From NCBI GenBank assembly GCA_009103225.1, contig RHPI01002990.1:576767-640766 (forward strand): 64,000 nt of DNA, given 5' to 3'. Within the stretch, counting starts at the first letter, position 1. Each line of letters starts with the position of its first letter. Position numbers and translations under genes: made by a program. The notes beneath the pieces were generated by a model. The model made no database searches. It had not been told where the DNA came from and saw only the letters and a list, made by a program, of their open reading frames with translations. This document shows, piece by piece, positions 1 to 64,000 of this stretch. The DNA is from Chlorokybus atmophyticus. Its lineage: Eukaryota > Plantae > Mesostigma and Chlorokybus algae.

Positions 1-412
1 TAACCACTAATTGTGCCGCAATTGCACCAAATCCCTAGCAGTTTTTGGTCGCCGTTGGTAGGCGGTTGCCGCTGAGATATTTTTCAGCATCTTTTACGCA
101 TCTTTGCAATGATTGGTTATTTCGCTGCCTTTTTGAGCAACTGGCTGTTGTCACCGTTGCGATCCCATTTGATCAATCTCATGCGTGACCAAATGGTGGC
201 ATAAGGATGCAATTTTTCGTTTAGTTGAATCTTAACGTTAAGGTAATTCAGGTTAGCATTATTTTGCTGGTCGTAACCTCGGCATTATTTACTTAGTATC
301 GCAGCACGTACCGTGGCGTGAACGTTACGTTGATTATTAAGTTTTGAAACACTTAACAGCATTTGCTAATATCGCACCATGTTGCACCATATCGCCGCAT
401 ATGTTATCATAT
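1..412. repeat. Dispersed repeat, part of a probable non-autonomous mobile element; second copy at 33683-34090
   Basis: Bases 1-370 align without gaps to 33683-34052 with 21 mismatches by hand count (about 94%); similarity continues to about 412. The window begins inside the element. Confidence 0.92.
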
Positions 413-1074
413 CGCAACATTTTGCTACACATCAGAGATATTGTGCATGTGGATTTGCACCTTTGCACGCCCTCATTGCTGGACTCAAAACTCAAAACTC
501 AAAAACATCCCCAAGTTATGGCACTTGACCCTGGTACTTAATGTATTATCTTAATACATGTGGGACATGTTCAGATCATATAAGCCATGTGAAACCATAT
601 GCCGCCAAATGTGCACTATATTCTCCTCATTTTTTGCAATATATATTATATACATATATTATATATAATATATATATATATATATTATATGTATAAAAGG
701 TCACATGTAACATATAGATTATGCACATAAAATTATATATTTATATAACATAGTATATTATTATATGCATATAAAGTGTATAATGCTATGTATCATTTTA
801 TGATATATATGTATATCATTTATTTATATATAATGTAATGTATGTATGATATAAGATTACTCATGTATAAGTGCGTACATATCATATAAATTTTGCACTT
901 ATGATACATATATATATCTTATTGCTATAAATTACAATGCATAATATTATATGTAGTCATAATTGCATATAGTTATCAGGAACATCAATAAAGTATACAG
1001 AGTTCGCATATATTTTGAGCAGTTGCATGACATGGGGATGAGCTTTGGACGGTCGAGATTGTGTTGACAGAGTG

Positions 1075-1249
1075 AACGGCCGATAGCTAATAATTGCCGC
1101 CTAGCCAATGAGAGGCAGGCGGGCCGCGCATACCGCGCAGCCCGGCAGTCGCGGGTGCCGTATGTCACTGATGGCCTGATGGTGTGTGTCTTGTGCCTAA
1201 TGCCGGCCGGCCGGCCGGCCCAATCACACGCCCAATCAGCCGCACCGCT
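1075..1249 (+). repeat. GC-rich dispersed repeat carrying CCAAT boxes (copy 1 of 3)
   Basis: Shared AGCCAATGAGA(G/A)GCAGGCGGGC...GCCGGCCGGCCC..CCAAT block; other copies at about 34260-34396 and 35783-35969. Confidence 0.88.
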
Positions 1250-1849
1250 CGTTATTGTTGTAATCATGTTATAAAGTTATTGATTCAAGCTGTGCAGTAT
1301 GCCAATTGGAGGCATTGGTATCACATTTATAACTCGGTAATGTGCTTCATAATCGAACCTGCATTAAGCGACTTTTAAACGCATGACTTCATGAGCTATA
1401 GTTACTACTGCTGATGGTCAACAAAATATATTCTGCTGATATATGCTGCAGTAGTATTACGTTTACGGTCAACATGCTGCAATTGATGTTGAAAGACTCC
1501 ATTGCGTGACGACGTTTATGCTGCCATGTTGGTCTGGGGCAGTGCCATCCGCGGACTTTGCGTGACAGCGAAGTGTATTAACGTCGACGATGGTCAAGCG
1601 TCGTTCGATCTGCGGAGATTGGCGTTTGAACCGACAGCCGACATGTCGACGGTTGCTTTGACCAGACTCTAAACTGGTGCAGGGCGCGAGACACCAAGGC
1701 AGGCGTACCAGGCCACGGGACACGCCAGGCCAGGCCAGGGCATGAAAGGTGGCAGATGAGAGCGCTAGTCACGGTGTTGTGTCATTGTGGAGAGAGGTGC
1801 TAGGAGGAAGGAGCGTGCAGCATTGCCACACTGGGTGAGCTAGGTGAGC

Positions 1850-1850
<1 letters not shown>

Positions 1851-1917
<67 letters not shown>
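1851..1917. repeat. (AC)n microsatellite
   Basis: Uninterrupted AC run read directly. Confidence 0.99.
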
Positions 1918-1922
<5 letters not shown>

Positions 1923-2222
1923 GTAATCTGCCTGCCACTTCTCTTCTTACAAGAGGGTGAGCAGAGAAGTTGCACACATGCACGTGCGTGACTTCCGGCA
2001 CACACTTCCTCTATGTGTGCCACAAACACGGTGCGTGCACGTGTGTGATAACTTGCCACTGGTAAGGTAGAACCCGCGCATCTGTTTGTAACTTCTAGTC
2101 TAGTCTTCATGCAGCAGCAAGTACATCGACTGCTCACCGAACAATGTCCCTGAGAAGAAAAACTCACGCGAACTAACACGTACCACCCACCTTCCAGCAG
2201 ACAATCTTCTCTACGTCAAGCC

Positions 2223-5200
2223 ATGAAGCACCTTGTCCTCCTCCTCCTTGTCCTCATCACACCCAACTCCGTCACGGCCTTTCCCCCCCAACTATCAGGC
2301 CGCGTGTTCTGCGACGCGTGCGCCACGGGCCTGGCGATGGGATCCTCGACGACAACAACAACAACAGCGACAGCAAATGCAAGCAACGAGAGGGCGCCTG
2401 GGATTGAGGGAGCGGTGGTGCTGGTGCGGTGCTTGGATGATACGGGTGAGCAAGGGAGGGGGTGTACATACATGTGTGACAGAGGGAGAGGGAAAGAGGG
2501 AGAGAGGGAAAGAGGGAAAGAGCTAGTGCTAGGGAGTGTGTGAGGGAGTGCTTGGATGAGTGAGTGAGTGTATGCGTGAGAGAATGGGTGAGTGGGTGGG
2601 TGGGTTAGTCATTGCCTGAAGCATTGGTAAGTGGTTGGGTGAGGGAGTGAGTGCGTGCATGGGAAAGAAAGGTAAGTGCGTGAGTGGGTGAGTGAAAGGG
2701 TTGGTGATTGAAAGATTGAAAGAGTGGTTGGATTAAAGAGTCGGGGAATGAGTGAGTGAGTGAGTGAGTGGGTGGGTGGGTGCAGCGAGCGAGTAGGAGG
2801 AGAGCGTGTATGTGCATGTCTGTGCAAGTGCACTTACACGCGCGCACACATTTGGTTCACACATTGAAAGATTGGGTTGATGGATGAGTGAAAGCGTGGG
2901 TGAGTGAGTCGGGAGGTGGTTGCAAAAGCAGTGAGTGATTGAGTGAGTGACTGCGTGCACGTAACTGGATTGTGCCGCGAACCGGCAGCACAAACAGACA
3001 ACCCGCATGCACGCACACGCACACGCACACACACTTGTCCCCTCTCCCATCTCCTTCAGGCCAGCTTCTCCTTCAGCGCTTCCCCCGCACCGACTCCTTT
3101 GGCTTCTGGTCCGCTACCGTCTTGTCCCAGGACCAGCTCTCTCCGTCTCGTCGCCTCGCCAACTGCACCGCACGCGCATACATCAGCAACACACCCACAT
3201 GCAGCCTCGCCAGCCCTTTACAATGCGGCCGCATAGCCACCGTTACACCCGACACGTTGTCACCGGGTGCCAACATAACTTTAACAGACTTGTGCTTCGC
3301 CAAAGCGGGGCCGGTTGGACAAGAGTGTGTTGGGGTCGAGTTGTATGGTGAAGTGGCGGTAACTGATGTGATCCAGTTTAAAACGGCTCTCGGGATGCTT
3401 AACCCACAAAGACCTCGGTTAGCACTCAGCCAAGTAAACCTGCCTTCACTGAGGGCCTATTGCGATGTCGCCGTGACCCGAGCCGGGATCGATATCGCCG
3501 CGATACAAGATGATATCTCTCTTGGGTCCGGTGGGCAACAGCAACAACCCAACATTGAAGCTGCCGTTGCTTGGATGTGTGCAAGCACGCTGGCTTCCGC
3601 TACCAACGCTGTAACAAAACCAAGAGTCCTGTCCGGTGATGCCATGGCGATATCAAGGGCGCTGCTCGATAGAGTTACTCTTGTCGCGGGGGCGTGGCTG
3701 GTCGACGGCGATATCGCCAAGAGGGACGCTGTCAAGGCGGATTTGGCTTATATCGCAGCCTTGCCTGCCACAAAGTGGAACGACAATGGTAACTTGGATT
3801 CCGGATATCTACCGGTAGCGCAGTTTCTGGAAGCGGCCAGCTTTGGGTTCGATTGGATGTATGGGGAGCTTACGACTGCTGAAAAAGATGCGGTCTGGCA
3901 GGTGAGTGGGATTGAGTTATGTCTGTTAGCGTGTGACTGAGCCTGAATGTGCGCATGTTACTGTGTCTGTGCGTGCACACGCCGTTGCGGGTGGTGCAAT
4001 ACAACGGGCACGTTCGTGTAATCACCAAGCCATGGACTCATTTAACAGGGCGTGAGAGACAAGGCCTTCATCCCCGCTCTGACCTACAACCCGTCGGGCG
4101 TCAACTTCAACGACTTCATCCTCGCGATGAACGCGGACGTCACGCGCACCCACGCGACGCTCAACAACCTAAACTACTTCCTCCAGCTCAAGAACAACAT
4201 CCGCACCAACGTAATGTCGGCGTACGTCATAGGCGCACTGGCGTTCGCGGAGTACAACATGACCATGGCGGACCAGGTGAGACGCTGGTTGTCTCAACGG
4301 TGGTATCATCGCTGCAAAGTCGTTATTGTCAACGCAATCTGAGTATACGTGTGTGAGTGCGTGCGTATGTGTGTGCGCGAGCTTGAATGCTTGTGCGTGC
4401 ACGTGCGCGTGGGGGGGGNNNNNNNNNNNNNNNNNNNNNNNNNNNNNNNNNNNNNNNNNNNNNNNNNNNNNNNNNNNNNNNNNNNNNNNNNNNNNNNNNN
4501 NNNNNNNNNNNNNNNNNNNNNNNNNNNNNNNNNNNNNNNNNNNNNNNNNNNNNNNNNNNNNNNNNNNNNNNNNNNNNNNNNNNNNNNNNNNNNNNNNNNN
4601 NNNNNNNNNNNNNNNNNNNNNNNNNNNNNNNNNNNNNNNNNNNNNNNNNNNNNNNNNNNNNNNNNNNNNNNNNNNNNNNNNNNNNNNNNNNNNNNNNNNN
4701 NNNNNNNNNNNNNNNNNNNNNNNNNNNNNNNNNNNNNNNNNNGCACATAGGAGAATACGTGTGCGCGTGCGTATGAGAGAGTGAGCGTGTGTGCATGCAT
4801 GACTGTGCGCCACGTGTACATGCATGCGTACGTGCGCTCACACATATGTCTCCACGCAGATCCTCCAGCTCGCCCTCCCCGGTCTCGCCTCCTCCGTCTC
4901 CCTCTTCTCCCCAACGGGCGCCTGGGCAGAGGGCGCGACGTACCTGTCGTACGTGGGGATGAGCCTGTCGTACGCGCTGGCGTCGCTCGAGGGCGCGCTG
5001 GGGACCGACTTCGGGATTGGACTCAGCCCGGCACTACGATCCGCAGCTTATTTCAGGTAGGAGAAACAAGTAAAGCAAGCAAGGTTGTGTAGATGCTGGA
5101 AACCACGAACGTTGAACGTGACACACACACACGCGCACGCGCACGCACGCACGCACGCACGCATGAGTAAGTCACTTGAAGACTAAGTGTTGACGGTCTT

Positions 5201-8200
5201 CAGAGGCAACAGCTAGTGCACTGCTCTTACCTGCAGTAACTAATCAAGGACCTTCAAGAGAATACAGAGTAGAGTAGAGAGTACAGCCAAAAGCAGTTGG
5301 TTGTCAACTTTGGGTGTGTGAGATATCAGACACCCAACTGACTGATCTGTTTCCCCCCCTTGCCCCAGGTTCCACATGGTGTCTCCCCTCTCCCAGTCCT
5401 TCAACTACGCGGACGCCTCCCCCTCCCTCCTCTCCGCGCAGCTGTCGTACTACCTCGCCCGGAGGCTGCGGGACCCGTACCTCGCGGTGACGGAGGCGGG
5501 GATGCTGCAGACGGGAGGGGCGTTCAGACTGCTGTGGTAGGGAGGGAGTGTGTACTTCTTGGCACCGCGTGTGTGTACGCACGCATGTGTTGCTTTGGCG
5601 CATATGTTTGGTGGACTTGTATGTATGTGTCTGTGCGTGCGTGCGTGCGTGCGTGTACTTCTCTGCGTGCGCGTATGTGAGTGCCACGCACGCACTATAT
5701 GACTCACACTTACACTCCCTCCAGGCTTGTGCCCGACATCTGGGAGGGTTCCCCCGGTCCCGCTCAGCCCTTAGACTCCCGCTTCACGGGTTACAACGCC
5801 GACATCGCCTTCATGAGGACAGACTGGTCCTCCTTCTCCTCCTCATCGCCATCATCGTCAACAGCCTATCTCGCTGTCAAGGGCGGAAGCAACCCTGCCA
5901 AGCCGGGAGGGCACCAGCACCTGGACCTTGGCTCCTTTGTGTTTGAGAGCATGGGACAGAGGTAGATTGAGGATGGTATTGTTGATGGTGATGACAACGG
6001 TGATGGTGATGGTGATGATAGTGTTGGGTGTGTGGTGAAGCTTGGTGTGTGACGACAGGTGGTTTGTGGACTTGGGCAATGAGAGCTACGCGGCTCCGGG
6101 TTACTTTGGTGCCAACAGGTAGGGTATGATGCTGTGAGGGTGTGGGTGTGGGTGGGTGCGCGTGCTTGCATGCATGCGTACGCACATATGTGCGCCTGCT
6201 TGGGTTGGTGGGTGCACGTCATTTGTCACAGGCGTGCGCACACACAAACACACGTACACAACACCAAGTACAACAAGCACTAAAAAACAAAAACCAAGGA
6301 CCAAACCTTGACAATACCGCACTCAACAATATTTCCATGGCACAGGTTCTCCTACTACCGCGCTCGTACCGAGTCCCACAACACCCTCTCCCTCTCCCCT
6401 TCCGCCTCTCCGCTCCTCCCCCTCCAGCTCCCTTCCCAATCCCTCTCCTCCTCTGCTCCAATCCTCGTCCTGCTCTCGACCCCAACGCGCTCCCACGCCG
6501 TACTGGACCTGACCCAAGCATGGACTAGTAGTGTATCAGGACTGAAGTCAGTCAGGAGAGGGACGGCTTTGTTGAAGGATGGGATGGGTAAAGGTGTGAG
6601 ACTCCTTGTCCAGGATGAGGTTGTGCCTGGGGGGAGTAGTAGTGCAGTCAATGCAGTTCAGATGTATCACACGTTGGCGAGTGTGGTTGTGTCTTCTGAT
6701 GGGAAGGTGGCTACTTTGAGCTTGGGGTTGGGTGTGTTGTATGGGAGGGTGTTGAGTCCTGCCGGGGCGGGGTTTGTTGTGTGGGGTGCGGACCCGAACG
6801 CAAGAGTGGACGCGAAGCTGCAGGAGTCGGCTAATGAGGGAGTTGTGAACCTTGTTGTGAGGCTGAGTAGCCCTGTAGCGGTGGCTACAACAATTGCGGT
6901 GGTGTGGGGACCGGACCGTACCCAAGACCCTCCACAGGCGGGTCACTATACCACACACATACACGCGTACACACACATACACAGACTGTTGCACTGACTG
7001 TCTAATACAAAACCAACGTACACATCTCTCAGGTTACTTCCCTCCAAGCCTGGTTGATCGAGGTCTGCGATGGTCTCGACAACGACGGTGACGGTCTCGT
7101 CGACAACGCCGTTGCCGGCAACCCCGCACCATTAACAATGTCCTGTGCGGCGGGGTGCCGGACGGGAGTGAGGACGTGCGTGGGGGGAAGCTTTGCAGAA
7201 TGCAGCGCTGTTGCTGGTGTGGAAGTGTAAGTGAAGAGTGTGTTGGGGAGTGATTTGGGGGGTGAGAAGGGGGAGGAGTGGGGTTGAGTATCTGAACTTG
7301 GTGTGTAGGTGTAATGGCGTTGATGATGACTGTGATGGAGTTGTTGATGACCCTCCAAGCAACGGCAACCCGCAGCTGAACTGCGCTGCAGGCTCCTTGT
7401 GCTTTCAGGTACGTATCACCTCATGGCAACCAACAAGTGCAACAACACTACGACACATATTGTCACATAGAACATGACAACGCTTTGCAGGGTGCGTGTG
7501 TCCCTGCAGCTGCAAGCAGCAGCTCCGCATCAGCCCCAATCGTCCCGCTCGGGTCCACATGGCAGTACCTACAGCTGACAAACAGCATCACCGACGCCTG
7601 GAAGTACCCAAAGTAAGTCTCTCACCACTCGTGTCGCTGTGGCATACACACACGCACAGACCGCTGTGTTCGCATGCGGGTGCGCGTGTGCGGGTGCCGC
7701 TGCCATCACACGTGTGTGCGTGTACGCGCCCATGTTCAAGTGTGCACTTAAGATGCGTGTTTGTGTACTCAATCAAAGTGTTGCCACCAAACAACACCTG
7801 TCTGTCACAGCTACGACGTCTCCCTTTGGTCCTCCGGCCCTTCTCCCCTCGGCACCTCTTCTTCCTCCTCTTACCCTCTCTCCACTCTCATCTCTCCCCA
7901 ATCCCTCTCTCTCACCAGCAACCAACTCAGCTCCACTTCCTACTTCACCCGCGACTTCATCATCCCAAAGAGCGCAGGGACCCTCGTCACATCACTCGAC
8001 CTGCAACTACTTGTGCAGATGGGAGCTGTGGTGTATATGAATGGAGTGGAGTTGTTGAGAGTTAATGTGCCGGATGTGAGTATTGGAGTGGATGACTCGG
8101 AGATACTCGCGGTCGTGTATAATAAAGCGCTCACGGCGTCACCGCTAACACTCGCAAACTTTACCATACCCGCCACGGCACTGATTGTAAGTGGCTGGCT

Positions 8201-9441
8201 ATGCTGGTTGAGTGGCAATTAACTGCTTTGTAAACCACTGATGCATCGTTGATGAGGGAGTCTCTTTTGTTCAGGTTGGTAGGAATAGGCTGGCTGTGGA
8301 GGTGCACAAGGACTCGCCCACTCGCAACCTTCTGATGGAAGCGAGTCTCAGCCTCACGAGCACTGCGTGGGCGTGTCCAATAGGGACAACATCATGCGTG
8401 CGAAGGTATGCATGCATGCTTGAACAAGCATTGCTTCAGTAATCAATTGCCTCTGCTGATATTCATGCATGTGTTTTCAGTACTGGTTTCTTGAGCGTGT
8501 TTAAGACGGGAGCCACATGGTCTTACTCCGATGCGTACGCGTGGGTCCCGAGCTCCGATTGGTATACCAGTAACTACAACGACTCCTTATGGTCAACAGG
8601 TCCATCCCCATTGGGTTTCTATGGCAAGGTGCCCATCTCATCACAAACAATTATCAACCACCCGCGCACGACTTACTTCCGGCGTTGGTTCACGCTACCC
8701 AACGCGGGGTGCTTCCACACGCTGTCTGCGCGCTTGCGTCTGCGTGATGGGTTCATATTGTATGTTAATGGGGTTGAAGCTATAAGATCAAATGTACCGG
8801 GAGGGTATGTGGACTCGAGCTCGGTAGCAACGGAAGTGCGGGACACAACTACCTTTAATGAGTACAGGCAAGTGTCATTAGTGTTGATGAGTTTGGTGTT
8901 TTACTGTCAGTGAGGGCTTGTGATGGGGAGACTGATTGTTAGCATGACGTGCACAGGTTTGCAGCAAGTTTGTTGACAAGAGGTGGAGTTGGCACGCGGC
9001 ACTTGATCGCCATTGAGGTGCATCAAGTGGCGAACATCAAACCACCTTTCAATGACTTTGATATGGAGCTTGGTGTCAGCGCCGATGCCACATGCTTGAG
9101 CAAGTACGTACGTGCTTTCTGCATGTGCGTGAGCGCATGTGTGCGTATTTGTCGCATGCACGCGTGTGCACAGACATGATATTACACTGGCTAGAATGTG
9201 TGCGCTTGTTTGCACGGCTACATGCGTGCGTGCACATATGCGGACATGTTGATGTGTGCGTGTAGTCCAGTTTATTGGCATGTGTTGTCAGCACAAGTCA
9301 GTACAAGCTGTTACAAGCAAGACATGTTGACTAACTATGTATATGCATGTAGGGTTGGCGGTGTTGCAGGGGGGCTACAAGTATTTAGCCCTTATTGAGG
9401 CCCTTGCCCAAAGTCATCGTTATGCACCATGTTGTACATAA
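2223..9441 (+). CDS. Multi-exon secreted mosaic protein: Ole e 1-like domain, heparinase II/III-like (alginate/oligo-lyase type) module, 2 MopE-like motifs, 2 bacterial-type beta-sandwich domains
   Basis: Phase-consistent exons 2223-2445, 3060-3901, 4049-4276, 4860-5056, 5369-5536, 5725-5961, 6059-6118, 6346-~6937, 7033-7226, 7309-7408 and further exons to about 9.4 kb. Signal peptide MKHLVLLLLVLIT; GRVFCDAC..IEGAVVLVRC..TDSFGFW..NCTA; FGFDWMY; GAWAEGATY; FNYAD; KGG..GHQHLDLGSF..GQRWFVDLG..Y..PGYF; ESHNTL; EVCDGLDNDGDGLVD and EVCNGVDDDCDGVVD; TWxY..W..YxxSLWSxGPSPLG..TxYFxRxF..GxxxYxNGVE twice. The last exon and stop codon are uncertain. Confidence 0.8.
4419..4742. other. Assembly gap (N run) inside an intron
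   Basis: 324 N preceded by a G8 run; the flanking exons (ending 4276, starting 4860) join in phase 0. Confidence 0.97.
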
Positions 9442-9534
9442 ACAAGCAAGTGTATAGATATTTATTGAGATTGATGCTGGATACAACTACTGTAGGAACC
9501 AAGTTGTCGTATTTGATGGCACAGGGTCGTATCT

Positions 9535-11834
9535 TTATCTAGACACGCACACCTCTATGTGAGTTGTGAATTTCATGTAGCTTGCAGCTTGCGCTAACAG
9601 GCGCAGACTCAGCGCAAGATCAGTCTTCAGCTTAACCAGAAACCTGTCGTCTGCGGATGGCGCCAGCAGCTTTGGACAAACGAATGTGATCACCTGGCCA
9701 TTGTGTGTCAATAGCATGTAACGGCACTCGCAAAGGTTCTCAAATGCACGCACTTACGCAATGCTCGCGCACACCGCACATGCACGCGCTCACCAGCAGA
9801 TCTCACCTGCAAAGGTCGAGGCCTGCTTGGACGGTCCTTGTCCTGGCTTTCGCACAGGTTGGCATGGGCGATTGCCCCCTGGACGTGGTCCTGTCCAAGG
9901 ATGGTGTACAAAACATTTTGAGCGAGCCTCTTGATGTGCTTGTGAAGATATTGTTTGAACACAGCGGGCAGACACACAGAGAATTGTCTTTGCCTCTCTG
10001 CGTGTGTGTAAATGATGCAGCATGCGTGCCCTTGCTTACACCTGCAATACACGAAGCATATGACTTTCGGTTGGCTGTCGGTGTGTTGAGGGAGCTTCAC
10101 TGACAGAGTGTATGCACCTGCGGGAGAAGTTGAGTAGATTATCAAGTACTTGCCCTTGTTGGAAGGCAGGTTGGTGACTGTGGTGGGGATGCGCACAGTT
10201 CGCGTACCATGCCGAGTCAGCTGTGTATGCACATGCGTGCATTTGTGCGTGCGTGATTGTGCAATGGTGTGTATGTGTGTGTGTGTGTGTGGCCGGGAGG
10301 GGCATAAGCAGTTATGCCAATACTGACACATACACATGAGCACACGTGCGTGCATGTGCATGATTGTGTGTGCACTTGTGCCATGGGGACACCACCAAGT
10401 GCAAACCCATACACGCGCGTGCATTGGAATATGTTAACGTCGCAATGCGCCTACTTACTACACTACAAACAACAATGCTACCATGGTTGCACAATCCCTA
10501 ACAAACTCTACAGCCACTACCAATCACTATCAGTCACTGCACAAACTAAAAGATCTGTCAGCCACACCTCAATCTCCTCACAGCCTCACAAGTACGTACT
10601 AGTGATATGCTGTGTTTTTGGCGTCATTGCAGGCATCATCACCATAGAACCTGCTACACTTTGGAGCGCTTTGTGCTGCAGCATCAAGGCTGTGAGGCGC
10701 TCCAAAGTCTGGCGGGTTCTATGTTGTTGATGCCTGTAATGACACCAGCAGAAGCACAGCAACCACTGCGCGTGTATTCCACACAAGTATTTGTAAGCAT
10801 GCAGCTATGGTGACGACCATTGCACGTCTTTGCGTCGATTCAATGGCATTTAAGTGTAACAACAGGACGCACGACCTGCAACCAAGGCCACACCAACAAA
10901 CATACGAGCAGAACAATTGACACATTCAACCACCCATGTCAGCATGATAGTACCACGCACCTTACGTTCCCGGCGGAACGTGACATCCATGACGACAACA
11001 TCCCTAGCTGTGGCGTCCAGCACAGCTTTGGTGCTTCGGTAACCAAAGGACTCCAGGCCACTTTTCAGGCCACGTTCCATACCTGACCCAATGCGCCAAA
11101 GCCCCCCNNNNNNNNNNNNNNNNNNNNNNNNNNNNNNNNNNNNNNNNNNNNNNNNNNNNNNNNNNNNNNNNNNNNNNNNNNNNNNNNNNNNNNNNNNNNN
11201 NNNNNNNNNNNNNNNNNNNNNNNNNNNNNNNNNNNNNNNNNNNNNNNNNNNNNNNNNNNNNNNNNNNNNNNNNNNNNNNNNNNNNNNNNNNNNNNNNNNN
11301 NNNNNNNNNNNNNNNNNNNNNNNNNNNNNNNNNNNNNNNNNNNNNNNNNNNNNNNNNNNNNNNNNNNNNNNNNNNNNNNNNNNNNNNNNNNNNNNNNNNN
11401 NNNNNNNNNNNNNNNNNNNNNNNNNNNNNNNNNNNNNNNNNNNNNNNNNNNNNNNNNNNNNNNNNNNNNNNNNNNNNNNNNNNNNNNNNNNNNNNNNNNN
11501 NNNNNNNNNNNNNNNNNNNNNNNNNNNNNNNNNNNNNNNNNNNNNNNNNNNNNNNNNNNNNNNNNNNNNNNNNNNNNNNNCCCCCAATCCCAAATGCCAG
11601 CACGGCCATACCTGCCACGAACCGCAGCGACCCAATCGACTCTGGATTGTTGCTCTGCTTCCGCAACCCTCTAAACTGCTGTGCAGCAACCCCAGGTGTG
11701 CCGCCGCCGTCGTCGCTGTTGCCGCCGCTGCTACTGCTGCCAGCAGCCTGCACATGGCTGCGGGCGGAAAGAGCCCTGCGCCGGTTTAACGGTCGCTCAG
11801 CGCTACTGTCACTGTGGTGGTGGCGTGGCATCAT
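9535..11834 (-). CDS. Tentative uncharacterised multi-exon gene, head-to-head with ADA1
   Basis: Phase-compatible exon candidates: ~11834-11614 (MMPRHHHSDSS..SLRFVA), ~11084-10963 (GMERGLKSGLESFGYRSTKAVLDATARDVVVMDVTFRRERK), ~10220-10121 (LTRHGTRTVRIP..KGKYLIIYSTSPA), ~9991-9807 (ERQRQFSVCLPAVFKQYLHKHIKRLAQNVLYTILGQD..RPRPLQ), 9693-9553 (VITFVCPKLL..KFTTHIE). No family recognised; one intron contains an N gap. Confidence 0.42.
10601..10767 (+). ncRNA. Long imperfect fold-back; candidate pre-miRNA/hairpin RNA (or tiny fold-back element)
   Basis: 10620-10669 is the reverse complement of 10697-10746 with 7 mismatches in 50 nt, 3 of them G:U pairs on the + strand; pairing extends outward (GCTGTG/CACAGC, AGTG/CACT) and into the loop. 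Confidence 0.45.
11108..11580. other. Assembly gap (N run)
   Basis: 473 N flanked by C runs on both sides. Confidence 0.97.
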
Positions 11835-11994
11835 CCTCCCCACGACCGCCACTCACCACACCGCCGCCGCCGCCGCCAACCCCCGCCATGAGCACACCAT
11901 CAACAAACCTGCCAAGAGCATCAAGCAAGTATGAGTTAAGAGTCAAGCTGTAGGGAGAATTCTGTTCACTGGACGTTAGCTTGGGCGGCTCCAC

Positions 11995-14900
11995 ATGCCA
12001 CAGGGTATTGTCGTGGAGGAGGCGTTGGAGGGTGCTGGGGAGGCGGAGGTCAAAGTGAACAAGGACCACAACCCATCGCCTGGACCTCCGCCGCCGCCCC
12101 TACGCAGCGCCGGCCCAACGCGGGAGCGCATTGACGTGCTGCAGATCAAGCGACGCTTCTTGCAGGTTGGACTTGTAGCTTGCTGCCTTACATGGGTAGT
12201 TAGGGTTTTGATTGTGCGCTGCAGAAGTGAAGCGCAGCAGTTAATTGTATGCACACATTGCTGGCGTGTTGCTGGTGTTTGATTGCTTGTGCACGAAGTG
12301 GGTTATAGCTGGCTGCAGCAGTAGCGTTGGACATGCATGGCGATGCCTTGCAAGTTCTATTCTGTATGTCCATATGCTTGCAACCAGTGCTCACTCCACC
12401 GTGCAGGCTTAGCCATGCCAAACAGAGTGGAAGGGATTGTCTTAGTTAGCCATACAGCGTTGCTTGACACGTGACAGTGTTTTGCTCTCTCAAGCTTCAG
12501 TGCAGGCATTCACATTTATGCGGCATGTGAATGTCAGGTGCGCACCACACTTGCATGCTGCTCTATGCCCGCTATGCATGTGCTAGATAAATGCGTCGGT
12601 TTGCTTTGCTTCCAGCCAGCATGCACTCGCAGAGCTGTAGCTTCACAAAGGCATAGCAGCAACATCGCTACCTTTTTACTGCACACACTTGCAAAAGCAT
12701 GCAAAGGTTGACGCAGTACTTTGTTGCATCTGTTACTTCCAGCATACACGCGCAAAGCCATAGTCTCATAATGCATAGCAGCAACACCACTACCACTGCA
12801 CCGTGCACACATTCGCATAAGCATGCAAAGGTTCATGCTGTGAGGTGTTGCACCCATACGACAGGCATTGGGGCCCAATGGTGAGGGCAAGTACTGGTCT
12901 CTTCTTCGGCAGTTCTTTGCCTTTAAGCTGTCAAAGCATGAGCTGGACGAGCTCATCCCCGACATCATCGGCGCTGAAAATCTTGCCCTTCACAACCAGG
13001 TACAGCTCGATCTGTTGACTACTAACTACACCTGAACACACACGCACACACACACGCGCGCTCTGCAGCTCATCAAGGCGATCCTGCACAATGCTGCTGT
13101 GGCAGCCGAACCTCCACCCAACATACCCGCAGATGCCAAACCTGTCGTGCGCCGTCGCCCTGCTCACGCATACATTGCACCGGTAAGTAGCTTGTACGTG
13201 TGCAACACTTTGTCCCTTGCGACATAAAAGAAGGTCAAGGAATAAAGAACACCGTGTGCAGGTGCGCAAGCACTCGGATGATGCACCGGCACTAGTCGCC
13301 GAGGACAACGGGGCCACACCTTCACCGAGCACGCAGGAGCGTAAGGTGTTCAGCCCGCGGGCCACAACAACCTCCAGCGACCACCACCCTCACCCTGGCG
13401 GCAGCGTCATCCACAAGCGCAAGCGTGCCAGCAAGGTGCGCCCCCCGCGCACCAGCCTCCCAAGAAGCGATGGCGAAGCACTGTTCAGGTTAGTTGGTTC
13501 ATGTGCTGTGTGCATGGTCCTTGGCACACTCAAGCACATCACCAAACATTCATATCCATGCCTTCTTGGTGGTGTAAGCCACCAACATCAAAGCAGCTGA
13601 CTTGTGTTTGGTGCTGTGTCAGTCCTGGAGACATTGCCACAGACTTGGAGCGTCCTCGACTGGCTGCTGCCGATGGCGCAGAGCCGGACATTGCAGCATC
13701 CAATGGGAACGCCAGCGAAATTGCCGCCAACACCACCGCCAACGTCAACCTGCAACAGGAGACTGAAGCCCCCCCCGCTGCACCCTACGTGGCCATGCCC
13801 AAGCGCCCGCACAAGCGCGTGGCAAAGGCTCGCACGTACAGCGACAAGCACCAGCAGCAGCAGATGGATAGGGAGAAAGGAGAGGGCAAGGTGGATGGCG
13901 TGCACGCCAGCAGCGATGCTACCACTCACACCGCTCCTTCGCTTCCTGCAGCTGCTGCTGCTAATGCTAACGCTGCCAACCATGTCAAAGCAACATTGGC
14001 TCCTCACCGCCCGCGCCCTATCAAAGTTCCCCGCTCTCCCGCCCACACACCCGCACAAGAGCACCACGCTGCTCCACACCGCACGCATGCATTCACAGTT
14101 CTGCCAACTTCTCCTCCTCCTGCAGAAGAACCACCAAGTGGCCCCATCGAGGTACGCACTTCACCTGCATACCCACATGCACTGTATGCACTTTTGCACC
14201 AACACAGTCTCACTGAGCTCTCTGTCCCCATTGCACGCAGGCTCCTTTTGGTGTCAGGTGGCATCCGTCTCAGCGTCCCGAGGGTCTCGCACGTTGGGCG
14301 GGTTCAGGGTTGCACCCGCGCCCAACCCACACAGTTTTGGGCGCACGCCTTGGGGGCGGCGCATCCACGCCTTTAGCTACAACAAGTGACTCACCCAACA
14401 TGTCTTCCCCCTCACCGTCTTCACCCTCCGCCCTCCCCGACCTCTCCACGCTTCGCGCGCAGATGCTCGGCCTCGCCTACGAACAGGGCCTGCGGGTGGG
14501 GTGTTGCTGCAACATGTGTGTGTGGGCGTGTAGTGGTGTTCAGTGGTGTTGTGCAGTTGACCTGATGTTGTTGTGTATTCAGGATGTGTCTGCGGACAGC
14601 GTGGGTGTCATGCACACGGCGCTCGAGCAGTTTCTCAAGTCTATCGTGCAAAAATGCATCCAACTTGCACAGAAAGGCAACCGCCGGCTGCCTACCCGAC
14701 CTTACACTGCTGCAAGGTAACAATGCCATCCTTGCAAGACGTGTATACACAACATGTATGTAGTGACTCCCTCTGTACTGTAACCACCAACATTCAACCA
14801 ACTACTGGTTTCAGGCGACATGCGGGTGATGCATTGAGGGCTGGCGCGGGGGTTTCTGGCGGGGGAGAGGGACTGTGCACGATTACGCCACGGGACCTCA

Positions 14901-15001
14901 TGGCTGCCATTGCCACCGACACCACAGCCACAAGCACGAATGGCCACCTGTTCGGTGATACACTGGTGCTCAGTAGAGAACGCGTGGCCATGCTGCTATA
15001 G
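11995..15001 (+). CDS. ADA1: SAGA complex subunit ADA1/HFI1/TADA1-like (SAGA-Tad1 domain), multi-exon
   Basis: Spliced RIDVLQIKRRFLQ|ALGPNGEGKYWSLLRQFFAFKLSKHELDELIPDIIGAENLALHNQ|LIKAILHNA matches the Tad1 N-domain; C-terminal LPDLSTLRAQMLGLAYEQGLR|DVSADSVGVMHTALEQFLKSIVQKC is the histone-fold region; stop TAG at 14999-15001. Confidence 0.82.
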
Positions 15002-15455
15002 CTGTACGTGCACGCGGGGCGGGGTTCTTGTGTTTCTTATATTGTATGCATAAGCGTTGTGTAAAGGATAGAGTCATAGCACGGTGAGAGTATACGTCTT
15101 GAGGACATGAGTTGCTGCACCAGATGCAGTAAGGTTGTTGTAACGTCAATGCGTGCTGCATGTCGTGTAAACATGTAGGAGCAAATGTCAGCTCAACGCG
15201 TCTTCTTTTTCAAGCGCTTTACGTGCTTCAACCCAACAACACGCCTGCCAGTGGTCACAATCACGAAAACGACGTATAACAACATTCATCAAATGTTACA
15301 AGCAATCTGCAAAGACCACATGGCCATGGGGACAGTCACCAATTTGAGATGAAGTCTGGTAAAACTTGTAGACCATAGCATGTCACAAGCCAACCAGCAT
15401 ATCGCGCTGAGTCACATGCCCATGCAGTAATCAGTTGTGAAATGTGATTTGTCAA

Positions 15456-15699
<244 letters not shown>

Positions 15700-16118
15700 N
15701 ACATCCCACATGCACGTCCTGACATTGGCTAAATACCTGCATCTACAACACTTGGACAGACCATACCTCTACTTCGCCCTATGCGTGTAGCATAGCACCG
15801 TGCTCTTAGCTGCTAATAGCAGTGCTATCATATATATACCACCATGCTTAGCCACGCACGCCGTAGTTCGCAGTGAAGTTCTCATACGTAGCACACTGGA
15901 CTCGAGAACCTTCTGGGAAATCCGCTGCTGCCCTGGTGCGGCGATCTGCTGCCACATTGCAGTGCGCGAAACCGCGTTTTAGGGTTGGGGCCAAAGCAAA
16001 CCTCGCAAGCAACGAAGTCAAGAAGAGCGACCGTTTGTTGGCGGCGGCGGCGGTGGCGGCAAGGCAGGAGGAAGGAGTGGAGGAGCCGCAGATTAGGGTC
16101 GCTGGCCTTGACGACGTC

Positions 16119-19100
16119 ATGGCTGACGAGCACAAAGCCAAGGGCAACGCCGCCTTCAGCGCCGGCAAGTACGACGAGGCCGTGGAGCACTTCACCAAGG
16201 GCATAGAGGTTAGGCTGTGTTGCATTCCCTTACCATCACCAAGGATGCCCCATTGGGCATGCATGATGAGGGTTAGGATCTGACATTAGTTTCACTCTGC
16301 CTGACTGTTGGCTTGCCATAACTGCACTTGACAATCTCTCCAGACAGCAGCAAGCATCGATGGTGTGCCATGCCACGATTGAGTTGCACAGGTTGTTTTC
16401 ATTTCTTCCTTCTGTTGAGCAATGCATGTACGCGTCATAATTCAGGCATTGTCTGAGCCTCAGCATGCGTATAAAAACACTTGCAGCGGGATGCCTAAAC
16501 TATGCATTGCAAGTGTTGAGTCAGGTAGGCTTGGCGACAGCTTGCAGTATGCGCATGACCGCACTCGCAACCTCTTGTCCATTAGCTAATCAGCAGTGAT
16601 TGAAGTAAATTACAGCAAAGCTTGCATGCATTGTGCGCAGACAACGAGGTGGAACCGCTCAGCCATCTTCCATCTTGCACAGTAGCATGCAAGCTGGTAG
16701 TATCATGAGCGCATGTTCTTGAGCTTCGGCATTATTCTGGCCCTGATCAGGCTTTCTTTTGATATTTACTTCAGCAGCAGACCAAATTGTTCTTTCCATT
16801 CTACAGGTTGATCCCACAAACCATGTGCTGTACAGCAATCGCTCCGCTGCCAACGCCTCACTGAAGCGCTTCTCTGAAGCTTTCGATGATGCCAATAAGA
16901 CGGTACGTACATAACGCAATGTGCATAGTATAATTGTTGCATCCTTGTTGCGTGCTAGTTTCCTATTGACATGCATGCGTGTGTATGCTTATTACCTCAG
17001 ACCGAACTCAAGCCGGACTGGTCCAAAGGTTACAATAGAAAGGGGGCCGCTCTCTATGGGCTCGGACGGCTCGATGAAGCAATCGAAGCTTACCAGAAAG
17101 GCTTGGAGATTGAGCCCTCGAGCGCACCACTCAAACAGGCTCTTGAAGAGGTTCGTGCCTGTGCTGTCCAACACATGTGCACTTATGCGCGCGCGCGCGC
17201 ACACACGCACATTGTTCGTCTCAATAGTCGTGTTGTCATTGCAGGTTCAAGCGGCCAAAGGTTCTGCTGAAGGCGGCCCCGGGCACAGTCTTGGTGCGAT
17301 GTTCAGCGGGCCCGACGTGTGGGCAAAGATTGCACAGAGCCCTCAGACAAGGGCTTACCTTGCACAGCCAGACTTTGTTGCCAAGCTGCAGGTGCAACAC
17401 ATTGTTGTTGCAAATGTTTCAGCACCTTTGTGGAGATGTTGTGTAGCTCATGCGCGTGCATCTTATCCAGGAGGTGCAAAGGAATCCCAACAGCCTCAAT
17501 AAACACCTGAACGATCCCCGCATGCTGCAAGTGCTCGGCGTTGTCATGGGCATCAACATACAGACAGCTGCACCGGGTGACGACATCAAGTTCCCAGAGG
17601 CAGAGGAGGTGTGCATTGTGTGTGGCGCTTTTACTCCTTGCGTGTACTTCTATCTGATGTAGCAGTATATACAACATGTTGACATGTCGTTTGCAATCAG
17701 CAGGCTGAGCCACCAGCAGTAGCGTCCTCGACAGACAGCGCGAAGCCAATGGAAGAAGACAGGCCGTCGTCTGCGAAGGCTGCACCTGAGCCGGAGGTAG
17801 AGACGGGAGGTGAAGAGAAGGAAGAGCTGGAGCGCAAGAAAGCAGCCAAGGTATTGTTGGTTACATTGCATGCAATGTGCATGGCTGAGAAACCTCCAGC
17901 GTGCTTGTTGTCCACACACTCTGCATGCATAATGCCTACAGAGTGTGTGCACACGCTTGTGCATGGGCACATTGCGATGTATGTTGTGGTGAGAATATGA
18001 ATACTCTCACCGCAATATGTTGCGATTCAACGAGCTGAGGTCATTCCTGCATTATCCCAGGCGGAGGCGCAGAAGGAGAAAGAGCTGGGGACAGCAGCGT
18101 ACAAGAAGAAAGACTTTGATGCGGCCGCGCAGCATTACACGAGGGCCTTTGAGCTGGATGATACGGACGTCACTCACCTCACCAACCGCGCAGCAGTTAA
18201 CTTGGAATCTGGAAAGGTATGCCGTTGTGAGCTCTTGTGTCGTCGCTTTCTGTTGCCATGCAGACAATGGAAATGCACTCATCTACTCCTCTGTCAAGCA
18301 TAGGTCCATGCAACATGTTTGCAGCGGGTTGCATGTGGTAGCTTTTGCTAGTTTCCATATCACACTTGGGAGTTGGGTGGATTGGAACCGAAACTTTTTG
18401 CACCTTCTTTGCGTACAGTTTGATAAGTGCATAGCCGATTGTGACAAAGCCGTTGAGCGCGCTCGCGAGCTACGAGGCGATTACTCGCTGATCGCTAAGG
18501 CCCTTACACGGAAAGGCAATGCATACCTAAAGAAGGCAAATAAGGTAATGGCGATAGCGTACACGCGTTCTGTACAGTCAACGCCAGGCATGTAAATACA
18601 TGCTGACGACATTACCAGGCTGAAGACTACAAACCGGCTATTGAAGCATACCAAAAAGCATTGACGGAGCATCGCAACCCCGACACGTTGAAGCGGTTGA
18701 ACGAGGCTGAGAAGAAGATGAAAGACCTCGAAGGGCAGGAGTACCTCAACCCGGAGCTGGCACAGCAAGAAAGAGAGAAAGGTGAGTGCTGGCTTGGCTA
18801 CATGCAATGCAAGTTTCCTCTCCTGCATGTGGTTGGAAGCAAAAATCAAGACAATCCAACTGATTGGCTTGTTTACATGTGTTGCAGGCAATGAGCTGTT
18901 CAAGGATGGGAAGTTTGCTGATGCAGTGAAAGCATACACGGAGGCGTTGCGAAGAGACCCAACAGACTACAGGGTGTACTCGAACCGAGCAGCGTGCTAC
19001 ACAAAGCTCATGTCGTTGAACGATGGGTTGAAGGATGCAGAGAAGTGCATCGAGCTTGCCCCCGATTTCGTGAAAGGGTACTCGCGGAAGGGCCACATTC

Positions 19101-19692
19101 AATTCTTTATGAAGGACTACGAGAAGGCGCTCGAGACATATCAAGTATGTGTATCTGTGCAGGCCCTGAAATCGAAGTAGAGGTGTGTCCTGATGACGCA
19201 ACCAACACAACCATCTGTCTCTGTTTTCATAGGCTGGGTTGAAGCATGATCCCAATAATGAGGAGTTGAAAGATGGCGTGGCGAGGAGTATGGACGCGTT
19301 GCGGCGATTTGCCTCTGGCCAGGGTTTGTCCGATCAGGAGCTCAAAGAACGACAAGCCAAGGCGCTGCAAGACCCGGAGGTCCAGGGCATTCTTTCAGAT
19401 CCTGTCATGCGACAGGTGCGCAAGAGTTAACTGCAGTTGCACTGAGCACACCATAACATCAACTAGTTGATGTGTACGTACCTGTGCGCATGAGCATGCG
19501 AGTGTGCGCGCGTGTGTGTGCGTCGGTGGCACATTCGCTCTGTTAGAGTTGTGCTGATCACGCAGCTTGTTCTTGCAGGTGCTCAACGATTTCGAGTCAG
19601 ATCCAAGAGCTGCACAGCATCATCTGCAGAACGCTGTCATTCGCACAAGGTTACAAAAGCTCATAAACGCTGGCATCATCCGAGTGGCGTAG
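16119..19692 (+). CDS. HOP: Hsp70-Hsp90 organising protein (STI1/HOP), TPR1-DP1-TPR2A-TPR2B-DP2, multi-exon
   Basis: MADEHKAKGNAAFSAGKYDEAVEHFT; VDPTNHVLYSNRSAA; ELKPDWSKGYNRKGAA; DPRMLQVLGV; EHRNPDTLKRLNEAEK; GNELFKDGKFADAVKAYTEALRRDP; ALQDPEVQGILSDPVMRQ|VLNDF..KLINAGII*. All joins are GT-AG. Confidence 0.97.
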
Positions 19693-20113
19693 TATCGAGT
19701 GCTCGCAGCAGGCTTCTCTTTCATTGGTCAGCTGTTTGGAACTTTGCTCTTAGCGTGTTAGGGTCTAGCTGTTGAGTTGAATACATTGTGCATACCCTAC
19801 CAGCCCGCCAAGTGTCGTGCTTGGCAGAACACTCGGTGTTTTTTTTTTCTCAAGCCTGCATCTGCCTGCAGAGGTGGTTTGCAGTTCATAATGCGTTGGT
19901 GTACGGACACAATCTGCCATGACGGGACTGCAACCCCACAGTCTGTACCTGACATGGCCAGGTTTGTATAAAAATCTAAGGCACTACTCCTCACATGCAA
20001 AGTTACACATTCCATGTCCAGCACCAGCATGCATCAACACTTCTCCCACATTTGCATGTGCAAGTTCCCCTTGCATCTATACTACACATAAGATTACAAG
20101 GGAATGCACATGA

Positions 20114-20145
<32 letters not shown>

Positions 20146-21912
20146 TGCATGCGCGTGCGCATGCGCGTGTGCGTGTGCGCGCGCAAAGGAGCGTGTGCTT
20201 GTAGGGTCACATGCATAGTGTGACAAGCATCAGTCATGCATGTTGTCACGCGTACCACACATGCCAGTTGCAGTCAATACTATTTCACCATCGGTCTCAA
20301 GCTATGTACTTCCTGACACGCTACAACTACTTGGCTACCCCGTTAGTCATGCATGCATACATGTACGTTCAATCATCACCTGTGGACGGCACCAGTCACA
20401 GTGTCAGGAGTAACGTAGTATGGACACAGAGCAGCCTTACAGCACAGGACAGTGCAGTGTGCGAATGCGCTCCCCCCTCCCCCTCTCTTCCTCTCGCCCC
20501 TCCTTCCCTCTCTCTCTCCTCTCTCCTCTCACGCCCCCTCTCCCTCCTCCCTCAGTTGTGTGATGTATGCTATGCGTGTGCTCAACATACCTCAGGCAGA
20601 CCACCACCAATCACCGGGCACAACTGATCACTCTACTCCTCTGTGTACCTGGCAAATGCGGGTGCATGTGGAGTGTTGGACTAAGATGTGAAGGCTGCAG
20701 TAATTTTGCACAACTAGGAACAACAAAGCACAAAGAGAACCACCAGGCAACACCATGAAGTGGGGTTGTACCGGCATGCGTGTGAGCGTGCTTGTGCAGT
20801 GATAGGCAGAGATGACAGTACGTAGCTTGGTGTGACGATGTAATAGGCATGGATGACAGTACGTAGCTATGTGTGACGATGTTGCTGTACTAGTAATGAG
20901 AGAGTGTACCAGGGGGTAGGAGTACAGGTGTAGGGTATACAACACCACAATACATCTTGTGGCTTACTACCAGGCCGACCTCCCCACCCAGTGAAGGCTA
21001 GCAGACCAAACTTTACCAGATATGGCCAGCTGCAGTGCAAGAGGCAAACATCAAGAGGAGAGTAATACTGAGAGTAATACATAGCTGCATATGTAACGGT
21101 TCCATGGAGTACGTTGTCCGGACATCTTAATATCGTTGTGGTGCTATACTACTATTGTTACTAAGATTGCATTGTCTTCGCATCATAATACAAAATATGA
21201 TGACGCAATGTATCTGCACCAATGTCAGTACCACCCTCAACCATTCCACAAACGTTATGTACTGAGATTGGTACCACACTTGCAGTGCGAAGCATATGAT
21301 CTTTGGTTGATGCTGTCCGGTAGGGTATTACCGAAACAACTCGTAACGTTGTACTCTATCACCATACTGGTCACGATAACAAGATATGTTCTGGTGGCTT
21401 GCACAGAGAATGCGTGCTGCACAAGATTCCTTTTGCGTCATAATGCATACTCGCAGGGTAATGTTGCTTCATACTGCACAGCTGGATAGCAGGTATTCAC
21501 ATTACACACAACCAGCACCATATGGGCAGGCAGTGACAGACAGTGTGGCACTGCAAATAAAGACCAGTGTTTTACAGCTTGTGTGCAAGCTGTATGCACC
21601 ATATGCAATAAACCATGTTAGCACTACCAACGTGTGGGTCACTGGTCTACTAGAACTAAACTACAACACTGATGCTTATACCTAACACTTGGGAGAGCGT
21701 GTAGACGGGGGCAAAAGCAATTTATCTCCTAGATAGAGCGTCTTGCTTGTTAGGAGGTTCAGCTTGGTCTTGATGTGTCCAAACCCGCTGAAGACGCCCA
21801 TGGGGCGGTTGGCCTGCAAGCCAAGGCAGTGAGATACTTGTGTAGAAAAGCTACACAATTGACTGTTGCTCGCTGCCAGGGAGCTGCATGGCTTACGTGT
21901 CTAGATCACCGA

Positions 21913-24900
21913 TCACCTTGGAGCACCACGAGACGGGCCAGAGGCAGTTGTACCACCACTGGGGAGAACCTCCTGTAACGCGCACACAAATGAGGTGCTG
22001 CATTCATGCATGCTACTGCCTACTAACCAACGTAGTCATGCCGCAGTACTACTCACCACATCAACGGATGGGTACTGAGGACCCTTGGCTGCAGGAACGT
22101 AGCTTGCTGCACAGGAGTAAAAAGCGCTTAGACTACTATGCTTGCACGGGTAACAGATTCTTTACAAACACCAGAAGGTAAATATGATTGCTCACCGCCA
22201 GCAGCGGTGTTTTGCTGAGAGGCGCGCTTGCGTCTCCTCAGACACAAGCAGAGGAGCAAGAGCAGGAGGAGGACACCAACGACTGATCCAATGACAATGC
22301 CGGCGATAGCGCCGCCAGAGAGACCACCATTGCCATTATCTGAAGCCGGGCCGGGTGCAGGGGCTGCAATCACCCATTTGATAAAGCAATCAGCTTGCAT
22401 GAAGCGCAATCTGAAGAAGATGAAACCCTGATGTGTTACATACCTGGTGTGTATGGGATGACGCTACCGCTCTGCGCAATGGTGGTGACACCGAGACCTG
22501 CATCCCAAGTTGTTGTGAGATCACATGTATGCCACTGGAACAAAGTTGCCGAGTGACGCAGTGCTCACCTGCACCGTTCAGGATGCCAATCAGGTTGCGG
22601 TCAGAGATGCCGTTGCTGTCACCAATGCTGTCCAATTGGGCAGAAACCTCGTTGACATATGTGTCAAAGACAGAGACTGTGAAACCAATGTCCACACACT
22701 CAGGGTCGCCAGATCGCTCGGTGTAGTTTGCAACAGTGATGTTTTGGGGCCTGCAGTTAGAGAGCTTGGTAAGTTCAGCTCGTAGGCAACCCATATTAGT
22801 AAGACGAGACATGGAAGATATCGACACACGTACGTCACTTCATAGTCGCCAGGGAGGTTGATGAATGTGGCGAGGCCCTCTTCAAACTGTGCTTGCTTGG
22901 TGCTGTTGAATGGAATTAACGAGCCAGTCGGCCCGCAAACCGTGTAGCTCCCAGACAACAGCTCAGCAGTAGCTGCAGGGTTGCTTAGGTCAGAATCCAA
23001 ACAGCATATAGTGGTAGCAGCACTCTACTGGGATAGACTCACGTGTGACGAGTGAGGCGGGGGTCTGAAGGACAACATCGTCCACACCAAGCCCATTGCC
23101 GTTGAGCAATAACACAAAGTCGCTGTTGCCTGCTGTCAACCCGTTGATCTGCTGCTGCAACAGCGTGGCATTCTCAACACTTGTGCTGACTGTGAAGAAT
23201 AGAGTCACCAGGTCGGTTGTGCTGTTGGTGGCCTCCGTGTAGTTGTTGATGGTGATTGAATCCGTGCTGTGCAACACAAGGCAGTTGAGTCACAATCCAC
23301 GCCCAATCAGCCAACACCATAATGTGGACGGACACTAATGACCAAATCAGCTGCATGCACGTACGAGATGAGCAGGGCATCAGCGACGGAGTTGATGAAG
23401 GCTTGCTGGCGCGTCGAGTTGAATGGAATCAAAGTGCCATTCGGACCAATGAGGGTGAATCCAGCTGTGATGCTCACAAAAGTAGTGTTCACACCTGCAA
23501 CAGGTTCAAGTAAGAAACAGATGCTATAGTAGCAAAACTGCACTGAACCTACATCGCACTGCTATCAACTAACCTGGAGCAGGGGCTGGAGAGCCACCAG
23601 GCAGGCACTGAGCGCTGGCAAGGTTGAATGGTGCATAATCGCAGACTGCCACAAGCAGGTTGTTGAGAACGGTGCACACAAGCATGAGAACTGCTGTGCA
23701 GCCAACGCATTGAAGCCACTCACCATATGACGGGCAGATGGGCTGGTCCACGCCTGGTGCGGGTGCGGCAGCTTGCAGAAGGCGGCGAGACCCTCGCGAA
23801 GCAGTGGCGACATACTCCAATCGGCACAGCTTGCAGCCCGGCTCTGCCGTGCAGCCAACCTTGCTTGAGGAGTTGAAGCAGTCGAAGCTGAAGAACTGAT
23901 ATGTCACGCCCAAGTCAACATTGGGGCTGGATGTGCGCAGGCACCGGGCAACAGCACCAGCAGGAATTGTCGAGGGGCTAGGTGCTGGTGCAGTGGTAGG
24001 GGTAGGAACACTGGAGGGACCTGGAGCGGGAGCAGAGGCCTTGAATGGGAAAGGCCCGAGTCCATAGTAGTCCTCACCTGCAAGCCATTGCTTAGCACAA
24101 CTTGTCTGCGGTTGATCCGCGTCACAACATACTCAGGCAAGGCAAATCAAATACCGCTCACCATCGGGGCCCAGGCAGGCATTTGCTGTGTAGTACGACC
24201 TGCAGACGCATGGAGGGCACACTGGCAGGTTGACTGACGCAGGCGCACTGGGGGCCTTGCACCTCCTGCAGCTCTCAGTGCCTGTGCAACCCGTCAGACT
24301 AGTACCGTTGACACAACGAGTATCGAGGAACTCGTAGCCAAGCCCAGTGTTCACGTTGACGTCGGCATTGGCAAAGCACACAGCATTGGCAGCGCAGTCG
24401 GGAGCAGGTGGACCATTGAAAGGAGGCAGGGCTTGTCCCTGTGTGCGACTGCCTGCCTCAGCGCCCATGCAATGACATCATGACAAATGCACGTTATTTT
24501 GCGTCATAGCAACACAAAGGACGGACAGTCCGTCTGAGCAATTAGCAACTTCACTATGGTTGGCTCAATGTTGGGAGCAAGCTCACCTCACAGCCGAAGG
24601 CATTGGGGAACTCATTGCAGACGCAGCGCGGGCAGATGGGGTACGAGACATCTACGACCTCAGCAGCATACTGTGTTTTGCAGCGCCTGCATCCGCTACC
24701 AGGGTCTAAGCAGAAAGAGGTGCCGGCATCGACAAGGGTGCAGAGCCTATCGTAGTAGAGGAAGCCAACGCCGGTGTTGTAGTTCGGCGGCTCTGTTGTG
24801 CGAGTGAAGTTGAAGCATGGATTGTGAACGGCACAACCTCCACCAGGAGCAGGTGCAGGCGCGCGCTGTGCGCCAACCTGTGAGACTAAGGCGTCAGCTG

Positions 24901-25120
24901 ACACGGTTTGAGAGGTTTTCAGCAGCAGAATACTCCTCACTGCTATGCTGACAGTGAGCTACGGGGCCACGCCCAGCACTCACAGATGCTTCTACCAGAC
25001 GACAGCTGCATATGAAGTTGACCGTGAACTCCAACATGGTACAGGACTCACCTGAGCGACACCAACTGCGCAGACAACCGCTAAAGCGAGCAACGCAAGG
25101 GCGCCACGACCGTGCGCCAT
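21913..25120 (-). CDS. Single-pass cell-surface protein: signal peptide, 3 Cys-rich repeats, AP/PAPAP linkers, 2 SEA-like repeats, TM helix, short tail
   Basis: Exon 1 MAHGRGALALLALAVVCAVGVAQ (25120-25052); repeats N.NxG(V/L)..(Y/F)..D..C....GC.....C(R/K)xC.......P(I/V)CPxxxC; two (F/Y)T(L/V)xGPxGxLIPFNST(R/K)QxxF units; TM GGAIAGIVIGSVVGVLLLLLLLCLCLRRRKR; last exon EVLPSGGTTASGPSRGAPR* (TGA at 21915-21913). Confidence 0.8.
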
Positions 25121-27528
25121 GCGTGAGTCGTCACGCTCAATGCGGGAACGACTTCAGTCGACAAGTCTGCACTAACCACACCAGCGTCAGAATGCCGGCA
25201 AGTTACACCCTTCGAGCCAACGCATCAACCATCAGAGACACAATCGTCCGCAGCATGGCAGCGACTCCTGGACACTCTAACAGCCCCAGCCCCCAGACAC
25301 TATGCTCAGCCGCATGCCAGACTGTCACTTCAAGGTGTCATGCCATTAACAACCACAGCCTACCACTAGCGAACTTCTACTCGCTAATGCAGCTACAGGC
25401 ATGCGCTTTGTCAGCCCGCTCCAGCCGCGGCATGCACACGTTAGGTCTGCCCTGCACGCAGGCACCAATCACCTCAGCCTACCAACCCGCAGCGCACCTT
25501 GTGCAACGACCTAGCAGCAGCTGGCGCAAGCGACCACGGACGCAGAAGCACCTGGCAGCACCGCCGCAGCTGCCACCAACACAGCAGCCGCCACCAATAC
25601 CGCCACTGCCGCCGCCACTGAGACAGACTTTGCCACCGCAATGCTATGGAGTGCTGCGGATTTCATGTAGGCAAGCTAGGGCTTTATTGACGCTAACGTA
25701 AGATTCATGCCACACGCACAGCACGCACTGCTGCCACCGCGTGGGCAAGCCATTGCAATCACAATTGTTGACCACGTTAATATGATGCCGAGTGATGACA
25801 GGTGGTTCAACAACCGGGCGCAGTTATGTTTCCATTAGGGCTGCGCGGGAAAGCACGCGTCTAACGCCCGGAAGTGCTCCTGGTCACTTTTTCTGTCTCG
25901 CTCAGTTTTTAACCAAGAAAGCACGAGGATTCCCTGGTTATTTTGCCGGGAAGGGTTGGCCTTGGCTCGCAATGGACCTGTGGCAGGAGTATTGACCGCT
26001 TGCGAGATCGTACGGCAGGTAGGCTAATGTAGGGCAAGCAGATGGTGGAAGATCGCCCATAGATGGGCGAGCCTACGATAGAAGCCTACAAAACTCTGTA
26101 TGGACCGTGCAATACCTGCTTTTTTCATGTAATTGGCCAGTCATCATGTTTTTGTCGCGGCGTGACTTTCCGTCGTGTCAACATTCCGGTTAGCCAAACT
26201 TGGCATCATAACGTGCGTCGACTTCCAGCGCACCACACCATATGCACCCCGTGCAGGGGGCAACTGCGGCTCAGCATTGTAACGTGAAGAAGACGCAAAC
26301 GTTCATCACGTCCTGTACAATAAATGCCGCGTTGCATCAAATACCAAGCGACCACCTACGACGCTGCTGCTATCCGTCCCGGCTGCTCATTGACCGACTT
26401 GTAAGGGCTTAGGCTTTGGCAAGGGCTTGCAAGTTGCAACATTGCTCCGGTCACTGGCCTACGTGAACACCTGTAGATCCCGACGACGGTGGACGGGACG
26501 TTTGACCGCACAGATCCAGCCACTGGACCGGCGCTTCGGCCAGCTGACTACCAACGTGGCGAAAAATGGTGTACTTGCCCATCTCTGAAGCGGACTTTTG
26601 GCGGCCATCCGTCAGTGTCAACTCTGACATCCATCCGCGGCCTACCGCGAAAGAGTGGGCGATGCTGTTCCGGTCCAATAAACGGCCCATGTGTCCCGGC
26701 GTGAGGTGTTGCGTCACATCAAGTAGGACGAATGCCTAGTAGATAGCCAGCGAGTCGTAACGTTCGCCAGTCAGCGTAGGGGCCCTACCAGAGAGCAAAT
26801 ACTGAAGGGGCTCATGAGTCATGACTGAGGCAATACTACCGTTTAGACACGTACATAACAACCCACTCACTTTTGCGAAATATTTTTCGTCGCAACCTTT
26901 CACTATAATGACTACAGAAGTCAATGCAATGCATTGATATTAAGATAGCAGGGCCTAACATTTGTTGATTACGACCCAAGTCATAAGATAATCATTTTGG
27001 GGTTGTGATGTACGTGTCTCTACGGTACTCTTGTCCGCAATGCGGCATTGTTGGCAACGCAATCTGTTGCCCTTTCTCTCGTAATATCTGACATTGTTGC
27101 AAATTCATGAGCACCTTGCAGTTGAATTAAGGCATTACTACCACAAGGCCATAACGCCACGCTTTGTTATTGCAATGATACCAAGATTAAACACATATAT
27201 TATTAAAACATAATGTAACTCATTCGTAACTATATTAATGTATCTACTAAAATATAAGCGAGAGAGAGACAATTTATACTTTACATGCGTGCGTGCGTGC
27301 GTAACCAATATAAAAGTGTTTGCATGAGCGTGCACATTGCGTGTGCAAGCTTTGAAGTCACGCACACGCAGTGCCACTGCTGACGGCCAGAGGAAAGAGA
27401 GAGACACACTAATGGCGACAACAGCCAGTAATAATGTCAAGCACAGGCGTGTCGAACAATGTATGCAACTTTACGTACGTGTGCAGTAAACCTCCCTCGT
27501 TTCATGCCACAAACAACGCCACCAATGC

Positions 27529-27888
<360 letters not shown>

Positions 27889-28134
27889 GCAAAAGTATAT
27901 ACACGTTGATGTAGGAAACGTTAAAGTTATTGTGTTGGATCACGAATTGGATGTGCGGCACATCCAATGCATGAGGTTATCAAAATTTTGCATAACATCA
28001 GCAGCAATACATTGGTAGGCATGTTAACTTAATTAAATATCTGGTGCGTCATCGTTTCATCTCAATTATTGCAGTGCTCCAACTTGTTTTTGGTAATTTT
28101 CGATAAAGCTTTCAATATATATTTTTAAACCCGC

Positions 28135-28494
28135 TGTAACGGAGTGCTACTTTTATAGAGGTTCCTCGCCCTTAATTAGGATTAAATAAGGGTCGCAACG
28201 GGTATATATAGTTAATTAAGCCGTATTAAGGCCAATAACCTAAAATTAAGGCCCTAATGTAGTGTTACTTACCTGCAATACTGATATGGACACAAAACAT
28301 GAGTCTAATGTCGATATTAGTTGTATGACGGTACTGCTAACGCAGCGGCCGCCATAGCTAGGGGATCTTCTGCTCCGGTAGTTGCCCCTGGCGGCGGTGG
28401 TGTCGACAGCCTGGCTGGAGGAGGTGTCGACAGCCTTGCTGGAGGCGATGTTGAGGTAGGGGATTATAGGGGGCAGTAGCACCCCTCCTTTACA
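28135..28494 (+). mobile_element. Solo LTR of the same family as the chromovirus at 36370-43261
   Basis: TGTAACGG...TTTACA, colinear with LTRs 36370-36706 and 42894-43261; flanked by near-identical 5-bp TSD CCCGC/CTCGC; no PBS or internal sequence adjacent. Confidence 0.92.
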
Positions 28495-30685
28495 CTCGCA
28501 ACCTATGCATAAATGAATGATTAATGTATGAGTTGAGTCGCCAGCAAGTTGGTAATAATTTCGTAATGTGCACGCGAAGTTATTTTTATTAAAACACTTG
28601 AAAAATTGGTAGCACAACTGTATATTATACAGTGCATATAATGTAATGTTTATGCATCGATGGTAGCGACAAACATGATTGTAATTGTTGCTTGTTGCTT
28701 CCAACGCAATCATCATATTATGACATACGGTTGTATTGCAAGTTGCAATACAATCGTATCATTTCAATGTGTATACATAGTACACAAAAGTTTTGTGATT
28801 TGTAATTTATTGTTTGATGTATACATAGTTTTTGCATAGCTTAAAATGGTTGGTACATAACACAACGGAGATGAATATGTTGCTGAACACGAGCAGTTCA
28901 ACTTGAGCATAATGCAAAGGCTATGATACAAACAACGTATTATGATTATGAGAATGAAAGGACGGGCAAATGCTACATTCACGCAAAAAGCCGCATGTTC
29001 GCTTTATTGAACATATAATTGGTTAATTAAGTTAATAGTGTGAGGTGTTGATCATGCTTTGGTGCTTGAGAATAATATCTTGCTATCTAGAGATCACGGT
29101 TGCAACTTGACCTTGACTTCTTACATGGGGCAATGAATTCATCACATTACATGTAGAATTTGGCGTATAAGTTGTTAAAGGGGTGAAAACATGACACTTT
29201 GATATTCACGTTGACAATGGTCAGTGGTCTTTAATGACCAGTTTATGGTGGTGGTGGATTTACAACCATAAGGATGCAAAGACATATGTGTTTGCAGCTA
29301 AGTAACATCAGCACCTTAACCACGAAGGTGCATGGCAATACAAGTCGCTACCATAGCGGGAGCCACGTAACATCATGTCATGACAACTTGTTTGTGGAAA
29401 CCAGTAAACGGTATAACAGCTTGAAGATGTGTACCAACTTCCATGAACAATCTTGCTTGTGTGATTGTTCATACCTATCATCTTCAGATCACAGCTTGTA
29501 TGTTTTTCAACAGTATCAATAGCAAGGTTAACGCTTGATGTATATGTCATTTGGTGACACACATGTCGATATTACGAAAGTCGTAAAGAATACCATGTAT
29601 TCCGCACATAACACGCACAGCAACAACATTACTCCCACCTCCCCTTGACCACTTGCATCACGCCCCCGTTACCAATGCAGGTTAAATATATTGTCCATTG
29701 CTGCATTGTGGTTCCACATCCCATCTACTAGTGCATGCACGTGGCTGGAACAATGGTAGTGGCAGAGTGTGTCAGCTATGCTTTCTGATCACTTATGAAG
29801 TTTTGCTGCATTGTCGGTCGATACATACAGCAATCTATGCTTGTTTACCACTAGCACTCGTAAACCTAAATGGACCATTTGCCCGCAAGTGGCACTCATG
29901 TTTTCCAATGGACCATTCGCACACCTCATATCGTATACACCTTGGCCCCCGTCCAATATTGACTGCTTGTGCTTGTTGATCTGCTTGACCATCTTGCATG
30001 CCAAGTGTTTGCATGCATAAACCCTGTTCAAGTGTGCTTTGCGCAACTCTAGTGTAAGTTGCACAAATTTGAACAACTTATTTTGGGGCCAGGTAGCAGG
30101 TGGTAGTAGGAGGTGGTAGTGCAATGCTATGCTATGCAGTGCCAGTCCACAATAACAACCACACATCAGCTACAACTACATACGCACACAGTCGGTGACA
30201 GGCGGCAGGCACAAAGATGTTGAGTAGAAAACACTAGAGGTAGAGGGCTTAGGCTAGCTAAGTGAATGCAAGCCATGGTAGCAGGACAAGGCAGTAGAGG
30301 ATAGCAGCGTGTGTACTTGCGCAACCCTATAGGCTTGTCAGCGACCGCTACAACCATGCGCTAGCCCCCAACATCGCATGTCGTATATTTTGTCGAGTCG
30401 AGGAGAGTCGAGTGTCACGTTGTCTCGTGCAGCTGGAAGGGAAGACATGCTTGCTGGACACGCCACTTTGGCATGCTGTAGCATGTCTGGTGGTGTTAGC
30501 AAACAGAAAGATAACTTAGCTCTTGTACCAGTAGGTGCTTCTTGGAGCACGTCTGCAAATGTGGAGTGGTGCGGACATGTGGAGAGAATCCCCTCCTTAG
30601 TTCACATGCTGTGTTGTAGGACACACAGTCAACAAGCCACCCCCCCCTGAGCCTCTGAGGAGGTTCCCGCTCCAGAGCTCAGTGT

Positions 30686-30880
30686 TTAGCGCGAGTGTGG
30701 AGGATCGTCCGCATGGCAGTCATCGCACCAATACTCTTCCATGGGTACCGCATCCAGTGGTGGCTCCAGGCAGTAGCAATGCAAGCCCTTGTTACAGCCA
30801 TCGCAGAGCCTCATGAGCGAGTCGTCGTCGGCGCTGCCGCAGCGCTCACAACGCGTGCTGCGGGCGGGGCGAGGGTGCTT
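30686..30880 (-). other. Intact PHD finger (C4HC3) at the end of the integrase region
   Basis: CERCGSADDDSLMRLCDGCNKGLHCYCLEPPLDAVPMEEYWCDDC. Confidence 0.92.
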
Positions 30881-33280
30881 CAGAATCTTACTACGTAAGG
30901 GAGGTGACACGGCGCGCAGTTCACCATGTTGTCCTTCAACCTTTTGCCGTTCTGATCGAGGATGTCCAGTACCCCCCTTAGGTACACCTTGAGCACCTTG
31001 TAGACTATATGGCCAACTGAGGTGTTGAGCGTGTCCTTGGTGGCCTCCATGCGGTAGGCGAAGTTTCTTGCTTGAAACCGGCGTTGGCGCTCCTTGTAGC
31101 AGCCACTGCGCACGCGTTCATAGCTTAGCGTGTCGCGGTGCTGCGCGATGCGCAAGTTGTTGAAGGCCATAGGGATGTCATAGTGCATCCAATCGGGGTC
31201 GTCGAGGTTGTTCACCACGCAATCCACCTCCTGCTGTGCACAAAAAGGAAGCAGCGGCGGTCGCCCGAACCATAGATAATACGTGATGTACTCGCGCAGC
31301 ACTGCCTGCTTTGACAGTCGGTATCCAAGAGCCACCCATGGGAGGTGGTCATCCCAGGTATTCTTCTCGTACTCCAGCACATACTTGCGGAGTGCCTTCT
31401 TGATGGTCTACACCGTGCACTCGGTGACCGTCACCTTGTGGGTGGTCACGCGAAGTACGGCGATGGTTGATGTAGCACATGTCTAAGAGAGTGTCGAACT
31501 CCCCTCTGAACTCAGTGCCTTGGTCGGTGATGACCACTGCGCAGCTGCCGAACCGTTTGAGGACATGAGAGAGGAAGGCTTGAGCCACCCCCCTACATTC
31601 TCTTGTCGGGTAGTTGCACCAGCTCCACCCACTTCGAGAAATGCTCAATCATTATTAGGATGTAACGGTTGCCGCGTGCCGAGGGTGCTAAGTCTCCCAA
31701 GATGTCAAGTCCCCATCGATGAAAAAGGCCGGAAATGGAAAGACGGTGTAATGTAGCGCTGCGTGTGTTGAGGCTGGCGCGCACCATTTCACATTGATGA
31801 CAGTGACTTGCAAATTCCTGCAACTGCTTGTACAACCCATGCCACCAATACTGTGCGCTTACAAGGCTGACTGTGCGCTTGACACCGAAGTGACTAAGCT
31901 CAGTGTGAAGGGCGGTGATCATGCCTTCATGTGTGGCCGGTTTCGGTACCTCTTTGTCTTCATCATGGAGGCAACGATACAGCTTGTCATCCGCCCAGCG
32001 GTAGTGCTGAGTGCGTTGGTTGACGCGGTCTTTCACACGCGCGCACTCATATCGCAGGGAAGTTGACCACTTTGAAGGAAGGAGAGGGATGGCTTGTCCA
32101 GCCATAATCCCTGCCTGGTGTCGGTGAGTGCCAGCTCTGTGTCATTGACCTCAATGTCGCCATCGCAAGTGGTCCCTGCGGGTGTGGTGGTTGCGGAGCC
32201 GGTGGGCTTAAGAGCGGGTACCTCTTCAATTGTTGCTGAGGCATTGGCCTCGGTCTTGCGCCCTGAGCGTAACGCGGCAACAGCAAACATGGCAGCCTCG
32301 GTCGAGCTGATGATGTGGGGCCGAGCTTCCGTTGTATCGTTGGTGCTCAGGTGGGGGTTACGACTGAATCCATCGGCGTCTTGATTGGTGAGGCCAGCAT
32401 GATGGTCAACCTCGAAGTCATACTCCCGCTATAGCAAGGCCCAACGGGCAAGTTTCCTTGTCAGATGTTGGTTGCTTATCAACCACTTGATTGGCTGATG
32501 ATGGGTAATCAACTGAAACTACGGCCGAAAAAGAAGGATTGGAAGAAGGAAATAGCCCAGATTGCAGCGAGACACTCCTCTTCGTAACTGCTGTAGTTGG
32601 CCTCGGCACTGTTGTTGCTCCGGCTGGCGTACGACACCACCCACTCTTTCTTGAAAATGTTGGTGAGGTCTGTTGGAGCAGGGATAGCTGCCATGGCCTC
32701 CACCTTTGCCTGCTGTACGTACACACCGTAAGGCACAATCATCTGTCCCAAGCAGGGTACCTTGTGAGTGAAGATGGTGCACTTGTCGGGGTGCACCGTC
32801 ATCCCCACTCCCTTGAGCCTCTCCAGCACCTCCTCAATGTGATGTAGGTGCTCTTTGTTGCCGCGACTGAAGTTGAGGATGTCGTCGATGTAGCACCGCG
32901 CAAAAGTTAGCCCCTTCAAGGCTTTGTCCATCACGCGCTGGAACGTGACAGGGCATTCTTCTGCCCGTACGAAATCACCTTGCACTGGTACAACCGTTGG
33001 TTGCCCCAGATTAATGTCTTGTGTTTGTCCTCGACCTTGATGGCGATTTGGTTGTACCCTTGACGCATGTCGAGGATGCTGAAGACTGTGCAATCTCTTA
33101 CATCAAAGATGCCCTTGACTTTAGGCATTGGGTACCTGTCTTGTTTGGTCTTGTTGTTGAGGTGGACGGTAGACGCTGCACATGTGCCGTTCTGTTTAGT
33201 TGCCTGCCGAATCCTTCTTCAGTATCATCACGGTCGCGGCTGCAAAGTTCGATGTGGACTCCTCAACACATGGCTTGACG
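30686..33280 (-). mobile_element. Degenerate Ty3/gypsy pol fragment: RT-RNase H-integrase with C-terminal PHD finger
   Basis: STSNFAAATVMILKKD; YPMPKVK..FSILDMRQGYNQI; TFQRVMD..CYIDDIL; VVSYASRSNNSAEANYSSYEEECLAAIWAI; HTELSHFGVKRT..QYWWHGL..CHQC; WGLDILG; VITDQGTEFRGEF; TSRDHPQGDG; PPT-like G run at 30640-30648. Many frameshifts and stops. Confidence 0.92.
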
Positions 33281-33284
33281 TTGA

Positions 33285-34396
33285 AGGACCATGTATGATC
33301 CGTACCCCGCGGGCCAGGACTGCCTGGTCCGCGGGGGACGGACGGTTCCTGGTCCATTCGGGGCCCCGCGGCCCGTGAATGGCTGGCGCGGCGACGCGCA
33401 CGGCGCATGGTCCGCGCCGCACCATGTACGGAGCAGCACGGACCAGTGACCGCGGCCCTTCCGCTATCAAGAGTAGGTAGCAACAACCTACGTAAGGTAC
33501 AACAGATTGCCTAAATGCCTGATTCGGCTGTTGACCATGTTTGATGACGCAGTAACTATAGCGTGTAATCAATTAGCGTTAAAGGGTAAAGTGGATTAGT
33601 TAGAACGAGGGTGGTTAGTGGCGGCATGTCTTTGGGGTATGGGGCCTGCCCCGACCTCGTACCGCAAAAAACGCGGCCGTTTTAACCACTAACTGTGCCG
33701 CAATTTTACCAAGTCCCTAGTAATTTTGGGTCGCCGTTGGTAAGCGGTTGCCGCTGAGATATGTTTCAGCATCTTTTACGCATCTTTGCAATGATTGGCC
33801 ATTTCGCTGCCTTTTTGAGCAACTGGCTGTTGTCATCGTTGCGATCCCATTTGATCAAATTCATGCGTGACCAAATGGTGGCCTAACGATGCAATTTTTC
33901 GTTTAGTTGAATCTTAACGTTAAGGTAATTTAGGTTAGCATTATTTTGATGGTCGTAACCTCGGCATTACTTACTGAGTATCGCAGCACGTACCGTGGCG
34001 TGAACGTTACATTGATTATTAAGTTTTGAAACACTTAACAGCATTTGCTAATCATATCGCACCATGTTGCACCATATTGCAGCATATGTATCAATATTAT
34101 TAATGTAATACACTAAAATGATCAACACGCAGCCATAAGCGGCCATGTATGCAGAACTGTGCTTAATTTTACATTTATTGGCATGCGCTTAAAAAATTGG
34201 ATGTGCCTTGGACGGCCATGATCGTGTTTAGGCAGATCTAACGGTGTAACGCTTATTCTCGCCGCCTAGCCAATGAGAAGCAGGCGGGCCGCACATACTG
34301 CCGCGCAGCCCTGCAGTCGCGGGTGCCGTGTGATGGCCCTGACGCGGGATGTGTGGTGTAGGTTGAATGCCGACAGGCCGGCCGGCCCGACCAATA
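33285..34396. mobile_element. Probable non-autonomous element inserted at the RT start: hairpin-rich left end, body shared with 1-412, and CCAAT repeat copy 2
   Basis: RT homology stops near 33270-33285; GC hairpins at 33299-33420; 33683-34090 matches the window start; 34260-34396 matches 1097-1230, in the same order as at the window start. Boundaries are approximate. Confidence 0.6.
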
Positions 34397-34411
34397 GGCG
34401 TGATGGGCGTA

Positions 34412-34551
34412 ATGAATTTGCGCTTATAGCATATATATGCTCTTAACGTTCAAAAGCATAACCCTGCCAAGAGCATACGATATGAATTTGCGCTTATAGC
34501 ATATATATGCTCTTAACGTTCAAAAGCATAACCCTGCCAAGAGCATACGAT
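34412..34551. repeat. Perfect 70-bp tandem duplication within a truncated MITE end
   Basis: 34412-34481 is identical to 34482-34551; the region 34395-34591 is an inverted homologue of 35170-35320. Confidence 0.95.
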
Positions 34552-34593
34552 TTTTGAGGATAATAGTATGCTCTGACAAAAGGGTAGACTATA

Positions 34594-35119
34594 TAGTCTA
34601 CCCCCGGTAAAAGACTTCGGTTTATGAGAATAACCCCGTTGAGATCAAAGATTGCAAAAGACCAATGGTTTTACAGGCAAATATCATCGGTTAGTGGAAT
34701 AGTTTTGTACGCATTAAGACTACAACGGAGGGTTAATCTTTTGAGTGAGCTCAGTCTTGTTACGGGGGAATACCTCGTTGATGGCATGTTTATTTTAATA
34801 TTATAAGCACAAACATATTAAAGGACTCATATATAGTTACGTAGACTCATGTATAGTTATGTAGACTCATGTATAGACTCATATATAGTTACGTACATAC
34901 TATTAGTAATCAATTTATTGTTGACTATTATTGATTTGGTCTATGCCACGTTGAAATATAATAACGTGGCTTACGGTTATTTCGCAATGCCCCTGTTAGT
35001 AAAATATATATTATGTAAAGAATAAAATAAAATACATTATAGTAAACGCCAAGAGAATAACCCCGTTAATGGAATGAAAGCTGAAAGATACACGTGATTT
35101 GTATAGCGGAGGTAGACTG
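34594..35119 (+). mobile_element. TA-flanked MITE (Tc1/mariner-type TIR), family shared with 62556-63026
   Basis: Left TIR TAGTCTACCCCCGG after TA; right TIR GCGGAGGTAGACTG followed by TA (35120-35121); both ends align to 62556-63026. Confidence 0.85.
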
Positions 35120-35169
35120 TACAGTTAAGGTACATAGTTGTATCTAATTGCATTGAAACATTTATTGTA

Positions 35170-35643
35170 CAGTCTACGCCTTTTAATAGCATACTGCTTA
35201 TTTTTTAAGATAGTTTGCTCCTGGCGGGGTTATGCTCTTGGCGATAAATAGCATAATATGCTCTTAAACATTAAGAGCATTTGTATGCTATAAAGCAGTT
35301 TAATACGCCCATCACGCCCATTACATCACGCGCATTACGTCACGTCTATTATGCCATCACGCTCATTACGCTGATTACGTGTTGCACTGTATCCCATCAC
35401 GCCTTGTCCATCACACTCATTACGCCTGATGACAAACCCGTCACGCGCTACTCCCTCAATGTTAAGAATATGCACACTTACATTTGCAAAAATGTCATGA
35501 AAAGTAAGTAATATGCTCTTCGCGGTTAGTCATATTCTCTGAAGCATTAACATTTGCCTGTAGTATAGCGTCGGTGATGTCAAAACGTATGCTACAAGCG
35601 GGGTTATTCTCCTGGAGCAAAGTCTTTTAGCGGGGGTGGACTG
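35170..35643 (-). mobile_element. Second TA-flanked MITE (related subfamily, opposite orientation)
   Basis: TA-CAGTCTACGCC...GCGGGGGTGGACTG-TA; the reverse complement of its right end matches the left end of the 34594 and 62556 copies; internal CATCACGC/CATTACG repeats. Confidence 0.82.
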
Positions 35644-35782
35644 TATAACGCACACATGACGCATATGTGCACCGTGCATGTTGTGCTCAAAATGTATTTC
35701 TTTTATTCATTCGTATACTTTGTGCAATTGCACGATATGGGGATGTGCTTTGGAAGGTTGAAATTTGTTTAACACAAATCGA

Positions 35783-35969
35783 ATGGCCGATAGCTGATAA
35801 ACGTCGCATAGCCAATGAGAGGCAGGCGGGCTGCTCGGTATGCGCGGCAGGCATGCAGTCTCGGCTGCCGTGTGTGATGGCCCTCAATGCGCGTGATGTG
35901 TCTTTGTGCCCTAATGCCGGCCTCCCGGCCGGCCGGCCGGCCCAATCCCGCCCAATCAGCCGCACCGCT
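35783..35969 (+). repeat. GC-rich CCAAT repeat, copy 3
   Basis: Aligns to 1075-1249 including AGCCAATGAG (35810-35819) and CCCAATCAGCCGCACCGCT. Confidence 0.88.
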
Positions 35970-36369
35970 AGTTGCACAAGTGCTCTTAACGTGTTATTGA
36001 CTGTCGGCTATACACCCGTGGACAGCCGCAAGTGGATAGCCGCAAATGGTCGGCGGCTGATTGACAGCCGGCCGGCTGTCAATTAAGCTGTAAGGGGCTA
36101 TCTATGCAATCAACATACTTCCTAGTACCATACGTGTATTTTCAAAAATTTGTGGACATGCACCGTTAACATGTTCTATGCGTTTATCTCAGTATCTACG
36201 TATACATGAACATTATACATGTGTATACGTTAATGCATTAATTATATCACATAATATATATACATATAAATGTTAGCGTGTGCACAAATGAATCTACTCT
36301 GATACGCATGAATACGCAGGTTTACATGGTTATATCAGTAGTATTTGATTGAGCCGTATACAAGGTATT

Positions 36370-36706
36370 TGTAACGGTGTGCTATTTACATAGAGGTTCC
36401 CCGCCCTTATTAGAATTAAATAAGGGTCCCAACGGGATTATACAGCCTAGTAAGCCATATTAGGGCCGTTAACTTATGATAAGGCCCTAATGTAGTGTTA
36501 CTTATGTGTAACACTGATATGGACATGAGACATGAGTCTCATGTCGATATCAGCCGCAATGCGGCGCTGCTAACGCAGCGACCGTCATAGCCAGGAAATC
36601 TTCTGCTTCGGCGGTCACCCCTGGCGGCGGCGGCGTGGGCGTAGTGGCTGGTGGTGGTGTTGGGGTAGGGGATTAAAAGGAGGAGGGAGCACCCCCCCTC
36701 ATTACA
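36370..36706 (+). repeat. 5' LTR
   Basis: TGTAACGG...ATTACA; about 26 substitutions, a 1-bp indel and a 30-bp insertion relative to the 3' LTR (hand count). Confidence 0.95.
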
Positions 36707-37562
36707 TTGGTATTGGAGCGCGGGCGGCGAGGGGCTTGTGGGAGGGGCGGCGGCAGGCGGCAGCGACTGCAGCGGCGGCGGCGGCAACTAGCAGCCGCTA
36801 CCCACTAGGGTGGGTAGTGGTAATTGTTAGCTAGTTGTTGTTGTTGTTGTTGTTGTTGTTATAGTAGTTATAGTTGCTGCTGGTGCTTAGCCTAGCTTAG
36901 CCTAGTTTGCTTGCCTTGCCCTGCCTTGCCTAGCGAGGCTTGTTAGCTTGCGTGAAAGGGAGGCGGCCACTCAGGCAGCCCCCTCCTAAGCATGGCATGC
37001 CCAGCACATCACTTGTAATCACATTATTGTGATACCATACTGTGCTTGTGCTTGTGCTTGTGTGCTTGCCACCACGTGGATTCGTGGTGGTGTGAAGGGT
37101 GTGAAATTGTATCACAAAACCAACCCTTGTGAGGCAGTCCGGTGGCAACATCGGCTGCCGTTACCGCCAGCCAGTGCGGTGAGGCCGCCAGAGTCACTCT
37201 GTGCGGCCGATATCAAACTCACAATGCACAACTCGCTGATATTAGCCTGTAGGGTTGCTTCAACGAGATTTTGGCACCCTGTGTGTTAATTACAATTGTG
37301 GGTTGAGCTGAGTTGTACAAGGTCAAAACTTTGACAAGATGTAACTTGTAAACAGCCGCGTGGATTCGCGTGCGGTTTGTTTCAACGTGAGTGTCTAGTT
37401 GAAAGGTGTGTGGAGAGCTCTTGTTTGAGCTGAATACTCCACGTTAAGCACTTGAAACTTGACGAGACAAAATCTGTAGATTGTGACACTTTTGCAATGC
37501 ACAACTTGGGTGTTTTGTGCACTTGCACACTTCTACTATTAACGGCTTGTATTCTTGGGCAG

Positions 37563-39011
37563 ATGTCTGATCGAGGAGGGAATGATGTGGAGAAGTCCAC
37601 ATCATATGAGCCATCGAGTAAAGAGGAAGTGAACTACTCTGACATGAGTGAAAGCTATAAGCTTGCTGACAGTGAGAACGAAGGAGCTAAGCAAGACAGC
37701 GAAGCTTCTCCCAACTAGTCTGCTCAAAGTGCAACAGCTGCAGTGGACACACAGAGTGTCATTAGCGGGGCCATTGAGAAGTAAGCCTCAGAGCGTAAAG
37801 CTCTACTTGCTGCCCGCCCTCAGCTTCGTCAAGAAACGTGGGATGCATGGGCGCAGACGGTTTGTGATGGCTATGAGACAGACTTTGCCACACTCCCCCG
37901 TGCAAGCAAGGAGATGGTGATCCGCATGCTCGAACATGAGCTGACGAACAACATCCCGCCACTCGTGCGAGGTGATGCAAAGGTGGCTGCTATCATGGCC
38001 GTATATGATAAGCCTCTCCCTTACCAAGGCAAGCGAATGGCGTTTGAGGCTTTGGCCAACTTGGGAGTGGAGACCTCACAGCGTTGCAAGGATGTGTTCT
38101 GGTACTTAGGACCTAACTTGGAAGACAAGTTGACTGGCCGTGTGCAGTTGACGGCACGCCTCGATGCCATGCAGGCTGAGTTGGTGGCGCTGCGCCAACA
38201 GGTGGCAGGTGCTACTTCGGCAGCTGGGGCATCAGTAGGTCTGCCGGTGACAGCTCTGAACAAGCCTGAGAAGTTCAAGCCTAACGACAGCGTCAGCATT
38301 CACGACTGGGTGGTCACTGTCGAGCACTACTTGACGGCACTCAAGCACACGGTTAATGAGCACATTGCTGTTGCTGAGTTGCTCATGCCATCTAATGCTC
38401 TTGCCAAATGGGCGAGGCAGACAGATGATGGTGCTGCCAAGGCAGTGGAGGCAATTTTCCAGTTCCTGATGGAACGCTATGGTGGCATGGACCCGGCTAC
38501 TCTGGCTCGCAACAAACCCAGCAAGTTGCGCCAAAATGGTCGTGCAGCCTCAACCTATCTGCAAGAGTTTTTGGCATTGGTGGGTCGTGCAAACAGCGGC
38601 CTCATGCCCATGGACAAGGCCGAGCAGTTGAAGTTGTACAAGCGCGGCTTGGATGCGCGTGTGCGTGATCAGCTGCAGTACAAAACGGCAACGGGACTTC
38701 CTTGGGTTCCAGAGGACTTGGCCAAGCTGCAGAAGCTGAGCGTGTACCTGTACAATGATGACACGACGGTGTTGGACAAGTCACATGTGGCAGTTTCGGC
38801 CAAGCCGCCGGGGGTGGGGGGAAAGCACTTCTCTCATCCGAGTGCACACCTGGCAAAGAAGGCGAAGACATCTGGTGCTTCTACCAATGGCGCATCTGCT
38901 GGTGGTGCCATGCCTGCTGCTGCTCGCACCTGTTACGTCTGTCATCAGCCTGGCCACATCGCAAAGAACTGCCCAACTAAATGGAAGGGCAAGGCCAAGA
39001 AGGTTGAATAG
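37563..39011 (+). pseudogene. gag: gag of the chromovirus (two in-frame stops; CCHC zinc knuckle)
   Basis: ORFs 37452-37718 and 37914-39011 share a frame; KPEKFKP..HDWV, KLRQNGR..YLQEF, CYVCHQPGHIAKNC. Confidence 0.85.
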
Positions 39012-42000
39012 GATTACGCCGTGACTGATGTAGAAGTGGTTGATAACCAGTTGCTTGTACTAGTGGCAAACTGGTTTGATGAGCTGTCCCAAGTGCATGT
39101 AATGACGCATGCATGGCAAGCACATAACAGGTTGCCACCTTTTGATGTTGAAAAGGTGGAAGAGAATGCTTGTGTGTTGGTACATGTGGAGTTTAACATG
39201 CTTACCGATGTGTTGCACACTTTGACCAAGTTGCAAAGTAAGCATAGAACCTTAAGTGTGGTAGTGATGGTGCCTAAATATCATGGCCCATGGTTGAAAC
39301 ACACCCGAGGGGGAACTGTGTTGAAGCAATTTAGCAAGCGTGAAACAGGGACAGTGCGATTGTCAGCAATTTTACTCAACCCTCGCATTAGTCACGGACT
39401 CTTGGCTACATTTCAAGGACGGGTAGTACCTCTGTTGTGGACATTTAGTGGCACAATGCAAGGGGTAAACAGTTTGTTCTTGGTTGACACTGGTGCAACA
39501 CACAATTTCGTTGAGGAACAATGGGTTGTGCGCAACAAGATAGCGTGTAAACCCTCTACATTTTCAGCTGCCGGTGCGGGGGGTGCGTTGCCAGTGAAAG
39601 GGGAAATAAAAACAAAAATAAAGATTGATAATTATCATGCCACTCTTACTTTCATCGTGGTATCCACCGACATATCAGGTGTTGATGTGGTATTATGACA
39701 AGAATGGCAGGAGAATGTAAAAATGACATTGGATACTAGCGCACGCTTGTGCACAGCAAAGAAAGGTTGTAAGCGTGTAACATTGTCTGTGAAAGGGTCA
39801 CATAGCTTGGACCACAAGCAGCCCGACCCACCGCTACTCACTGCACTGCAACTGAAACGTTCGTGGCGCAAAAACACACCGGCTTTTTCTGGTACACTTG
39901 ACGTCGTCGGACGACTTTGTGCCGGGAAATACAGAAGGTGTTGCATACATCATTGAGAAATATCAGGATGTGTTCTCAGATGAGTTGCCCGGCTTACCTC
40001 CTGATCGAGGTGTTGGACACACAATACCACTCGTTCCTGATAGTGAGCCTCCGTTTTGGCCTATATATAGGCTGAGCCCCCGAGAGAGGGGGGAAATGGA
40101 AACTGAAATCAAAAAGTTATTGGAAAAGGGATTGATTGAACCGAGCTCTTCACCCTTTGGCGCGCCCATTTTGTTTGTGATGAAAAAGAATGGAAAGCTG
40201 CGCATGTGTGTGGATTACCGTGCTTTGAACAAGATTACGGTAAAGAATCGATACCCGTTGCCCCAGATTGATGATGTGTTTGATAAACTGTCGGGAAATG
40301 CGTACTTTAGTATGTTGGACTTGACAAGTGGGTATCATCAAATCCGGATTCATCCTCCTAATGTTACAAGACAGCATTCAGAACACCTTCGGGCCTTTAT
40401 CAATACAAAGTGTTACCTTTTGGATTGACTAATGCGCCCGTAGTGTTTCAGAAGGAAATGAATAAGATTTTTGGTGGCATACTTGGCAAGTATGTTATGG
40501 TTTACTTGGATGACATCATTGTCTTTAGTAAAACCAAGGAAGAGCATAAGCAGCACTTGGAAGCGGTGTTCGCCTTGCTGCGTACACATCGCTTGTTTGC
40601 CAACTTGTCAAAGTGTGACTTTCGCAAGACAGAGTTGCCATTCTTAGGGCATATTGTGAGTGGTGCGGGTGTCAAACCTGACCCTCGCAAAGTGCAAGTG
40701 GTAAAAGATTGGCCTCAACCTAAAAATATCAATCAATTGCGATCATTCTTGGGGTTGGCAAACTACTTTCGCAAGTTTGTGATGGGGTACTCTACATTTG
40801 TGGTGCCTTTCACAAAACTGTTGCGAAAGGATGCCCCATTCTCTTGTACAGCAGCACAAGAAGCTGCTATGCAACAAGTGAAGCTGGCTTTGACTTCGGC
40901 ACCAGTATTGGCATTGCCAAATTGGGATAAACACTTCACTGTGATTAGCGATGTCTCCACCCTTGGGTGTGGTGCAGTATTGCTACAGGATGGCCGATCA
41001 TGTGCTTATGAGAGTAGGAAATTCATTCCGGCAGAGGTGAACTACACTACCACGGAGCAGGAATTGCTTGGTATAGTGCATGCTCTTGAAACATGGCGAT
41101 GTTACTTGGAGGGAGTTCAGTTCACAGTGGTGACTGATCACAACCCGTTAGTGTACTTCTCAACACAGCTAAACTTGTCGCGTAGGCAAGCTCGCTGGAA
41201 TGAGTTCCTGTCGCGGTTTACCTTTGAATGGGTATACCGGCCGGGCAGGACCAACGTGGCAGATCCTCTGAGTCGCTGTCCGTCATTGTTGGCAGTTATG
41301 CGTGCGCAGTTGCTTGCAACGCAGCGTACATTGCCTCCTGATGATGAGTTTGTGCAAGCTGTTTTACAGGGTATGCATTAGACCCATGGTTCTCTATACA
41401 ACAGAATGTACAGCAGCTTCACAAAAGAGACAACTTGTATTATATGGGCGCCAGCTTGGTGATACCTGACCATGCTGGGTTGCGCATAAAATGCATAGCT
41501 AAAGTACACGATCCACCGTATGCTGGGCACTTTGGCGGTCGCAAGACTATTAAGGCAGCGCAACAGTTGTACTGGTGGCCATCGTTGCCTGTTGACGTGA
41601 AGCATTATACTGACACGTGTGATAAATGTCAACGTGACAAGCCGTTACGTCAAAAACCCGTTGGGTTGCTGCGACCTTTGCCTGTTCCTGATGGCAAGTG
41701 GGAAAGTGTGAGTATGGACTTAATTATTGAGCTCCCGGAGACAGCATTAGGGCACACTTGCAGTTTTTGTGGATCGTTTAACAAAAATGGTTTCACATTG
41801 TCCCTTGCCGCACGGAAATAGGCTCCCGTGAATTATCGATGGTTTTTGTTGCCTCAGTGTTTAAGTTACATGGCTTGCCTCGTAATTTCGTATCTGATCG
41901 CGATCCGCGATTTGTAGCTCAGTTCTGGAAATCGCTATGCAGGTTACATATTCAGCAGAACATGAGCACGGCTTACCATCCACAAATGGATGGTCAAACA

Positions 42001-42771
42001 GAGCGCGCCAATCAAGTGATTGAGGAAACCATCCGGCATTATGTAAATCCGAACCAATCTGATTGGGATATTTATCTCCAAATGGCTGAGTTCGCGATTA
42101 ACAATGCATGGCAGGAGAGTGTGCAGGAATCTCCGTTTTTCTTGAATTATGGAGTGCATCCACTGAGTCCTGCAAACATTAAATTGCTCGCTATCGACAT
42201 AACTCGCGTACCTGCAGCGCGCGAGATGGCATCGGCCATGCAGGATAGGTTAGCATTGGCAAAGGACTGTTTGCGCGCAGCGCAAGACAGACGAAAAGCC
42301 CATGCTGATGCGCATCGTAGAGAGGCCAACTACGATGTGGGCTGTTCGGTGCTTCTCAGCACCAAAAACATATCCATCAAGGGAGTGGGTACCCGCAAGT
42401 TTTTCCCTCGCTGGATAGGCCCGTTTAAAGTGATTGATCGGGTCGGCACTCACGCGTATCCTTTGGACTTGCTAAAATCGATACGCATTCACAATGTGTT
42501 TCATGTGAGTGTACTGAAACCGTACCGTTCTGACGGTCGGGTTCAACCTCCTCCACCCCCCGTTGCAGTGGATGGCGACCATACTTTTGAGTAGGAAGTG
42601 GAAGCAATCTTGAGTCATTGTAAGCCTCGACGTGGACGCGCGCCGTTTTACTTAGTAAAATAGAAAGGGTATGATGTTGAGCACAATACATGGGAACCCG
42701 AAAGGAATCTTACCAACTGCCAAGAGATTCTTCGGGGGTACTGGAGTACTGTGTCCACACGCGGACGGTAA
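39012..42771 (+). pseudogene. pol: pol of the chromovirus: Dam-like segment, protease, RT, RNase H, integrase, chromodomain
   Basis: DTG at 39486; IEPSSSPFGAPILFV..LRMCVDYRALN; YLDDII; NYTTTEQELLGIVHAL; HDPPYAGHFG..CDKC; FVSDRDPRF; STAYHPQMDGQTER; GPF; FE*EVEAILSH..YLVK*KGY..NTWEP. Confidence 0.92.
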
Positions 42772-42893
42772 AAGGGTGCTGGCAGACATCTTTAGCGCTT
42801 CGACCCTGATTCTCTTACTACTTTCGTTTCTTTACTCGTGGTGGGGCTTTGCTAACCCTTCAATGAGAACATTAAAAGCTAAGTGGGGGGGAA

Positions 42894-43261
42894 TGTAACG
42901 GTGTGCTACCTCCATAGAGGTTCCCCGCCCTTATTTAGGATTAAATAAAGGTCCCAACGGGATTATACAGCCTATCAAGCCATATTAGAGCCGTTAACTT
43001 ATGTTAAGGCCCTAATGTAGTGTTACTTATCTGTAACACTGATATCGATATGAGACATGAGTCTCATGTCGATATCAACATCAGACATGAGTCTCATGTC
43101 GATATCAGCCGCATGGCGGCGCTGCTTACGCAGCGACCGCCATAGCCAGGGGATCTTCTGCTTCGGCAGTCACCCCTGGCGGCGGCGGCGTGGGCGGCGT
43201 GGCTGGTGGTAGTGTTGGGGTAGGGGATTAAAGGGAGGAGGGAGCAACCCCTCTCCTTACA
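42894..43261 (+). repeat. 3' LTR (with internal 30-bp tandem duplication)
   Basis: TGTAACGG...CTTACA directly after the PPT; unit AGACATGAGTCTCATGTCGATATCA at 43053 and 43083. Confidence 0.95.
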
Positions 43262-46200
43262 GCAGGAAATCAAAGGAGCCAGCGTTGGTGACCACGCATT
43301 GCTGAACAATCTCTGTGGTGTGGGTCGGGTCCACCTGTCAACCGAATGCAGAAGGCCTCCTTGGTGGCCCCCATCACCTTGCTACGGTTCCCCGTTGCTG
43401 TGTCCAATACGTATGAACAGGGCATCAGATCTGAATTGGTGATGCCAAGAGACCGCGCGAGGAAGCGCCCAATAATGACTGGCTGTGCTCCGGTGTCCAG
43501 CATCACCCGCTTGGGTGCCAGATCGTTAATGGTCACATGCTTGCCTTGGTTGGCTACCATGGCAGCGTTGGCGTTGATGCATACTACGGCTAGTAGCCTC
43601 TGGGTGCGGGCTATCGGCACCGGTGCCTTATGTCTTTTAGCTGGCGGTGTTGAGCGCATCGCAGCCAAAGCTCCTCTGCCCGCGGGGTCTTGACTACCCC
43701 CTCATTGTTCTATCCCTCCACCAAATCGACCTTGTTGTAGTGGTTGGTAGACACGGGGAGGCCTTTACGCTAAGGATTTTGGCGCTGGTTGTGGTGGAGG
43801 TGACGGTGGATGCCGCATATGAGAGGATGGGATCATGCCTGCCGGTGTCCCCAATGGTTGTGGAGGAAAGCCCGGCAGACCCGGTGGTTGCGGGCCTGCC
43901 TCGCGTTCTGCTTGCTCTGCGGCGTACGTCCATCGGACGGCATAAGCTGCCTCCCTGACGAATGTCCTTTCCCGCGTGGATGTGGACTCTGTGTGCACAT
44001 TGGTCCAGTGGTAACAGTGTGGCATGGGTTGCAATTAAACTGCGCGCAGTACCGCTGCCGCATGTCGTGGGTGACGGTGGAGACTCGCAAAATCTCCGCC
44101 ATGTAGGCATCCCACCTACCTTGTACTACGCCCACATCAAGTACGGTCATGGCGCGCGCTCGTATGGTGCGTTGAAGGTCAGTTTGCTGCAAGTGTAGCT
44201 CGTGAGCGATAGCGATGTCGCCGGCGTTGCCGCGCGGCTTCCACTCTCAGCAGTCGCAGCATTGCCGCCTGCACTCCCTTAAAAGTCTCGAGCGCAGTGG
44301 TGGCCGTTTCATCATATGCTTGCCGCAGCGAGCGGATGAATGCCCCCAACCATGATGCTTTGTTGCCACAGGCGAACATGGAGACAGCGGGGTGATTGGC
44401 GACGAGCCACGTCACGAGTCGTGCTTGAAAGGCACTGCCCTCCGGCCGGTGCAGCATGATTGCTTGCCGTATGAGAGCGGTACGGAGTTGTTGCTCTCCT
44501 ACCATACTAGCTCCTCCTCACTGAGTGGTGTTTTCTTGTGGGGTGAGGTACCCTCGCCCTGCATCACGTTGATCGTCGGGCATTCCATCAACCAGAGGGG
44601 GCAATAATGGGGCGATTACCCCCCTCAATTGTTGCGCTAACGCCCTCTCTTAGTTAGCAACAGTTGCTTGCCCTGGCTGTGTGCCTGTGGTTTGTGCTGA
44701 TGGCACCACGGCAAGTGCAGTGGAGGTGCCGGTGACATCTGACGATTCCGCGAGTTGCACCGCAGCGGCGTGTGCTGCTTCGTACGTCTGTCGGCGTGCG
44801 TCAATCTGCGCGGCTTGATGTTGCCGACAGCGATGTGCCTATTTAAGAGCAGAGAACCGTTCTTGGTAACTTCCCGCTGTGAGTCTACGAAGTGTTGGGT
44901 CAGTGCCCAGTGGCATGGTTGAGGTGGTAACCATAAGGTCCTGCACTCGGCGATGCTGAAGTCCGAGCGGTTCAGCGGTGAAGGCTCAAAGTCAACCTGT
45001 TGCGCTGGCCTGGGCTGTCGTGATCGGTAAGGTTGACGTCCTGCAGCCTGGCGTGCAGCGCCAGAAACAACTGAATAGCTCCAACATTGCGGGGCGCTTG
45101 TATGCGGCCCTAAAGAGACGATCTGTAATTTTAGGAGCAGTGCCAGCTGGAATCTCATCTTCCAACTGTTGTTGAGTGGGCTCCGGCAGTGTATGGTATT
45201 CAGGCGGTGGCAGCGGCAAGATGCAATCATCTCGCGCTACGTGCGTTGTGCGTTGCCCTTCAGGCCCGTACGCAATGGTGGTGGGCTCGATGTTGCGTAG
45301 GACGGACACCCAAGCACACTCTGCTTGTGGTCCGCGTGGCACTTGTTGAGTGACATCAAGGTGCGGAGGAGGGGCCGCATGCAACCCCAGATGGTGCGGC
45401 GGCAGTGGCAGCAGGGATTGATAGAGGTGCGGCAACATCACTTGCAGCAACAGCTGTGGCACCTGCAGCAGTGGTGGTGACGGAAGTCGCCGCTGTGAGC
45501 GTTGCAGCAGTCGTGACTGGTCTAGTGTCCGCAATTGTAGCGGGTGTGGCGCCAACACCACCAGTGGGTACGCTAGCCATGGCTGCAGTAGCCTCAGTGG
45601 CGGTCATCTCTTGCGCCAACGTGGTGCTTGGTGTATCCGCGCTGGCGGCACCTGTGGGTGTTGTTGGCGGCAGTGTCGTCGACGGGGTCGTCCCAGCAAA
45701 GGTTGTGGCCACTAAGCTAACCACTTGTGGCCTTCGATACACTGCTGTTGACGATGCCTCTCTGCGCGCACGTCTCGATCATTTAACACGCGATGCGCGC
45801 GGGGGGGGGGGGGGNGGGGGGGGGTTCTCTTTCGCGTTTTGGTGCCATCAAAGCCCATCGGGCAGCATAGCAGGCTTGGTAGTTTTGCTCCTTATTTTTT
45901 TCCAGCTGGGCCACTCGTGTTTTGAGGGCCGCGACTTGGTTGACATTTGGTGAACTGGCTAATGCTTTAACAGCAGCAGCTCCAACGCGAGTGCGTCCCT
46001 CAGGTCCCTTGTGCTATGGAGGGCGATTCTTCCCTCTGTAGCCAGTCTCCTCTTTTCGAGCGCCGGTGTGGTTGTTGTCAGGGTTGTGGCCACGAGCGTG
46101 TTGTTGTCGTTGTTGTGACCACCAGCGTTGTTGCTGTTGTTGTTGTTATTGTTGTTGTTGCTGCGATATTTACCAGCGTTGTTGCTGTTGTTGTAGCCAA

Positions 46201-47650
46201 TAGAGGGCCGCAGCTTGGAGAACTTGAGCCAACATACTGCCTCTCAGTGTCCCGTCTTGCGCCAGTAGTTGCACACAAGGTTGCCGTAATCTTCGGTGCA
46301 CTCCTTTTTGTAGTGCCCATGTCGACCACACCGATGGCACAGCACTGGAGCAACGAGGGCAGCATAAGCTGACGGTTTATCCTTGTTGCGCGTGACTAAA
46401 GTATCCCAACTGCGATCTTGTCGAGGGAGCTCAGCACTCGCGCTTGCCATGGGACGTGAGGCGCTTCGGTTGGTGTCCAACACTGCCTTCTCAAACACCC
46501 CGCGCTTGTGAATGGCTTACGCAGTCTCAAAAGCTTCCTTAAAAGTGTAGTCGAGGGGCCTACTGTAGTTCAATGTCCAATGCGTCGACTCATTAAAGGT
46601 GGAGTCCAACTCAGCCACGTACACCACTGCGGCTGCCTCCTCACTGACGATCTTGTATTCAAAGTCCTTCAGTAGTCCTTCCAGCCACGAATACAGCGGG
46701 AGAGGGTCCACATTGGGCTTTCGTTGAAAGCGTCTCAACTCCTCTACCTTGCTGATGGTCTGGGGCACGAAGGTACGCCGCAGTGCTGCCTACAAGTTTT
46801 TGAAAAGAGAGCCCGATATGATAGCACCAACGGTGATGGCTGGTGCGCGCAACGCCACTGAGCCAAGTGTGAAAAGGCTGACTTGTGCAGAAGTATGCGA
46901 GCCCGGTGTTGGCGATACTGGTGTCCCCGTTTTTAAGGCTGCAGCTTGTTGTTCAGCCTGCTGAGCCTCGACGATGGCAGCGGTGCGGTTAAGCACTCTG
47001 GTCCGTCGGTCGGCCTTCTTGACCTCGACCTCTGCAGGTAATAGCGAGGCAACAACCAGCTCCGCTTCTTCGTCCTCTGATTATTGCATGGATAAAGTTA
47101 ACGGCCGCCCAGTGACTGGGATTGGAGGGACCACTGCTGCTGAGGCCACAGCTGTTGGGCTATACGTCGGTGCAAGCTTGACTTAAGTGCTATGGTGCTG
47201 GCAAGCTCACCATAGCCATCGACCCTGTGCAGCTCAACAATGGACTTCCACACATCGTGTGCCTTATGATCAAGGTCTTGCGTCATGATATGGAATAACA
47301 CCTCTGACCAGTACTTGTTCTTGAGGGCTTAGTGCCGCCGCATCTTGGAGTGGAACTTGTTGATGAACTCATCAAGTGGTGTGGTGCCCGCACGTCCGGA
47401 GAAGCGCAGGGAGTTGGTTGAGCTAGAGGGCTCCATTTCGTTTCGTCGTCACTGTTCGAAAGAGGTGGAGAAGCTTGATGGCAAGGATTGAAGTGGGAGG
47501 AGGTGAAGCCGGAGACAGGGCGTGAGCCTCTGCTGCTACGGTAACCGCTTCCTTCAATTGCTCGTTCGTAGGTGAGGTTGGAGGTCGGGCTTCAGCTGCT
47601 AAGGTCCCCCTCGTATATTGGCGAGAATGGGGGATGGGCCTGCTCATACA
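43262..47650 (-). mobile_element. Degenerate gag-protease part of a minus-strand Ty3/gypsy element
   Basis: gag-like N-terminus (LRFSGRAGTTPLDEF..); two zinc knuckles CHRCGRHGHYKKEC and CNYWRKTGH*EAVC; retropepsin RVMLDTGAQPVIIG..VTNAGSFDFLL, truncated exactly at the chromovirus 3' LTR. Confidence 0.75.
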
Positions 47651-49781
47651 GCTAATGCGAGGTGAAAGTGTATAAAGGGTAGAGTGTTTGAGCTCTACAC
47701 GGTTATCTTAATGCCGCTACCACTCACCGCACAAGTGCTTGTGCGCACTATGTAATGACAGTGATAATGATGCACGAGGATGTATCCAACTGCAGGTTGT
47801 ACTTCTGGTGTGCTGGATGCAACCACACTCACTTGAGCAAAGAGGGTGACACTGTGAGTCAACAAGCCACTATCATAGGTAGTGCTGTTTACACAGTTCC
47901 TTGCGTGAGTGGAAAATGTGTTACACTGTTAAGTGAGGTGAATGAGCAAGCAAGCACGTGGATGCTATGATCTGACTGATGCCAACAAGCACACCGCGAC
48001 CCAGCGTACCAAGCTCACAGCAGCGACAAGCATGGTGTATAGGAGCATGCATAGTTTCTCACAAGGTGAGGGGATTCTTGATAATCAGGACGGCGTGTTC
48101 GTAGTTCAAGTCGCATCACAAGCTTTTAGCTTTCTCACTCACAGTGTCACCAGCTGATTCGGTGAACACCGCGACTACTTGTACAAGTCATGACTGTCAG
48201 AACACAAGCTAACGATCATATCACGGCTATCCCACCAGAAACTCCCCCTCGATATAGAACATAATTGCGTAACTGAATTACAACTGAAACAGCTACGCGC
48301 GGTGCCTATGTGGGCTACGGCCATGAGCTAGTCCAAGGTTATGATCTAGCTGGTCAGTGACGCGCGCGGGTTGGTATGCTGATAGTCCAGGCGAGGGTCT
48401 TGATGTAAGCATGCCCGATGCACGCTGGCACACGATGACAAAGCGCATGACAACTTTGACTGAAAGCTTGCACATAACATTTCTTGCCAAATATTATGTG
48501 CATTATTCATGTAACATAACGTGGATTGTGCCATACCGAGTATATTTAAATATAAACAATACAAATATCCATATATGTACACATAGTTAACAAAGCTTAA
48601 AAGCATACACCATTAAGTTTATAGCGACCGCATAAAGGCATCTCAAACTTTGGGCTGAAGCTTGACCATCTAAGTCAAGTGCGATATGTGATGTACATGA
48701 TGCAAACCAAGATTATGCCATTACTGCATGGGTGGGCCATTGAACGTGTTATAGGCCCACATTACGTAACTTTCAGCATGTTGCAACGGCGACATGTTTT
48801 ACACTGCGTAGCACATGCGCGATCGCAGATTGCATGCTGGTGCTCCGAACTGGGCGCCCAATCATCTGACCGCGAGCTCGTGGGGCACTCCACATCAGGT
48901 CTGTTCGGCGTGATCGTCACACCATGACTGAACTCATGCAGTTCGCAGCAGGTCGTTGGAACTGCTATGGTATCCACCCATCATCGGTAAGTAGCGGTAG
49001 GAGCCCTGAATCAGGGCGCTGCATCAATGAACTAATCACCCCTGACAATGTGCTTTTATTAACGGACGGATATCGGCGCAAGCACCTTGACTAAATTGAT
49101 ATCCGTCCTCCGCGGGTGCCAGCAAGCATGGCGATGCATTGCCTTGACCAAGAAACGACGGTACGGTGGAACTGGTCTAGTGCTCCGCGGCTGCAGCGTT
49201 GGCAGCGGCGGCCTGGTGCTGCTGGTGGCCGACCAGCGCAAGTGGAAGGTGCTTGTTGTTTTTTGGGGGAAGAAGCTTGTGGCGCTGCTGTTAAGCACGT
49301 CTCGTTGGGCAAAGGAGCGGAGTGACCAGTTGCTACCAGCAGGTCAAGCGAGCTTGCTGCACGCAGGTGCGAACACTGGCATATCTCCTGGCATTCAGGT
49401 GTGGAGAAATGTCTGCTTCATACCGGGGGCTTGAGCTGTGTCGATGTTGCTGAGCTGTAGGTGCTGCTCTCCTAACTTGCAGTAGCTCAGCTTTCAACGC
49501 ATGTCTGCTGGTCAGTGAGCACTTTGACTGATTTGACCAGAGCTGAACAATGTGAATGAACCAGGTGCAACCCAGCCTATGTACGCTGAGCTTTTCAATG
49601 CAGTGTGTACTGGATATTGCGTTCTAGTTGAAGCGTTGTCAGACTCAAAGATGCCAAGCTTTCGGTGTTAGCACAGCTGAGTGATTGGAGTCTTGTCCAC
49701 AGGGGAAAGAAGCCATGACGATCGTGCTCTTATTTTGGTCATGACCTAGAGCAGCTTCGCCGTCGTTGTCAGTGATAAGAG

Positions 49782-52700
49782 ATGGTGAGACAGACAGCTG
49801 GTGCGCTGCATGCGGCGCTGCTCGTGCTGGCAGCTTTGCTGCACACAGCATGCGCAGACACAGGTATGGCCCACATAACAAGTTGGATTGCAAGTGCGAT
49901 TACATAGTCATGCTCGCAGAATTGTACGCGTGATTACATAGGCTGCAAACTGCAAGCATCCTTCCCAAATCAGCGCTTGCAGAGCTGCATTTGTGAACAC
50001 GCAGGCTCCATACTGCAAGAAAGCTTGCCACTCTCAATCTCCGCCTGCTGACCATGCATGTGCAGCTCATGTTTGTGGCACGTCACCGTCACCAACTGCA
50101 CTCGCAGATCAAGTGTTACAGCATTGTAGTATACACATTTCAGTACGGGAACTCTGTCGCTTTCTAGGCATTACGTATACAAGTAATAAGCAGAAGCGTG
50201 GTAGCAGTGACTGACTAACTTTCCCTTGTGTACAGTTAGCGTCTCCACCGCCTCGCAGTTGCTTAAAGAGTTGGCGGATCCTGCTGCGACCGAGATTGTG
50301 GTGACGGTACAGGCCTTGTCTCTCCCTGCAGGAGGTCTGCAGGTTGATCGCGCGGTCACGCTGCGTGGAGCTTCTACATTGAGAGGAAGAGTGCAGCTTA
50401 GCGGAACCGGTGTTCTCATACAAGTGGGGAGCCAGGGCACGCTTGCGGCGGCAGGGTTGAGCATCTCAAAAGCATCGGTTGCAACGGCAAGGGAGCTTTA
50501 TCGCTGTCTGAATGCGTTCGTCGTCTCTTTGTTGGCCTCATGCTAACTTGTCACAACTTCGCGCAGGGCTCTCCTGTGGTTGTGGAGGGTCAAGCGACAT
50601 TCACCGACTGCGAGTTTCTTGGAAATTTTGCTGGCGCTAATGGAGGTGCGATTTCCAGTACGGGTACTCTGACTCTTCAGGGCTGCTTGTTTGTGAACAA
50701 CACTGCCAACACAACCACCTTTGTAAGTACAGGCACTGACAATCAGCATGTGGTGTGTTGTACTCCTTTAGCGCTTAACACACTCACACTGCTCGTTGGA
50801 TATTGTTTACAGTATGGAGGGGCTGTTGCCAGTTCGAGAACCCTGACTGTAGTCGATTGCACCTTTGAAGGCAACACTGCGTCGGTATAGATTGTGAATA
50901 GTCACCCGTCTTGGACTGCTGTCCCTGTTGGTTACCATTCGCGTAGGCCTGCATATGTCTCACAGCACTTGCATGCATGCAGACTGCTGGCGCTGTGGCA
51001 GTGCTCAGCGGGAATGCGAGCATCATTGGCAGTAACTTCACCGGGAATACTGCACCCAATGTGGGGATCAGCATCGCTACTGTTTTGTGTGACGCGATCT
51101 GGCTGTGGCCACTGATGTGTACTCTTGTGGCAGGATGCTGGTGCAATCTCAAATGCGGGGTCCCTGGTGTTGAATCAGACGTTTTTCGCAGCAAACGGCG
51201 CTAGCTATACTGGCGGAACAATTCGCACAGACGGTGTGCTTATTGTTGACAGTTGCACCTTTGAAAACAATGGTGATCTCAACACGGTGCGTTGGTGTGT
51301 GTTGGTTGACGCAACACCGTAGTCAACAGCATGTCACCACTGGCCACTTAACTGTGGTGCAACTTGCAGTATGGCGGTGTGCTGTTCTCGTCATTTTCTT
51401 CAACTGTCACTCTCAGCAACAGTGCCTTCGATGGCAATTTTGCCTTGAACGGTGGCACCATCTACAATGCTGGGGACCTCACAGCTACAAGCTGCAACAT
51501 CACCAATAGTCAGGCTCCGGTATGATTTTATGACAGTAGGTACTTTGCAAATTAAAGACTTGGGCCAGGTGTAAGCTTATATTATATGGCAGGGCGGTGC
51601 TGCGTTGTTCGTATCCAGCCAAGGTGGCACAGCGATGAAGTTGATTGATTGCAGGATTACTGACAGCATTGCACCGGTGAGTTCGGTTCTTGCAGAAATG
51701 CAGATCAGTTCTCTTGTTTCTGCATTCTCTCCAGTGACTCAATGTCCATGCATGCATGCATTGCAGAACGATGGTGGCGGCATGCAGCTGGAAGACGGTA
51801 ACGGTGGATCCGCTGCTGTGTCCCTCTCAGGGTGTTTTTTCGAGCGCAATCAGGCACAGATTGGAGCTGGTGGAGCCATCTTCAACCATGCTGTCTTCAA
51901 CTTGACTATTGACAGCAGCACCTTTGTGGACAACTCGGCATATGTGAGTCTTTGCTTTGAACAGGATGATGCACGCTCAAGGACAAGTGACTTAATGCAT
52001 CTCGTATCACTTCAAACAGACATCGGGTGGCGCCATCCACAATGCCGTGCGTGCAACCATCACGTCCTCCACCTTCAAAAGGAACTCTGTTCAGGTATGC
52101 AGTTGTGCCTATGGCCAGCAGTGAGCGCTCTTTGGCTGTCCTTGCAAGAGGGAACTTTAATGAGAAACCGTCTCTTACAGACACAAAATGGTGGCGCCAT
52201 TACTAACCTGTTGGTGCTGGATGTGCGAAACTCAACATTTGCAGACAACGCTGCTTTGGTAAGATACTCAATAGCAAGCATGCAATGTTGCCACCACGGT
52301 TGTGCTTGACTATCGTCTTCATGTTGTGCAGGGCGGTGCTGGCATCTGGAACAGCGGCACCGACGCGTCGGTATGTTTGCCACGAGCTTTTAGAAAAGCG
52401 TGTTGTTCATGCAATGCATTTCGCTCACAGCTTCTTGACTGCAGCTGCAAGGCTTGAGTTACACTGTTAGAGCATTTGTGGATGGGAACTTGGCCCGAGT
52501 CACAAACTGCAGATTTTTGCGCAACCAAGCAACGGTACTTCTTGCATCGCAGCATATGTAGGTACCTCTCATGTCAATCCCTTCTGATGCGTACACTTCT
52601 GCACAGAATGCTGGTGGCGGCATTCTCCACGGCGCCGGCAACTTGATTGTCTCAGGCAGCTACTTCCAAGACAACACCGCTGCAACAGTGAGTCACTGCA

Positions 52701-55700
52701 TGACCCCACACGCGTGCATCGCAGTGCATTTTTAGTGTGCAACCAATGTGAATACGTGGGTTTGTTCTTGACACAGCTTGGTGGAGGTGGGCTGTATGCT
52801 GGTGGGTATGAGACATACAAGTTCTGCCGGCGGGGAGAGACCCTTATCCAGGTACATAGCAATGCATGTTGTTGAAAGCTCGATGTGTACTAACTGAAGT
52901 GATGGTTTACAGGATAGTAAATTTGTAAGCAATGATGCAATCTATGGTGGTGGCGCCTTTGTGCAAGGAGAGGCTTGCGTATACACTGCCAACGTCACAT
53001 TTGCTCAGTGCACCTTCACCAACAACAGGTTTGCACACTAGTTATTGCACCTGGCCAAGCATCAACTGTGCTGACATTTATGGTATGTTTGCTCCTGAAA
53101 GTGCCACAAGCGGAGGAGCCGTATATGCCACTTGCAAGTCTGGAGTATGTGCGTCCTACCTTGACTGCTCGTTTTCAGGCAACAAGTAATGCTCTTTGGT
53201 GCAATCTCATATCTCTTTATGCATTCCTGTGTTGGGTGGAGTCACAACAGTCAACTTCTTTTGCTGCCACAGAGCGCTGCAGGGCGCTGGAGGGGCCATT
53301 TACAGCGGGCTTCCTCCTAACATTACCTGCCCCTCGTCGACCGTTTCAGATTCTTCCAGCGGCTGTGAAAGTTGGGCAAACAACACTGCGCAAGGTGGTG
53401 GTTATGGGGATGTTGTAGCAACGCCGCCGGTGGTTCTCCGAACACCAACAGAGGTATGCTCAAAGCCAACCATCTCTTCTTGTGTGTGTGCGTATCTCCA
53501 CACCAAATGATATTGTGCATATTGTGCATTGCAGTTGTACTCTAGTCAAGCAAGCCGACAACCCCTTGCCAATTTCGCTGCGTCTCTCTATGACGGGTTT
53601 GGCACGATGGTCAAAGGTCTTCAGTATGATGGCAAAGTTGTCTCGCTGTCTATAGCGAACGGCACTGGCCAGCTTCAGGGCGCGGTGACGTCCGCATTCT
53701 TTAAAGGCGTGGCCAACTTTTCTGGTGTCAATGTGGACGACACGCCCGGAGCCAATGTGATCCGCCTCTCCGTGAGCAGCTTCACCTCTTCTCCCATTTC
53801 ATCTTCAGCCCCGCCGCCAGTGGTGGTTAGCAGTGAAGGCACTGTTGTCGTGGATATCCGGCCTTGCGTGGCCGGCGAGGTGCGCTCCGAGGACAACCGC
53901 ACCTGCTCGGTCTGTGCCATCCCTCGCTTCAGCTGGAACCCCAACAACGTTACGTGCGATGACTGCCCGGAGCACGCCATTTGCCAGTCAGGTATGAACA
54001 GGAAGTTGTTTCAAGAATGCGTCTCTTTTCTGTACTTCGTTGCAATGGCGTCTCATAGCAGTTGGTTTTTATAGGTGCGCGGGTGGCACCCGAAGACGGA
54101 TATTGGCACTCATCCCAGCAATCGTTTGTCTTCCATCAGTGCCCAAACACGGGTGCATGCATCTACAACAACCGTTCGGGTACAATTGATGCGGCCATCA
54201 TTTATGACAACTACACAACCGACCTCCAGTGCAGCGAAGGTTATTCCGGCAACCTCTGCGGTGTGTGCACGGAGGCATTCGGTGTCTCGGGCTTCCCTGG
54301 CGACTTCGTGTGCAGGCGCTGTCCCGGAAAGGGCTGGATGGCAATGTACTTCATCCTCTGGGTGCTCTTTCAGATCGGCCTCGTCGCCGGCCTAATCTTT
54401 CTCCATCTCGCCGCCAATGCTCCCTCCGCCCTCCGCCAGGACCGCACCCGCCTAAATGGTGCTGCCAGACTGAAGATTGTCATTCACTTCTTCCAGGTAG
54501 CTGTCGTCATCGATTGCACATGTGCATGCGGTCACTCGTCAATGTATATATCATATCAACAGCTGCTAAGGCTGGGGTTACATGCAGGTTGTGAGTCTGG
54601 CATACTACATTCAATACCAGTGGCCATTATTTGTGCAGTACCTTTTCGCAACTACGGGTACACTGAGTCTGTTTCAGAGTCTGTTAATTCCTCTTGAGTG
54701 TTTTGTCCAACGCGAACCGGGCGCCACGCTTTCGCCGGCATACCAGATCAACATCTTTTATGCGGTGCTGCCGTTCATCGCCTTCGCCCCCTCCCTTGTC
54801 TTTTGGCCCCTTCGCTACCGTGCGTATGTGGCCAGACGCAATGCCCTTGCATCAAGGGGCAACTCTGCGGCCAACGTCATCGAAGCCGCGGGCGCAGATG
54901 TTGACCTCGAGAGGAAGCACGAGAAGCAACACAGTAACAACGGCGTGCTTGCTCACGAGCGCGCCTCAGAGGACCTCAACCTTGCGCATGAACCCCACAT
55001 GGATACGGCCGCGCACTGGGAGGGGCAGCCACCAGCAGGATTCTTGGCTTCATCGCGGCCAAGCAATGTGGTGGATGCAGACAACTTGTGGCCCGCAGCT
55101 GCCCCGGATGGTACTCCACCAGAAGCCCTCGTCACGCTTCGCGTGCCTGCACCACACTATGAAAACGACATCATGCCAGGTATAGTCACGTGTGGGTACT
55201 GTTGCGCGCACGCGCATGCACATGCGCGTGTGCGCAATAGAATAGCCTACCTTCAACGCTTTACGTAGTCATGTAAACTTACCCACAGCGGAAGCAACCA
55301 GCACTTTGCGCTTACACTCGTTGCACTCGGAACCGGGCTTCGATGCCAACTCCGACATTGGGACCCCACCAGGTATGTCATGTTTGCGCTGCGTGGCAAG
55401 TAGCACGCAAGCAAGCATGGCATACTTTCACAGCATATGCTAACGTCTCTCCCCTGCAAAACTCTCTCTCAAATCTCTTCTGCGGACACATTAGGCATGC
55501 GTCTGCGAGCAAATACGCTCCGCCCGCAGACGCCAGCAACAGGTTATTATGAATCGATCAACCACAGTGACACACCGCTAGTGATAGCAACTAGCACAGC
55601 GGGTGCAAACGGGACTTGCATGAACTTGCAAGTCAACATGCTTTCCCCTCCTTTACTCTTTCCATTCTAAACAGGGCGGTTTGCGGCTGGGCACATGTCG

Positions 55701-56918
55701 CGTTCATCAACGGCGGCAGTGACGGCCGGCATGGACCAGCAACCTACACTCAAGTTCGGACAGTACCTCCGCCAGCGGTACGCCCTGTCGGCGGCGTGCA
55801 CAGCGCTGCTCATCTGGCCCTCTGTGGTCTCCAACATTGTCTCCATCTTCGCGTGCCGTCGCGTTGACCACGACATCAGCAGCGACCGTTACTACCAGAA
55901 CGCTATTGCTCAGGTGGGGGCAACTGACTCACTCTCATCTGGTGTGGCCCTTGTGTTGGACTTGCATCTCTGAATACCTCGTGTGCGAAATGCGATTGCA
56001 GGGTTACTACTGGCAGCAGGACCTCAATGAGCAGTGCTTTGCGGGGACCCATCTGAAGCACGTGCTGATCATCGGCGTGCCGGGGCTGCTCTTTTACTGC
56101 CTGCTCATCCCCGGTGCGCCACCACCATGTTTTTGATTGGTCATACTTTATTCCCATGTGTTGCTCATGTTGGTCTGTATCATTGTCTCAGGTGGTGTAA
56201 TCCTCTGGTTGTGGCACAAGAAGCGGTCGCTGAACAAAGCGCATGTGGTTGGTGCTCTCGGTGTGCTGTACCAGCAGTACCGGCCGACATGGTTTTTCTG
56301 GGATGGCGTGCTGCTGCTGCAGAAGTACCTGCTCATCATCAACTCCATCCTTCTGGACAAGTTTGGCGCCCAGCTTCAGATCTCCATTGCCTTTGCCATC
56401 ATCCTTGCCTCCGTCACCATCCAGTGGCATGTTGAACCCTTCACCACACGCCGCCTCAACTTCATCCATGCCCAGGCATGTCTTCACTGCGTGTGCATGT
56501 GCGTGCACGCGTGCATGCGTGTTTCCAGGAAAGCGTGCGCGCGCATATACAAGCTTGCTTGAGAGAGTCTACACGCACACTTGCGTGTCAGTGTGCTGTT
56601 GCATGCCACTTGCTGGACACCACGGAACCGTATGCAATAGCTCACTATGTGTCGTTGTTAATCGTGTCCACCCTTTTGCAGTCTTACTACACAGCCACGG
56701 CCACAGTATGGTTCGGAATGGTGTACTTCCTTGGTTTAAGTTCTGGCGTGTCTACGCTTGTGAGCGTGCTGCTCGGCGTGTTCTGCCTAGTCCCGGCCGT
56801 GCTCTTAAGCCTCACCGTCATGACCGGGCGCTTGCAAGACCACCGCAAGCTGTCGCCGCACCGAGACCACATCAAGGACACCAACAACGTCTCCGAGGGC
56901 AAGACCGCCAAGGCGTAA
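49782..56918 (+). CDS. Secreted/multipass membrane protein with polymorphic-membrane-protein-like (GGA[IV]/FxxN) beta-helix repeats, a Cys-rich region and several TM helices
   Basis: Signal peptide MVRQTAGALHAALLVLAALLHTACADT (49782-49863); more than 12 GGA(I/V)..FxxN units in short exons; CxxGE..CSVC..CDDCP..C; GYWHSS..CP..AC; CSEGYSGNLCGVC; hydrophobic helices (LKIVIHFFQVVSL; LLIWPSVVSNIVSIFAC; LGVLYQQY..FWDGVLLLQKYLL; HVEPF); stop TAA at 56916-56918. Confidence 0.85.
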
Positions 56919-57309
56919 AGCGGTGTACATAGGGCGCGGCAACATGCTCTTCTAGCCTACGGGTTGGAAGAGAGTGTCGTTCGGCTATTACCAACCAGTG
57001 TCGTGTGCTTTTATGTGTTGTGGACAATAGTAAAGCTCCCCATATACAATATACATAAATTATGTCAAACTTAACTTATGGTGTGCGCACACGTATTTGT
57101 AAAACATCTTCTCACTCGCCGTTGCAACCCTTGCAACCTTTTCTTTGCCAGAAACATTAGCCAGATGGAAGTCATGAAGTCAAACTACTTGAACTGTTCA
57201 TTACCTGTTATAAACATTACCCAACAGTGTGCAACCTGCACGCAGCCAGCATCTGTGAATTTGTCGTAACTGTGCTTGCATAATCAGTTGGTGTTTGGTT
57301 TGAAGTGGC

Positions 57310-57484
57310 CTAGTTGGAGGCGTGCAGGGGTTGCTTGTTGGAGCGATCTGAGCCGCTTGCACGCACAAAGCTCTTCGCGTGTGTGGTTGCCTTTGACCTC
57401 AGCTGCTTTATCTGCAGGACCCAACATGCATGAGTGTGTGTTAGGCATTCACTATGATGCGTGCGCGCGCGTGTATCAACTTGA

Positions 57485-57533
<49 letters not shown>

Positions 57534-57936
57534 TATGATGACTGTCTTCGGTTTGTAAACACCCAACATCGCACCTGTGATAGGTTCAAGCTGTGCAGGA
57601 ACTCCGTGAGCGAGAGGTCTTTGCCGGCATTCGTGTCAGCTGTGCCAAATATCTCCTCCAGTTGCTGCAATGGCGGAATGATGTTACAACAACTCCATCA
57701 GTTCTGTTGTAGTTACTCCTTACCAGTATCATCAATATTGCTATGCGCATACCGAGTCCAGCAGATTGCGCCCAAACCGCATGTACAGTATCTGCATGGC
57801 CTCCTCTGCCGACACCGTCCCGCTGCTGTCCTTGTCATTCATCATGAACTCCACCACATTGAACAATCGCCTAGGCTCGTACCCTGCGGTAGGCACGCAA
57901 ACCAACGACATCAGCAACACCAACCACAATTAGTCC

Positions 57937-57967
<31 letters not shown>

Positions 57968-58461
57968 GGGACAGCAACAACAACAGCAAAAACGATGACA
58001 ACAACGTTATCACTGTAAGTACCGGTTTTGTCGTTGCGGCATCGGTTGTACATTTGCTGGAATTCCACCCACGTCACAACTTTGTCGCAGTCCTCATCAA
58101 CCTCCCATATCATGTCCTCAATATCCCCCTGCACCACGCCCACATGCTTGCAAAGTTCAACGCAAGTTTGTGATAACAACATCATCATCAAGACTAGATG
58201 GAAAACGCCCTACCTTTTTGGTTTTGTGCCCCAGCTTTGAGAAGACCTCTGCCAGCTCCGCAGCGTCAATCTTTCCATCGCCTTTCGTGTCCAAACGGTC
58301 GAACGCCCTGCGCAAGTCCTCCGCCTCGTTTTTCCTCGCAAAGCGCTCCTAAAGTTGGGTATGATGAGATCGATTGTCGCCACACACAGGTAGTGACAGT
58401 GCGTATATGTATGATAACCAAGTGTGTGCACGTATTGTTATACCCTGGCTGCTTGGGACAT
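57310..58461 (-). CDS. Calmodulin-like EF-hand protein resembling flagellar outer-arm dynein light chain LC4
   Basis: Spliced MSQAAR|ERFARKNEAEDLRRAFDRLDTKGDGKIDAAELAEVFSKLGHKTKK|GDIEDMIWEVDEDCDKVVTWVEFQQMYNRCRNDKT|GYEPRRLFNVVEFMMNDKDSSGTVSAEEAMQILYMRFGRNLLDS|QLEEIFGTAD..FLHSLNLSQ|IKQLRSK..HASN*; EF-hand loops are clear, the LC4 assignment is from recalled family motifs. Confidence 0.78.
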
Positions 58462-58700
58462 TGCTGCTGTTGTGCTTCAGCCCGCCACCAGTCACACTTT
58501 TGCAGGAGAGAGAGTGGCTGTTAGAGCGAATTACCACGACTCAGTACTCAGGAATCTCATTGCCTGTGCCTTCGGTGGCTATGCTTACGCCTCCACTGCC
58601 GTTACTTCTGCCGTTACCTCTGCCGCCGCCGCCGCCGCCGCCCAAATTAGTCTGTCTGGCAGGGTGCACGCTTACTCGCAGGCAAGCGCACGTGATATTG

Positions 58701-58756
58701 TCGCAGTGCCGAAGGTTGGAACCCCAGATCTGGGGTTCGAACCTTCGGCACTGCGA
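58701..58756. repeat. 56-bp near-perfect palindrome
   Basis: TCGCAGTGCCGAAGGTT G GAACCCCA GATC TGGGGTTC G AACCTTCGGCACTGCGA; one G/G mismatch, no spacer. Confidence 0.97.
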
Positions 58757-58948
58757 AATATTTCTGCTAAAGAAAATGCTTTCTTGAGTTGTGGCCAGTG
58801 CTGCCAGTGCTGCCAGTGCACACAACTCAAGTTAGCATCTTCCTGGTGCACACTGTGCACCAGCAACATGAGTTTCATAGTGCATAATGCAGCAACTCGC
58901 ATTGCTGGTGCGCACAGTTGTGTGTTGCTGCTGCATACCGTATTCATG

Positions 58949-59043
58949 NNNNNNNNNNNNNNNNNNNNNNNNNNNNNNNNNNNNNNNNNNNNNNNNNNNN
59001 NNNNNNNNNNNNNNNNNNNNNNNNNNNNNNNNNNNNNNNNNNN
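58949..59043. other. Assembly gap (N run)
   Basis: 95 N. Confidence 0.97.
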
Positions 59044-62000
59044 CCCGGGTTTTAATGGAGGATTCCATTTGCACAATAGTATACATTAAAAAAAGAAACG
59101 ATAAGTAAAGCATGTTACAACGCAAACTGATGCACACAGCGACCATCCAGTGATCGTTATCGAGTTTCATATATGTTTCATCAAAAACGTATGCTATGCA
59201 AGACGTGCGCAATGCAGCTGCCACGCCAACAGTCTCGGATGTCTAAAGCGCGGTTCACCCTACAGACAATGTTTATATCGCACATGTGGACACCACGGCT
59301 GCATAAAGGTCGCTTGCCACGACGTAATGTCAACATTACATCACGCGACGAGCTCCTCAAGGACGAGCGGGAATCAGCTTCATACGACATCAATCAGATT
59401 GATGACATTGATGACAATGATTTTGGCGGCTTCGAGCAATCTGCGCGCGATATGTTGGCGGACCTCGACTTGAAGGGGAGCCATTGCGCCAGACTTGGTC
59501 ATATGCGACGCCTCTTACTCAAGGACATGGTACTACCTTAGTAAGTGTGTTGTCATTTATTAACCCTGCTATGTGCGCGCACAGAAACTCATTTGCAGGT
59601 TGAAAGACGTGCGAAACCAATCTCAAACAGACTTTGAGCTCCAATCTTCTCGGGTCATCAGACATAGACCGATGAACAGCATCAGTAGCCTTTGCTACTA
59701 CAGCCCTTAAGGCACGTCAACGACTAGTCCACTCTGACTTCAATTGAGCTGGGTGCATTATATGTTAACACTATTGAGAAGCGCGCGTGCGTATGTAGGT
59801 TTCCCCTTGTGCGATGGGATACACCATAGCGCATGCTTACAGCAACCGGTGCTTTCAGAGCAGGCTTAATCGCTGAGCACCGCATAGAACGTGCAATAGC
59901 TATCGTGCGAGAGTGGGTACACTACGGCTTTAATTGTTATTGCTTTAGCGTGTTGATTAACATTAGCTACCTAGTATTGATTATTAGACTTCATAATGAA
60001 CATCTTGCGGTTTAGTCTAAAAAGTTTATTCACACACATTCATGCAAGGCGCATGCATTCTTGCCTTGCAATTGATATAAATTTGCAAGGCTCCGCAACA
60101 AATCCTTGCGACTCTTTGCCAAAAAGACTTTTGCCAAGCAAAAAGACTCTAAAAGTAGTAAAAATGCTGAAACGTTTGCGCACACAACTCGCAGCTCGGA
60201 TGTTAAACACATGCGACCATCATTGTTAAAATGAACAATATGATGCTGCACACAACATAAATTGTCCCAGTATGTTGGTTGCCGTGCTGTGCGTTCTTTA
60301 ATTTCGTAATAACTCGTGCATGGTGCTCACATGTTGCTAAACAACGTGGGTGTCTCCGCAATCAATAAACGACGAGTTTAATGTCCGTTACATAATTGCC
60401 AACAAGCGGAATGCAAAAGCAATCTGAGAGGGGCGAGTCTAGTTTAGCCACCCAGCGCATAGTAATAAATACATTTTATACGCTGCAATAACAAGTTCCC
60501 TAAGGCCACCTTGTAACAAACACCAAACTGCAGAGTCATGAGTCTTACGCTATTTAATCCTTTAAGCAACTATAATTAGGCATGATAAGGTTCAACATGG
60601 GTTAACGTAGGAACGTAGACCACACCGAGGTGGAGGTTGCAGTACACGATCTTCGCATGTGTCCGATCACGATAACAAGCGTGATTCGTGCGCACTTAAA
60701 CACCTACAGCGTCTTAAAGCCATTAGCTATGCCTCCGAAGAACTTGCATTCCAATGTGTAGGTTTCCCTCAGTGCAGCAAGGTATGTCATATCGCACACT
60801 CACAATAGCAGAGCAGGCATTATTAAGTGGTACGTGCCATCATTAACAACCACCAATTAAGAGTGGGTAGACGATGGCTTAGTGCTTAAACTTAAAGATT
60901 TTAACGTGTTGACTAACATGAGCTACGCCGTACTCGAGTGGAGGTTGAGTCTTGCGGTGTAACTTTAATGTTCAACATTATAATTACAACTGCAATTCAT
61001 GTAGTACATAAATTTGTGTAAAGCGCATGCATTCTTTTTTGCATACATGGCTACGGGACACATATCCTTGACATGTGGCTCCATCTATGGCAACGATTTT
61101 AAATTGCTACCATAGCCTACTAGTTGAAGCGCCAGTATTGCATTTGTCTTGCATTCAATTGTACAGACCTGCATTTGATACGTTTTGCCAAAGCGCTCCA
61201 ACACCTGTACGCCGTGCACATTGTGACACAAGTTGCAATCTGGATGTTGAACCTTTTAAAGTACATGCGGTAAATCATTGATAAGAAGAACAACCTGGCT
61301 TTTGCATTTTGCCGTTAAAGGCCGCCTTCTTCGGACGATAGAAGCTTGACGGTTAAGAATTGGCCACTTGGGCACTCAAATGACAATGAGGCCCCCTCGG
61401 CTTGGATAGTATATAAGTGTTAGCTTCGCTTACCGTTAGCGGCGTTGAACGCCGGCAGCCGTGAGCAGCACTCTTTGAAAAGCGCCGTGGGATCAACGAG
61501 GTGTTGCGCAAGATATTTAACATCGACAGCTTGCGAGCCGGACAACAACGGTCAGGACATTCTGCACATGAGTTGTGTGCTAATAAGCAATGTGTTGGGC
61601 GACATGTTTGTGATGCTTATGGCAATCTCGTTTATGATAATTGACGATAGGAGGACAGCGACAACGATGACAATAAAGGGGCAAACGTTGTGGACCAGCA
61701 CGTCCTTCATGTGACAGCAAAGGAGATTGAGGGTAGCTGCCAGGTTTGTCAACTTGCTCGTTTGCAAGTGGTTACAGGCAAGAGAGCACCAAACACCTCT
61801 CTTTTATCAACTTGCACGACTTAGGCTAAGTCGAATACTTTAACAATAGATAACTTGATTAATTTATGGTTTTCTCTGTTTAAGTATGATTTCGCACATT
61901 GATTTAAACACTTACGGCCTGACCTAACTTATTTATTTTTAAGTGCAAGCAATTTATCATAACTTGTTGATGCGATAACATTGTGCTAAGCGTACTATGG

Positions 62001-62555
62001 ATATTGCCTTCAGCACACTGAAACAACAGACTTACATGAATGACATTTACACGCGCATTTCAATGTCAGTTGTCGCAGCAATGTATATATTAGATTATAA
62101 CTGTTTTGCGCATTTCGTCAATGAATCATATGTCACACGTCGGACATGAATCAGTTATTATTACTCATGCATATCCGCATACTACAGTATCATTACGATG
62201 TCATTCACATATTAAATTGAATGTGATCCATTGACTATGTAACAGTTGGTCAGTTGGTCAAATGAGTTACATTGCATGTTTAAAAAGTACAGAATGAGTA
62301 CTGGCGTGCTAATATACCGTAGTGCCACATACATTACAACCCACATCCATATTCCTGCATTATTTTTTACTTCGACCCATGACAAGCAATTATTGCATTT
62401 CAAGTAGCAGCGTCAATGGGTTTTTACGGTTTTCGACCCGCCGTTCTGTGTGTCGTCGTTACAGACTGTACTGTTGTGCTACATCGTACATTGCACTTGT
62501 CAGTGCGACGCTGCAGCAGCGCTGTACGCGCGGTACAGTACAGTGTTACCGTATA

Positions 62556-63026
62556 CAGTCTACCCCCGTTAAAAGATTTCGCTTTAAGGGGATAACCCCG
62601 TTAAGATCATCGTTTTGCAAAAGACCGATCGTTTTACAGGCAAATATCTTCAAATAGTGGAATAGTCTTGTACGTAATAAGACTAAAGAGAAGGCTTGGA
62701 ATTCCAAGTGGGGTCAGTCTTGTAATGGGGGAATACCTTGTTAGCAGCATAACTATTTCGCTGATATTAGAATAAACATCACCTTCAACAATAGAAGCCA
62801 TGTATGTCTCTATATAATATATACAGGATATGTAGATTGTATATCTGGCACGTCAGCATATGATGACGTGGCCTATAGTTTTCAGTCAATACCCCCATTC
62901 ACAGAATATATATTCTTTAACGATAAAAGAATATATATATATATTCTAATCAACGCCAAGAGAATAACCCCGTTAGTGGAATGAAAAGCTGAAGGATAAA
63001 ATGATTCTTGTGACGGGGGTAGACTG
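62556..63026 (+). mobile_element. 471-bp MITE with perfect 14-bp TIRs and TA target duplication (Tc1/mariner type)
   Basis: TA-CAGTCTACCCCCGT...ACGGGGGTAGACTG-TA; homologous to 34594-35119; the adjacent sequence CTGTTACCGTACAATGCTGC resembles the reconstructed empty site. Confidence 0.92.
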
Positions 63027-64000
63027 TAATGCTGCTGCGGTGCGCTGTTACCGTACAATGCTGCAGCACCCGCTGTATCTGGCCTGTACGGCGCTGCTGC
63101 TGCGCGCGTTACAGCACATTTACGGGTGCAGCGGTGTACAAGCAAATGGTCGCGTGGCTGAGTGCACGGCAGCGCGCTGTCCCGTAACCCAGCAATTCAC
63201 GACACTTCGACCCAACGTTGCTACCAATTCACGACAAGTCGTTTGCTGCCAAATCCCTAATAAGAATCAAAACCCAAGGCATTTGACAATTGTTTGTAGA
63301 TCGTAATGTATAGCTTCCAATAGATGCAAGGTCATGTACACACGCACACGCAGCAAGCCAAGAGCAAACAGAACAGGGCAAATCAATGAATTCAAGCGAG
63401 AGCTTTACACTTACAACTTAGCTATGCAACTTGCATAGCTAAGTTCGCATTGCACTCAGCTACTTCAAGTAGCTGAGTGCAATGCGAGGGGCGGGCAGGC
63501 AGGTAGGCAAAGTAGAATAGCAAAGAAGCAGCAAGCAGACTTGTGCAGCAGGCGCTTGTATGGTTGGCTGTAGTGCAGGGAAGGACAAGGCAAGAGCGTA
63601 GCAGCAGCAAGCGCATGCAGGTTAGGCAGGGCAAAGGACGGGAGTGCTTGCTGTGCTGTGCAGTTGCTGCTGAGGTTGGCGGCTGCCAAGGTGTATGTGT
63701 GGTCTATTGGCTGTCGTGTAAGACCGGTGCTGTGTCTGAAATGGCTGCAGGGGATCGTAGGGCAGGTAGCAAGAATGAAGCCGTTGGGAGTTAGGCACAG
63801 GCAGCAACTCACATGACCTATTACATGACATCACTGCATATGGCTGCATAAGACCTATGTGTGTACTGAGGCTTATATGCCAGCATGCATAGAGGCCATC
63901 GTGCACATGTCATATGTGTCGACATAACATGTACGGGCAGTCACCACTGCTCCCCGCACCTTGGACAACCAACAACTTACCTCACTCACCTATGTGAGGT

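Follow-up and report, generated by a model that had tools for sequence, protein, structure and literature searches.

Here we describe a gene of Chlorokybus atmophyticus, an early-branching green alga and, among streptophyte algae, the one most remote from land plants. We consider the locus likely to be an intact nuclear gene for a secreted extracellular-matrix enzyme built of several modules, with a PL35-like catalytic core of bacterial descent. The gene lies within a 64,000-nucleotide stretch of DNA (the window), to which all positions refer. Its predicted product would consist, in order, of a signal peptide, an Ole e 1-like cysteine-rich domain, a PL35-like toroid with its beta-sandwich, two MopE-like motifs and two jelly rolls (Table 1).

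The gene is predicted to span positions 2223 to 9398 of the plus strand and to comprise 16 exons (1349 codons; a coding sequence of 4050 nt beginning with the ATG at 2223), all of them open and with phases that agree at 15 of 15 junctions. This bears out the intron-rich mosaic gene proposed in a preliminary description, which had extended it to 9441; with the phases found here, the predicted stop falls at 9396-9398. Thirteen introns are of the GT-AG type and a further one opens with a GC donor, GCAAGT, at 8868. The junction of exons 8 and 9 is ambiguous: exon 9 would begin at 7033 if a GC donor at 6938 is used, and at 7049 if a GT donor at 6942 is used. Repeats and an assembly gap are present in the introns. 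Homologues read through the boundary between exons 3 and 4 without a break: in the paralogue P0001, Q362 is matched by the final residue of exon 3 and I363 by the opening residue of exon 4, and P0002, P0003 and P0005 agree, with no residue missing. The gap thus removes no coding sequence. Downstream of the lyase gene lies a TPR gene that also contains introns; this neighbour and the 15 spliceosomal introns of the gene itself argue that it is not contamination. Sequence searches were run exon by exon, such that the scores given below for the window gene are those of single exons and there is no whole-protein score for its product.

Table 1. Predicted features of the Chlorokybus gene, in window positions, with the evidence used to place them.
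Feature	Position	Strand	Content	Basis
Exon 1	2223-2445	+	Start codon; signal peptide (about 2223-2279); N-terminal half of Ole e 1-like domain (GRVFCDAC, Thr-rich insert)	GRVFCDAC aligns with P0001 residues 30-38 and P0002 residues 8-19
Exon 2	3060-3901	+	C-terminal half of Ole e 1-like domain, Cys-rich linker, first (alpha/alpha) toroid helices	Pfam Ole_e_1 E 0.16 on residues 9-53; tblastn with P0001 residues 64-379
Exon 3	4049-4276	+	Toroid helices; KNN 4190-4198, its Asn-Asn (4193-4198) at the position of PL35 neutraliser Asn191/Asn192	Multiple alignment
Assembly gap	4419-4742	.	Within intron 3 (4277-4859)
Exon 4	4860-5056	+	Toroid; EGATY 4929-4943 with catalytic Tyr 4941-4943	Matches 8khw, 8khv
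Exon 5	5369-5536	+	End of toroid domain	tblastn with P0002 residues 398-454, P0003, P0005
Exon 6	5725-5961	+	Start of beta-sandwich; HQHLD 5912-5926	Aligns with 8khv chain residues 351-393
Exon 7	6059-6118	+	WFVDLG 6060-6077; Asp 6069-6071, metal ligand equivalent to Asp421
Exon 8	6346-6941 (end 6937 or 6941)	+	Rest of beta-sandwich; HNT 6377-6385, equivalent of His457	tblastn with P0001 at 8e-25; exon tree
Exon 9	7033-7226	+	First MopE-like acidic Cys motif (7066-7104), then Cys-rich stretch
Exon 10	7309-7408	+	Second MopE-like motif (7310-7348)
Exons 11-13	7491-7612, 7811-8186, 8275-8405	+	First jelly-roll domain	tblastn with P0001 residues 866-977 (41% identity); alignment A2; P0001-equivalent fold
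Exons 14-15	8481-8867, 8957-9103	+	Second jelly-roll domain; GC donor 8868	tblastn with P0001 residues 986-1213; atlas score 0.94 to bacterial 'GH2 sugar-binding' clusters
Exon 16	9353-9398	+	Short C-terminal tail, TGA stop; least certain exon, with no similarity found to the P0001 tail	Phase consistency only

On sequence grounds the core is heparinase II/III-like and closest to CAZy PL35, not to PL15, PL17 or PL21. PL35 enzymes and their relatives are known from bacteria, as enzymes that break down alginate or the glycosaminoglycans of animals. The top PDB matches of exon 2 are the PL35 chains 8khv, 8khw and 9o3q (residues 180-278; E 0.077), and the best matches of exons 4 and 6 are 8khw (E 0.0021, with 8khv at E 0.042) and 8khv (E 0.059), respectively; the matches of the three exons are collinear, and no lyase was found in PDB searches with exon 3 or exon 8 alone. 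In the PDB search P0001 matches PL35 chains only (1.8e-28), and the family profile A1 scores 9e-166 against 8khv versus 1e-41 against PL15. The toroid and heparinase II/III lyase with intact motifs recognised earlier are thus upheld, with the original likening to PL15/17/21 giving way to PL35.

Residues important for PL35 function, whose roles have been assigned by mutagenesis (PMC12088678), are retained in the algal core. The lyase motifs KNN, EGATY, HQHLD, WFVDLG and HNT are all present, and the window exons keep both the catalytic triad Asn192/Tyr246/His401 (GAGase II numbering) and the metal site His403/Asp405/Asp421/His457, to which HQHLD, WFVDLG and HNT align. The tyrosine of EGATY aligns directly with chain residue Y224 (Tyr246 in the numbering of PMC12088678), and HQHLD aligns directly with HAHMD of 8khv (His401/His403/Asp405), supplying the catalytic histidine and two metal ligands; the triad asparagine is placed by multiple alignment only, in a column that is invariant in A1. 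Compared with the PL35 glycosaminoglycan lyases GAGase II (8KHV), GAGase VII (8KHW) and the Bacteroides chondroitinase (9O3Q), the Chlorokybus core is collinear over the whole catalytic region and has the same Asn/Tyr/His triad and His/Asp/Asp/His metal site, but the gene is eukaryotic and intron-rich, carries additional N- and C-terminal modules and, at approximately 25-30% identity, occupies a long branch of its own. Its neutraliser is an Asn-Asn pair, as in GAGase II, whereas the alginate-active GAGase III has His-Asn. The residue that follows the neutraliser asparagine is tryptophan in the bacterial sequences, in contrast to isoleucine in the window gene and isoleucine or valine across the algal clade.

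This last substitution, together with the long branch and low identity separating the algal clade from characterised PL35 enzymes and a match of profile A1 to dermatan-sulfate epimerase (6hzn, 5e-7), would fit a core that is no lyase at all, serving instead, in the manner of that epimerase, as a uronyl C5-epimerase or as a non-catalytic glycan-binding protein on the same fold. We consider this improbable, as the PL35 matches are far stronger than the epimerase match and 7 of the 7 PL35 residues found to be important by mutagenesis are kept (PMC12088678).

At the N-terminus, support for the plant Ole e 1-like domain comes largely through the paralogues. When single exons are compared with Pfam, exon 2, which encodes half of the domain, scores 12.8 bits against PF01190 (E 0.16), below the gathering threshold of 23 bits, and exon 1 gives no hit; the paralogues P0001 and P0002, both of which align with exons 1 and 2 of the window gene, exceed the threshold (28.7 and 27.4 bits), in agreement with the domain named in the preliminary description. 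The Pollen_Ole_e_1 cysteine framework starts G-x-V-[YF]-C-D-x-C. GRVFCDAC in exon 1 fits this framework, and further cysteines occur at aligned positions of exon 2; the P0001 Ole e 1 region gave no meaningful match in the PDB. The Chlorokybus domain resembles the plant Ole e 1/PAC proteins (PF01190) in its G-x-V-x-C-D-x-C start, cysteine pattern, length and secretion, but differs in being an N-terminal appendage of an enzyme and, in the window gene, in being split by a 20-residue Thr-rich insert. The point at which the Ole e 1-like domain is fused to the lyase falls inside a single exon, exon 2.

Between the lyase and the C-terminal domains, a pattern search finds exactly two MopE-like motifs, where none is expected by chance, in agreement with the two copies reported previously. 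Exons 9 and 10 match PF11617 with E-values of 0.0086 and 0.03 (16.7 and 15.0 bits against a gathering threshold of 27), and exon 9 also matches the NCBIfam model acid_disulf_rpt below threshold (E 0.0024); because these scores fall short of the threshold, we term the motifs MopE-like and do not assign them to PF11617. No such motifs were found in bacterial proteins with the lyase or the jelly roll, which leaves unsupported the idea that the lyase, the MopE motifs and the jelly rolls were imported together as a unit.

The two C-terminal bacterial-type repeats of the preliminary description were both recovered as W..W..GPSPLG..YF.R.F..Y.NG domains (exons 11-13 and exons 14-15), and are jelly rolls of the GH2-N/CBM67 kind. 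Profile A2 of the jelly roll matches rhamnosidase 3w5m (5e-9), and the model of P0001 residues 836-1022, a domain 41% identical to window exon 12, is confident (pLDDT 89.8) and matches GH2 N-terminal domains (Foldseek 2.5e-6; VIA Z 12.3 over 141 residues). Exon 14 of the window gene, when folded alone, gave a confident model with no significant fold match, since the last strands of its domain are encoded in exon 15; conserved jelly-roll core residues are kept in the window gene (alignment A2). A galactose-binding-like jelly roll is thus shared with GH2_N domains and with the beta-sandwiches of the SaRha78A GH78 rhamnosidase (3W5M), one of which is CBM67, although no Pfam model matches the Chlorokybus version. 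Outside Chlorokybus the module was found in bacteria only (88 copies in 48 proteins), where its host proteins are of the CotH/LTD, PKD and phosphoesterase kinds and it does not stand beside lyases.

The window gene belongs to a Chlorokybus family of at least eight paralogues, approximately 40% identical to one another. Seven paralogues from the databases group together in a single clade (support 100) that also takes in window exon 8 (support 99). The public gene model Chrsp6S07482 (P0001, 1225 aa) has the same module order from signal peptide to C-terminus, yet is a distinct paralogue: identity to the window gene ranges from 24 to 51% exon by exon, it has one MopE-like motif as opposed to two, it is without the Thr-rich insert, and the model appears to hold 11 extra residues inside a conserved strand of the second jelly roll. 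The architecture, previously presented as undescribed, is therefore shared by an annotated gene model, although we found no paper on Chrsp6S07482 and none describing this family. Among 1.84 billion representative proteins none is 50% or more identical to exon 2, indicating that the window gene is absent from the public gene set; a word-index search of proteins with exon 2 as the query gave no match, its relatives being longer than the length window of that search. Its absence from the protein libraries searched, along with the gap and repeats in its introns, might suggest a silent or decaying paralogue, either a recent pseudogene or a never-expressed copy. We judge this unlikely for a locus whose 16 exons contain 1349 open codons, agree in phase and are flanked by standard splice signals, in which the catalytic and metal-binding residues are all intact and in which the jelly-roll core residues are kept.

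With regard to origin, Chlorokybus is the sole eukaryote among the matches in both an exhaustive search with exon 2 and a word search with P0003, and the bacterial relatives belong to the Planctomycetota, Verrucomicrobiota, Acidobacteriota, Armatimonadota and other phyla. This distribution, with Chlorokybus paralogues as the only eukaryotic relatives and bacterial ones across many phyla, makes a bacterial origin followed by intron gain the most economical reading of the sequences, and an old bacterial origin of the lyase part is likely. In an unrooted tree a long branch parts the algal clade from the bacteria, with no nesting in any bacterial group; as the algal clade sits on this branch of its own, the tree resolves no donor phylum and shows no nesting within bacteria. 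The horizontal acquisition suggested previously therefore agrees with the taxonomic distribution and lacks a donor in the tree. That the lyase family is instead an old, vertically inherited eukaryotic gene lost nearly everywhere else would suit the position of the algal clade outside every bacterial group and the age implied by paralogues only about 40% identical, but is the least probable of the alternatives considered here, given that neither search returned another eukaryote, that bacterial members are numerous over many phyla and that the jelly-roll module, too, was otherwise found only in bacteria.

Taking the gene as an intact one for a secreted, PL35-like matrix enzyme, PL35 enzymology suggests that the core would cleave a 4-linked uronic-acid polysaccharide by beta-elimination. 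By analogy, the Asn-Asn pair would neutralise the carboxylate, the first histidine of HQHLD and the tyrosine of EGATY would act as base and acid, and a metal (Mn2+ in PL35) would be held by the second histidine and the aspartate of HQHLD, the aspartate of WFVDLG and the histidine of HNT. Tethering or targeting of the enzyme to glycans of the wall or sheath is probably the role of the Ole e 1-like domain and of the jelly rolls. The lyase part would most likely have been acquired from bacteria once, long ago, with intron gain, duplication and fusion to the plant-type domain following. We further propose, more tentatively and as a possibility we would not yet favour, that these genes constitute the first eukaryotic PL35-type family: an old bacterial acquisition, now of at least eight genes and fused to an Ole e 1/PAC domain, that may remodel a polymer in the sheath of the alga itself, whether glucuronate-rich, glycosaminoglycan-like or glucuronan-like, for instance when daughter cells or zoospores are released.

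Together these analyses point to an expanded, intron-bearing PL35-like family in Chlorokybus, some members of which are fused to a plant wall-protein domain, and the window gene adds one that is missing from public annotation. A review of the green-algal matrix lists no pectin lyases for Chlorokybus (PMC10762512). If our interpretation is correct, the family would represent a clear domestication of a bacterial enzyme into the extracellular matrix of the plant lineage and would offer a handle on the chemistry of the Chlorokybus sheath; should the more specific proposal of a sheath-remodelling family also hold, it would point to a matrix polymer, as yet undescribed, among the earliest-branching streptophytes.

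The gene beginning at 2223 on the forward strand is real and largely as the preliminary description had it, and it belongs to a family specific to Chlorokybus rather than being a unique protein. Judged by sequence comparison, PL35-like lyase is the better name for it. Reading of the three forward frames from 2100 to 9500 gave a single consistent predicted model of 16 exons, with a coding sequence of 4050 nt that contains no internal stops and in which all split codons are correctly completed. Thirteen introns are of the GT-AG type, intron 14 has a classic GC donor, the junction of exons 8 and 9 admits two readings, and the last small exon was placed by phase alone. The gene end proposed previously, 9441, is the stop of another frame and is out of reach with the phases found. 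Intron 1 consists mostly of GTGAGTGAGTG-like G-rich repeats, which create many decoy donor sites; the 2501-3000 bin has a GC skew of +0.6. An assembly gap lies in intron 3, and four database homologues (P0001, P0002, P0003 and P0005) align across the flanking exons with no residues lost: in P0001 (public Chlorokybus model Chrsp6S07482), Q362 aligns with the final codon of window exon 3 and I363 with the opening codon of exon 4, with the same contiguity in P0002 (330/330), P0003 (227/226) and P0005. By this alignment the reading frame runs through the coding sequence without a break, and the gap affects only the length of intron 3. Window sequence was searched and folded as single exons, and statements on whole proteins derive from the database paralogues.

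Single-exon scans against Pfam and NCBIfam gave nothing above threshold, because the conserved region is split over seven exons. Among sequences of solved structures, the best matches of exons 2, 4 and 6 were PL35 chains, in collinear order, and the Chlorokybus proteins found with exon 2 contain Hepar_II_III_C. P0001 alone matched only PL35 among PDB chains (1.8e-28), while a profile of 26 family members matched 8khv (GAGase II) over its full length at 9e-166, against 1e-41 for PL15 and weaker values still for PL21, PL39 and PL17. The heparinase II/III-like core thus stands as first described, but its likening to PL15, PL17 and PL21 does not, since PL35 matches far more strongly. In GAGase II the catalytic triad is Asn192, Tyr246 and His401, and the surroundings of Mn2+ comprise His403, Asp405, Asp421 and His457, each required for activity (PMC12088678; PL35 chain numbers are these minus 22). 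All seven residues are kept in the aligned window exons, the assignment of Asn coming solely from the multiple alignment because exon 3 by itself gave no direct match to PDB sequences. It is from these conserved residues that we infer the putative lyase activity, metal and substrate of the protein; the composition of the Chlorokybus sheath is little known (PMC10762512). A bacterial protein of 1209 aa, P0018, carries two tandem PL35-like lyase copies in one chain: Hepar_II_III_C occurs twice in it, and its tblastn matches to the exons of the window gene fall into two sets.

Features of the PL35-like lyase gene and its surroundings
Feature	Location	Detail	Basis
Start codon	2223	ATG	
Stop codon	9396-9398	TGA	
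Intron 1	2446-3059		
Assembly gap in intron 3	4419-4742	GT donor 4277, AG acceptor 4858-4859	
Exon 8/exon 9 junction, reading 1	GC donor 6938	Exon 9 from 7033	
Exon 8/exon 9 junction, reading 2	GT donor 6942	Exon 9 from 7049	
Intron 14 donor	8868	GCAAGT	
PL35 match	Exon 2, residues 197-275	8khv chain residues 70-141	PDB sequence search
PL35 match	Exon 4, residues 12-64	PL35 chain residues 208-261	PDB sequence search
PL35 match	Exon 6, residues 25-77	8khv chain residues 351-393	PDB sequence search
Asn-Asn	Exon 3	KNNIRT	Multiple alignment only
Tyr	Exon 4	EGATY	Alignment
His-x-His-x-Asp	Exon 6	HQHLD	Alignment
Asp	Exon 7	WFVDLG	Alignment
His	Exon 8	SHNT	Alignment
Long (CA)n and (GA)n microsatellites	1852-1917 and 15440-15700	First ~300 bp before the ATG	
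Second assembly gap	About 11090-11560	~470 N	
Multi-exon TPR gene (+)	15873-19180	Several TPR_1/TPR_2 repeats, E down to 1e-19	Pfam

The modules flanking the core largely bear out the preliminary description. A typical signal peptide is followed by GRVFCDAC, a Thr-rich insert that contains a sequon for N-glycosylation and, past a phase-1 intron, GQLLLQRFPRTDSFGFWSA and more Cys residues. Exon 2 alone matched the second half of the Pollen_Ole_e_1 model at E 0.16, and the aligned N-termini of P0001 (28.7 bits) and P0002 (27.4 bits) pass the Pfam threshold of 23, which supports the proposed Ole e 1-like domain. Its junction with the toroid lies within exon 2, so the fusion is independent of splicing. 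Both proposed MopE motifs are present: a degenerate DNA pattern found exactly two sites in 64 kb, both in this gene, with none expected by chance. Their Pfam scores, 16.7 and 15.0 bits where the threshold is 27, justify only the name MopE-like.

The C-terminal repeats have no Pfam model. A region search with this part of P0001 found 88 copies in 48 bacterial multidomain proteins (CotH/LTD, PKD/Ig-like, metallophosphoesterase; many from Verrucomicrobiota), in agreement with the bacterial-type domains first proposed, and exon 14 adjoins bacterial clusters named GH2 sugar-binding domain in the Atlas (score 0.94). The jelly-roll profile matched the Streptomyces rhamnosidase 3w5m (5e-9), and the AlphaFold model of P0001:836-1022 (pLDDT 89.8) matched the N-terminal jelly roll of GH2 enzymes (Foldseek 2.5e-6; VIA Z 12.3, 141 residues aligned). 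Exon 14 folded alone, without the last strands, reached pLDDT 87.9 and gave no significant fold match. At ~1108-1125, opposite window 8740-8760, P0001 has ~11 extra residues (SFPLLSLCECF...) that interrupt the conserved D-G-x-V-V-Y-L-N-G strand of the second jelly roll and have no counterpart in the window gene or in any bacterial copy; they are probably a piece of intron left in the gene model.

A word-index protein search with exon 2 gave no matches; as the claim also depends on relatives being absent, an exhaustive search was used, which returned only 20 proteins at E <=0.001, none better than 1e-9, the best being five Chlorokybus atmophyticus proteins (EukProt/JGI Chlat1). At least seven Chlorokybus relatives exist, each 30-50% identical to the window gene, and these seven form one clade (support 100) within which exon 8 is placed with support 99. 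No library protein is 50% or more identical, which makes this gene an eighth paralogue, missing from the protein libraries searched. The architecture was not known from any described protein, yet P0001 has it complete; P0002 combines the Ole e 1 domain with the lyase, and P0003, P0005, P0006, P0023 and P0024 consist of the lyase alone. We found no publication linking Chlorokybus or streptophytes, or Ole e 1, with heparinase-type lyases.

All non-Chlorokybus relatives found are bacterial or metagenomic, ~25-31% identical, and the bacteria span Planctomycetota, Verrucomicrobiota, Acidobacteriota, Armatimonadota, Chloroflexota, Myxococcota and Bacteroidota. Horizontal acquisition with intron colonisation had been suggested, and a distribution over many bacterial phyla and a single genus of eukaryotes speaks for an ancient transfer to the Chlorokybus lineage; but in the unrooted tree with 44 named bacterial loci a long branch separates the algal clade from the bacterial set (support 100 each), and no donor can be named from it. 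Import of lyase, MopE-like motif and jelly roll as one block is unsupported, because none of the bacterial lyase and jelly-roll relatives found joins all three. Bacterial contamination is excluded by the fifteen introns and by the neighbouring intron-containing TPR gene, which looks by eye like a Hop/STI1-type co-chaperone. The distribution of these sequences thus favours a lyase acquired long ago by the Chlorokybus line, where the transferred gene would then have gained introns, duplicated and become fused to a native domain.
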